Shown here: piece by piece, positions 1 to 64,000 of the stretch
How positions within the stretch are numbered: position 1 is the first letter of the stretch
Layout: each line of letters opens with the position of its first letter
From: Podarcis melisellensis
Lineage: Eukaryota
Length of the DNA: 64,000 nt
Direction: 5' to 3' (one strand)
Assembly (NCBI GenBank): GCA_964234715.1
Contig: OZ174288.1
Notes under the pieces: generated by a model
Database searches by the model: none
Told to the model about the DNA's origin: nothing
The model's input: only the letters and a program-made list of their open reading frames with translations
Position numbers and translations under genes: made by a program

Positions 1-90
1 TTTCCTAAAGTGGTGCTTCAGGTTAAGAACAGTTTCAGGTTAAGAGCAGACCTCCAGAACGAATTAAGTACTTAACCCGAGGTACCACTG
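1..90. mobile_element. Tc1/mariner-type MITE, right part (cut by window edge)
   Basis: Ends CTTAACCCGAGGTACCACTG followed by TA; same family as the copies at 27240, 42022 and 53735. Confidence 0.85.
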
Positions 91-294
91 TACCAATAAT
101 AATGCTAAACCTGACAGTTACCTGAAATTTATTCAATAAACAATGAAAAAGAAGAGTGTTGTCTATTAAATGAGCACATATATTTAGTTACCATGATTAT
201 TCAAATCTGAGACCTAGTACAGACTGCAAATTATTTGAAAAGATTAAGTAAATTTCCTATTAAGAAGTCAAAGCTACAAGGCTTATAACATAAC

Positions 295-516
295 CTTCAA
301 AGACTAACTTTCTGATGGTAAGAGCTGTTTGACAGTGAATGGACTCTCTCGGAAGGTGGTGGGTTCTCCTTCAATGGAATTTTTAGGCAGAGGTTAAAGC
401 AAAAGTTAAAGGATTCTTTTCAAGGATGCTTTAGCTGAGATTCCTGCATTGCAGGAGGTTGGACTAGATGATCCCCAGGGTTCCTTCCAGCTCTGCAGTT
501 TTATAATTGTATGACT
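295..516 (+). mobile_element. CR1 LINE 3' end fragment (old)
   Basis: Degenerate ORF2 end plus GGTTGGACTAGATGATC...CCTTCCAGCTCT terminal motif. Confidence 0.75.
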
Positions 517-3155
517 CATAATTCATAAGCATATTTCAATGAAGAGCAACAGAACTTTAAAGAGTGTGCTAATCAATAACTAGAGTTACCCATTAGTTGT
601 TCCTTTTGGGGTCCCATTATACACTATCAAAAAGGATATGATGCTTTGCATTAGAGAAATCCATAAACTTTTATAAAAGGTAAAAGTGCAGTTCTTCATC
701 CTATATATTGGTTTTTCATCCTCTATTCTAAATCCTCACGGAGTTTCTTCAGAATTAAATTGGTTTATCATGTACTGCACGGAGGTGACAAGTGATATTT
801 TACCTTTATGAATCTTGATTAGCAAAACCTCAGAGCAATGAACCTTTCTCAAAGGGAAAAAAATACAATGGAATTAACACTGACAGCTATAGATTAAAAG
901 CTATCAGGCATTAAACTATTAAGCCTTTTTTTTTACTTCCGTAAAAACATTTTCCTTGCAAACTACCAACCCATTACATTATCAATGATATATCAGTTTT
1001 ACTCTGTTAATGGAAATCTAAATCACCACCATGTCAGAAATACACTATTTACAAGGTCACTAATCAAAACAGGATATTAAACAAAGAGTGGGGCATACTC
1101 TGCTCAAAGACAGTACAGAAACTGTTTCTAAATTTACAGCACTAGGGCATTCACAGGTCATGAGACACCCCCACAAAAAATCAAATTACATCTCCGCTTC
1201 ATTCTCAAACACTACGTACTGTGTGGTACCATATGGGGCCACAGCCGCCCAGGATCTATATACGGCACCACTGCAAACTTTTGAGATTGTGTTGCTGTCC
1301 CACAACCAGTCCAGTTCCACAACTCTCAACAGTCATTCATGTAGGCCTCACATACAAGTGCTGTCATGCTGTCTGGCTACAAGCACTGTCAGTCCTGCGC
1401 ACTTCAGAGGTGCATGTGGGAAGCTGTCAGTAAATTCAACCAGCCCACATGAAGCAAATCCTAGGGTAAAAGATGTGTTAGTTGTTAAGGTGCCACAGAC
1501 ATGTTGTTGCTTCAGACTTTAGATGGGCAAGTATACAACTTCTCAGCTCACTCTGCATTCCAGTCCTAGTCCCAATTATAAAACAGCAGAACCTCCAACG
1601 AAACAAGACTGATGTATATTTAACTGTGTGCAGCACTGCAGCCCAACTGAAACCTGAATGCATAAATAATTTCGTCTTGATTCAGTATTACTGCCTCATA
1701 GCTCTTGGATACAGAATAGGTAGGTGATCAAGTGTAAGGGCCTGGTAGAATTTCAACCTGATACATGTGGCTTTGCTTTCCTTGTTCCATGGTCAATGGA
1801 TTAAAAAAGAGAAGAAGTGCAGAGACTGCACCAGACTCTGGCCAATGACATATGAAATTGGTAACTTGTAGATGTAAAGGAATATTTTTGCAGCTGCCTG
1901 AATAGTTCATACAATAATAAAACTGCAGAGTTGGAAGGGACTCCGGGAGTATTTTGGGAGAACCGACCCCACGCACCAGACCTTCTTGGCACAACTACAG
2001 ACTCATCCTTCTCCCCCTTTCTTTATTTGGCAATAGATTACCCTCTTCAATGTTACCAATTCCCAACTCCAATAAAAGAATTGTTCTATCAGCACTATGC
2101 CCAGAAACATGCACACCTCTCTGCTTGAAAGTATTAGAGGAGCAATAATAAAAATTGTGAAGTGGCATGATATCGCTGAGCAATTTCACACAGGTCATCC
2201 TGTGGATGGCTGTTGATATTAATAACCAATATGTAAGTCCATGTTATATCTGGATTTGAAATTTTCTTCCTATGTGCATAAAAATGCAGCCCCTATTAGA
2301 TTTGTAGTGCCACAACACAATCTTGAATTTGCATGACGTCAGGGGAAGGTAGAGAAAAGAGATGGCAGGTTTTCCAATGGAGGTTTTAAACTGCAACAGA
2401 GGTTGGAGTAAAGCAGAAATGTGGAGCCACAGAGGAGCTGTGAGGATGTTGGTGTGGGACTAGTATGTACCACATACAGGCACAAACACACACAAACCAT
2501 GGACATGGGGGTTATGTTCTGTGTTACCTCACACATCAATAACATTTTTTGAATATATTTATAGTTGAAAAACCACTGTAAACCCTGCAAACACCCCATT
2601 CCACTATGCCCCATTCTGCCACACCCTAGTCTACTCCTTTTTGTATCATTTTTGCAATGTTTTGGGTCACTTCTGGGTTCAGCATGATGGTTGGGTGCAC
2701 CATCAGGCACATATTGAATGCGCATAAATGGGGGGTTGCCTGTAACTGGTAGTTGTCATTGTTTTGGAAAGCTGTTCCCCTTCCCGCTAAAACATTCAGA
2801 CACAGGGAGAGTTAATGTTCTCAATGACATGGTCATAACGGTCATAACCACATGCAGAAGACACCGAGGGACAAGAATTTGCTATTATCCTCCAAAGGAA
2901 TGACAACAGAAATGGGAAATAGGTGCAAGAACAAATACTGTTATCATGTTTGCCTTTCTTTCCCCAGTGTAAATCTACATTGCTCCATGACAGGTTTTGA
3001 TGATACACAGAGCATGGGAACATATATTAAAATAATTTATTAGCCACCATTGTAGAAGTGGACAAAGGTTAACCTGGAAAAAGTTTCTGACCTGGCAATC
3101 ATTAATTTTTAAATATACACCTCTGTATTCATCATCCTGTATTCATCAACTTCTC

Positions 3156-3158
<3 letters not shown>

Positions 3159-3220
<62 letters not shown>
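3159..3220. repeat. (AG)n microsatellite
   Basis: About 30 perfect AG units. Confidence 0.95.
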
Positions 3221-3224
<4 letters not shown>

Positions 3225-4464
3225 GTCCATGGATAAAGTAAAAGAAAGGTTTTTGTCTGCTTCACGATTTTTAATTAATGTAATTCCAAAATGAATCTGT
3301 AGTGGGATTCAAAATAGGGCTAGTTCCAATATCTGCAGACACTAAAAGAGAAAGAAAGAAAAGCATCTATAGCTAGTCAATTGCCAGAACTAAAATTTAC
3401 AAGCTCCCCAATAAACTCTGCTTTCTCAATGCTCCCTCCCATTTTTGTTTCCATGGGAACAATAGATGATGGATTGCCCAAAAATGTGACCTGAAGTTTT
3501 AAAATAATCAGTGCTTTGAACCTGTGATCATTATTAAGAAAGTCTCACATTCTGTGTCTAGTAGAGCAGGAGTCCTAAAGGAGGAGAAGGACAAGAATAA
3601 ATGGCGGCTGGCAGCCAGCAAAAGAGATTTTAGAGCACCAGCAGGCGTCATTTGGTACTAATCAAGATAAACTGCTTCTTTCTCTAAAATCAAATGCAGA
3701 CTTCAGTAGGATCAACCATCTTCCATTTTCATACATAAGATATAAAACCAGAGGTGAGAGTAAGAAGAATCCATCAGACACAATGTTGATGAGGTGTTCC
3801 CAGTATGCATTTCTTTCATACATACCACTGAATGTGCTTCCCCAAATCATTTCATTTTCCAGATTTATAAATCGCTTAATAACCAAAAACTATTGAAGCA
3901 GTGTACAATAGGAATCATGCATGAAAACAGTTCACAATGAAAAGCAAGCATCCTCTGCTTTCTCTTCATAATAGCTAATGAGATGTAAAATGACATTTGG
4001 CACTGCATGAGAAGTGAATGTATTGCTCTAAGATCTGGGGTTTGGCCATCTGAGGGTTATGGTCAGTGGGCCAAGTTGTGAGACACATACTTTGTTAGAG
4101 AAACTACAATCTGATAACTGGGTAATGGTGGGCACCCCATTGCCTCTAGCAGAGGCAGGGGAGCAGGAGAGCCAGCTGCGAGCAGAGAACAATATTCTGC
4201 AGTTTTGTGTCACAGACTGAAAAGGGGACAGAGATATAGAATGACAGAGAAAGAGAGCTGAGTTTGGGCTTTGTAAGCTAGCAGCACTGGCCATGTTGGG
4301 TTGGTCATCTTGCCCTGGAGATACAGTGCATTGCTTTTTCCACTCTACTATTTGAGTCTAATTAGATTTAGAGTTCATTCTTTCAAGTTGTTAGACTACC
4401 TTTCCTGTTGGTCCTTTTCAATATCCTAAAACCTCCCTAACTTTTCCGGGGATGGAGAGAAACT

Positions 4465-4540
4465 TTCTGAAGAATTGTGCATGCACACGAAAGCTCATAC
4501 CAATAACAAACTTAGTTGGTCTCTAAGTTGCTAATGGAGG
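4465..4540 (+). mobile_element. Penelope-like element terminal fragment
   Basis: CTGAAGAA...GCACACGAAAGCTCATACCAATAACAAACTTAGTTGGTCTCTAAG, a recalled Penelope 3' motif. Confidence 0.6.
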
Positions 4541-4861
4541 GATTTTTTTACAAAAATTTCTTTCAGCTAGGTATTAGGGTTGCCAGGTCAGGAGCACCAC
4601 AGGCCCTGAGATTTCAGAGCCCAAATTTGCGACTTAGGGGTAGTCCTGGTGCTGTCCTTGGGAGTGGGCTCCAGTGACATCATTAAGTATGACATATTAA
4701 GCATTAACCAGTTTCTGAATATGTCCTTTCAAATGAACAAAGAGGTCACTAGTTAGAAATTAAGATAAAAACCTTAGTTAAAGAATGTGTTCCCAGGTCC
4801 AGCTGAAGTGAGAGGACCTTTCTTGCTCACCTGCTTGTGAAGCCTGGGTAGGGAATATTTA

Positions 4862-5011
4862 CCATATTTTTCCATGCATAAGACTAGGTTTTTTTCCTTT
4901 AAAATAATGTCAAAACTTAGGGGGCATCTTATACACGGGGCTATCTTCCCCCATTTTCTGAAATCTAAATTCCCCCAAAATAGGGGCCGTCTTATAGATG
5001 GAAAAATACAG
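4862..5011. mobile_element. Tigger/pogo-like MITE
   Basis: Imperfect TIRs CCATATTTTTCCATGCATAAGAC / GTCTTATAGATGGAAAAATACAG flanked by TA. Confidence 0.75.
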
Positions 5012-6494
5012 TAATCTATCATACTTGCTTCTGGCCAGAGCATTACTAGATATGCAGTCACAGCTGAATAGACTATCCAATTCAAGCAGTGGTTGAATGT
5101 GATTCACTCCATTCCCAGACACGTGTGATGGGCAGGCTCAGCAACATCAGTGGATATATAGCGTATTTATCATTTCTAATCTCTGAGCAGCTTACAAATG
5201 CAAAGCAAAAAGCAACATCACCATAACGAAATACACTATCAATATTTGAATGACCAATGGCAGTGATATAAATCAAGACTTGCAGGACAATTACTTTCTG
5301 TTTTGAGCAAGTTACTTCCGCAATTTGTTGACATCGTGTTCCACAGTATTAGATCTGCTAACAAATTCCAGTTGGGGGACTTCGTGTGAGAATCTGTCTC
5401 TGAAACTCGGTGTTATCGCTGCTGTTTTTGGCAAGGATAAAGTCTGCCACAGGATGTCCTGGAAGATTAAAATGCTTCCCACACTGGTTCCTGAGTGTTA
5501 CCATGTTTCAGGCTGGCCTGCTGTCCACTTATTCTTTTCCTCAGAGGTTGACCTTTTTATCCTATGTAAATGTTTTAAATCCACAATAGACTCTTCTGTA
5601 TTTTAAGAAATAATATAGGTCATACAAATTTTGCTGAGTAATGACACATTCACAAATGCAGATGACATTTTAAAACATGCATCAGAAATGGGTTTCTTTG
5701 TGGATATTTCTGGATTGGTTTGTCTGTTTGCTTGTGTGTGTGTTTCTTTTTTCCAAGAAAAAAATCCATTTTTAATTGCACACCTGTTGCCTAAAGTTTT
5801 GGTGTGACCAGGAGCCAAACATCTAACATACATCAAAGAGGCCCATGAAATTTCAGGCGGGCCATTTACAATTTATTTAAATGAATTTGCAATCTGTTAG
5901 GTGAAGGCCAGACACAAAACTGCTAGAGATTCCACTCACAGTAAAGGATCATAGATAAGCCACGGGCAGGCTGCCAGTTCCTTCCTTTCTCTCCAGCACT
6001 AATTAATGCAAAGTCGGCTTCACATTCCTTTCCATGGACCAAATGCTTCAAATACAAGCTAAGTTTTGTTCAGCACAGTTGACCTGATACTCATAGGCTG
6101 CAAAAGCCAAAGCACATCACAAGCATGCAAGGGTTTGCTTGTTGTTTTGTTTACTGAATCATGAATAAAGCTTTCAAACATGAAAAGGAAAGCTTTTAAA
6201 GCAGTCCTCTAAAAAAACACAACTTGCATCAAAAATCCATAGCAATAGGTTATGTAACTGGCCAAGCAACATTCTGCACTCTGTGGTTCCTCTTTATTTC
6301 TAGCTGAATAACAACAGCTATTATTGTTATAATTAAAAAATCCAAACAAGCACTGTCACAACATAAGGAAGGAAACATGTGTCCAACTAATGTTCCACTA
6401 GCGCAAGCACTGTTCTCCTCTTGCGCACCTAAATATGTTTTGGGGGCATATGGAGAAGAGAGGAAGGGCAGCTCAGAGATGGAAGGAAGAAACA

Positions 6495-6860
6495 GACCCG
6501 ACCAAAGAAGAATGGCAAACCAGTTGATGGGCTATGTTGAAATGGCAAAATTAACTGGGAAGCTCAGGAACCAAGAAGACAATAAATTTTAAAAAGAATG
6601 GGGAAAGTTTGTAACATATATACAAAATCATTGCAAACAGGTTAAAGCATTAACAGTATTCTAAATACACTTGTAATGTAACAGACAACTTAATGTACAG
6701 ATAACTTAGGAAGATGAAAAATCGGAGAAGTATTGCTATGCAGTTGAAAATAGAATTAAGAGGACCCATGGAGGGGATGGGGGGTCAGAAGATTCAGCGT
6801 AATCTTGACATGCAGAATTTGTATGATCTTTTGATGTAAGCTTATCTTTTTTCTATTTTT
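6495..6860 (+). mobile_element. L1-clade LINE 3' fragment (old)
   Basis: LMGYVEMAKLTGKLRNQEDNKF resembles the ORF2 C-terminus of the L1 at 18109. Confidence 0.7.
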
Positions 6861-6890
6861 TTCTTTCTTTATTTTTGAAAATCAAATAAA

Positions 6891-6893
<3 letters not shown>

Positions 6894-6953
<60 letters not shown>
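6894..6953. repeat. (GA)n microsatellite
   Basis: Perfect dinucleotide run. Confidence 0.95.
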
Positions 6954-6955
<2 letters not shown>

Positions 6956-7602
6956 TTCCACTGAGTAGTGGAAAGGACTTGCACAAGCAGAACTTTTTTA
7001 TGTAGTTGGATACTTTCCAGAGTTATCAGTACCAATGCTATCAGTATTAGGGGGAATTAGAAACTGTTACCTACTTTGTAGATGGGAACCCTTAAAATGC
7101 ACCGAGTGCCTGCATCATACCACATGCCTTACAGGCACTGGAACTGTCACTTTTGTTGGGTATACAGAAGAAGATGGCAATAGATTCTGTAATTATCAAG
7201 CTGGTCTCACTACACAAATTTACTCAGACTTCAGAATCTGGTTGCTTCCAGGCAGGCTGTCTATTTGCACAAGATCTGGTTGTTATCCCACACTTTCTAG
7301 TGATTATCCCAGCACTTGTTTAAACATGAAAAGAGCCCATTAGGAAAAATGCCCTGGAAAATGCAGGATAACAACCACTAGCTGGCAATGTTGTATAACT
7401 CCAGTGAGGGGGTGGGGCTCTGGTTTCCATTTCCTCTTGGAGCCTCTTCTTGCACAGATAGAGAAGACATCCTGATATGTACATGTATAATGGAAGGTTT
7501 TGAAATACAGTGAGCATCATCTTAGGCCATCTTTGACACCAATTTAAAACAAATTTTCTTTCCCCATTTTTATTGGCAGCCAGTAGGAGATATTTTGTCA
7601 GA

Positions 7603-8152
7603 TGTTGTTGTTGTTTAGTCATTTAGTCGTGTCCGACTCTTTGTGACCCCATGGACCAGAGCATGCCAGACACTCCTGTCTTCCACTGCCTCCTGCAGTT
7701 TAGTCAAACTCATGTTAGTCGCTTCGAGAACACTATCCAACCATCTCATCCTCTTTCATCCCCTTCTCCTTGTGCCCTCCATCTTTCCCAACATCAGGGT
7801 CTTTTCCAGGGAGTCTTCTCATGAGGTGGCCAAAGTATTGGAGCCTCAGCTTCAGGATCTGTCCTTCCAGTGAGCACTCAGGGCTGATTTCCTTCAGAAT
7901 GGAGAGGTTGGATCTTCTTGCAGTCCATGGGACTCTCAAGAGTCTCCTCCAGCACCAGAATTCAAAAGCATCAATTCTTCAGCGATCAGCCTTCTTTATG
8001 GTCCAGCTCTCACTTCCATACATCACTACTGGGAAAACCATAGCTTTAACTATATGGACCTTTGTTGGCAAGGTGATGTCTCTGCCTTTTAAGATGCTGT
8101 CTAGGTTTGTCATTGCTTTTCTCCCAAGAATCAGGCGTCTTTTAATTTCATG
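7603..8152 (-). mobile_element. BovB (RTE) LINE, 5'-truncated
   Basis: RVPWTARRSNLSILKEISPECSLEGQILKLRLQYFGHLMRR; 3' end GGGGTCACAAAGAGTCGGACACGACT with a (CAA)n tail. Confidence 0.92.
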
Positions 8153-8329
8153 TTATCGTGTTGTTGGGGAAGGCTTTGGTAATTGCAGCCATATTTCGAT
8201 GGGGTAGGTTCTGATCATTATTGCTGGCCACTTTGTATGTGTTTGTTGCAGATTATTTTGAATTTTGTTTAAAGAATTTTTAAAGAAAATTGTTATTACC
8301 CACTCTGGTATCTCAAAATTGACAAGGAG

Positions 8330-8735
8330 TGGAATATAAATCCAATGAAAAAAAAACGATAAAAAATAACCTCTGAGCAGACATATCAAGAGGAATGCTG
8401 AACAAACAGTTGTTGCCATATAACCTCTGCAGTTTCGGGCAAATAATATGAGCATGAATATGGTTGCCTGACTTTTGTGGAACAGCATCCCTGTAGAGAT
8501 ATGACAGACTCCCACTATCTGCACTTTCCAGTAACACTTAAAGACATATTTGTTTTGGAAAGCTTTTCCAGTTCAATGAAAAACTCTCTGCCTTAGGTGT
8601 CCATTCTGTATTGTTTTTAAACTCATTTTGTGTTGTAGTTCGTACTGCTTTAACAACTATTTTTAGCTGCTTTTATGGCATGCTTATAAATGGCCTTGAG
8701 ATGCATGCAAATGGTGATCCATGCCTTAAATAAAT
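8330..8735 (+). mobile_element. L2 LINE 3' fragment (old)
   Basis: TGGAACAGCATCCCTGTAGAGAT...CACTTAAAGACATATTTGTTT motif ending in TAAATAAATAAA. Confidence 0.55.
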
Positions 8736-8989
8736 AAAATGAATGAACACTCAATGAAGAGCAAGCCTGCTGTTTTTCCTAGGTTTATTTTCTCACCACA
8801 ATGAAGAAGCGACCACACTTCAACTGAAGAAAAACTGGCATACATTTGTGATATAAATATGCCCCCAAGACATTCCATTGATAGGTAGCCAGGTACACAT
8901 TTTCTTCTTTTCCTACTTGTGATTTCTAGAACAGTGTTTCCCAACCGGTGTTCCGCGGCACACTAGTGTGCCGCGAGACGTTGCCTGGT

Positions 8990-9810
8990 GTGCCGTGGGA
9001 GGGAGGCGGGCGAGTCGGGCGGCGAGATGCGGGGCGGCGGCGGCATCTCCTGCTGGATGCAAATCCAAACATGGCGGGCGCCTCCCTCGCTCCTTTGTAG
9101 GCGGACCATCGAGAGAGAAAGAAAAGGAGGCGAAAGAGCGAGAGAAGGCGCCTGCGCGGAAAGAGGAGCGAGCAGTGCGCCTGCGCACCGCAGCGCCCGA
9201 GTGCAGTGAAATTCCGTGAAGAGGGGAGGGGGGCTGGAAAAGAGAGAAAGGAAAGATTTTTCATTTTTTTTAAAAAAAAAAAAAAAGGAAGAGGGAAAGA
9301 AGAGAAAAAGCGGCAGAAGCTGAGGGGAAGGTTTCCGTGAGGGAGAGAGAGAGAGAAACGCGGGGCTGGCGGGACCCCTCCTCTTCCGCCACGCGTCGCC
9401 CGCCACCACCTCAGAATCTCCTCAGGAGCGGCGGCGGCTGCTCCCCCTCACCCCCTTCCTCCCCCCAGCCCCCTCCCAACCCCCGGACGAGGGATGCGAG
9501 GCGGCACCGCTGAGAGGACGGGAAGGCCCCCGGCGGCGGGGTCGGCTCGAGCAAGGAGGGGCGAGCGCTAGCCGGCTGGCTCTAGCCCGGCAAGAGGAGG
9601 AGGAGGAGCACGCCGTCGCTTCGACAGCGGCCGCCCCACACTCCCCTCCCCGGGCACTGGCGGGGAGAATGACGGAGCTCCAGTCCGCGCTGCTACTGCG
9701 GAGACAGCTGGCAGGTCGGTCCGTCCGTCCATCGGGGCAAAACACACCACAGCGCAGGCAGAGGCAGGCAGGCCCGTCTCTCCCTGCCCCCCCCTCGGAC
9801 CTGGCCGGCC
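8990..9810 (+). promoter_or_regulatory. CpG island / housekeeping-type promoter sequence inside the hAT element
   Basis: Very GC- and CpG-rich relative to the AT-rich flanks. YY1-like AACATGGCGG at 9068-9077. NRF1-like TGCGCCTGCGCA at 9176-9187 and GCGCCTGCGCG at 9148-9158. GC boxes. Activity not shown. Confidence 0.65.
9669..9714 (+). pseudogene. UBE2G1: Captured copy of UBE2G1 coding exon 1 (46 nt) with GC-rich 5'UTR upstream and splice donor/intron start downstream
   Basis: ATG ACG GAG CTC CAG TCC GCG CTG CTA CTG CGG AGA CAG CTG GCA G|GTCGGT encodes MTELQSALLLRRQLA, the N-terminus of UBE2G1. Similarity stops at a phase-1 GT donor. No exon 2 (ELNKNPVEGFSAG...) was seen in the window. Confidence 0.88.
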
Positions 9811-10026
9811 TGGGGTTTGCACCCCAAACATTCATGTCCACCCCAGCTACACAAGCCACACCTTGCTCTCAGTTCGATCTGTCAAATAACTCACCTATCA
9901 TTCACATAAAGAACCTAGTCTATCCTCAAACGTCAGAATGTACCTCCTCTCTAGCTTCCCCCACTTCATCTAGGCACTTTCAGCCCTTACTTAACCCACC
10001 CCAGCCTGCTTACTCTTCCTTCATTT

Positions 10027-10152
10027 GCTATAAAAACTAAATACAGAGAGAGACTGAGAGCTGTTGACGAAGAGCTACGTGTGTGTCTTTCTTCGATTCC
10101 AGCCAGAATATCAGCTTTGTGTTCAGCCAAACAGGCCCAGGTTGCGCACTGA
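10027..10152 (+). pseudogene. hAT transposase C-terminal remnant (41 codons + stop)
   Basis: [41 protein letters not shown], matching the IKTKYRxRL...LRVxLS...KQAQxxH ending typical of Charlie/Buster transposases. AATAAA at 10152-10157 and 10201-10206. Confidence 0.88.
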
Positions 10153-10423
10153 ATAAAGTATTTTATAATTTTACATATTTCTGTTTACTTACTATTTCAT
10201 AATAAAGTAATTATAAAATACTTTCTTTGTGTTTATTTGATTCCTATTAAAGAGAGTTACTTTATATATAGTCAATATAGGCACAGAGTTAATTTTTTAA
10301 ACATTTTCTAATGGTGGTGTGCCTCGAGATTTTTTTCATGAAACAAGTGTGCCTTTGCCCAAAAAAGGTTGGGAAACACTGTTCTAGAAGCATTAAGCTG
10401 CAGCTCTTGGAAAGGGGGGCGAG

Positions 10424-10863
10424 TCTTCTTTTTTCTTCTTTGGCAGTCAATCGTAGCTGAGTAAGATTGTCTTCCATAAACACAGTTTTAACAGTGAGTC
10501 CCTAAGTGACTGTGGATGCCAATTCTGGATCCACACGTCCTTCCACAGTGAGGACATTGGTTTCCAGGCGGGAGTTGATCACAGTGTGGATTTGCCAAGC
10601 ATGCCTTCCTCTTAGCACATTTTTCCCTTGTGTCCTGAGTTTAAGTGTCTTCAAAGCCCATGACACCTTTGGTAAAGACTGTTCTCCAACTGGCAAGCGT
10701 TTCCCAATTGTTGGTGTTTATATTACATTTTTTTTAGATTTGCCTTGAGACAGTCTTTAAATCTATTTTGTTGACCATCAGCATTGCGCTTTCCATTTTT
10801 AAGTTTGGAATAGAGTAGTTGCTTTGGAAGACGATCATCAGGCATTGGCACAACATGACCAGT
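10424..10863 (-). mobile_element. RTE-clade LINE 3' fragment
   Basis: GHVVPMPDDRLPKQLLYSKLKNGKRNADGQQNRFKDCLKANLKK, an RTE ORF C-terminus; (GAA)-rich tail. Confidence 0.85.
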
Positions 10864-13800
10864 TGTACAGGGACAGTCAGTGCAGAGCCAAGATAGCATT
10901 GTGGCCAGCACCAGCTCTCTGAACATCACCACAGTGGCATGAAGGGAGGCAGGGAAGGCCAAGAGATTATTTACTCTGATAGCACAAAAGGCCTGCCTGG
11001 CAGTGGTGTTGTGGACACTGGTTGTTGATTTAGCTTTTTTGATCTCTTGTCTTGCTGCTACTCAACAAAAGAAATGTCTCTGAAAGTACATAAAGAAAGG
11101 CAGGAAAGGCAGAGAGGTGAATGATCATCAAGAGAGATCTATAGAAAAACTATAAGAGAAGAGGTCATGGCCTGTAGTACTGATATACTTTTTCGCTCCT
11201 TGAAATGTACTAAACTATGTGCTTTTCACTTTAATTACTAAGATCACTGTTAGATATGTGTCCCAAAAGGATCCTTTCTGAACATCCTACTCACACACTG
11301 TGGGATATATCTGCCTCATACAACCAACATGCTCAACTCTAAAAAAAATGCATGAATCCTACCAGGATTAGCTAGGTTGCACCCCCTCACCATGGGAGGA
11401 AAGGAACCAAACTCTTTGGTTTTTTACTTTCACCACATGAAGGAGGTCTAAGCTGGATGCCCCAAGCTTAGACAGTGTGGCTTAAGCAAACCAGATTTGT
11501 GTTTCTATACAAATAATTTAGAAACATTTACCTTTTGGGGAACCTAAGCCTGTTTTTTCCTACTGTTGCATAGAAAAAGCCATGAATCTGACCTTTGAAG
11601 AGATTGTAAGTAAGAAACTTAGGAAGAGATATTTTAAAGGTCTAGAAGCCTAGATTTCCATGCTTTACTTTGCTACATGTTTTGTGATTTTAAATCACTG
11701 CTGGGGCTCTCTCACCAAAGAGTTCTTGCCCCAAACCAGGATCTTAGATAGCCAATGAATTCTCTTTTTTAAAATTTTACCATAGCTAGGTGTTTTTTCT
11801 TTCATTTTAACCAAATTAAAACCAACACACACAGGACTTCTAGGTCGGTGAGCATATGTGTAACATAGGCCCTTTGCATGTTGGAATAGTTATGGCACAT
11901 CAACATCCATTGCTGGCAACAAGATAAACTTTTATGTCTACATCCAGGGTGGAAATGAGGCAGGTAATGAAGCATTAACAGCCACCCAGCAGTGGAAAGC
12001 ATATTTGAAGAGGCCATAACAAATTGAGAAGATTTAGGAGGCAGGGTTTGTAAGACTTACTCAAATTAAACCCTAACAATGGGAGGGAAGCTTCATTGTG
12101 TTGGCTTTTATATCTCTAGCTGCGTAGCTCAAGAAGGCAACCTATACAGATCTGAGAGTTTAAATGTATGTATGGATAAATACTGACATTCTAAAAATAA
12201 ACCTTGCATATTTAAAAGCTTCATTTTCTTTTCTCCCCCCACCATAAGCAGCAGTATTATTCAGAAAATGCACCATTGGCTTGGCAATCTCAGAATTTAT
12301 TGTTCATTAAAAATACATGCTAATTATCACAATTTTAATTAAAGTATTATCTGGTATATGTGAAATGCAATTATGTGCAACTGGCATAAGCTGTAAGGCA
12401 GGCTAATATTTGCAGAGAAGTGCAGCACTGGTATTGGTTCAGCACACGTACAATAAAGTGGTGTTTGTTTTCAAGTGAAAAATGGATAGATAGAACATTA
12501 AGCTGAGCCATTGCATAATCAAAGCAAAAACTGCAAGCCCTAGCAGGTGATTTTCAAAGTTTTATTTATTTATTTATTTGCCTCCTTTCCTATCCATATG
12601 AAGGTAACCGACTATAGCTATGATGTTCTAAGTGTTCCATTGCAGTCTTTGCCAATTTATCTTAGCAAGAAAGGGCACAATATGTCTGACAACATTACAT
12701 GCATGAAAAGATGTTAATAAAGACTTCAACAGAACAATTACAAAGACATATGAGGTTAGGAATTTCCTTGTTTAGGCTCCCCACCGATGGATGAGGTCAA
12801 CAGCTTTGTATTAGTTCAGCTGTACCAACTCTTGTGAACACTCCTCACATATGCAATATTTTTTGTTTGTGATTATATAAATCTGCCGTGACAAAATTCC
12901 TGGGGTGGGAGAGCTGGGAAGCAGGGCTCATTTCACCAGAAATTCACCAGGCACCTCCTGCCCCTCAACTATGCCAGATGAACATTATAGGAGCAACTGT
13001 TTAGAAACTGGTGCCTGAGTTTTGGTTTTGGTTTTCACCTTCCTTCCCTGCCCCCTTTCCCTTGTGTGTTGCATCATTTTTTAGATTGTAAGCCTGGGGG
13101 CAGGGACTGTCTTGTTTTGAAGAAACTGAAGCTACTGAGCCTTCAGTGATAGAGCTGGATGGTATTTCTAGCATTTAAACACACAATAATACCTAGATTG
13201 TATATAATTCACCTGGGAAGATCTAGCCACCTGCATGTGACAGGCTGCTGATATTATTGCACAAGCAAGCTTAACACGACAACAGAATCTGAAAGTTTGA
13301 GGTGTTTCATCTGTGTATTGCAGGAATTATAGGACACCATAAGAGGGTGACACGTGTAAGAGGTATAAGACACTCCTGTTCTTGGCTGGAAGAGAAAGGA
13401 ATGCACTTTGATGGAAAGAACCTATAGTTAAATAGAAGCCTGGCACTTTCTAAAACATGTATTCCTGTCTACTATGATAAGCACCTGCAGTGTTTGTTTC
13501 CTCAGATTGACACTAGTACATACCTACAATCACCCAAGGGAAAAATTATATACTAATCTCTTTATGAGACAAGATAAAATTAAGATAATTTGCTCTTTCA
13601 AATCAAGGTTGTATTGGATTTTGCATGAGCAACTAGTCTCCTTGCAGCTTTGCTACTGCAGAGAAAGCATGGCTTCAAATGTACACCTACCATAAATCTG
13701 TAGTTTTATGTTAGGCATCCATACACTGCCTTATCATTTGATGCTCAGGGCAGCTTATGAAAAGCCACAAAAATATAAACAATAGCCACTTACAAAACAA

Positions 13801-15039
13801 GCACTCACTGAACTACTTTTGTTGAAACATAGAGGCCCATGTGAATCTGCACTGCATAGGTCTTGGTATTTCTGGTAAAGTGCCAAAAGGCAGAGAGCTT
13901 TTGAGATAGGTGATCAGTCAACTATGATAAATGCACAAACAGGCAATATTGCTTTATGCAATTCTAAATTAATTACAATATTACTTTATTTTACACATGC
14001 ATAGGATGGCTACAGGATCATCTGCTTTCCAAAGTGTGTGGACAAGTAGCTTGGAGCGGCCCAGCTGACCACATGTATACTTAATTCTTACCCTTCCTGA
14101 CTAATAAGGTCTACCTGCTAGAGACTGGCCAGCCCATTGATTTTGGTGCTCAGTGGGTTCCTTGCCCAAAAGGATTCAGCCCATACCTTCTTAAGTGAGG
14201 CCATAAGATTCTGCTGAGAAATAACAGCAGGCTAGTCTTCATTTATCATTTTTGGAAAACCTTCTTGATCATGTGGCAAATCAGCTTGACAATTGATGGG
14301 ATCTGCATGTTACATATTGCACCAGAGGAAGATCTCTGATGGGACCTTTACACAGGAATAAATCTTCTTTAACACAAGAAATAAGTTCCTTTCCTTGCAA
14401 AACCTGGTTTAAAATGTTACAAATGGCAAAAGATACATTGTTTTCAGTCTTATAAACTTTTTTACACTAGTCCCAGTGTGAGCCTTTAAACATCTTTTAC
14501 TAAAATGTAGCTTTCTAACAAAAAAAATAAAAATATTGTTTCTCCCACTTTCTTCTACTGCAACACCCAAAGACCAACTGCTACATGCAATTCTTTGTGT
14601 GTCTGTATAATGCAAGCAGCTTGATTGCACATATAAACATTAGCAAAGACACTCAGGTTGCAGGTTCTTTCATCATCTTGTGATTCAACTTGTGATCCAA
14701 ACATAAGACCCAGCCACAAGGTAGCCTACCACAACCTTGGGTTGAAAAACATCAGCTACCTATGGAAAAATACTGGCTACATGTTCCTTCTTTTTGGCAA
14801 TCTGAATACAATGTAACTAAAATATAGCAATTTATCTAAAATTAAACATAATTTCAACCCTGCAGAAGTCTGGCTACTAGCCTGATTTTTAAGACTGAAA
14901 CTGCTTGGGCCACTCTTGTGAATGACTAGCATTGGGAGTGGGAGAATTCCTCACAGGTTTTGAGGGTGAGACAGCCAGAGGAAGCCCTGCTGCACATGTC
15001 TTGACTTTGCACAGGCGGAAACACTAAGTGTGCCCTTGA

Positions 15040-15288
15040 GGAGCTCCTGCCAACCTAACAGTTCGAAAGCACATCAAAGTGCAAGTAGCTAAATAGGCAC
15101 CACTCCAGTGGGAAGGTAAACGGCATTTCCGTGCGCTGCTCTGGTTTGCCAGAAGCGGCTTAGTCATCCTGGCCACATGATCCGTAAGCTGTACGCCGGC
15201 TCCCTTGGCCAGTAAAGCAAGATGAGCACTGCAACCTCAGAGTCATCCACGACTGGACCTAACACTCAGGGGTTCCTTTACATTTACC
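15040..15288 (+). mobile_element. Sauria SINE (5'-truncated)
   Basis: GCCAACCTAACAGTTCGAAAGCAC...GTGCAAGTAG core and TTTACC tail. Confidence 0.88.
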
Positions 15289-15949
15289 TATGCCAGACAG
15301 CACAGGGCAGCCTTTGGACACCCATCATACAGCTGAAGAAGAAATACAATTGAGGTGATTCTGATGACTTCCTTATTCTTGCAAAGAAGCCAAGGAGAAT
15401 GAAATATCTCTGTCACTTTTGATGAGCTACATTTGCTGATAATTTTTGTCCAGCAATCCATAACTTTATTACAGTCATAAGACCCATTCAAGTTAAAATG
15501 CAGAGCACAAACTATACACAAAATATACAGTTTCTCCAGTTTTGTTAATATGGTCAGTTGCCCTTTTCCGTGCAAGGTAATTAGGAAAAACTTAGCCATC
15601 TGTTCAGTTATATAAAAGATCTTATCTGATAAAAATGCTTTAATAATTGTTCTTCTGGTTGCCCTAGCAAACTAGTCATAAAGTAAGTTATACATTTCAA
15701 ATGTTACTGATTATCAAACAATAACTTGAACTGAACTTGTTCTATACCAAAAATAATTCCATTAACTGCTAGAAGAAAGATTTTCTTGAAGAAAAAAACT
15801 AATAACCAGGCTAATTTACAGTCTTTCAGATACTGAAGACTGTAAATTAATTTAAATAGCAGCACGACTCAAATAAAAAAGCAACCACCTAGTGAGAGTT
15901 TTTTCTGTCTATAAATATAAGGAGTGAAACATATAAGCAAACCCAAAAG

Positions 15950-16450
15950 ATGCTGAAACAACTTAAAGAGCTTAAAATGATAACATGTAATGAAGAGATC
16001 AAAATTAGTAAATTGGATTACTACATTCCTAGCACAAGAATGGTAAATCATCCTATCACAGTTGAGCAGGGGAGGCGTCTACAACAGCTGGTGTATCAGA
16101 AAATCCTCAAGGAAATCAGCAAGTACCAAATGGATGAAAGCAGTGCAGAATATTTACTGTGGATGGATTTAAGAAGGGAGCAAATCATGCATTCTACTTC
16201 TCTATAGACACCTTCTAGATAAAGTCTTAAAAAGATATAACTTCACTTCCGATCTTCAGAGCAGTGATCCAGCAAGCACAAGGGAGCCTTTAGATGCAGC
16301 ATTTCAAGTACAGCATGCATTAAAGAACTATTTAATAAATATGAGAAATGACTACCAAAGCACTGGGCAGCATAATTAATAAAAAAAATCCAAAACAGTT
16401 TAATGCAGAAGCCAATAAATTAGTTCAGAAGCAGCCTAATACCTATCACT
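15950..16450 (+). mobile_element. Possible decayed LINE endonuclease-domain fragment
   Basis: A-rich coding-like stretch with weak APE-like motifs (GRGGV-like, ILLLYR-like) spread over several frames. Confidence 0.3.
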
Positions 16451-17029
16451 TTACAGTGCCCTATGACAATGAAGGCATCTAGATTTCCACAATTTAGAAA
16501 AAGTCAAAACAATATTCTGATATTTGTAGAAATACACAACAGGAGAACTCAAAGATAAGCTTTGCTAAGACAGGTATTTATCAAATGCTACTGATAAGCT
16601 GTGCTAAGGCAAGTTCACAATCAAAAGTTCAATGTTAACTAACAGGAGCCTGGAGAACAGCCTTAATGGGAAAGAATTAATGTGGAATATTCACTCTTCA
16701 GCCAAATTGCCCAGGAGCTGCAAGCCAGTTTGCTCAAGTTTGCTATGCACCACCAATAGAAAAGATCAGGATGACTCAATGAACAGGTAACCTCTTTTCC
16801 CATGGAGTACAACTATGTTGACCCCATAATTAGGCAATGTGAGAAGCTTGCCACAGTTGGTAGATGATATGGGATGGAGCTAAACTTGTCCTCCCCAATC
16901 CATCCCTCAAAACCACAATAATGTGTGCACTCTCTCTTGAGAATATTCCATTTCTTCTTTTGCTGCTAGAGGAACCTGGCTAAATACAGCATGGAGGCTT
17001 TTGCTTCCCAGAATAACTGATCTTTCATT

Positions 17030-17340
17030 GAACCATAGAATTGCAGAGTTGGGAGGGATTATTCCAATGTTGAACAGTTCTCACTGTTCAGAAAGTTTTT
17101 TCTGATTGTTTAGTCAGAATCTCCTTTATTGTACCCTGAATCCATTGGTTCGAGTTCTACCCTTCAGAGCAGGAGAAAACAAGCTTGCTCCATAGTCCTT
17201 GTAACAGTCCTTTAGATATTTGAAGATGGCATCATATTTCCTGGCAGTCTCCTCTTTTCCAGGCTAAACATACGCAACTCCCTCAACTGTTCCTCAAGGC
17301 TTGATTTCCAGACTTTTAATCATCTTGGTCACCCTCCTCC
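17030..17340 (-). mobile_element. CR1 LINE 3' fragment
   Basis: Similar to the 3' part of the CR1 at 53758-55739 (CTCTTTTCCAGGCTAAACAT etc.). Confidence 0.8.
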
Positions 17341-18108
17341 ATTGCTTGAATGCTTTAAAGCTGTATTGGACAGGGGAAGATCACGAATTTTGGGAGTTCA
17401 GAGTTAATGAAGCTGACTCAGTTGACTGTCTGAACAAGGAACTCCAATCAGCAAAGCATCTTTCTCCATGAAGCAATAAAGTTGTTTAATTGCATAAGGT
17501 TAGATGTGAAATGCTATCGGTCAAAACACCCTAAGGCTGTTAAAATACATTGGAACTTTTCTTTTCTTTTTTCTTCATTAAGTTTTTGTTAAAGATAAAA
17601 TAAACAAAACAAAAACAAAAACAGAGAAAGAAAACACAGAGTCCTCTCTTAAAGGTATTTCTTAACCCTTGTCTCACACAGAAAGTGGTGAGCCCTCCCA
17701 GCTTTCACCTGGGAGCTTTCCCTTCTTCTCCTAATCTCTCACCCTGAGAGGTCTTCCTTCCCTTCCTCCCACTCAGGGTCTTTCCATCCATCCATTACCT
17801 CCATGTGTGAGTGTAATCCTTGGACCCCAATAATGGCTCAGAGCAGAGGACACCAAAGGAAAAATAAAAGAAGAAGAAAGAAGGAAAGAAAAGAATGAAA
17901 GAAGAAAAGAAAAGATTAAGAGGACTTCTAGTTTTCTGACTGTCAGTTACATAAAAGAAATTATTCAAAACATTCACTCTAGGATGACATCCAACTATTC
18001 TACTTTCTGTTAGGCAATATTTTCTCAATCTTCAAACCCAAATCTCTCAAATTCTTTCCCTTTCCTTTTCCCACAAAAAGTCCAAAACAATTAACAATAG
18101 TTTTTCTC

Positions 18109-20139
18109 AACATTATGATGGAGGATTGGGTTAAATTATGGAAAACTGACTTAAAATTTACAGATTGTTCACTATTGAAGGAGAACTACATGAAGATGAT
18201 GTACAGATGGTATACAACACCAGTGCAGCTAGGGAAAATGTACAAAACTAGTTCAAACATATGTTGGAAGTGTAAGGAAAAGGAGGGAACATTTTATCAT
18301 ATGTGGTGGGATTGTAAAGTAATTTAAAAATTTTGGGAAATGATATACAATGAACTGAAGAAAATGTTCCATTTAACATTTCTTAAAAAACCCGAGGCAT
18401 TTTTGTTGGGGATTGTAGGGAAAGACCTGCCAAAAAAGTTGAAAAACATCTTCATGTATGCGACAACGGCCGTGAGAGTTCTGGTAGCACAAGGATGGAA
18501 AACTGAAGAAATCCCAGCTAAAGAATCATGGCAAGAAAAATTGATGGATTATGCAGAACTGGCAAAATTGACACATAAGCTACGGGACAAGGATAACTGT
18601 GACTTTAAGGATGAATGGGAACCTTTCAGATAGATAGATAGATAGATAGATTCTTTATTGTCATTACACAAGTGCAACATTGCACAAGTGCAACGAAATT
18701 GGATGCCATCCCTTAAAAAAAAAAAAAGCAAAACAACAACAACAACCAAACAAACCACATTCCAGCCACACCCACACCCACACCCATCAAACTCCCAGGT
18801 CACACTATCGAGTTACAGCATTCAAAAAGGCCACAGCTCTTGGATAGAAACTATTTTTCAGTCTATTTGTCCTTGACTTGATGTTTCTATATCTCCTGCC
18901 AGAAGGCAGTAGTGCAAACAGACTGTATCCCGGGTGAGATGAATCCTGCAGGATGTTGTTTGCTTTCCTAAGACAACGGGAACCGTACAGTTCTTCCAAA
19001 GATGGGAGAGGATGACCAATAATCCTTTGGGCTGCGGTTATGACCTTCTGGAGCACCTTCCTCTCCCTAGCTGTACAACTGGAGAACCAAGCACAAATAC
19101 AGTATGTGAGAATGCTCTCTATGGAGCCTCGGTAGAAGGACACCAGCAGTCTCTCACTCAGATTGTTCTTCTTTAAAAGTCTGAGGAAATAAATTCTCTG
19201 CTGGGCCTTCTTCACCAGAGCAGTGGTATTTGCGCTCCAAGTCATGCCCTGATCGATAGTCACTCCCAAAAACCTGAATTCCGCCACCCTCTCCACCCGT
19301 TCCCCGTTGATATACAAGGGCTGAATGTCCGCCTTTTTTTCCCTGTAATCCACCACCAATTCCTTGGTCTTAGCCGTATTAAGAGCCAGATTGTTCTCTC
19401 CACACCAAACACAGAGCCGCTCCACCTCGTCCCGATAGGCGGACTCATCCCCTCCTGACATGAGCCCCACCACCGTAGTGTCATCAGCAAACTTGATGAT
19501 TTTGTTCCTGGAATAGATGGCTGTACAGTCATACGTATAGAGAGTATAGAGCAGGGGACTCAACACACAACCCTGTGGTGAGCCGGTGTTAAGGCTAAGG
19601 GCTTTGGACATATGTGACCCTACTCTAACCCTCTGAGAACGTTCTGACAAAAAATCCAAAACCCAGAGACAGGTGGAGTTGGAGAGTCCAATCGCCTCTA
19701 GCTTGGACACCAGTCTATGGGGGAGGATAGTGTTAAAAGCAGAGCTAAAATCCACAAACAGCAGCCTCACATAACTCCCCGGCTGCTCCAGATGGGACAG
19801 AGCAGCATGGAGAGTGGTGGTGATAGCGTCTTCTGTGGATCACACAACAAAGTATTTGAAGACGCAACAAAGTGAACTGGACTCCTTGGCAGGTTTTGAA
19901 TGAACATTCACAATTTTTTACTGATAATAATTAGCTAAACAGTTGGAGGATCTATACAACCCTGTAACATGCAGAAAATAGCATTATTGGAGAAACCAAG
20001 GACTGGAACTGAGGGAAGTCGGGGGGTGGGGTGGGGGATGGGTTTTATGGGGGGTGGGGGAGGAAAAATGGGGGGGAATAAGGATATGTTTTTGGAAAAT
20101 ATGTTTTGTTATAACTTTGAATTAAAAAAATTTAAAAAC
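18109..20139 (+). mobile_element. 5'-truncated L1 LINE, split by a Rex1 insertion
   Basis: ORF2 cysteine-rich C-terminus ([18 protein letters not shown]...KDEWEPF|TKYLKTQQSELDSLAGFE*), G-rich 3'UTR and A-rich tail. 16-bp TSD AACAATAGTTTTTCTC at 18093-18108 and 20140-20155. Confidence 0.9.
18628..19840 (-). mobile_element. Rex1/Babar LINE, 5'-truncated, uninterrupted RT ORF
   Basis: STEDAI...VRLLFVDFSSAFNTI...GSPQGCVLSPLLYTLYT...KFADDTTVVGL...KKAQQRIYFLRLL...LLPSGRRYR...RLKNSFYPRAV; AATAAA and a (TATC)n tail. Confidence 0.92.
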
Positions 20140-21949
20140 AACAATAGTTTTTCTCTAATCAAACACATCAACATTGCCTCCAATAACTTCAATAACCATT
20201 CCTCCATATTAAACAATAATAAAAATACAATTGCAAGTAAGAACTATTCATGTTTACTCAGAAGAAAGTTTCACTTATTTAAATGGAAGAAAGAAACACA
20301 CAATGGATGATCCCATTTCTGAAAATTTAAATCTCATCTTTACTGAACCAGCTTCTAGCCTTAAGCAAAACATGCAGATTGTTAGGTATAGGACAAGAGT
20401 AAAGAAAAATATTACATTTCTTCTGAGTTTCAGTGATTTACTAGTAAAAAAGCACACACATTAAAACAGAAGCTAAATTTGGTAGCATTACTGGGATAGA
20501 GAAAATGTAGCCGTCAGAAAGTAAAGTCTCACCTTCAGATGGTAGAATGTGACCTTACAGTTTTAAGATCCCACTTTTGAACTGTTTTTAATATTATTTC
20601 TGTAGAGCATTAAAGAGGCTACCCTAGCCACAACCAAAGTGAAAACGGAGCATCTTGGAGTGTACAGCATGACTCATCTCTTGAAGAACCAGCTAGAAAT
20701 GTAGCCAAGGACGAGGTAACAATGAGTAGTGTGGTCTGTGTGTGCATGTGTTTTACACACTGTATTTAATGTGCAATGAACTGCTAGCAAAAACAATCCT
20801 TGCCAAACACAGCTAAAAAAAAAATTTGCCAGCTGAATCAATACATTGTTGAACGGTTTTTTAAAAAAATGATTATTCATTTTTGAGTTAAGAAACTATT
20901 TAATTTACAATCCTTAGTATCTGAAATAAATTGCCCAGGGGCTTTTCTTCCCCCTTAAATAAAACTCCCTTCTTCAGTCACTGCAGTTTCATATATGCAG
21001 GCTCTCTCTCTTGACTTTTGACGAGGGAAGGAAGGTGAAAACTCATCTCTTCACTGAATCATAATGGTTTTCTATCCTAGCCTAAATAACTGACCGTTCT
21101 TAACTTAATGACCCACTTAATGACCCACAAAGAAGAATAAGAAATTGGACTATTTTCTCTACTTATTACAAGTTCAGGGTGTCTCTAGTAGGAACAGAAA
21201 CCATCTTAAGGTGTCAATAGTAACTATTAGGAAGAATAAGGAGGAATGAACAAAGTTTGCAAAAATATATCCAAAAGAAGAATGATGAGATAATGTGTCA
21301 GGAACTATAATGAGTTCTCTCTCAACAGATTATTTAAAAAATAAAAAGTAAATTAGTATGTTAATGTTAAACATCAGAATATATAGTCTACTTTACAAAT
21401 TTATCAGTGATAGTAAGGCTACATCCTTACTATCTGAGCATTGGTACATACAAGCCTGGAAAATAACAAAAATAGATATTTAAATGTAAATTAAGTGAGT
21501 GCTGTCTATATTTTGATACATTTTAATTCTAACATTTATATTTCTGAAGCAATGGAACCCCTAGTAACCCCATCCTGAATTCTACTGCCTTGATATTTTA
21601 GTCTTTTGTTCTGACAAAGCTGCCCCCCATATATTCAATGGTATAAGATTTATTAATATACAATTAAAGGTAACCAAATATTCGTTGTGTTTAACAAAAT
21701 TAACAAGATAGAATGTTCTCCCTGATTAAAAGTATTTTTAATAATAAATTGCCATTAGTGTCCATGGTACTTTTACAGAGAACAAGAGGGCAGATCCCTG
21801 TCCCAAGAAACTCAGTGTCTAAAATTTGATACAGGGCATTCAAAAGATGGACGAGAGGCAGAGGCGAACATGGAAACAACACACAGTACCTTCAGTAGCA
21901 AGGAGTTATGTTACAGTACAGATAGGGTTGTGCCAAAGGCTTCAAATAA

Positions 21950-22450
21950 AAAGTAGGTTTGGGGGAGGGATTTGAAGCAAGAGACATAGTATCATGCAGG
22001 TGTTCCAGGAGGCATTTCCACAGATTATAGGGCAGCAGGAGGAGGAATCTTTTGAGGCCATCTGCAGGTCCACCTGCACTCATATCAACCTGCCAGAGCC
22101 TTACTCTTGGCTTCTGAGGCCCTGTTCTCTGGTCCTTCAGCAAAAAATATTAGGCTGGTAAGTACTAGAGACAGAGCATTTCCTGTCATGACCCCATCAT
22201 TTCTGAAACCTCTTTGCCAAGGAGATGCATATGGCTTCCTCTCTGCTGCTTTTTAGGAGAACCCTACAGATTTTTAAAAGAAAGCCAGCCAGCTTTTGAG
22301 TGAGTTTAAGTCTATTATTTTCTTCCAATACTGTTTTAGATTAGCTGTGTTTTACATTATAGTTTTATATTTGTGTTATCTTATGCTTTGTTTTAATAAG
22401 TTGTGAGGTACCTCAGGGAAGGAACATCCCTGAGAAGCAACATATAACTA
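21950..22450 (+). mobile_element. L2 LINE 3' fragment (old)
   Basis: GACAGAGCATTTCCTGTCATG...GCCAAGGAGATGCAT motif followed by a T-rich 3'UTR. Confidence 0.5.
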
Positions 22451-22519
22451 ATGAAATGAATGACAATTTTTAGGGAGGAGCCAGGAAATGTCTGAGGGGT
22501 GAAGCTAATGGCCAGAGAC

Positions 22520-22823
22520 CAGTGCTGGATTAATGTATAAACTAAACAAGCTATAGCTTAGGGTCCCCTCTCTTGAGGGCCCCCCAAAATTTCACTATTA
22601 ATATACATCTTCTTAATTGTTTTTCAGTTCAACAATTACTTTGGTGAAATATTTTGTTATGTGCAAATGGCTTTAGCTACCTATTAGGTCCATAGATTAC
22701 CATATAGTATATATTCAACACAAAAACAGCAACAATTTGTTGTTGATAAAGGACGGCTGGACATATAAATGCCCCCATTACCTTCAGTAGCTTAGGGCCT
22801 CATCAGACCTAAATCCAGCCCTG
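22520..22823. mobile_element. hAT MITE
   Basis: TIRs CAGTGCTGGATT / AATCCAGCCCTG; perfect 8-bp TSD CCAGAGAC at 22512-22519 and 22824-22831. Confidence 0.88.
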
Positions 22824-23658
22824 CCAGAGACATATCATGATATAAGAGTGGAGAGATAAGGAGGGGGCGGTCATAGAGGGCTTAACGGCAAGAGACAAGG
22901 AGCTACAGTCAACTATTACACACACAATCCTCCTATAACATTCCTTGGACAGCTGGATGTATGTACATTGCTCTTCTGACATTGCTGATCCACTACATGC
23001 AAAAAGCCTTGATGATCCATTAATTGCTAACTAAATTACATAAGGGAAATGCTGGAGGACTAAAATATGTTTTAAAATACCCTAATTAACAGGAAGGGTA
23101 AAGCTCAAGTTAAAATCAGATTGGCATTTTAGATGTGTCAAAATTGAGAACACTGGTACACCTAGAGACAATGCTTAGGTAATCAGAGTGCAACTGTTTC
23201 ACTATGAATTGGTGAAGTGCTAATTAGACCAAAGGGAAAAAAAAACACTGTCATTGCAGGGTAAAAGAGTATAAAAGAAAACAAAAACTAATTGCCATTT
23301 CATTGTCAAAGAAAAGAGTATCAAGCACAGCAGCACAGTATGCAAAACCCCATTTTATAAGTAAATACCGGAAATCATTGCTAGTCAGATAATAGTGTGC
23401 TTTCCTAAAAGCATGCCAAGACAATGGTTAGAAAGAGCAAGGATCAGGCTGCTACAGGAGTAGGCCAAAATATTATCATCACAGAAATTATTCTGCTGAA
23501 GGGTTTTAGACCCAGTCCTAAAACACCCACATATCTCCACTATACAGATGCATTAGCTTGCTTTATTATCTCCAGAACTTAATCAGGGTGCTTAACGTGT
23601 AAGCAGCATTATCAAGTGCAATTAGTCATATTTCAAACAATAATTTACTTTAACTTAC

Positions 23659-23806
23659 ATTCTGCTGCTTGGTATAATCTTGTGCCCATCTCTAAACCAA
23701 GTCACTTGCGGTCTGGGGTAGCTTGTGATGTGTGGAAAGTTTAGGATTGTGGCTTGCCCTTCAGACACTGTTTTCCTCTGGTCCTCATCCTGGAAATTCC
23801 CCATGT
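23659..23806 (-). CDS. SDK1: Sidekick-1 coding exon 4 (148 bp; Ig domain 2)
   Basis: Read by hand as YMGNFQDEDQRKTVSEGQATILNFPHITSYPRPQVTWFRDGHKIIPSSRI. Acceptor ctctttgcag|AC, donor AT|gtaagt. In frame with exon 3. Confidence 0.95.
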
Positions 23807-24249
23807 CTGCAAAGAGAAGTTACATTAAGAAACCCAGAAGTTTCATCTTACATGAGGCCTCTTTTTAAAAAAGGGGTCACAGAGAATAATAATTATGTTT
23901 TATAGCAGTCATTGGCATTGCCATAATTAAGCAGCAAGAGATAACAACCTTGGGGTAGTGCTGAGGAGTGCAAGTTTGCGGGTGTGTACCGAGGCATGAG
24001 GCAAAGCCCAGTGACTCTAGGAGGACACCCAAGAAATGTCTCCGTCAGCACTAAGGCATGCTTGCATTTCCTTGGACAGGCAATTGACTTTTCCCCCAAT
24101 TGAAAATTGACACATTTAACAGCAGAAGAGCTTCTAAATTGTAATTTTGCAATATAAAAAAACACTCCTAAGGCGCATGTAAGCAAAACAGCTTTACATT
24201 GCAATTCTATGGTAGCACTTTCACAGGGACTTTGGGCAAGTAAGGGGAA

Positions 24250-24582
24250 AAAAGGAAAAGGGACCCCTGACCATTAGGTCCAGTCGTGACCGACTCTTGG
24301 GGTTGTGGCGCTCATCTCACTTTATTGGCCAAGGGAGCCAGCAAACAGCTTCTGGGTCATGTGGACAGCATGACTAAGCCGCTTCTGGTGAACCAGAGCA
24401 GCGCACGGAAATGCCTTTTACCTTCCCGCCGGAGCGGTACCTATTTATCTACTTGTACTTTGATGTGCTTTCGAACTGCTAGGTTGGCAGGAGCAGGGAC
24501 CGAGTAACGGGAGCTCACCCCATCGCGGGGATTCGAACCTCCGACCTTCTGATCGGCAACTCCTAGGCTCTGTGGTTTAACT
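24250..24582 (-). mobile_element. Sauria SINE
   Basis: Family core on the minus strand, including a tRNA-like head with B-box GGTTCGAATCCC. Confidence 0.9.
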
Positions 24583-24858
24583 CTGTGGTTCTTTCCCTTT
24601 TTTTCTTTTTTCTTTTTTTGGGTTTCTCCATTATATCTTGTACACTGCCAGTGACAGACTTGAAGCTATCAAACTTCAGCGCCCTGAATAAGGATGGAAT
24701 TTGGTGCGCACACACTCAAATACACACCTCTCACGCTCTGTTCTACAGCATTTGGTGCCCCCTGCAGTGCAGCGACCAGTGCAACTACCAGTCATGCCAC
24801 CCTAAAACCACCTGGTGAAGCAAGCTTTAACACTTCAAAAGATGGTGTGGCACCACGC

Positions 24859-24860
<2 letters not shown>

Positions 24861-24893
<33 letters not shown>

Positions 24894-25195
24894 TCCTGCC
24901 CATTTGACTGAGTTACCCCAGACACTCTGGGAAACTTCCAACAAAATATAAAGGGACAAAATGAAACATCAAACTCCCCCCCCCCCGCACCCTGAAACAG
25001 GGCAGCTTTCTATGAAAAGTCATTTCATTGTTTAATTTTTTAACATCTGATGGTAGGGTGTTCCACAGGATGGGCACAACTACTGAGAAGGCTCTCTGCC
25101 AGGTTCCCTGCAACTTCACTTCTCACAATGAGGGAACCACTGAAAGCCCCTCATAGCTGGACGTCAGTGTCCAGGCTGAACAAGGGGGTGGAGAT
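24861..25195 (-). mobile_element. L2 LINE 3' end with (TTA)n tail
   Basis: Similar to the L2 at 45704; RAFSVVVPILWNTLPSDV. Confidence 0.85.
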
Positions 25196-26019
25196 ATGCC
25201 ACAAGTAGTCTCTCTCTCTCTTTTTCCCCAGCAGACATCCACCTGAAAATGGGGAAATTGAAAGAAAGAACTTAATTGCCAGCTTGGCTCATATGTCCTG
25301 TTACCACTGGGCTTCTAAGTAAACAGGGAGCTTGCCAGCAGCAGCCAAAGCAGTATCCATCATCAATCCAAGCAAATGGAGTGCACAACAAAGGGTCAGG
25401 CAAGAGGCAAGGATAGAGCAGTCCATGGGTAGGTACAACATAGACAGGAGATCTGAAGACGGGCACTGAGCAGGTACACAGACATTGTTCTAGCGGCTCT
25501 TCCAACCTAGGAGTTTTTGAGTGGAGCTTTTGGAACCACACCCCAACCTCATCTGACTCCCATCAACTCCCTTCCTTCCCATAAACTCCCTCCCTTCCCG
25601 AGAGGAGGGTCTTACTCCGAAGAGGCTTTAATTACCGGTGTGATTTTTCTAGGATTAAAATAATTAACTGCATATAGTTCGCAAAGTCTGCATCTTTTGT
25701 TTACTATTGTAATCAGATTACCTACTTAAAAAGAAGTATTGAACCATGCAAGTAGTCCTAATTAACCCTGTTGTTAAATGATCAGTTTAGCTTTCACAAT
25801 TCAGACATTTTCTAATTAAGAATTGTTTAGCAATTCTTATGTGTCTCTGTCTGCATTAATTTACAACTCAGCTAATTATTTCAGGGGTATAATGATGGTC
25901 TGCACCATAAAGGTTGCCTAAGAATGTTGTTGATGTTTTTCCAGGAATGTTATGAATTAAAACTTTGACATGTATAGAAAAATACTTCAAATGTAATTCA
26001 TTGCAAGCTAGAAGCATGG

Positions 26020-26720
26020 TGACACACACCTTAATTGCATCCTGTTTGGATTACTATAACACACTCTATGTGGGGCTGCCATTGAAAAGTGCTCAGAAAG
26101 TTCAGCTGGTTCAAAGAGCCATTTAGGGAACACATGACAACTTCTCCACTGGTCACCAGTCTGTTTCCAGGCACAATTCAAAGTGCTGGCTATGACTTAG
26201 GTAAAGGTAAAGGGACCCCTGACCATTAGGTCCAGTTGTGGCCGACTCTGGGGTTGTGGTGCTCATCTCGCTTTATTGGCCAAGGGAGCCGGTGTACAGT
26301 TTCCGGGTCATGTGGCCAGGATGACTAAGCCGCTTCTGGAGAACCAGAGCAGCGCGCGGAAACCCCATTTACCTTCCCGCTGGAGCGGTACCTATTTATC
26401 TACTTGCACTTTGACGTGCTTTCGAACTGCTAGGTTGGCAGGAGCAGGGACAGAGCGATGGGAGCTCACCCCATTGTGGGGATTTGAACCTCCGATCTTC
26501 TGATCGGCAAGTCCTAGGCTCTATGGTTTAACCCACAGCACCACCTATGTCCCTGGCTATGACTTACAAAGCCCCATATGGCTTAGGTCCGGGCTGTCTG
26601 AATGAACCCATCCTGCTCTCAGTCCTACTAGGCTTTGGAATTCCCTCCCTAGAGAAGTCAGACTGGCTCCCCCCCCTTGCTGTCCTTCCATGAACAGGCC
26701 TTTGGGAACTGACTGTTTTT
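26020..26720 (+). mobile_element. L2 LINE fragment interrupted by a Sauria SINE
   Basis: LDYYNTLYVGLPLK...LHWSPVCFQAQFKVLAMT|YKAPYGLGPGCL continues across the SINE. Confidence 0.8.
26200..26552 (-). mobile_element. Sauria SINE, full length
   Basis: 14-bp TSD CTGGCTATGACTTA at 26186-26199 and 26553-26566; (ACCTTT)n tail. Confidence 0.93.
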
Positions 26721-27239
26721 GAGGGAAAACAGATTACCAGCAAGACTATTATTATGTTCTTATGTTTAAATGCCTGGAGGGAAGCCTGGGTCATTTCTGG
26801 CTGCCCCACTGGGGCTGCTGGTGTGGGTGCACAGTGGTGTCCTTTTGTGCTTTGCCTGCTGTGGTGCAGGAGGTGTACTGGGGAGAGAGCATCTCCATTA
26901 TATATTCATTGACTCTATCTGTGTGGGTGGCCTGTGGATGTCCCTCCCAGTACAGAGACTGGCTGGTGGGCTGTGGCGGTATTGCCAGGAGAGCTGCCAT
27001 TTTTCTCCTGTCTTTATATTTTTTGCTGTGTGAAGTTTTTTCCTCCCCTCCACACTGAGCACTCACTGGATATGGCAGGGATTCGCTTGGAACAGCGGCA
27101 GTGTCTCTCCAGTCCTGGTGTAATGCGAGTTTTCTCTGTCAATTCCCTTATCAGAGGATTTAGCACAACTAGTGCCTACACTCGAAACTGGTTTCCTCTA
27201 TCATACCCTATGAGAATAATTATATTCTAGGATGATATA

Positions 27240-27481
27240 CAGTGGTACCTCAGGTTAAGAACTCAATTTGTTCTGGAGGTCCATTCTTAACCTGAAACTG
27301 TTCTTAACCTGAGGTACCACTTTAGCTAATGGGGTCTCCTGCTGCCATCGCGCCGCTACCGCGTGATTTCTGTTGTCATCCTGAAGCAAAGTTCTTAACC
27401 CAAGGTACTATTTCTGGGTTAGCAGAGTCTGTAACCTGAAGTGTCTGTAACCTGAAGCATCTGTAACCCGAGGTACCACTG
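27240..27481. mobile_element. Tc1/mariner-type MITE
   Basis: TIRs CAGTGGTACCTCAGGTTA / TAACCCGAGGTACCACTG with TA on both sides. Confidence 0.92.
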
Positions 27482-27483
27482 TA

Positions 27484-27861
27484 CTGTCTTGGCCTGATTA
27501 TAAGCCTCACTTTTCTTCCAAATTCTGACTGTGAAAATATAAATTATGCCTTGTATTCGTGACCTTACAGTATGCAGCCAGTAGCATGGGGCAAACAGCG
27601 CCAGGAGTGGGGCAAAGTGGCGCCTGCGCCACAAATAATTCTCCATCCTCTCCCCCAAGGCTGGGAAGGGAGAGAGCGAGGAAAGGGAAAGGCCGCCAGC
27701 AACACAGCATAGCTCCCCCCCCCACCCCCGGAATGCAGCCAGGAGCAGTGAGGAATTGAGTGGCTTATATTCGGATATTTTTTTCATTTTTTTCTCCCCA
27801 CCCTTCCAATTTTAAAGGTGTAGCTTATATTCAGGTGCAGCTTATATTCAGGCCAATACGG
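27484..27861. mobile_element. Tigger/pogo-like non-autonomous element with a GC-rich core
   Basis: TIRs CTGTCTTGGCCTGATTATAAGC / GCTTATATTCAGGCCAATACGG, TA flanks, subterminal GCTTATATTC repeats. Confidence 0.8.
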
Positions 27862-28774
27862 TATGATTCCAAAAGTGCTTTTCTAACAAAATGAGCATGC
27901 AACATGTAGCTGTAATGCTCAAAGTATTTATGTGGGTGTTACTGCTTTATATAATATGCTGCATTATGTTAAATTACATTATGTACATACTATGTAATGC
28001 TTAAGTGAGATTAACATTCACACTTCAGAATGGAGGTGGGGAAGAATTGGGCAATTTGACAGTTCCCTCAAGATGTCTTAGAACATGTAGCGCTGTTGTA
28101 CGGCCCCCAGCGATAGAAGGGTGGGACAGAAATTCTATATAATTGTATATAAATAAATAAAGAATAAACGAATATGGCTAAGATAGCCCCACTATTAGTT
28201 TCTGCACAAATCCAATATTGGTTAAACCTTAAATATTTTACAGTCCCATTAGCTTTTTTAACCAGTCTGTGTTACATGATATCTGCAGAACAGGAATTAA
28301 ATAATGACTAGCTAGAAGAGTGGGTGGCTGCTTGACCAATTCATACAGCATTATACATTATTATTCTTGATGCTAATATTAAACTGCAGGAAAAATAAAT
28401 TCAGCACATTTTCCCTCATGATACCTATCTTCTCCATTTAATCACTTCCTTGTAAATGGTCATGTCTAATAAAGAATTCCATTCACCCACTTCATCTTCC
28501 TGCCATTTATCAAATGACAGCCACTGTTGCTGACCTTCCAGTTAAGTGCCCCGAGGAACAATAATCAAAGTCTCAGACAGAGACGTGTAGAGTATAAACA
28601 AACAGTGAAACTTCATCTTACTTGTGATATTTCTACTTGTCTTCTCCACAGGCAGATGATGATATGGAACTGGTGGATAAAATTTTCCACTAACAGAAGA
28701 AGTTAACTGAAGATGCCTCAATTCCATGGGAAGCACTCTCCATATTCTCCTCCAGTAATACCAGATCTTGGGAC

Positions 28775-29053
28775 CAGAGCCATCTTTCCCATAGGGGTTA
28801 GTGGTTCATTGTGCCAGGGCCTCGGCCTCTCAAGGGCGCCCAGCGAATGGGGAGCTGTGTGGCTTTGCCAGCGGCCTCCCCTTTCCCTGCATGCCCACCA
28901 GCTGTGCCCCGTCAACCATATGGCTGGCCGGCACACAGCTTCCCTCCCAAGCCTCTGCAGCAGGGCACAGCTCGCCCCCCACTATCCGTGGTAACTTGGG
29001 GGCACTGGGAGGATATTTGCACCCCGGCACCGCATCTGCCAAAGACAGCCCTG
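28775..29053. mobile_element. GC-rich hAT MITE
   Basis: TIRs CAGAGCCATCTTT / AAAGACAGCCCTG; TSD CTTGGGAC / CTTGGGAT. Confidence 0.8.
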
Positions 29054-31024
29054 CTTGGGATATAATTTCTAAATTTACTAACTTACTGATACAAATTAAG
29101 TTTTTTTAAAAAAAAAATCCAGTTTCAAAGTTCTCCAATATAGAAAGAAGAACCTTCAGTCAAAAGGCTTAGATGGTGCCTAGAAGGCTGGGCACCTTTG
29201 CAAGCGAGGCACAGTGGGAAAATCCTTGGCACCAATGGGTGCATTCCTAAGGTGTTCTGGGGGGGGGGCAGGGCTTGGACCCTCTAAAAGGGACAATCTG
29301 CTTTCCTTCCAACCTCTGAGTTTGCAGCAGCTTTCACTCTCCCTCCCTGTCACCCTATTGCTTCAGGGTCACCACTAGGGGGGCCATGTAGGATTTTTCC
29401 CCAATCCTCATTTTGGATTGCAAAAATGCAGATTGGGAAAATTTACCTACTTCATACTCAATAGCAGGACAGAGTGTTTGTTGGTTTGCTGTGTTGTTTA
29501 AATAGGTTATTCATCTTGATTTGGTCACTTTTGGCAGTTTAGGTACAGGAAAAGAAAGTTTGGTTTAGCCTAGTGATGCCCTGTAGGCACCTTTCAGGTT
29601 ATGGGTCAGCCCCGAGACTCACTTCTTGGACTTTGTGGTTCAGAGGGTGAGATTGGGGCCTCCTTTGAGGCCAAACTCCCTCATCCACCTGGGTTCTGAG
29701 GTTCAATGGGTGTGCGTGACAAGGTAAGGCCTCCCTTCTCACCTTCAGGTGACTGAGAGGAATAGTTTAGATTGAGGAAACAACACAGGGAAAGGGAGTT
29801 TAATACCACTGCTCCAGTCCAACCAGTTTGGGCTGATTTTAAGCTAAGATCCTGCTAGTCTCCATAATGTGAAGTTTGGTCCTGAGTTATAAAGAAACAA
29901 GGCAGGAGAGGGCGGGGGACAGCTCCAACACTGGTTGGACTGAAATAATTCAGAATATGAAGATTATCTTGCAAATGCCCTCCATCTGCAAAATAATCTG
30001 AGCCTTGAACAGTATAAACCCCAACTACCCAGTACAGCCTTCAGCAACCGCTCTCTGAAAAGTTGGCTTATCTAGCTAATGAGCTTTTCAGCAGAAGTAG
30101 ATATAAATGTTTTTGGCCTAATCAACCAAAAAGGTTGGCCTAAACAGCCCTGCCTAGTCATGCTTAAGTGGGAAAATGAAATGGAGAAAAACCAGAGGAG
30201 GAAGGGAAGACAATTTACTTTGTGAGTCACCTTGAATGCCCCTTGAATGAGCAGAAAGCTGAAACAGAAATACTGATATAGGATTTTTTGCTAGAAAATC
30301 TTAAAGGAAATCTAACAACTGAATCACAGTTTAGAATATGTACACTAATTTATATCTACAGTCATGTTTTTCAGAGTTCAGATGGAAACTTTTTTAAGTT
30401 TGGAGAGAATATTGGCTATAAAAAACCCCAAAGCACTGGCTGATTATGAGATCAGACTCATTTTACAAGGCACATGTCTTGGCATCTATAATTGAGAAAA
30501 TCAACACTAATGCCCAAGTAAAAGTCAAGTATTTAATCAGAGGTCAAGCTTGGCAGTTTCTACAATCAGAGGTTTGGATTTGTCAGCCCTGAATGAGTTG
30601 GCTCATGCAGTCTTACTGGAGTAGTTGACTGTCAACCAACCCATTAATTTCCAGTTGAATTTAATTTCTGCTGAATTTAAACCTGACCTCTCTTTTGGGT
30701 GCTTTGTATGTGCATTTTTAGCAGCTTCCTAACCTCTTCACATTAAAGGGCGGCTTATCCTTGGTGGTCTTTAGCTTGCCAAACTATAGGTATAACAACT
30801 GTCTGCATTGTCAACTGATATATTTGGAAGATGGAATTAATGTCCAGGTAAGCACTCACCTCATACTAAGCATGCTCTGTGAGATGAAATGGCGACAACT
30901 TTATTCCTTTCTGAGACAACAGAACTGGCCTGAGCTAATGGTCAGGAAAATGACTATGACATTCTAATCTGCAAAAATGAGCAAAAATTAGGAAATTTTT
31001 GAAATAAATGCCATTCATACATAC

Positions 31025-31131
31025 ATGCCACTTGAACTTCTGATTTTCTTTGCAGGAGTGCCCCCATTCTGTTCCTCACAACACACTGATAAAAACCAGC
31101 ATCAGATCTTTGCAAGGATGGGATAACGTAC
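31025..31131 (-). CDS. SDK1: Sidekick-1 coding exon 3 (107 bp)
   Basis: Not in the ORF track; read by hand as (T)[35 protein letters not shown]. Acceptor gtcttacag|G, donor T|gtatgt. Phases 2/1 fit exons 2 and 4. Confidence 0.95.
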
Positions 31132-32754
31132 CTGTAAGACAGAAAGGGATATCACAATTAAAACATGTACTTGGACTTTGATATCTGTTCTCAAAAACAG
31201 GTTGAGCCCCAGGCAGCAGGAACCACAGGGGCAACAGATCCCAGTGTAGCTCTTTATTTGCCTCCCTTGTTCCTGATGTAGATCTTCACTCACTCTGTCC
31301 ATGATTTATCAGTCCTCAATTCTTCCCCCCCCCCTTTTTTGCATGATTCTACAACATGCTGTACGAAAAAGTATATGTGAAAATCTGAGATGAATTACAT
31401 CACACTTCCTCTTAAAGAACCATTAATAAATAGATTGAATTCCATACTAGCGTTATAGAGACATATCTGAGCATCCTCTAGCACTCAAATATTCCTCCAT
31501 CTTCAAGGCAGGAAAGCAAATTTCTTGTCCAGTTATGACAAGAAGCCAAACAGAAATCTAAGTGATGATATTGGGGAAGATGTTCAGCAACATAAAACCC
31601 CCACTTTTGAAGTCTCTTTTTAAAAAAGTGTATAGCACAATCAACTGAACTGAAAGTACTGAAAAAAGATAACGGATGATTAAGAAAAAATGATCACAAT
31701 GAGTCCTGCCTTCCTTTTCTCAGTAGGCTTCCACAAACACACATCCTGCCAGTTCTGCTTTCCTCTACCCCATCTGCATTTCATCCTTTCTGTAAGACGC
31801 AGAGAGCTGAAGGCAGTTCTCTAGAGCCATCATTGCCAGGACAGGTATTTAATTTTTTGCATCTTGCCATGATTTCTGGTTAAACCAATTTTCATGGTTT
31901 CTTATGACACTTCAATCTGTACCCTGCAAAACTCAAAATCAGAAGAGCACATAAATCTACTATAGCAGTGCATTTCAGTGAGATTGTCACAAGCCCAGAT
32001 GATGAGTAACAAGCCCAAAGCAATCAAATATTATATAATGGTGGTTCCTCTGCAAGCACCCCTTTTTAGCTTGAACTCTTTTTTTCTTTTTTTCTTTTTT
32101 GGAAGCCCGCATCCTGATTATTGTAATATTACACTCAGTTAATTGAGAAAATACATAATGACAAAAATCTATTACAAACTCGGTAATGTTTTAAATTAAT
32201 TTGCAAATGCGCCAAAATAAAATAATGCAGCAAAAATTCATTTCTTTATTTCCCCAAAGTATTCACCAATGAACAACTCAATTAATTAATTCAAAAGTTA
32301 TGAAAGTTAATACATTTACATTTATAAATAAATATATTTATTTATTTATGTAAATTTATTTATCTTTTATGAATTTATTTCTTTCCCTAATACAGACAAT
32401 ACAGAGCTAGTTGCACCAATGGTCTGACTCTGTATAAGGCAGATTCCTCAGTTTATACATTATGTTTTAGAGTATATCTCTATAGTCTTTTAAAAGTATT
32501 CAAATAAGTTCTTATACATTCTCAGTAACCCTAACAACAACTAAGTTTAGATGTAGCAATAGTAGCAGCACCTAAGACTAAAACAGTTCACCCAATACAC
32601 CTTAGTATTTGGCTCGTGAAAACATTTCCTGTTTTAATAAATCACATACATTCTGCTCCTGGAAAGCTCAAAGTGTCTTTCACAGAGATCTCAGGCAGAT
32701 CTTCCATTCAGACATTGGACATGCTGCGTGCTGCTTAGCTATAACAACAGGCGG

Positions 32755-33072
32755 ATAGCACTGTGGTCTAAAGCACTGAGCCTCTCAGGCTTGCCAATCG
32801 GAAGGTTGGTGGTTCGAATCACTGCAATGGGGTGAGCTCCTGTTACTCTGTCCCAGCTTCTGCCAACCTAGCAGTTCAAAAGCACACCAGTGCAAGTAGA
32901 TAAATAGGGACCGTTGTGGCTTGTGCCATAAGCGGTTTAGTCATGCTGGCGCCATGACCTGGAAAGCTGTCTGTGGACAAACAGCAGCTCCCTTGGCCTG
33001 AAAGCAAGATGTGCGCCGCAACCCCATAGTCGCCCTTGACTGGACTTAACCATCCAGGGGCCTTTACCCTTT
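32755..33072 (+). mobile_element. Sauria SINE
   Basis: GGTTCGAATC B-box, family core and CCTTTACC tail. Confidence 0.88.
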
Positions 33073-33139
33073 TAGCTTATTACAACATAGCATAGCATAG
33101 TAATAGTAGTAGTAGTAGTAGTAGTAGTAGTGTAACTGA

Positions 33140-34505
33140 TTTATTAAACACCTTTTAAACTACCATCTTGATGTGATTTACACATAAAATAATTAAAAAC
33201 AGAATGAGAACCCTCTTTCATGGTAAAGGACTCTCATGGTAAAGACCCATTTACCCATCTGGGAAAGCCCACTGGAACAAAAATGTCTTCAACAGTTTCT
33301 GAAAAGTGTAGATAGTGGGCACCTGTCATTTCTCGACAGGGATGCTATTCCACAGGACAGGAGCAGCCACATTAAAAACCCTGCTCTGATTTACTGCAGA
33401 GTAGGCTTCTGTGGTCTTTGGAACTTGCAGGAGAGAATCTCCCACAGACATCTACTGGGTATAGAAGGAATAAGGCAGTCTGTCAAGTAATGTGGTCACA
33501 AGCTATGTAGGTACTTATATGTCAGTACCAACACCCTGAACATGGCCCGGTAGCAAATTAGCAGCCAGTGCAAATACCACAAGCAAGGTGTTATATGCTT
33601 GTGGACATTAACCCCCACAAACAACCTAGCCACCACATTCTCCACCAGCTGCAGCCTGCAGATCAACCCCAAGGGAAGTCTCACTTAGAGTGCATTGCAG
33701 TAATCAAAGTGTGACATTACCCATGCATAGATAGCTGGGGTCAAGCTATCTGGTTCCAAGAATGGCTGCAGATATCATAGCAATCAAAGTTGGTAAAAGT
33801 CACTCCTAGCCACTGAGGACACCTGTACCTAGAGTAACAGGGTTGAATCTAGGAGCACATCCAAATTATGCACCTGCTCTTTCAACTCCATCCAGGGCAG
33901 GCAACTTACCAACTTCCCAGATCCAGGAACTACTTGCTCACAGAGCCTCCTTCTTGACAGGATTCAGTTTCAGACTCAGTTTATTAGTTCTCATCCAGCC
34001 CATCACTGCATCCAGACACCGGCCCAGGGCTTCTCATTCCTGATTCAGATGTTACCAAGAAATAGAGTTGGGTATCATCAGTATACTGATGACACCTTGG
34101 TCCCAAACTCCCAGTGACTACTCCTACCAGATTCATGTAGATATTAAATAGCATTGGAGGCAATATAGTCCCTGTAGCAGCCCATAGCTCAAAAGCCAAG
34201 AAGCTGAGGAGCATCCAATGCTACCTTCTGAAAGCCTCTCTGGAGTTAAGACTGGAACCACTGCCTCTGATACTCATTTCCCATAGGCAATCCAAGAGGA
34301 TACAATGGTCAAAAATGGCATCAAAAGCTGATAAAGGTCATCCATCAGGGCTACCAAGCCAGGTTCAAATCTGAACCCAAATGGAGATGGGTCTAAAAAT
34401 TCAGTTTCCTTGAGGAATGCCTGCAGTTGCATCTCCATGACCCTTTCGAGTGCCTTGCCCACAAAGTGGATATTTGCAACTGGACAGTAGTTGTTGAATA
34501 TCATT
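33140..34505 (-). mobile_element. L2 LINE, degenerate RT region to 3' end
   Basis: NNYCPVANIHFVGKALE...LFNIYM...HQYTDDTQLYF...LQLVENVVARL...LHWLLI across frameshifts. Confidence 0.88.
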
Positions 34506-35965
34506 AGGTCTCAGAGCATTCTCTTGGTCTAAGCTCTTGCCATTGTTGCATAGTATCTTTGAAACTTGCATAAAAGGGTGTACCAGGTATTCAATGCTAA
34601 ATTTATCCTCAAATGTTAAGAGTGTTTCCCAATAATAGTTTTCTAGTGATTTTGCATGCAAGAGAGAAAAAGGCATTTCCATTGTCTGAAAGCCAGAAGG
34701 GCACTTAAAGTTTCTGCAGATCTGAGCAAGCAATTTAGGAAAATGGACAATTTGTTTTGAGTGGAGCAGCCTGGAAGAGGCTTGCTGCTTAAGAAAATCT
34801 AAGACAGAAGATGGATAGTACATCAATAAGTGAAAATATCAATGAAAACACTGGAAATGATTCCTAGCGTTTTTTTTCCTTTCTGTTCCAGAGCTCAATG
34901 GCTAGAAGAGGGCTGTCATGTCTTAAGTGCCCAAATTCAAAATCTGGCTTCCCAAAGACTGGAATGCATTTTTTTAGTTTTCGACGGCACCTTCAATAGG
35001 GATTAAAACTTTTTTTTAAAAAAAAAAGAACATATGGAACTGACTTGTGTCTGCTGGTCTATATATACATAATTTTATTTGTAAAACACCTTTCCACTGT
35101 TAAAACCAAGCGAAAGGTGGCTTACGACACGAAAAGCGTAACAGCCACATAACAAAAGTAGTCATAAGTAATAAATAAAACATCAAAAATACACAACCAA
35201 ACGGAACAATTTCCACATAAATCACAAGATCTGAAAGAAAACTCCAAAAACCCAACAACAACAACAACAACAACACCCCCCACTTACACACATACACAAC
35301 AAAAACTGAAACAACACCCCAGGCCAAGAGTTTGCTTGGGGCTTGCTGCGTGCCTGTGATCATACCGCTCTTGGTTCTTGTCATGCTAGCTTGGTTTGTG
35401 GCAATTTTTAGTTCACTTTAGGTTCAGCCTATAGCAGGTATATCAACAGTGAACTAGGCTCTGCTGTCAAGCTTTAGTCTGCTGAGCCCAAAACATTGAG
35501 CTGCAAGCCTGAAAATGCCATGACTGATGTCAACTCTAACGTAAACCATCTCCTCCCAAGGCAGACAAGAATGGCATAGAGAAGAATGGCGTGCTTTTTA
35601 AGGTTGTTTCTGTATTGCATATTCTGTAATATTATATGCATTTGTTTTAATGTTGTTAATGTCCCCTCCATAAAATAAATAGTTTTGCTTTGCTGTTCCC
35701 ACCCGCCATTTGAAATTCTGCATATTATTTACATTTCCCCCTCCAGTCCCTCTTTGCCTCAGCCAGCCATTTCACCACAGGATCCTTTTTTTGCCTGCAG
35801 GGGACAGACACCTAAACAAATAACATTATTCCCCCACACACACCTTAGCCTTTTCCTCTTTGACAGGATTACCTAAAGTACCAACCCCACCCATCCTTAA
35901 TCTTTTAACTGTTGTTATATGTGTCTGAGTTCTCCAGACAATATTTTATTTTACAATAAAATAGT

Positions 35966-36025
35966 ATCATAGAATTGTAGAGTTGGAAGGGACCCCCAGG
36001 GTCATCTAGTCCAATCCTCTGAAAT
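35966..36025 (-). mobile_element. CR1 3' terminal fragment
   Basis: TCATAGAATTGTAGAGTTGGAAGGGACCCCCAGGGTCATCTAGTCCAA. Confidence 0.8.
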
Positions 36026-37399
36026 GTGGGGTGGGGTTGTGTTGTGTTTTACTATAATTTAAAAATACTAATAATTTTTACTAAATTTTCTAAAATAAAA
36101 TTAGTATTTTAGTAAAATTAGTATTACTGTATTTGGAAGACAAACAAGAGTCTAAACAAAGCTACATGACCAGCACTATAAGACTTTTCAACTGAATTTA
36201 ATGTTTAGTTTACCTTACCATGATATACTGGGAAAGAAAGCCAAGGGACAGTTAGAATCATCTGGCCACCATCTCATTTTATTTACAAAATAAAATGAAA
36301 TATACTGTTGTAGTAGAAATGCGAAAAATAAGCATTTAATTATTCTTAGCTTTCCTTGAAAAAATACCCGCTGCCTAAAAGCAAAGTGTATTTAATTAGT
36401 AAGTGAATATATTCTGAAGAAGATGTTGAACATTTAGACTAATACAAAACATTTATAATTCAGCATAAGATTAAGTCTCTGAATGGGTAATAGATGGGGG
36501 GTAATGGAAGAAAAGAGTGTGCATTGCTGTAAAACAAATAAACGCATGACATCACCTTCCCATAAGAAATAAAAGACTATTTCCTAACTTTTCTGCTTTG
36601 GGCAATGCATGTTGCTGATTGCTGACAGGAGTAGAGAGAATCTGCCTTTTTTTAAAAAAAAAAACGGGGCTTGTGTATGTCTGTTGCATAATGCCAATGG
36701 AGGGCACAGGGTCACCACCTAAATATAAAAGACAGAGTGCACAGACAGTTCCAATGCACAAAAACAATGGCAGAGTGCCAAGCAGAGTTATGAGTTTAAG
36801 CACAGAGATCGAGAACAGTGGGGAGTAAGAAGTTTGGGGTGAAAAGTTTATCATAAGATTGGTATTGAAGACTGCTCATGAGCTCTGCACAAGCATGCAA
36901 GCTTTGAAGGAGACAGCTCTTCAGCTGGCTTTTAATGAACTTTCCCACCATCCCTACTTTTGACAATCAGTTGGCATTTTTTAAAAAGAGAAACTACAAG
37001 CTTAGTAATTTCCAGTCCTGCAAAGTTAATTTAGAAACTGAAGTAGTTCAGCCAAATGAACTTTTTAGTCTATAAAATGTTCATCCTCGGCATTCAGTGT
37101 TATAAACTGCTGTGCTGAGGTATAGGGCCCAATAACAAATCAGGAGCCACATAAAAACTATCATCAGGTGAAGCTTTCCCCTTTCCCCATAATTATATTT
37201 CCATTAAAATATACAGTCTTACCCAGTTTAATTTGTGCCAGTCACACAGCTACTAAAGGCACAAGGTATCATTCACTTTGTTCCTGTTCTTCATGCTGCA
37301 AGCTGCTCCCCTTAGAATAGAGGGGAGGGAAGATGCAGACAATGCTTCACATTCCTTCCTCAGTCCTGCCTTTTCAATGCTTGCAGCAAACTTTCCAAA

Positions 37400-37572
37400 T
37401 ATTTAGAGTGTCAGACTAAGACCTGGGAACCCTAGGTTTCAACCCCCACTTGGCTAGTCACTACTTCCCAGCCTAATCAGGGTTGTTGTGGGAATTAAAT
37501 AGGATGGGGAGAACCATGTTTGCCACCTTGAGCTCCCTGGAGAATAAGATGGGATATAAACGCAACAAATAA
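37400..37572 (+). mobile_element. Old tRNA-derived SINE (Squam3/MIR-like)
   Basis: tRNA-like head, CAGGGTTGTTGTG core and ACCTTGAGCTCC...GGGATATAAA end. Confidence 0.6.
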
Positions 37573-37959
37573 CATTTCAGCTATGAAAAGTGCTTATGCA
37601 ACTATTTTCTAACTTGCACTCTGCCTTATATCAAAGGAATGCTATGACTAAAGAAACAGAAATATTCAAATTCATGACCCAGTTAGAACTCACACAGTTA
37701 GGTGCAGATCAAGGGGGCATTCCTTGCAGCACCCCTGAGAAGAGAGGAAATAAACAGAATAATGAAGCAAATGAGTATTGTTAAGGTGCCAGGCCCAGAC
37801 AGATTTTCTGTGGAGTGATCCAAGTCTCATCTTGACTTATTAACCCCCAAACTGCATTCCGTTTACTAGGAAGCTTCGGAAAGATCCTCACTCTCCCATC
37901 CTTCTCTGTACGCAACACAAATTCCAAATTCTGTAATTCCAAAACCTGGCAAACACCCA

Positions 37960-38460
37960 AACTCTGAGTTAAATCTCACTAATCAACACTGACAGCAAAA
38001 TCCTTGTAGCAGCTCTAGTGGATAGGCTTCAGGAAGTGATGAGCATCCTAATCCACCCAAACCAGGTTGGATTTATATGACACCATCAAAGGGTAGATAA
38101 GCTCCATCTTGTAATTGATCTAGTAGCACTCAACAGTACCAGCACATTGCCATTAGACTTGCTGTCCTTGGATGCTGAAAATGAATTTGATTTGGTGCAG
38201 TGGCTCTTTTTATTTACCCTAGGGCACTGGCTCTGTGGTATACCCCAAGAACGTGTGCACTGGGTGAAAACCATGTACATAACACCTATGTCCAGGATAC
38301 AGGCAAATGGCACATTGTCAGGTTCGCCCCCCCTCCCCGTGCAGAGGGTAACCAGACAGGGATCCCCCCTTTTCCCACTGATATTTCATCTTTTTCTAGA
38401 GCCCTTAATATTTGCCTTACAGCAAAATACCAATATCTGGGGTTCGCAATATGGGGAGAT
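37960..38460 (+). mobile_element. L1/Tx1-clade RT fragment (old)
   Basis: LINTDSKIL...IHPNQVGFI...LLSLDAENEFD...RVTRQGSPLFPLIF. Confidence 0.8.
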
Positions 38461-39859
38461 TTGAACATGCAGCTTGTTGACGTGATGAGACTAAGGCCAA
38501 ATATAGCCCAATGTTATTCAACCAAAAGAAAATATACTTTTTTCTGCAATGATTTCATCTTAATGAATAAATGCAATTCCCTGCATATAAATACAAAAAC
38601 ATCCAGAGTGTATTTTGGTTTTTGGAAAGCAATTAGAAATAAATAATAGAGCTGAAATATTCATAGCAATATATTTATTCAAACTTTATAGTAAATTTTG
38701 ATTAGCTTTCCATGCACATTCTGTAGAAGACAAATGCTTCAAGTATTCAAAACAAGTTAATCAAACCCTAAACAAAATAAATATGGTTTTTATGGTAACC
38801 TAAGGAATTTTTAAAAAACAATATATAATATATAAGTGTAGCAGGCAGCACTTAAAAGGAAAGGTCTTCTGTATGTCTCTTCAGTAGCAATATGTAACAA
38901 TACACTACTTGGTTTTTGTATTACAGAATTATAATATTAAGTAATGCAAGATGCTGGATGTATAACAATCTCCATACTAAGGCCTGTTCTATTTCCTATC
39001 CTCTTTCCTAGCCCACCTTTCTGTACTGCTTTCTTTTATACCTCCCAAATATTGTTGGTGTCCCATCAGAGTTGTGGATTTCTGTTCAGTTTTTTGGCTG
39101 CTAACTGCAGTAAAGCACCCCCATTGATCAACCCAATATCAAAATCACAGACATGCTTACTTCTGTGATTAATCAAGCCAGTAGACATTGTTGCCCTAAA
39201 TAATAATTTAAGTTTCTGTTCCATACATAACAATCCTGCATTCTGAGTGTTCCAAGCACATCACAGCCATCAGCAGCTGGTTGGCAATGGAGGCTTATTT
39301 TGCATGGACTAAGGGCTGAAGGGCCAGAGATGCTTGTTCTGCCCAGTGAGTCACTCTTATGCAAGCTAAGACAGAGGCATGACATTTCTTCCTCTCTCCT
39401 ACACAAACATAGGCTTTGACAATTTTATACGGCAGGTATGGGGCTGACCTGAGACAGCAAAACTTATCTAATACCACTTGTTGAATTCATGGCTTGAAGC
39501 AGAGACATTTTAGCTCACAGCTGACACGTGTAGCCACTATGCAATGCCACCTCTCAGCAAACAGTTTCCACACAGATACCAAGCTCATACAGTTCAGACA
39601 TTAAGTGATATGGCAAAATGCATATCTCCAACAGGCTATGTTTGGTAGAAAGTTCAAATGCAAGCAGTTTGCCATGGGATGCATTGAACAAATCACTACA
39701 TGTAGATTACCCCACCCATCCCTGAACCCCACAGTGAATCACACTGACAACATAAGAGGAGCCCTTCAGCTGAATCAGACCAAAGGCTCATCTAGCCCAG
39801 CATCCAATTCTTCACTTGCATCCACTGAGACCTTGTCTCCACTATTAAACCAAATGAAC

Positions 39860-40095
39860 CTTGAAAGGTGTCCAGAGCACTGCCTAGTCCTGTTGGATGA
39901 GTTTCTGTTAGTAAGGCTTGAGGATGTAGACATGGTGCTTGGATCAGTCAGGGCAACCACTTGCACTCTGGACCTTTGCCCTTTTTGGCTGATAAAAACT
40001 TGCAGGGATGGGACAGCTGGCTAGGCCAGGGAGGTGATTAATACCTCCTTTCGAGAGGGGGTGGTCCCTGCCTACTTGAAGGAGGCAGTGGTAAA
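39860..40095 (+). mobile_element. L2 LINE internal fragment
   Basis: LEDVDMVLGSVRATTCTLDLCPFWLIK...VINTSFREGVVPAYLKEAVVK. Confidence 0.8.
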
Positions 40096-40201
40096 ATAAC
40101 AAATGACCTTTTGTTTGCCAAGCATTTAGTTGTTTAAACATTTGTAATCTGTAATAGGTTTTCATAACAATATCTATTTTGATAAAAAAATGTCTATAAT
40201 G

Positions 40202-40528
40202 CAGACCCTCCAAGTGTCCCTATTTTCCAGGGATGTCCCTGATTTTGAGAAGCCGTCCCAGTTTCTGATTTGATCCTGGAATGTCCCATTTTCCTTAGGA
40301 TGTCCCTATTTTCATTGGAGAAATGTTGGAGGGTATGGAGGTATCCGACTCCCGAGCCATCTAAAGGCATTTCTGTATAGGGAAAGGTTTTTTTTTAATA
40401 TTTAATGTTTTATATACGTTGGAAGCTGCCCAGAATGGCTGGAGTAAGATGTGTAGGGTATAAATAGTAAAATTATCATTATGGAATGGGACGTCCCTAT
40501 TTTCATCAGATAAATGTTAGAGGGTATG
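40202..40528. mobile_element. hAT-like MITE with a duplicated right terminus
   Basis: CAGACCCTCCAA left end; (G/A)GAGGGTATG right ends at about 40338 and 40528; internal GTCCCTATTTT repeats; degenerate flanks TATAATG / TACAATG. Confidence 0.7.
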
Positions 40529-40549
40529 TACAATGTGTTAGAACAAAGG

Positions 40550-40621
40550 AACTGCATTGCAGGGGGTTGTACTAGATGATCCTCGGGATCCCTTTGAATC
40601 TACAATTCTATGATTCTATGA
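40550..40621 (+). mobile_element. CR1 3' terminal fragment
   Basis: GGGGGTTGTACTAGATGATCC followed by (ATTCTATG)2. Confidence 0.8.
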
Positions 40622-40790
40622 CATATCATAAAGGCAGCCCATAAGATAGTTCTACTGTCTTAAGTTTTAACTGTATTGTATGTTTACCCATTTTGTTCTT
40701 TCCTGATGCAATGATACAAAAATAAAAATCTTAACTCATTACAATGCTGAAAAATATAATCTATAGATTGCTATTCTAAAAGCCACTTAC

Positions 40791-40950
40791 GTGTACTCGT
40801 TGGTGAAGGCTGTGGTTTCCCTGCCATTGTGCAGCCATTTGAATTCCAAAGGCCAGCTACCTTCTGCCAAACATGTAAGCACAAGGCGGTTCCCTTCTAG
40901 GTGAGTCTGGGGCAAGCCTGGCTCTGTCTTGAAATAGGGTGCAACGTCAT
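40791..40950 (-). CDS. SDK1: Sidekick-1 coding exon 2 (160 bp; start of Ig domain 1)
   Basis: Translates [53 protein letters not shown]. The [15 protein letters not shown] motif matches SDK1 rather than SDK2. Acceptor cctatttcag|AT, donor AC|gtaagt. Phase 1 in, phase 2 out. Confidence 0.95.
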
Positions 40951-41221
40951 CTGAAATAGGATAGAAAAATAAAGTCAAAATGAGGGAACGAGGTTGTGAA
41001 ATTGCTTTATGTTCTTTTTCAAGACAGACTACAAATCAAGCGCTTATGGTTTTGATTTTTCTAGAAAGGGTTCAGGTACCTCCTAGAATTTCACACCAAC
41101 CAAAGAGAACAGACAGAAAATGCCCATCCAAATTCTTTATTTAATCTTCCCATCATAGGTGTTTCAATACACATCACATATATGTACATATTGCTACTCT
41201 AATAATCTAACTTCTATGCAA

Positions 41222-41860
41222 ATAAGAACATAAGAAGGGTATGCAGGATCAGGCCCATCTAATCTAGCTTCCTGTTCTCATAGTGGCTCACAGACACCTG
41301 CAGGATTCAATGTCAATGGCACTCTCCCTTCTGCGGTTTCCGGCAGTTGGTATTCAGAAGCATTACTGCCTTTGATCATGCAGATGGAGCAAAATCATCC
41401 TGGTTAAAAGCCATTGTTAGCCTTATTCTCCATGAATTCATCTAATCCTCTTTTAAAGCCATCTAAGTTGGTGACCGGGATGCAGGTGGCGCTGTGGGTT
41501 AAAGCCTCAGCGCCTAGGACTTGCCGATTGAAAGGTCGGCGGTTCAAATCCCTGCGGCGGGGTGCGCTCCCGCTGCTCGGTCCCAGTGCCTGCCAACCTA
41601 GCAGTTCGAAAGCACCTCCGGGTGCAAGTAGATAAATAGGGACCGCTTACCAGCGGGAAGGTAAACGGCGTTTCCGTGTGCGGCTCTGGCTCGCCAGATG
41701 CAGCTTTGTCATGCTGGCCACGTGACCCGGAAGTGTCTCCGGACAGCGCTGGCCCCTGGCCTCTTGAGTGAGATGGGCGCACAACCCCAGAGTCTGGCAA
41801 GACTGGCCCGTACGGGCAGGGGTACCTTTACCTTTAAGTTGGTGACCATCACTACTTCAA
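41222..41860 (-). mobile_element. CR1-like LINE 3' fragment interrupted by a Sauria SINE
   Basis: ATAAGAACATAAGAA tail; the sequence CCATCTAAGTTGGTGACC|ATCACTAC resumes after the SINE. Confidence 0.65.
41477..41834 (+). mobile_element. Sauria SINE, full length, young
   Basis: 13-bp TSD TAAGTTGGTGACC at 41464-41476 and 41835-41847; CpGs retained. Confidence 0.95.
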
Positions 41861-42021
41861 CTAATAACAATAACAAAAAAAATATTATTTGTATCCCCCC
41901 CATCTGACTGGGTTGCCCCAACACTCTGGGCGGTTTCCAACAGCAGTGTACCTATTTACTACTGGCCAAGTTTTGAGAAATGATTTTTGTTGAAATTAAT
42001 TTAATCACAAAACAGTAAGTG

Positions 42022-42247
42022 TAGTGGTACCTCGGGTTAAGAACTTAATTTGTTCTGGAGGTCCGTTCTAAACCTGAAACTCTTCTTAACCTGAAGCACC
42101 ACTTTAGCTAATGGGGCCTCCCGCTGCCACCATGACACCACTGTGCAATTTCTGTTCTCAACCTGAAGCAAAGTTCTTAACCCGAGGTACTATTTCTGGG
42201 TTAGTGGAGTCTGTAACCTGAAGCGTCTGTAACCCGAGGTACCACTG
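42022..42247. mobile_element. Tc1/mariner-type MITE
   Basis: Same TIRs as the copy at 27240-27481. Confidence 0.9.
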
Positions 42248-43148
42248 TATTTCCTGCAGTGCCAGCCTGCCCATGAGGCAGGCTAAAGCAACTGAGGTTG
42301 CATGGCGGTGGCTTCTTCCAGTGAGATCTTGCAGAACTTGCATGAGATATCACAAGATATTGCCATAAACCATTGCAGCTACATGACCCCCGTAAGCAAG
42401 ACTTAGGTGAGAAGGACACCTTCCTGTTTCATCTCAGGTGGGGAAATGGGACGGGTGCCCCTGACCTCCATGCCCTTGTTGGCTTTGCTAGGTGTCTGGG
42501 ATGGACTGAATGAAGACTATTGCTTTAAAACTCTGGTCCAACAACCATTAGCTGCAGCACAAATGCTTACAGCTAAAGGTTGGAAATATTTGAAGAGAAT
42601 TAACAAAGAGGCCTGATACAGACATGCGTGTTCTTTACTGATAATGCAAAATATTGGGGCAATATTTTTTTTAAAAAAATTAATGTTTGGCAAAGTTTTA
42701 TTCAGCATATAAATAAACGATAGAAATAATATTCAGACCCTCCCACATAGATATGCCTGTATTTTGAATGTTTTTTTTTATGATATTGATTATTTTTGAT
42801 GGAGTAGATTCTGTATCATTTACATGTATCTGCCCAAGGATAGAGAAAATAATACTACTTTATAACATTTCACCACTCACCTCCTGCTCTGATAATTAAA
42901 GACAATAGCTGTTTCTTTTTCTTTTTTTCATATCCTATCCCATCCTTTCCCAGACTAGTAACCTTTTCTTATTCCTTTCTTCTAGGTATGTATGTATTTA
43001 TGAATCTCTCACTGCCCACTTATCTCAATATAAGGATGTATCTTTCTTTGTACTGAAAATTAAATCAAGATAAATTAATTTCTGAAAAATCTTCATCAGT
43101 GACCAAAATGTTGAAAAGATAATACGGGGTGGGGGGGTGGAGGATTAA

Positions 43149-43153
<5 letters not shown>

Positions 43154-43214
<61 letters not shown>
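43154..43214. repeat. (AG)n microsatellite
   Basis: Perfect dinucleotide run. Confidence 0.95.
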
Positions 43215-43217
<3 letters not shown>

Positions 43218-45703
43218 TCAGGATCTTAGAGGAATGGATATCTATACTGAAGTTATATCATTATTATGCCACTCATCCTCAGGCCTTAACTTTTTTCATA
43301 TATTTTATTTTTTTAAAAATGCTTCATAGAATGAGAGCATACCGTATCGCTGTACAAGATATTTGAATCCTACACAAAAAACAATGAAGGGAAAATACAA
43401 TGATAGAACTTGGTAATAAATGTATGCCAGGATTTCCTTACATGCCCAAGTAACTTTCAAAACCAATATGTTACCTTTCCTCTCATCTTCCCATTCCAGC
43501 TCCCCACCCCCTGCATAAAACTTTTAAAAGCCATAGTAGGGCATAGCTGCCTGCTGTTATTGCCTTTTTCATGAAGTTTGTATGAGTGTGCTGTCTCACA
43601 CTCAAATTTAAATAGATGTGGAATTGATCTCAGAAGCAACAGAGAGGGAGAAGGTTGGGAGGAAGAGGTTTCAGAAACTGAAGAGGTCACTGGGAGCAGG
43701 GAAAGTTTGTGGCGGAGTGAAGTCCAAAATCAGAAACAGAGGCAATGGCAGAAGCAGGAGAGAAGGGAGGCCAAGTGGCAGAGATGTTTTAAGGGGGGTG
43801 TCTCCTGCTCCTGCTGCAGCAAGCTCCCCTCCCTCCTGGTCTCCTAGGACCAGAAGAGGTATGAAGAGGGAGGAGCAGAGAGAAGCACATCAGCATAGTC
43901 TCAGATTGCTTGGGAAGGACCTGCGGGGGGGGGGATGGAGAGAGATTTAGGCAGCTGTGGGAAGGCAGAGACCTTCAGTCTGCATAACTGCCTCATAGGG
44001 ACAAGAAGTACAGAGAAGAGTTGCTGGGCTCACTAGGCCTGGTACACCTGAGCCAGCCTTGCTTCTGCTGATAAAGATTTAACTCCATGTGATGTTTTGC
44101 TGACTGGGTCCCTGACACTTGGTTCACCCTCTCAATTTAATTATTTTAAATTTTAGCTGTGATCTAAAATCCAGGCTTGGTAATGTAATTAAACTGTTTC
44201 TGTTATGGTATTGTCTGCAAATATCAAGGCCCAAGTTAAGCAGGATATAACAATCCTTTTAAACTTCATTGTTTATACTCAGCACTCACATATGATGAAA
44301 ATGTTAATATATAAAGCTGTTACAAAGTAATATCTTATTCAAGGTTTTTTTATCATGCATTGTTTTCTTTTGAAATGCAAAGATGTGATTTGTATTTATA
44401 ATTTCAAATGTTTAATATAAATGCAATTTTATTAAAAGTTTTACCACAATAAATTTATTATCTGCACACAATGAGAGATTAGTTGCACAAAAGACTACAT
44501 AAGATTGTGCAGCAAGAGCTGGGGAAGATGATAGAGTCTAAGTGTCCAAGTGTAAATATATGACCCGACACAATAATTTCCATGAGGGGGGCATGCCAGT
44601 TGAACTAGGTTAAACACTATTCAGGTTTGCTGTTTAAATTAAATAGCACTGAATCCAAAGTTCACCTGATATTACCTATAGCTACTGGAGTTGTTTACCA
44701 TCCACCACAGGGAACTGCTGTTTAGCAGGCTATGTACTCCAACACATTCAGCCCCGAGACTGAAGTACCGGTAAGTTATATGCCTCCATTCAACAGGGCT
44801 TACTTCTTAATAAATGTGCATAAGAACACACTCATAAGTTGCTAAGGTTTCCTGATGTTCAAGCAAAGGCACTCACTTCCTAACAGTGTGCATTGTCCTG
44901 AACCCATATTTGATTCTTGTTAGAACTTAGTTCTATTAATTTCAATGGGTCTACTCCAAGCAGAACTGTTTCAAGTCTTGGATCTCTTGTTACTACTCTT
45001 GAACTTCTGAAACTTGGCCTTTGTCCTCAAATTGGATTTATTGTTGTCACTCATTTGCCTTGTAAGGGCACCTGGATTAGCTGCTGCTCTTGCCTAGCTA
45101 TTGTGTTTGTACTGTTAAACAGGTATAGTAAAAGTTTAGTACTTTACTTTTACAGTAATCACCTCTTAGGTGGGAGACAGGACACGGGGATTGTAATGTA
45201 GAGATGTCCTGTAAGGCAAGGCAAGGGGCAGAGGAATGGGACAAGGCTGTGGAATTGGATTCTGGGGTGGAGTCCAGTGGTTGGGGGGGAGGTGTTGATA
45301 TGTTTGTTGGGGAGGGATTAAGCAGGTTATTGATCTGAGGTCCTGCCTCATTACTATTGGACATCCCAAGAGGAGAGGAGGCGCTGTCTGACCTGTCTTT
45401 GGCATTGCCTCCCATTCTAGAAATGCACCCCAGCTCCAGGGAGGTGCCTGAGGATGAGTCAGACAGTGGACCAGCCTGGAGGAAGAGGTGGGCCAAAGGA
45501 CTTATTGCTGAGAGGACACTGGGCCATAGGCAAAAATCAGATGTTGTGAAGCAATATTACTGGACTAAAGGCTGACATACAGCTGACCAGATATTAGTTG
45601 GTGCCTTCTTTGAGCCCTCTGCCAGGTATGGTCCATGGAAAGTATGAAAAATGCGTCCTTTGATGTGCCCCTTCCCCAGGGGCAGAGCACAATATTCTAA
45701 TAA

Positions 45704-46380
45704 TAATAATAATTTATTATTTATACCCCGCCCATCTGGCTGGGCCTCCCCAGCCACTCTGGGCGGCTTCCATAGAAACCAAACATATAGTAAAATATCA
45801 CACGTTAAAAACCTCCCTGAACAGGGCTGCCTTAAGATGTCTTCTGAATGTCAGGTAGTTGTTTATCGCTTTGACATCTGCTGGAAGGGCGTTCCACAGG
45901 GCGGGCGCCACTACCGAGAAGGCCCTCTGCCTGGTTCCCTGTAACTTTGCTTCTCACAATGAGGGAACCGCCAGAAGGCCCTCGGCACTGGACCTCAGCG
46001 TCCGGGCAGAACGATGGGGGTGGAGACGCTCCTTCAGGTATACTGGACCGAGGCCGTTTAGGGCTTTAAAGGTCAGCACCAACACTTTGAATTGTGCTCG
46101 GAAACGTACTGGGAGCCAATGTAGGTCTTTCAAGACCGGTGTTATATGGTCTCGGCGGCCGCCCCCAGTCACCAGTCTAGCTGCCGCATTCTGGATTAGT
46201 TGTAGTTTCCGAGTCACCTTCAAAGGTAGCCCAACGTAGAGTGCATTGCAGTAGTCCAAGCAGGAGATAACCAGAGCATGCACCACTCTGGCGAGACAGT
46301 CCGCAGGCAGATAGGGTCTCAGCCTACGCACCAGATGGAGCTGGTAAACAGCTGCCCTGGACACAGATTTGACCTGTGCC
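45704..46380 (-). mobile_element. L2 LINE, 5'-truncated, young
   Basis: AVYQLHLVRRLRPYL...LDYCNALYVGLPLK...LHWLPVRFRAQFKVLVLTFKALNGLGP; (TTA)n tail; 9-bp TSD TTCTAATAA at 45695-45703 and 46381-46389. Confidence 0.93.
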
Positions 46381-47001
46381 TTCTAATAAAGTATGTTCAA
46401 TTTTTTTTTACTCTTTACTGTATTTGAAGTTCTGACCTCAAATATAGTTGTGTTTATACCCTCTGGTATAATACGTGGTGCTAGGCTGTTCTGCTTCTTG
46501 CATTCACAAGAATTAAATGCAGTTCATTAAACTCTCTTTAGAAAGTTAGAAAAGTAAGCTTGGATGAAATGATTATCACAGCAGGACATGTCTCAGGATA
46601 AATGAAGAATTTTGATAGCAGCTTTGAACAAAAACATCCTGTAGAACAGCAAGATTAATGTGCCTTTCAACATTGTCTTTAACCAGACGGTCTTAAAATT
46701 ACTATTTTTTTTTGAAGAAAAAATCCGCTTTGGGGTTTGAATGAGAGAGTTTTTAATAGTGTGCAAGTGTTGGATATACTGTAGTTTTGAAACTATCATC
46801 AACCTGTGGATCAAAATTGCTAACAAGATTCCATGATAGGAAAGCACAAGCAGGAGCTGGAGAATCAGTCATAAAAAGGCTCTTCTTCAGCGGGGAGAAA
46901 ATATCAAAAGAGCATTTTTTTATTCATTCTATGCCCTTTTGCAGTTATTTTACACATCAATAGGAAAAGGATCTAGCCAACATTATGTATGATCTCTTAC
47001 C

Positions 47002-47243
47002 AATCCCCGCGACGGGGTGAGCTCCTGTTGCTCAGTCCCTGCTCCTGTCAACCTAGCAGTTCGAAAGCATATCAAAGTTCAAGTAGATAACTAGGTACCA
47101 CTCCGGCAGGAAGGTAAACGGCATTTCTGTGTGCTGCTCTGGTTTGCCAGAAGCGGCTTAGTCATGCTGGCCACATGACCCGGAAGCTGTACGCCAGCTC
47201 CCTTGGCCAATAAAGCGAGATGGTCAGGAGTCCCTTAACCTTT
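47002..47243 (+). mobile_element. Sauria SINE (partial)
   Basis: Family core sequence. Confidence 0.88.
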
Positions 47244-47268
47244 ATATAAATAAAAATGCCATGAACAT

Positions 47269-47636
47269 AGGTAAAGGTAAAGGTACCCCTGCCCGTAAGG
47301 GCCAGTCGTGTCCGACTCTAGGGTTGTGCGCTCATCTCACTTAAGAGGCCGGTAGCCAGTGCTGTCCGAAGACACTTCCGGGTCACGTGGCCAGCGTGAC
47401 GAAGCTGCTCTGGCAAGCCAGCACCAGCGCAGCACATGGAAATGCTGTTTACCTTCCCGCTATAAAGCGGTACCTATTTATCTACTTGCTCTTAGGGGTG
47501 CTTTCGAACTGCTAGGTGGGCAGGAGCTGGGACCGAAAGACGGGAGCTCACCCCGCCATGGGGATTCGAACCACCGACCATACGATCAGCAAGTCCTAGG
47601 CACTGAGGTTTTACCCACAGCGCCACCCGCGTCCCC
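47269..47636 (-). mobile_element. Sauria SINE, full length
   Basis: 11-bp TSD GCCATGAACAT at 47258-47268 and 47637-47647. Confidence 0.93.
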
Positions 47637-49144
47637 GCCATGAACATGGATATCCCTTATTTTCAGGCGAGGGGGAGTTAGACTCTGTTGATGTGCTGTG
47701 CACCAAATTCTTTAATGCAATGCATAGGATTTCCTGAGTCAAGAGTAAGTCTTTCCTCCAAGGGTGGGAGCTAGGAGTCCAAGATCTGCCCCTAGTCACC
47801 TCTTCCAGGATGCAGAACAACAGTGGACATTATGGGTGAAGAAGGAGCAGAGCTTGAGAAGAGAGTTTCCTGGGTATAGCAGTGGGCAAGTCAAGCTCAA
47901 TGTGGAACTGCCATCTCTCTAATAGAATCTAGAATACAGGCACTGAATGGAAAATACTCACTGCTCCAGGCTTAGTACACTCTGAAAGAGAATTTGGGCT
48001 TCACTGATGCCCATGGCAAAACCTCTAACTATTATCAAAGAACTTCTGTTAGTAACATTTTTCTTTAAAACTACAAGAAAAATGTGTTTTTAAAAAACCC
48101 ACCCACAGTAGGTTTCAGAACTATGGAGAAAAAGGCATAAAAGTTTTATATAACTTAATTATGAACAGTTTGCATGCTGCAGCCCATAAGCAAGTAAGTA
48201 AAGTTTGCCCCAGGGTCCTCTCAAATCAATGGGAATTGCCAGCATGTGTGAAAGGCAGTTGTGGAATAAATCCACTAGTCCGCTTTTCCCCCCTCTAGGA
48301 AACTACTGAGCTATCCAATGAAACTGATGTCTAAAAACCAAATAGTTACCCAAATTATCTCTTTCTATCCATTTTCATTAGTTTATACCAACACCTACGT
48401 TAATAGAAAGATAATTCCACTCTGGGGATATTTTCCTGTTTCTTCTTTCTAGCTTAATCTTCTCCCCATATTCTTTTACTGTCCCCCAACCGACACTTCT
48501 TGTATGTTACAAAGCTGTTGTCGGCGCCTTTGGGCACTTGCCTCTCTACAGCTGATGAGTAAAAAGAAAAAAAGCTTGAAAATAAGTCCTCAACAATTGC
48601 AGCTGAAATACTTGCATTATATTTTACTGTGCTGAAGCACAGATCAACCTTCCACAACAAGGGGTTTCTTCGACTCCATGGTTTGAACAGGAAATATTGA
48701 GGTCTAACTTGGTGAGCTACTATAAACCTGGTGATGCCTGAACAGATTAGAAGGAAAATGGGCTTCTGACCAATACCAATTCCTACAACTGGCAGGTAGT
48801 ATGATTTTAAATTCTGGGAGCCTTGGTATTCTGCCTTTGCCTAGTCAAGCACCTACTGAACAATACCTTCAGGTCTAGATCTAAGTACAACCATCCATGG
48901 TCTTGGCCTGTCCATGACCAGGAACACCTGGCAACTCCAGCTGTACTCGTCAAAGTTTAAGGTCATTGGATATTATCTAGAACTCCATCTGACACCTGAC
49001 CTTCTACAATTCAAATGGCACTGTAATAAAATTGTCCTCAAAATTCAATATTATTAGAAGTTTAATTTTAATGGACCTACTAAAGCATTATTAAAAGAAT
49101 ATAGTTTTAAAGATTATAAAACACTCTGATGCTCTGTAAGATAT

Positions 49145-49404
49145 AAGAAGAAGAAGAAGAAGAAGAGTTTGGATTTGATATCCCGCCTTTCACTCCCCTT
49201 CAGGAGTCTCAAAGCGGCTCACATTCTCCTTTCCCTTCCTCCCCCACAACAAACACTCTGTGAGGTGAGTGGGGCTGAGAGACTTCAGAGACGTGTGACT
49301 GGCCCAAGGTCACCCAGCAGCTGCATGTGGAGGAGCGGAGACTTGAACCCGGTTCCCCAGATTACAAGACTACCGCTCTTAACCACTACACCACACTGGC
49401 TCTC
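49145..49404 (-). mobile_element. tRNA-derived SINE with (CTT)n tail (Squam3-like)
   Basis: Head GAGAGCCAGTGTGGTGTAGTGGTTAAGAGCGGT with B-box GGTTCAAGT; (CTT)n tail. Confidence 0.85.
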
Positions 49405-49841
49405 TTCAAGAAATTGTATCGCCTTTAGATTTGTTTTTCACATTAAGTACAAATCATCCATTTATAAGTTACACTCAAACTGAGTTCAACCAAAATGGAA
49501 AATAAGCAAGATTTCAATCTGAAAAGGTTATCACAACCATGAAAATTATAAATTCCTATTCCCCTGGCTCACAACAATTTGAGAGTTTACAAAGTATTTT
49601 ATCTCCCTTGATACACATAAATATGACTAGGAACATTTCTACTGTTTCCCCAGATGGAAACCATAAGATATTCAATGTTGGTTATGGAATAGCAGGCACA
49701 CTATTGGTTGTTTTGAATCTCCAAGAAGTAAATCCTCTTAACTCCAAATGTTAGTGATAGTGGTCAGCTGTTTTTGAATATCCACCATTCTGTATTATAC
49801 ATCTTTTCATGAAAACATGGCCCAAGGCCGCAATTTACCCC

Positions 49842-50143
49842 AAAGAAGAAGAAGAAGAAGAAGAAGAAGAAGAAGAAGAAGAAGAAGAAGAAGAAGAAGA
49901 GTAGTTTGGATTTGATATCCCGCCTTTCACTCCCTTTAAGGAGTCTCAAAGCGGCTCACATTCTCCTTTCCCTTCCTCCCCCACAACAGACACTCTGTGA
50001 GGTGAGTGGGGCTGAGAGACTTCAGAGAAGTGTGACTGGCCCAAGGTCACCCAGCAGCTGCATGTGGAGGAGCGGAGACACGAACCCGGTTCCCCAGATT
50101 ACGAGGCTACCGCTCTTAACCACTACACCACACTGGCTGGCTC
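49842..50143 (-). mobile_element. tRNA-derived SINE with long (CTT)n tail (Squam3-like)
   Basis: Nearly identical to the copy at 49145-49404. Confidence 0.85.
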
Positions 50144-50361
50144 CATAGGATCATTTTACCTCAGTTATGAGACATTTTGGTCAAAAGAGGATTCTGAAAC
50201 AATACAGAAACCTGCAAAAGCAGTGAAATTTGTATACTCCCAGGTCTTCCCTCTTGGGAAATAGAAATCTCTAAGAAATCTTCTGAAATGAGAACTTTAT
50301 AATTGAGTGCAGAATGAACTTAGAAGCTGATATAGCCAGTGGTCACATGCCTTCTTTAGAG

Positions 50362-50476
50362 CAGGCATGGTCAACCTGTGGCCATCCAGATGTTGTTAGA
50401 CTCCCAACACCTATCAAGCCCCAGCAACCATAGCCAATGGTCAGAGATTGTTAGAGTTGTAAGTTCCTCACCCCTG
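50362..50476. mobile_element. hAT MITE (degenerate)
   Basis: CAGGCATGGTCAACCT...CCAGATGTTGTTAGACTCCCAAC...CACCCCTG; related to the MITE at 52135. Confidence 0.6.
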
Positions 50477-51863
50477 CTATAAAACAATTCTAGATAATGG
50501 TTCCCTGCAATACTAAGACAAATCCAACCATTTAGATCCTTAGTGCTTGGTTTTAACAAAGGAATACTCTATGACATCAGGCTAAGAAGATGTGGAATTG
50601 CCAGCTACAAAGATTTCTTTTATTTCTATTTTCCTTTGTTTTGTCTTCTAGCTTTTCTGAGCCCTGAAGTAATTCCTGAACTTTCTAGCCCTTCAGTTCT
50701 TCAGGGACACATACCTTTTTTACATTCTGAAGAAAAAGTCATTTCATACAAAATTATTATTACTGATAATATAATTAATGAACCTATTGCAACTCATCAG
50801 TATAAAGTTTTTCATCTTCCTCAGTTACCTTTACAGAAACAAATCAAATGCAAATCCCAATACTAGCAGGTTAAATCTGCAATATGGGATGGTGTGCGTG
50901 GGTTTGGGAGAGAGACTTCCTTTGTATCAACAATTTGACTCCATAGCAAGCAAAAGCTTATATACAAGCCAATACAATACATAATTATTCCCTTTGTAGC
51001 AAAGCCTAATGTACATTATTACAAAATTACTAAGTAATATGCTATCCGTTCCCCACTACACTTTCAATCATGCTGTTAATTAAGAACAGGAAATCTTCAA
51101 AAGTACTTTTGAGTTGCCTGCGTTGCTGGCCTAGAAGCAGAGGGAAGGGAAGCAATTTCGGGAAAGGTGGTGAAATGGACAGAGTAAAACCTTCACTTGA
51201 TAAGATTCAACATGCTTTACCAAGACCCTTCAGTAAATAGACTAGCTGAGTTTGGCAAATGATTCTGAGTTCTCCAGAGGGATTAGATGCCACAGTACAT
51301 GCTCCAACTTCAGATTAGAAAGGTCTTTCAATTACTAGGGGGCATGAATAATTATATCACCAGACCTGCACTAATCCATTAAATCATAACTGAATATTTT
51401 CTAATAAAAGGTGCAGTCTGAACTATGAACTCAGAAGCCCCTTTCTACACTTAAAATGAAATTTTGAGAGTTCCTTGGGAGGGAGCATGCTTCCATTCCT
51501 AAGAAATCTTGAGGAGATGCTATAGAATGCATAAAGGTTCATTTCTGTCACCTCCAAATAAAGTTTTGAGTACTGATCAGGTAAGAAATGGAATGCAGTC
51601 ACATAAATTTTCAATCAACAGTTTATGGGTGGCATTGTATGTCCCTGCCTACACTGACCTTACACATGAGTGTACTTTGCATTTATGGATTTTATAAGGT
51701 TTCAAACAGCTCTTCATTAAAGGTACAGTTGAATACTTTTCTCATTACATGGCAGGGGGCGCTTCATATTATGTAGCTCACTAAAGGAGAAAGCAAGGAC
51801 AGGGGAGCCAGTTCACAATGTTCAAATCCAGTCTCTCTGTCCATTTCCCAGTACTCCGTGAAT

Positions 51864-52118
51864 CAGAAGTGGCCCGTCTCATTTCACTGACTGAGTTGAA
51901 ATGGCAAGATGCTGCCCACCCTCACACTGCTGCCCCTCTGCCAAAGCCTCACTTACTGAGCCCGTGAAGGATCTAGCTGGAAGCTGTCGTCTCCACTTCT
52001 CCTTACTTCCCCAGCAGCAGTGGCAGGGACAGCCAGAATGGCCAAGTGGGTGCTGCCCATTGGGATTCCACCACCCGAGGTAGTTGCCTCAGTCTGCCCC
52101 ATGGGTGGGTTGGTCCTG
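51864..52118. mobile_element. hAT MITE (degenerate TIRs)
   Basis: TSD CCGTGAAT (51856-51863) / CTGTGAAT (52119-52126); CAG...CTG termini. Confidence 0.6.
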
Positions 52119-52134
52119 CTGTGAATCCTTAGCA

Positions 52135-52270
52135 CAGGCATAGGCAAACTTGACCCTCCAGATGTTTTGGGACTACAACTCCCATCATCCCTAGCTAACA
52201 GGACCAGTCGTCAGGGATGATGGCAATTGTCGTCCAAAAACATCTGGAGGGCTGAGTTTGCCTATGCCTG
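52135..52270. mobile_element. hAT MITE (136 bp, palindromic)
   Basis: TIRs CAGGCATAGGCAAACT / AGTTTGCCTATGCCTG; perfect TSD CCTTAGCA at 52127-52134 and 52271-52278. Confidence 0.93.
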
Positions 52271-53734
52271 CCTTAGCATAACCAAGAAACAGAACCCAGC
52301 ATGGATGAAAGAAAGCTTCATTCTCAAAAGCTAAAATTATCAGATGCAGGAAACAGATGTGTTGTGCGGATGCCCCAAGTCTTCTGCACGTGACACAAGC
52401 AAGCCCCATGGTGTGCATGCTGTATGGCCAGCACAAAACTTAGAGGGCTAGCCCCTTCATGGAAAATTTTCAGGAGAGTGCCCCCCACCCACTTGGCGAC
52501 CCTGGTTGGAGGAATATTGAGCACAGTGTTTGTGGTGTATGTGTGCAATTGTAGCATCAGTTTGTGTTTTTGCTTGATGTGCCCATATCATGCTCACCAC
52601 CTTAGCTCTTTTGAAAGGACCAGTTAAGGTACTGATTTTTTTTAGAAAATTGAAGTAGGCATAAGATGCGGTACAGAAAAGTTTATGTGAGAGAATGGAG
52701 AAATTAAATCCCAAATAGCATAATAGAACAGTTTTGAAATTCCAAGGCAATGTGGCCATATCACATGAAATGTCTGGTTCAGTCACAAAGATCAACAATT
52801 TTCAGTTATTAAAGGCAACATATATATCCCATTCCTTTCTGATATTATTCTGTTCAGGTTTGTCAGTCATTAAACTAGAAAAGGTCATCACCTTCATATT
52901 TAATGCCAAAAGTAGCTTTGCGCTGTTTCACATTTTATTTTGTATGCTGTTCCTTTCCTATTAATTTCTGATCCTTATTCGTGAACTAGAAACAGTTTGC
53001 AAATTGGGAAGGAAACTAGCCCTCTGCATTTTACGAAGAACTGATTCTCACTGTGAATTTTGCACTCCAACATGGATACTAGAGCTCTGCAACCAATTTG
53101 TCCAAATCCCAAACAGATTTGTTTACAATTTGTGCTGAATCCATATAGGCAGCTACAAATCACTTCAGAGCAGGTAGACCCAATAAATACATTTGTAGTG
53201 GGTTGTGCTGATCTAGAATGGAAAAAACCGTCTCTCTAAAGGCAGAGATACAGTCTGTAAAATGCTGCAAGTATTAATTACAGCTCCATATAATGAGAAT
53301 GCCAAGGGAAGGAGAGGGGAAGGAATGAGTTAGATGGATTTGGAGGCCAGGATAGGATAATATTTATTATATATCCTTCCTTTGACCATCCCTTTTGCAG
53401 CATAAAATGTGACAAGGGTGGGACAAGGGTGCTTAACCTTATTCATAATTATGCAGGACGGGATCTTCCCCTTTTTATCCCTCTAAACAAAACAATCACA
53501 AATAGCTTTATAATGTAAGCAGTACAATGCTGTTTACTTACATAAAGGTTCAGACTTGATTTCATCAGTAACTGGCAGTGAAAGACTAGGCAGGCAGAAT
53601 ATACTTCTAGATCACAAAATACATGGTTATGATTTTTTAAAAATGGAGTCTGTGCTCAGGAAAGCACAAAAAAAGCATCCTCTCTCTAGTTACATAGCAA
53701 AGAAAGAGACTGGGCTCTGAGCAGGGAGGAAGTA

Positions 53735-55954
53735 CAGTGGTACCTCAGGTTACAGATCATAGAATCATAGAATCATAGAGTTGGAAGAGACCACAAGGGC
53801 CATCGAGTCCAACCCCCTGCCAAGCAGGAAACACCATCAGAGCACTCCTGGCATATGGTTGTCAAGCCTCTGCTTAAAGACCTCCAAAGAAGGAGACTCC
53901 ACCACACTCCTTGGCAGCAAATTCCACTGTCGAACAGCTCTTACTGTCAGGAAGTTCTTCCTAATGTTTAGGTGGAATCTTCTTTCTTGTAGTTTGGATC
54001 CATTGCTCTGTGTCCGCTTCTCTGGAGCAGCAGAAAACAACCTTTCTCCCTCCTCTATGGGACATCATTTTATATATTTGAACATGGCTATCATATCACC
54101 CCTTAACCTCCTCTTCTCCAGGCTAAACATGCCCAGCTCCCTTAGCCGTTCCTCATAAGGCATCGTTTTCAGGCCTTTGACCATTTTGGTTGCCCTCCTC
54201 TGGACACGCTCCAGTTTGTCAGTGTCCTTCTTGAACTGTGGTGCCCAGAACTGGACACAGTACTCCAGGTGAGGTCTGACCAGAGCAGAATACAGTGGCA
54301 CTATTACTTCCCTTGATCTAGATGCTATACTCCTATTGATGCAGCCCAGAATTGCATTGGCTTTTTTAGCTGCCGCGTCACACTATTGGCTCATGTCAAG
54401 TTTGTGGTCAACCAAGACTCCTAGATCCTTTTCACATGTACTGCTCTCAAGCCAGGTGTCACCCATCTTGTATTTGTGCCTCTCATTTTTTTGCCCAAGT
54501 GTAATACTTTACATTTCTCCCTGTTAAAATTCATCTTGTTTGTTTTGGCCCAGTTCTCTAATCTGTCAAGGTTGTTTTGAAGTGTGATCCTGTCCTCTGG
54601 GGTTTTAGCCACCCCTCCCAGTTTGGTGTCATCTGCAAATTTGATCAGGATGCCTTTGAGTCCATCATCCAAGTCGTTGATAAAGATGTTGAATAAGACC
54701 GGACCCAAGACATAACCCTGTGGCACCCCACTAGTCACTCTTCTCCAGGATGAAGAGGAACCATTGATGAGCACCCTTTGGGTTCGGTCAGTCAGCCAGT
54801 TACAAATCCACTGAGTGGTAGCATAGTCAAGACCGCATTTTACCAGCTTCTTTACAAGAATATCATGGGGCACCTTGTCAAATGCCTTGCTGAAATCAAG
54901 GCTACATCCACTGCATTCCCTTCATCTACCAGGCTTGTAATTCTGTCAAAAAATGAGATCAGGTTAGTCTGACATGACTTATTTTTCAGAAATCCATGCT
55001 GACTATTGGTGATCACAGCATTCCTTTCTAGGTGCTCACAGACTGTTTGCTTAATGATCTGCTCCAGAATCTTCCCTGGTATTGATGTCAGACTGACTGG
55101 GCGGTAATTATTTGGGTCCTCTCTTTTCCCCTTTTTGAAAATAAGGACAACATTTGCCCTCCTCCAGTCTGCCGGGACTTCGCCTGTTCTCCAGGAATTC
55201 TCAAAGATGACTGCCAGTGGTTCTGAGATCACATCTGCCAGTTCTTTTAATACTCTTGGATGCAGTTCATCTGGCCCTGGAGACTTGAATACATCTAGAC
55301 TAGCCAAGTATTCTTGTACTATCTCCTTAGTTATTCTAGGCTGTGTTTCCTCTACTGAATCTTTTGCTCCAAATTCTTCAGGTCGGGCATTGTTTTCTTT
55401 ATCGGAGAAGACTGAGGCAAAGAAGGCATTGAGGAGTTCAGCCCTTTCTGTGTCCCCTGTTGGCATTTCACCATCTTCTCCTTTGAGTGACCCCACTGTT
55501 TCTTTATTCTTCCTTTTGCTACGAACATACCCATAAAAGCCTTTTTTGTTGCTTTTAACCTCTCTAGCAAGCCTGAGTTCATTCTGTGCTTTAGCTTTTC
55601 TGACTTTGTGTCTACACGTGCTGGCTATTTGTTTGAATTCCTCTTTGGTGGTTTGGTGGTTTCCCCCCTTTTCCATTTTTTGTACACATCCTTTTTTAAT
55701 CTTAACTCAGTTAAAAGTTCTTTAGATAGCCACCCCTTTAGATGCTTCAGGTTACATACGCTTCAGGTTACAGACTCCGCTAACCCAGAAATAGTACCTC
55801 GGGTTAAGAACTGTGCTTCAGGATGAGAACAGAAATCGTGAGCTGGTGGCAGTGGGAGGCCCCATTAGCTAAAGTGGTACCTCAGGTTAAGAACAGTTTC
55901 AAGTTAATTTGTTCTGGAGGTCCGTTCTTAAGTTCTTAACCCGAGGTACCACTG
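53735..55954. mobile_element. Tc1/mariner-type MITE split by a CR1 insertion
   Basis: Left TIR TA|CAGTGGTACCTCAGGTTACAGAT at 53735; remainder at 55740-55954 ending GAGGTACCACTG|TA. Confidence 0.9.
53758..55739 (-). mobile_element. CR1 LINE, 5'-truncated (about 2 kb), ORF2 with frameshifts and a stop
   Basis: KSPGPDELHPRVLKELA...NYRPVSLTSIPGKILE...SGVPQG...KFADDTKL...[13 protein letters not shown]; (ATTCTATG)n tail; possible 4-bp TSD AGAT. Confidence 0.96.
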
Positions 55955-58900
55955 TAGTAAGGATTATTTTCCTTTTGATTTTCCCACCAGGGCAAGCAGG
56001 GGATATGACTTCACAGAGTGCCCTCTCTAGGAATTTACAGGGGAACTCCATGTGCTTTTGCTTATCTAGCAAAACCTGACATTTCATTTTGGCTGCAATA
56101 TAATTTCCCATAGAATGGAACTGGGCTTTGCTTTTTGAGCACTCCTGTCCAGGGCTAGAATACCACCCAACTTTCTCCAATCACAGTGCCAGGTGGAGGG
56201 TGGGAGTGGTAAGGAATGGTGAAGTCTTCAACTGCAGCAAGCTTACTCTACCTTTTGTAAGTTCTGTCTCTTCTAATTTGGTGGCATTTTCTCATCTTGT
56301 GTTTTGTTTATTTGTTATCCAACCTTTCCCAATCAATCTCAGTTTCATCCTTATACAAAAAAGGTTTCTTCTCAGTATTAGTTACTTAGGCAATGTCACT
56401 TTCCTTATCCCCACCACCACCATTTTGTCACTGGTTTTTAAGGCTAGGCTTGCATTTTAGTTCTGTTTTATGTGTGTCTTTTCTAGTACTGTGTGTGTAG
56501 GTCTTATAAGTCAGTGCACAAGCAACACACATACAGTGTAATATTACATACATCATTGCAGTTCACTTAAGGTATATTAACCAATCCATTCTGAAGAACT
56601 CTTAAATGTTTGCCATCCATTAGGAGCTTTAAAGCTGGGAGTGTGTATGTGTGTGGAGAAGATGAAATACTTAATCAAAAGCAGAAGTGAAGAAGACAGA
56701 GAGACTGAAAATAAGGGAGAAGGAAAGGGATGACACAGGAAAATGGGATGAGATAAAGAATCAGAATGGAGGTAGAAAGTAAGAATGGAAACATGAAAAT
56801 TCAACATTTTCTTTTACCCTTGAACTAAAGTAGTAAAAGAATTATCTATTTGACAAATACAGTATAATACAATTCCTAGGCAGTCTATACTCCGTTTTAA
56901 TCAGCTTCAGGAATGTATAGCTCACATAAGCGTTATGGCTGTACAAAAATTAATTTTTTCGCATAGATTCATGTTAATGCTCTCTATTAAAGTTGAATAG
57001 ATGGAAGTGTTTGAAAGCTACTGCTTTAATCATTTGTACAATACACACTATTATACATTTGTCACAAATCTTTTTTGTCTGCATAATGGATCTTTGACTA
57101 GTGATTCCACATGAAGCATGAATATGGGCAAACTGAAAGGTAACTTCTACTTAAGTCATTCTTAAAAGCTTAGATATTTCGAAAGTTTCTTTTTGTTCAT
57201 TCAGTTAACAATTTCTATTAAACTTCTAACCAGACACAGAGACCTTTGCTTAGTCCAGAACATGCTACCCATAGCACAATATCAAACTATTCCACTCACC
57301 ACCATCCATATTTTATGCGTACTTTGTAACAGCCAGAGTGCATGTCCAAACTGAGCCAACATTTAATAAACTCTTAACATTGACTCCAGAGGAATTTCTG
57401 TGTCCTGTTGAGCCTACAGGAAGCAATCTTTTCTACTGCTCATTTTTTAAACTCTCTGCTGCATCTTACAAGAGCCTACAGTCATCTGTTTCTGTTGCAT
57501 GATACATCATTTGAATGACAATTCAGAAATTGTACCAGATGGATGTGTAACCCAAAACTACAAATAAGTTTCCTAAGAGAAAAAGCTATTAATAATCTAA
57601 GTCGCATACTTCAAAAACTGTGGAGGAGAATGGGTGCGTGTTACATTTTCAATTGCGCTATATCACAGCTTTTTGCAAATCTGAGGTCACTCATCACACT
57701 CCACCTGATCAGAAAGAGAAAGTTAGAGGCAGATTCTGAAATATAACCTAACAGTAGCTTCATTGCTGTCTCTCAACAAGTGTCACAAAACAGAAAACAA
57801 GATAATTCATTTCACCAGATTCTTATCACAGCCACATGTCTTATGTCACTACTACATCTACTCCCTCTGCCATTATTTCATGGAACAAACACAGCTGACA
57901 ATCAAAACAGCATAAAGTTTGGACATTAAGACCAATCAAATTCTAGCAATAGAATAAAATTCATTCCTTGGCTTAAGCAACAAATAGAAATGAGTTGCTT
58001 AAATCAGTAAGTTATCTGTGGACTCTGAATTTTGAGTGTCTAGCCAGATATTTGCTACTAAACGTCTTGAAAATCAATCTTACCTGCTTATGCCTTGTGT
58101 TACACACAGCAGAGACTTGCCTTGTGCCTGTGCACAGCACTAAGTAACACAATGTCTTATTAGTCTTGCCTCCTTATTGTCTGAAGGAACCTGAATATTT
58201 GTTTCAAGCTGGCATTTAGAATACCTTCCTAACAATTTTGAAAGGAAATAAGACTAGACCATACTTAATAAAAAATCTGGAAAGTAAAACTGCACTCACT
58301 ATGTTCACATAGCTGCTTCTCTAAACCTTATGTGGAAGAAAGCTTTAACTCACCACTTCTTTTTTCAAACTGAATTAGAGAGCATATTTTTCTTGAATTT
58401 CCTATTTTTTAATGCAAAACCTCAGGGAGCCTTAATTTTCTCCATCCAACTACCAAGGTTACTTTTTTTAAAAAGTCTTCTTTCTGTTCTATAGCTTTGC
58501 CAATGCGTATGCTAGAATTCATTTGTTCCAATACCTTAGACAAAGGATGTATGAGTTTAGGACATAGTCCCAATTAGTTTTATCATAGCTGCTTTGCCAG
58601 GAAAGGCAAGCATATATGTGCACATATCAAAACAGGTCTTAAATCAAAGTGCAAGCATATACTATTCCCCTTCTGTTCTGTAAATCAATCAAAGTGAATT
58701 TGGAAATGTGAGGTCTATTGAACTCCTGATAATCCAGATGGAGCTCAGAAGGCTGGTGCCTGCCAACAGCTCAGCTGCCCTCTCATTTTGGAACACCAAT
58801 CATCACCTGTTTCAGAAATGAATAAATAACCCGCAAACCTCTTCTCATTTCTCTTCGCTCTGTCTGACACAAGAAAGCCATGAACAGCTTTTCTTTCCTT

Positions 58901-59476
58901 CCTACTATGCTCCTTCCTTCCTTTTGGCCCTCTCCTGCCATCTCCCCCTCTTCTTTGTTTCCAACTCCAACTCAGTTCCATTCTGCAAGATCTCCCCCTC
59001 CACCATCAATTACGTACTTTCTTTTTCCTACTGCTAGTAAAATGCTGTGAATGCAAGGCAATGAATCTGGGCATAAAATGTCCTCCCAAACACTCCCCAA
59101 AATGTATCTTAGGTTTGCTGCCTCTGTGTTGCGGAAGCAGCAAGTACAGTAGCCAGTTCCTTGTCATCTTGTAGCTCCCAGTAAGAAGGCGGGAAATGGT
59201 GCCTGCCCAGGCAATTGGATGGATCTTGCTATTTGCCAGCATATATAGTGGAATATAGTGTGACTAGGCAATGAAGAAACACCCATATCCCTGGTGTCAT
59301 GGCTCATATCTCATAGCGGGGAGCGACGGAGGTGTTGCCCAATTGTCTAGATAACTGGGCAGCAACATCCTGTCCCTGTTTGCAGTGCACAGCACTGGAA
59401 ACAAAGGTGCCCCTGCACTGTCTTGGCAAATGTATATCTGCTATCTTCCTGACTGCAGCAATGGGGGGGGGGGATC

Positions 59477-59944
59477 TGTCACGGTCCAGTTCACAGGCAA
59501 TTGAAGTCCTGGCTGGGGGCAAGATGGCAGGGTGGAAGCAGGAACGGGAGTCCAGAAGCCAGGAGTCAGGAATCAGGAAGCCAAGAGTCCGAGGGTCAGA
59601 GAGCAGGGAGTCAAGAAGCCAAGGGTCTGAGGGTCAGGAAGCAAGGAGTCACATAATCAAGGGTTTGAGGATCAAGAAGCAAGGAGTCATGAATTCAAGG
59701 GTCCAAGGATAAAGGAGTCAAGGAACCAAACGCAGCAAGGCAGGGAACGTGTTGCTGTGGCAAAGAGCTAAAGCGAAATGCTGACCTTATATCTCTTCCC
59801 AGCTCTTGCCACCAGGTGCTGTGAGTTACCAATCGGCCTCACCTGTGAGGCCGCACCTTGCCTCTTCAGAACAAACTTAAGAAGGCCCCAGTCCTCCAAA
59901 GTCCTACTGATCACAGGGCCTGGCTCCTGCAGGCACACCTGACA
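59477..59944. mobile_element. Probable solo LTR (Gypsy-like)
   Basis: TGTCA...TGACA termini; flanks GGATC / GCATC; internal purine-rich AGGAGTC/AAGGGTC tandem motifs. Confidence 0.65.
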
Positions 59945-60881
59945 GCATCATCCATTTGCCTAAGCACTTGAGCAGTGTTCCTTACCTTCCGGCATGATGC
60001 TAGGATAAGTTGGGAAGACAGAAAAGAATGCCCAATGAGCAAGGCAAGAATGGGTACCCTCTTCCTTGCCCCTATCCCCCAGCACTCTGGTTTGTAAGGC
60101 TCTCTCTCTGAAGATCTGGTGACAGGCAAGGCTCCATCTTCATTGTCATTTCATTTGTCCTTTCCCGACTTTATTCTGTTGGCTCCTGATGCTGCCCTTG
60201 GAGCATTTTTGGGAAATGGATTAGAAATATGTTTCTTTTTAAAAAGAAATGTTCCAAGAACCTTATTCCAATTTCTCATTACCATCTCACAAGCTCTTCC
60301 CCAAGTTTAGGGGGATTTTTTTGTGAGTTCCCATTTCAGGCCTGTGTCTCTTAGTTATGAAACTAGTGAAATGGCTTACACAGCTGGTTTACACAATTTT
60401 AACACAACTGAGAATGCATAAAAATTACTACTCCATGCTTTCTGAGAAGAAAAGAAAAAAAACCAATGGCAGGATTGTTGAATGTGGATAAATTTTTATA
60501 AGGTGTACAGGGAAGAAATATACCCATCCCTCCAATGCATTATGCTCAGTGCCTATATTACACAGCTGAATAGACCTACAAACTTCTAAATTAAACCTAG
60601 TATGTATTCTAATGCATTTGATGTGCTATACCAAACTAAACATTATACTAAATTTGTGGCTGCTATGAAAATGGCAAATACATATTGAGCTTCCCAGCTT
60701 CCCTTTAATAGCAGAGTATAAGTTCTTCCTCCTCTCTCTCAACCCCTTTTCCTTATGTGTCATATCTTTTAGATTGTAACTCTAAGGGCAGGGGTATTTG
60801 AAGATGGTCTGGGAATCTTTTTGGCTGAAGAGCAGCTTTAAAACCCTTGAAATGAATTTAGCCTGTTTAATATTATAGTGT

Positions 60882-60993
60882 CTTCGAAGCTACAAACATG
60901 AGTCTGACCAAACTGCGGGAGGCAGTGGAAGACAGAAGTGCCTGGCATGCTCTGGTCCATGGGGTCACGAAGAGTCGGACACAACTAAACGAC

Positions 60994-61040
<47 letters not shown>
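60882..61040 (+). mobile_element. BovB short 3' end with (CAA)n tail
   Basis: GGTCCATGGGGTCACGAAGAGTCGGACACAACT; 13-bp TSD AATATTATAGTGT at 60869-60881 and 61041-61053. Confidence 0.9.
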
Positions 61041-61043
<3 letters not shown>

Positions 61044-62099
61044 ATTATAGTGTTCTGAATCTCCATGTGCTTCCCCCAGCAGCCAGCAAACCCCATACTT
61101 TATGAGGCACATGCTATTGGATATTACGAAAAGGGAGACCTGCTGTTTTGTTTTCAATGACAACTGCAAGTTTACACTCCTCTCTGGCTGGCCTCTGCAT
61201 CTCATACAATTTCTTTTTATCTATTGCCACCTGATAGTATCAGATATTTACAGCTGTGTATTACTGTTCTGGGTTTTAAGAAGAATTCCCTGGCTTGCCA
61301 TTTGTTTACATTTGCTTACATTCACATATAATGAAAAGGGATTATAACATTAAGGCCTCTCTCTGTAGTTACACATATCATTGGAAGCACACACTTAACC
61401 ACAAACCTTTGTGACTGATGTAAGGTGGATTCAAATAACAACATACTATTATTTGCTCATTAAAAAGCAAATGAGCTGCATTTTACCTTGTTTGCTTAAC
61501 ATCCTCAGGCAATGCTTAACAGGTGCTAATTCTGAAATTGGTTTCAGGTGCAAATAGATTAAATTAGCATGTTTCATGATTACAGAAAACACTTACTGGA
61601 CAAAAGCCAATTCAGAAGGCTAACAGCAAAACAGATACATTTTCAATTAAACCAACACACATTAAATCAAAATGCATTAGAGTGTTTTCTGCATGCATTC
61701 TCAATAGCTTGCAGCATCTGGCTACAATATGGTCATTTACATAGCTGTAATGCATCTTCCACAAGAAAGATGAAGCACAACTTTGTCAAAGCGATTGACA
61801 TGTTGAAAAAAATGAAGTTTCAAAGAACCAGCATTATCTCTCCATATTATGGATACAATAGGGTTTCGTGTCATTGTTATAATGAATTCCTTACTGCTTT
61901 TAGCAAAAATATTTTGCCAGTAATTGGGAGATGTTAGCAAAAACATTTTGATAGCAAATGCAATGTATAAAGTTACCATAAGTACGTTATTAGCCAGTAA
62001 CAATTATGACACAAGGCCAAAATCAAGTAATTAGGAAGGCCCTTAAGAACTTAGCTCCAGGATACCTTAAGCACCACCTGATTCCTTAAATCTCTACCT

Positions 62100-62306
62100 C
62101 AGAGCTTTCCAAACTGTGTGTTGCAACACATTTGTGTATTGGCTGCAGTGTGTAGGTGTGCATTGCGAAAACTCCCATGATCCTCCCGGGGCTAGAAAGG
62201 AGTTAGTTTATCCTCCAGTTTGCTGGGAAATTACTGGATTACTGTGTTGCAAAACGATGCATTTCCAAAAAGTATGTCACTTACATGAAAAGTTTAGAAA
62301 GCTGTG
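62100..62306. mobile_element. hAT MITE inserted in an old L2 fragment (about 62035-62630)
   Basis: TIRs CAGAGCTTTCCAAACT / AGTTTAGAAAGCTGTG; degenerate TSD CTCTACCT / TTCTACCA; the L2 motif LWNSLPDEIKQ lies downstream. Confidence 0.7.
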
Positions 62307-63323
62307 TTCTACCAGATCACATTAAGTCTTTGGGGGATCTTCCATGCTTCAGATGCATGGCTTGTATCCAACAGGAGTCATGTAGTCATTATTGTGGGCC
62401 AGATTCTGTGGAATTCCCTCCCAGATGAGATCAAACAGATCCCCTCCCTGTTGAACATTGAGCACATGGTGAAGACCTTTTTATTACAGGCATTCAAAAT
62501 CGCCGTCCCCCCACTAAATTTAGCGGATTTTACCTTTATTGTTTGTTTTTCTTGTTTCTTTCTTATTGTATACCACTTAGAGACGTCTATAGAAATAGTA
62601 CAGAAATTGTTGTTGAAATAAATACATAATAAATAAAGGATCCTCTTGTGTACAGTCAATAATCCCCAAAAGAAGCTTGTTTTAATTAAATGTAATTGTG
62701 GCTGACTACAAACACATGCACACAAGGATTTCACACTTGGCTACTCATTTTTCAATGCACAGGTAAAATTATGAATATACTTGTTAAGATATTACCAATG
62801 CCACTGGGCATGTCTCAGTATGGGACTTACCTCCAAGTAGACATACATAGTGTTGTATTACCTGTAAAGGAGAGAGTATATGCAGGGCAAGATCCAAATA
62901 GGAATTCATACTCAGTAGGTATAGACATGTACTTTTATATATTCAGAAAGGTTCCATGAATCACTACCAGACGCTGGGCCCCAAGCAACAATCAGGCATG
63001 GTTTGGCATAAAATACACAGATCAGGGATACTAGAAACTAAAGGAGATGAATGGCAGCTGGCTCAAGTAGTAATAAGATTACCTGTCTTCATGACATGAA
63101 AATGTTTTTTTAATTTAAAACTGTACTGTAGATTCTGAAAACGAAAGCATAGAAGCCAGGGCGAGGAATGTGTTCTAATTTTTTGTTACTTGCATCACTG
63201 GGTGGGGGTAGGAAACTGAGCAATTAATTAGCTGTCCAACTTTTATAGTTTTATATATTGGAGTGGCAAAGGATATGGTAAAGCACAAGAGGTTCCGATA
63301 GAATGTTTTTGCTTTGTTGACTT

Positions 63324-63778
63324 GGTCTAAAGCACTGAGCCTCTTGGGCTTGCCGATCAGAAGGTTGGCAGTTCAAATCCACTAACGGGGTGAACTCCCA
63401 TTGCTCTGTCCCAGCTCCTGCCTACCTCGCAGTTTTAAAGCACACCAGTGCAAGTAGATAAATAGGTACTGCTGTGGCGGGAAGGTAAACGGTGTTTCCA
63501 TGCACTCTGGTTTCTGTCACGGTGTTCTGTTCATAGCTGTCAACGTTTCCCTTTTTTAAAGAGAAATTCCCTTATTCCAAATAGGATTCCTCAGAAGAAA
63601 AGGGAAAAGTTGACAGCTATGGTTCTGTTGCGCCAGAAGCCGTTTAGTCATGCTGGCCACATGACCTGGAAAGTTGTCTGTGGACAAACGCCGGCTCTCT
63701 TGGCCTGAAAGCAAGATGAGCGACGCAACCCCATAGTTGCCTTTAACTGGACTTAACCTTCCAGGGATCTTTTACCTT
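63324..63778 (+). mobile_element. Sauria SINE interrupted by a 90-bp MITE
   Basis: Family core on both sides of the insert; TTTTACCTT tail. Confidence 0.88.
63532..63621. mobile_element. 90-bp hAT MITE
   Basis: TIRs CATAGCTGTCAACGTTTCCCTTTT / AAAAGGGAAAAGTTGACAGCTATG; perfect 8-bp TSD GTTCTGTT at 63524-63531 and 63622-63629. Confidence 0.92.
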
Positions 63779-64000
63779 ATTACAATAAATAAAATATATT
63801 TTCAAAGAGGAAAAAGGATGTGGTAGTTTCATGCACATTCCAGATTTCCCTTTTCGTTGAACAATATCATTATAGCTTTTTATAGATTTCCCTTCAACAC
63901 ACCACTAATAAATTATTACTATTTACTGCGTTTTTTCACCAATTGTTGCATAAAATGTCTCAAAGTGACTTACAATTGTAAAAGGACACAGAATACAAAA

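Follow-up and report, generated by a model that had tools for sequence, protein, structure and literature searches.

The element described here lies in an intron of SDK1 within a window of 64 kb, by which we mean the whole stretch of DNA that was analyzed. It is very likely one of many copies of a non-autonomous hAT transposon in which some 1 kb of DNA from the UBE2G1 5' end has taken the place of the interior; this DNA would have been captured once, at the DNA level, and the chimera would later have spread by transposition. That the element belongs to the hAT superfamily and is non-autonomous is established by its 8-bp nTCTAGAn TSD, its CAG-type TIRs, its subterminal repeats, its transposase homology, and the existence of an empty site. 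Parts of the window are contained in public reads from twenty runs, nine studies, and five coded organisms, and we compared the contigs of four runs, X1 (organism A), X5 (organism B), X7 (organism D), and X15 (also organism D, and guessed to be RNA).

Boundaries and hAT affiliation of the element

As the initial annotation had claimed, a perfect TSD and perfect 15-bp TIRs bound a unit of 1450 bp (8932-10381). The 8-bp TSD TTCTAGAA is present in two identical copies, the right TIR is the perfect reverse complement of the left one, CAGTGTTTCCCAACC, and TIR and TSD together form a 23-nt inverted repeat with 100% complementarity (Table 1). When up to two mismatches were allowed, the TIR had only two matches in the 64-kb window, both of them at the termini of the element, against 0.19 expected by chance. 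The motif GTGTGCC or its complement occurs nine times in the window, and five of these occurrences fall in the transposon ends, namely in the left end and the terminal 65 bp of the right one, a clustering that would be expected of subterminal transposase-binding repeats. The left transposon end itself, previously put at about 70 bp, measures 69 bp.

The limits of the cargo were read from contigs of the family. Members without cargo continue with AAAATTAAAAAATTCG after 9000 and read CTCTGTGAGTTGTGCTTTTCAAGCATGA before 10025, and a unitig starts exactly at 10025 in both X7 and X15, which sets the right junction between 10024 and 10025 and gives the cargo the limits 9001-10024, or 1024 bp. In the frame of the transposase remnant, the sequence that precedes 10025 in members without cargo translates as LCELCFSSMI; an X15 contig runs through this reading into 10025 and thus gives that of the parent. 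LCELCFSSMI is a conserved hAT motif, which is also found in the protein P0004.

Downstream of the cargo, 41 codons (10027-10149) followed by a stop, together with the right end of the transposon, occupy 10025-10381, as had been described. No Pfam family was found for the 41-aa remnant alone, which was consequently placed via its full-length relatives. A HMMER search of 1.84 billion representatives returned 74 proteins, nearly all of them aligned at their extreme C terminus, and the longer ones carry the Pfam domains Dimer_Tnp_hAT (PF05699), DUF4371, and a Spin-doc-type zinc finger. The PF05699 scores of P0027 (22.9 bits) and P0068 (22.3 bits) lie above the Pfam cut-off of 21.4. In addition, L001, the contig encoding P0001, contains a relative of the right end that is 83-87% identical and has no cargo. 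The TSD, the TIR type, and the homology of the remnant to the C termini of hAT transposases thus all agree with the earlier assignment to hAT. With its interior lost except for the two ends and the last 41 codons, the element would need transposase supplied in trans by autonomous relatives.

Table 1. Positions of the element, its parts, and the neighboring SDK1 exons in the 64-kb window
Feature	Position	Strand	Evidence
Left TSD, TTCTAGAA	8924..8931	.	Sequence; in empty-site contigs, 8 letters fit both sides of the joint
Left TIR, CAGTGTTTCCCAACC	8932..8946	+	Inverted-repeat and TIR pattern search
Left hAT end, 69 bp	8932..9000	+	GTGTGCC/GGCACAC subterminal motifs at 8957, 8966, 8988
Cargo (captured host DNA), 1024 bp	9001..10024	+	Loose ends and unitig breaks at 9000, 10025
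CpG-island cargo upstream of ATG, presumed UBE2G1 promoter and 5'UTR	9001..9668	+	Origin inferred
Coding part of putative UBE2G1 exon 1 (ATG, 15 codons, first base of codon 16)	9669..9714	+	PDB 6d68_A, 15/15; X15 graph branch at donor
Intron-like non-coding cargo, about 310 bp	9715..10024	+	Sequence; contiguous with the exon in X1 contig 9624-10001
Last 41 codons of hAT transposase, and stop	10025..10152	+	Codons 10027-10149, stop 10150-10152; C-terminal homology
Right non-coding hAT end	10153..10381	+	GTGTGCC motifs at 10317, 10347; very high contig depth
Right TIR	10367..10381	-	Inverted-repeat and TIR pattern search
Right TSD, TTCTAGAA	10382..10389	.	Sequence and empty-site contigs
Next SDK1 exon, start of Ig2 (approximate limits)	23658..23804	-	PDB 5k6w_A residues 97-145, E 4e-23
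SDK1 exon, end of Ig1 (approximate limits)	31026..31139	-	PDB 5k6w_A residues 58-98, E 1e-18

The UBE2G1 cargo and its setting

The cargo carries the start codon, 15 codons, and the splice donor of UBE2G1, an assignment that the sequence supports. Positions 9669-9713 encode MTELQSALLLRRQLA, which begins with the ATG and is identical in 15 of 15 residues to human ubiquitin-conjugating enzyme E2 G1 (PDB 6d68_A), chain positions 2-16 corresponding to UBE2G1 residues 1-15. This match ranks first in the whole of the PDB, with an E value of 0.009, and the identity ends exactly at a G/GT donor (9714/9715), in line with the UBE2G1 N terminus and donor recognized in the initial annotation. The bases positively tied to UBE2G1 number only 46 of the 1024 bp of cargo, all of which presumably comes from one UBE2G1 locus. 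The description of the upstream part as CpG-island DNA is borne out by a GC content of 65% and an observed/expected CpG ratio of 0.88 over 9001-9714, compared with CpG ratios of 0.13-0.16 in the flanks; along the sequence, GC reaches 61-75% within 8900-9800 and is about 40% around it. Around 9110-9220, in the left part of the cargo, X1 and X7 show about double the depth of the right part, an excess that may reflect a mosaic cargo or truncated copies or subfamilies.

The donor is followed by non-coding sequence, an arrangement that fits capture at the DNA level and not retrotransposition, as had been claimed. Like processed retrocopies, the element duplicates part of a housekeeping gene at dispersed sites, but unlike them it keeps a CpG island, a donor, and intron-like DNA, has no terminal poly-A, and has TIRs and an 8-bp TSD at its borders. 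The 310 bp of non-coding DNA after the donor, the position of the only A-run (9270-9287) upstream of the ATG, and the TIR boundaries rule out a processed retrocopy.

UBE2G1 exons 2 and beyond, whose presence downstream had been named as the case against a captured fragment, left no trace: no UBC-core motif (HPN[IV], ELNKN) was found in any frame of the 64-kb window, and the UBE2G1 parent therefore lies elsewhere. Together with the SDK1 exons on the opposite strand, this rules out a UBE2G1 locus in place. The host gene had been correctly named, as two consecutive Ig-domain exons of SDK1 (sidekick-1) lie on the minus strand. The element is located about 13 kb beyond the exon that starts Ig2, within the following intron, and its UBE2G1 exon is on the plus strand. 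The cargo is consequently antisense to SDK1 and cannot feed SDK1 splicing.

The sequence indicates no protein product for the element. An exact look-up of nine of its ORFs in a protein collection found none of them, and no Pfam family was detected in the 123-aa read-through ORF, which is private to the SDK1-intron copy, the family having one C fewer at 9787. A chimeric UBE2G1-transposase peptide was considered and rejected: in the SDK1-intron copy, the frames of the ATG and of the remnant differ and the ORF stops at 10038-10040, and in the family form the two frames are the same, but three stop codons lie between the ATG and the remnant. A spliced chimera, from 9714 to the CAG at 10046, would read only three codons before a stop by hand reading and was likewise discarded.

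In the assembly of X15, the graph divides precisely at the predicted donor: a unitig terminates at 9714, and its successor begins at 9685. The depth is 204 before the branch and 153 on the unspliced path, leaving about 50 for another path, and in the DNA run X1 a single contig, 9624-10001, passes through the donor. The branch fits a spliced RNA form, the RNA nature of X15 being a guess. The copies may have promoter or splice-donor activity.

Empty sites, copy number, and alternative explanations

Contigs in X1, X5, and X7 join 8923 straight to 10382, skipping 1458 bases and retaining a single TTCTAGAA, the 8 letters of the joint being shared by both sides. The whole element, ends included, is thus absent from the site in three related genomes, which is the empty site with a single TTCTAGAA that the initial annotation had proposed to look for in relatives. 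The depth of each of these contigs equals the single-copy depth of its run (72.7 in X1, 9.64 in X5, and 15.1 in X7). The contigs extend past the joint by 30, 84, and 46 letters, respectively, so that X5 and X7 pass our rule of 31 letters and X1 is one short; in X1, 22 of the 30 letters distinguish the empty from the filled form. Over the left flank (8123-8923 at its widest), the differences from the window amount to 4 of 795 positions in X1, 24 of 800 in X5, and 32 of 773 in X7, the nearest genome with an empty site thus being only about 0.5% diverged. Because the clean site is identical in three organisms, the empty site is the ancestral state and not the product of excision. The insertion in the SDK1 intron is young, as had been suggested, and its presence or absence differs between close relatives.

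Nine substitutions separate the SDK1-intron copy from nearly all family contigs in all runs, and seven of them are CpG to TpG or CpA changes (9187, 9192, 9408, 9450, 9495, 9506, and 9658). About 8% of the CpGs have disappeared from the SDK1-intron copy or from its direct source, with few other changes, a pattern characteristic of germline methylation rather than of a protected CpG island. Contrary to the earlier statement, the CpGs are accordingly not intact: with at least seven private losses, their decay has begun.

Contigs of the cargo are far deeper than the single-copy DNA of the same runs. Their depth is 1016-2134 in X1 (about 14-29 times single copy, with contig 9624-10001 at 2134), 187-246 in X5 (about 19-25 times, with contig 9816-10014 at 246), and 487-1066 in X7 (about 32-70 times, with contig 9854-9989 at 1066), rough ratios that we read only as "tens of copies," contig depth not being the same as copy number. 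These high-depth contigs show 0-3 differences over 136-380 bases. The transposon ends reach thousands of times the single-copy value, about 9000 times for the left end, in summed contig depth, a measure that pools all contigs at 88% likeness or above. In X15, contigs 8981-9254 and 9685-10054 cross both cargo/transposon junctions at depths of 122 and 153, and the depth is zero on the unique flanks of the SDK1-intron site. Shorter derivatives of the family were also seen, in which 8995 or 8997 is joined to 10359, or 9000 to 10152. The contigs of the four runs did not directly show a second full copy flanked by a TSD of its own, and an exact-pattern scan of metagenome contigs for the cargo/transposon junction sequences gave no match. 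Taken together, the exact empty site in three genomes and the cargo depths support the multicopy mobile family that the initial annotation had guessed at, a recently mobile Pack-hAT with tens of copies by contig depth.

We propose the following course of events. An internally deleted hAT would have captured the UBE2G1 CpG island, the ATG, a first exon of 15 codons, and the donor with about 310 bp of the intron behind it, once and at the DNA level, presumably through gap repair or template switching. The chimera would then have spread by cut-and-paste transposition, mobilized in trans, and one copy would have landed on a TTCTAGAA target in the SDK1 intron, in antisense orientation, after the split from the three sampled relatives.

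Other explanations were weighed against this one. About 99% of animal Pack-TIRs are single-copy and arose by a transposition-independent route (PMC8277862), which speaks for a one-off capture in place, where a resident hAT relic was filled with UBE2G1 DNA by gap repair and the chimera never moved. We nevertheless regard this as extremely improbable, since the ends of a resident relic should still be in place, whereas the sites in X1, X5, and X7 hold a single TTCTAGAA and nothing of the element; the cargo contigs at tens of times the single-copy depth, and the presence in X15 of both junctions with zero depth on the flanks of the locus, argue in the same direction. The multicopy signal itself could stem from a segmental duplication that includes the 5' region of UBE2G1, or could arise because GC-rich contigs of low complexity match one another, with only the SDK1-intron copy residing inside a hAT. 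Parts of the cargo are indeed purine-rich and of low complexity, depth was summed over contigs at 88% likeness or above, and no DNA-run contig among the pieces listed crosses a junction. Such an origin of the signal is still very unlikely, in view of the high depth carried by single, nearly identical contigs, of the X15 contigs that span both junctions, and of the unitig start at 10025 in X7 and X15, which is expected where the paths of cargo and transposase merge. Moreover, the empty sites indicate that the SDK1-intron copy was itself delivered by transposition.

There is, finally, a small chance that the cargo is not UBE2G1 and that the 15-residue match arose by chance, or belongs to another gene, inside a GC-rich hAT filler. 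The match is short, was obtained against the PDB only, and has a modest E value; Pfam is blank on the 123-aa ORF, and a word-index protein search with the first 40 residues of the ORF gave 23 candidates, none at an E value of 10 or below. Against this stands the anatomy of the segment, which is that expected of a housekeeping first exon, with a CpG island upstream, full identity from the ATG, and an end at a GT donor, where the X15 graph also branches; furthermore, the best PDB match is to UBE2G1 from its first residue onward. The capture of the UBE2G1 5' end by a hAT that subsequently multiplied remains our preferred explanation.

Relation to known gene-capturing elements

In plants, the capture of gene fragments by cut-and-paste transposons is a major origin of new gene structures. 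Gene-fragment capture in animals is considered rare and its products mostly immobile (PMC8277862). Pack-TIRs in animals were defined by Tan et al. 2021, who counted 370 in 100 genomes, 208 of them hAT elements; only 4 of the 370 are multicopy, three in frog and one in alligator, with about 3-5 transposition events (PMC8277862). The multicopy Pack-TIRs tend towards GC-rich cargo, and template switching has been proposed for them (PMC8277862). The only lizard surveyed was anoCar2, with 0 hAT annotated and 0 Pack-TIRs (PMC8277862), and squamates are therefore effectively unsurveyed. Our literature search found no paper linking UBE2G1 with a hAT element.

The element described here contains what defines a Pack-TIR, host-derived DNA between TIR ends, in the form of the UBE2G1 start, 15 codons, and donor inside 9001-10024. 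Its kind is already known, and what is notable is the copy number, how complete a 5' gene module is carried, and the ongoing presence/absence variation. The published element hAT-N8_XT of Xenopus tropicalis carries a 291-bp piece of the CAPSL 5'UTR at three sites (PMC8277862). In both, GC-rich DNA from the 5' part of a host gene sits between the ends of a non-autonomous hAT, which is missing from orthologous sites of relatives; as in the frog, the UBE2G1 chimera would have moved to new sites with new TSDs. It differs in having a cargo of 1024 bp instead of 291 bp, in which a coding exon with its start codon and donor is included. Whereas the published multicopy Pack-TIRs record about 3-5 events, the depth of the UBE2G1 cargo contigs suggests that each of the three related organisms has tens of copies. 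The UBE2G1-cargo hAT would thus be an unusually successful animal example, with tens of copies of a complete housekeeping 5' module. It opens to test the origin of such chimeras, the fate of dispersed CpG-island promoters, which may be unmethylated or silenced, and the seeding of chimeric transcripts. It also calls for caution in annotation, since copies could be mistaken for UBE2G1 first exons or CpG-island promoters.

Among lizard transposons, hATs of Anolis carolinensis such as hAT-N3_AC and hAT-HT3_AC have TIRs CAGTGGTTCCCAACCT and CAGTGRTTCCCAAA and the target NTCTAGAN (Novick et al. 2010, PMC3014272). These TIRs and NTCTAGAN closely resemble CAGTGTTTCCCAACC and TTCTAGAA, a resemblance that does not imply family identity, and the 8-bp nTCTAGAn target and the CAGTG..TTCCCAACC terminus match several lizard hAT families in the same study (PMC3014272). 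Anolis hobo-type hATs are known to take up extraneous DNA (PMC3014272), but their filler is mostly other transposons, in contrast to the host promoter and first exon found in the UBE2G1 element.

The Pack-MULEs of rice and other plants resemble the UBE2G1 element in the DNA-level capture of GC-rich 5' gene ends followed by transpositional amplification (summarized in PMC8277862). They are nevertheless Mutator elements of plants with long TIRs and a TSD of 9-10 bp, whereas the UBE2G1 element is a hAT of an animal; its 15-bp CAG-type TIRs, 8-bp TSD, and hAT transposase remnant rule out membership of the Pack-MULE class. The cargo contigs of X15, the run guessed to be RNA, are 15-30 times richer relative to generic hAT ends than those of the DNA runs, a side observation that hints at a more far-reaching scenario. 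According to this tentative and rather doubtful view, this genome and its close relatives would host a hAT family that is still active, taking up CpG-island 5' ends of genes time and again and multiplying them to tens of copies, the UBE2G1 copies serving as dispersed cassettes of promoter, first exon, and donor that start new or chimeric transcripts. If this were true, the family would be an animal counterpart of the rice Pack-MULEs.

Repeats around the insertion

Very high-copy repeats lie on both sides of the hAT insertion, the second of them beginning ~43 bp from its landing site. In the public DNA run X1, the summed contig depth reached ~130,000x single copy over 8000-8110 and 14,000-44,000x over 10442-10885, and both flanking repeats are probably SINE-like elements.

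Inverted repeats elsewhere in the window

The 136-bp element, whose inverted arms begin CAGGCATAGGCAAACTTG, looks like a hAT-type MITE of another family. Several inverted-repeat pairs have the terminus TACAGTGGTACCTCAGGTTAAGAAC in common, one of them spanning 2.2 kb, and these pairs look like Tc1/mariner-type MITEs. The two long arms are either one repeat present twice, with its copies facing opposite ways, or the termini of a larger element.

Repeats and inverted-repeat features in the window
Feature	Position	Description
Flanking repeats	8000-8150; 10433-10885	very high copy
TACAGTGGTACCTCAGGTTAAGAAC pairs	27238-27483; 42013-42256; 53733-55956	inverted-repeat pairs; common terminus
Long arms	41497-41836; 47272-47616	~340 bp each; 82-90% complementary; 5.4 kb apart
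136-bp element	52135-52270	nearly all 58-nt inverted arms, 20 nt apart; 88% complementary
GCGCCTGCGC	9147-9186	two copies, 29 bp apart

Relatives and motifs of the hAT element

A sequence related to both the transposase remnant and the right end, with 83-87% identity, is found in an ENA metagenome contig (ERZ17094736; L001:587-1224), where two transposase pieces are spliced together in an 83-aa ORF; related decayed hATs are therefore present in another sampled organism. Within the CpG island of the captured cargo, a repeat search detected GCGCCTGCGC twice, a sequence that may be similar to the palindromic GC-rich sites bound by housekeeping-promoter factors.
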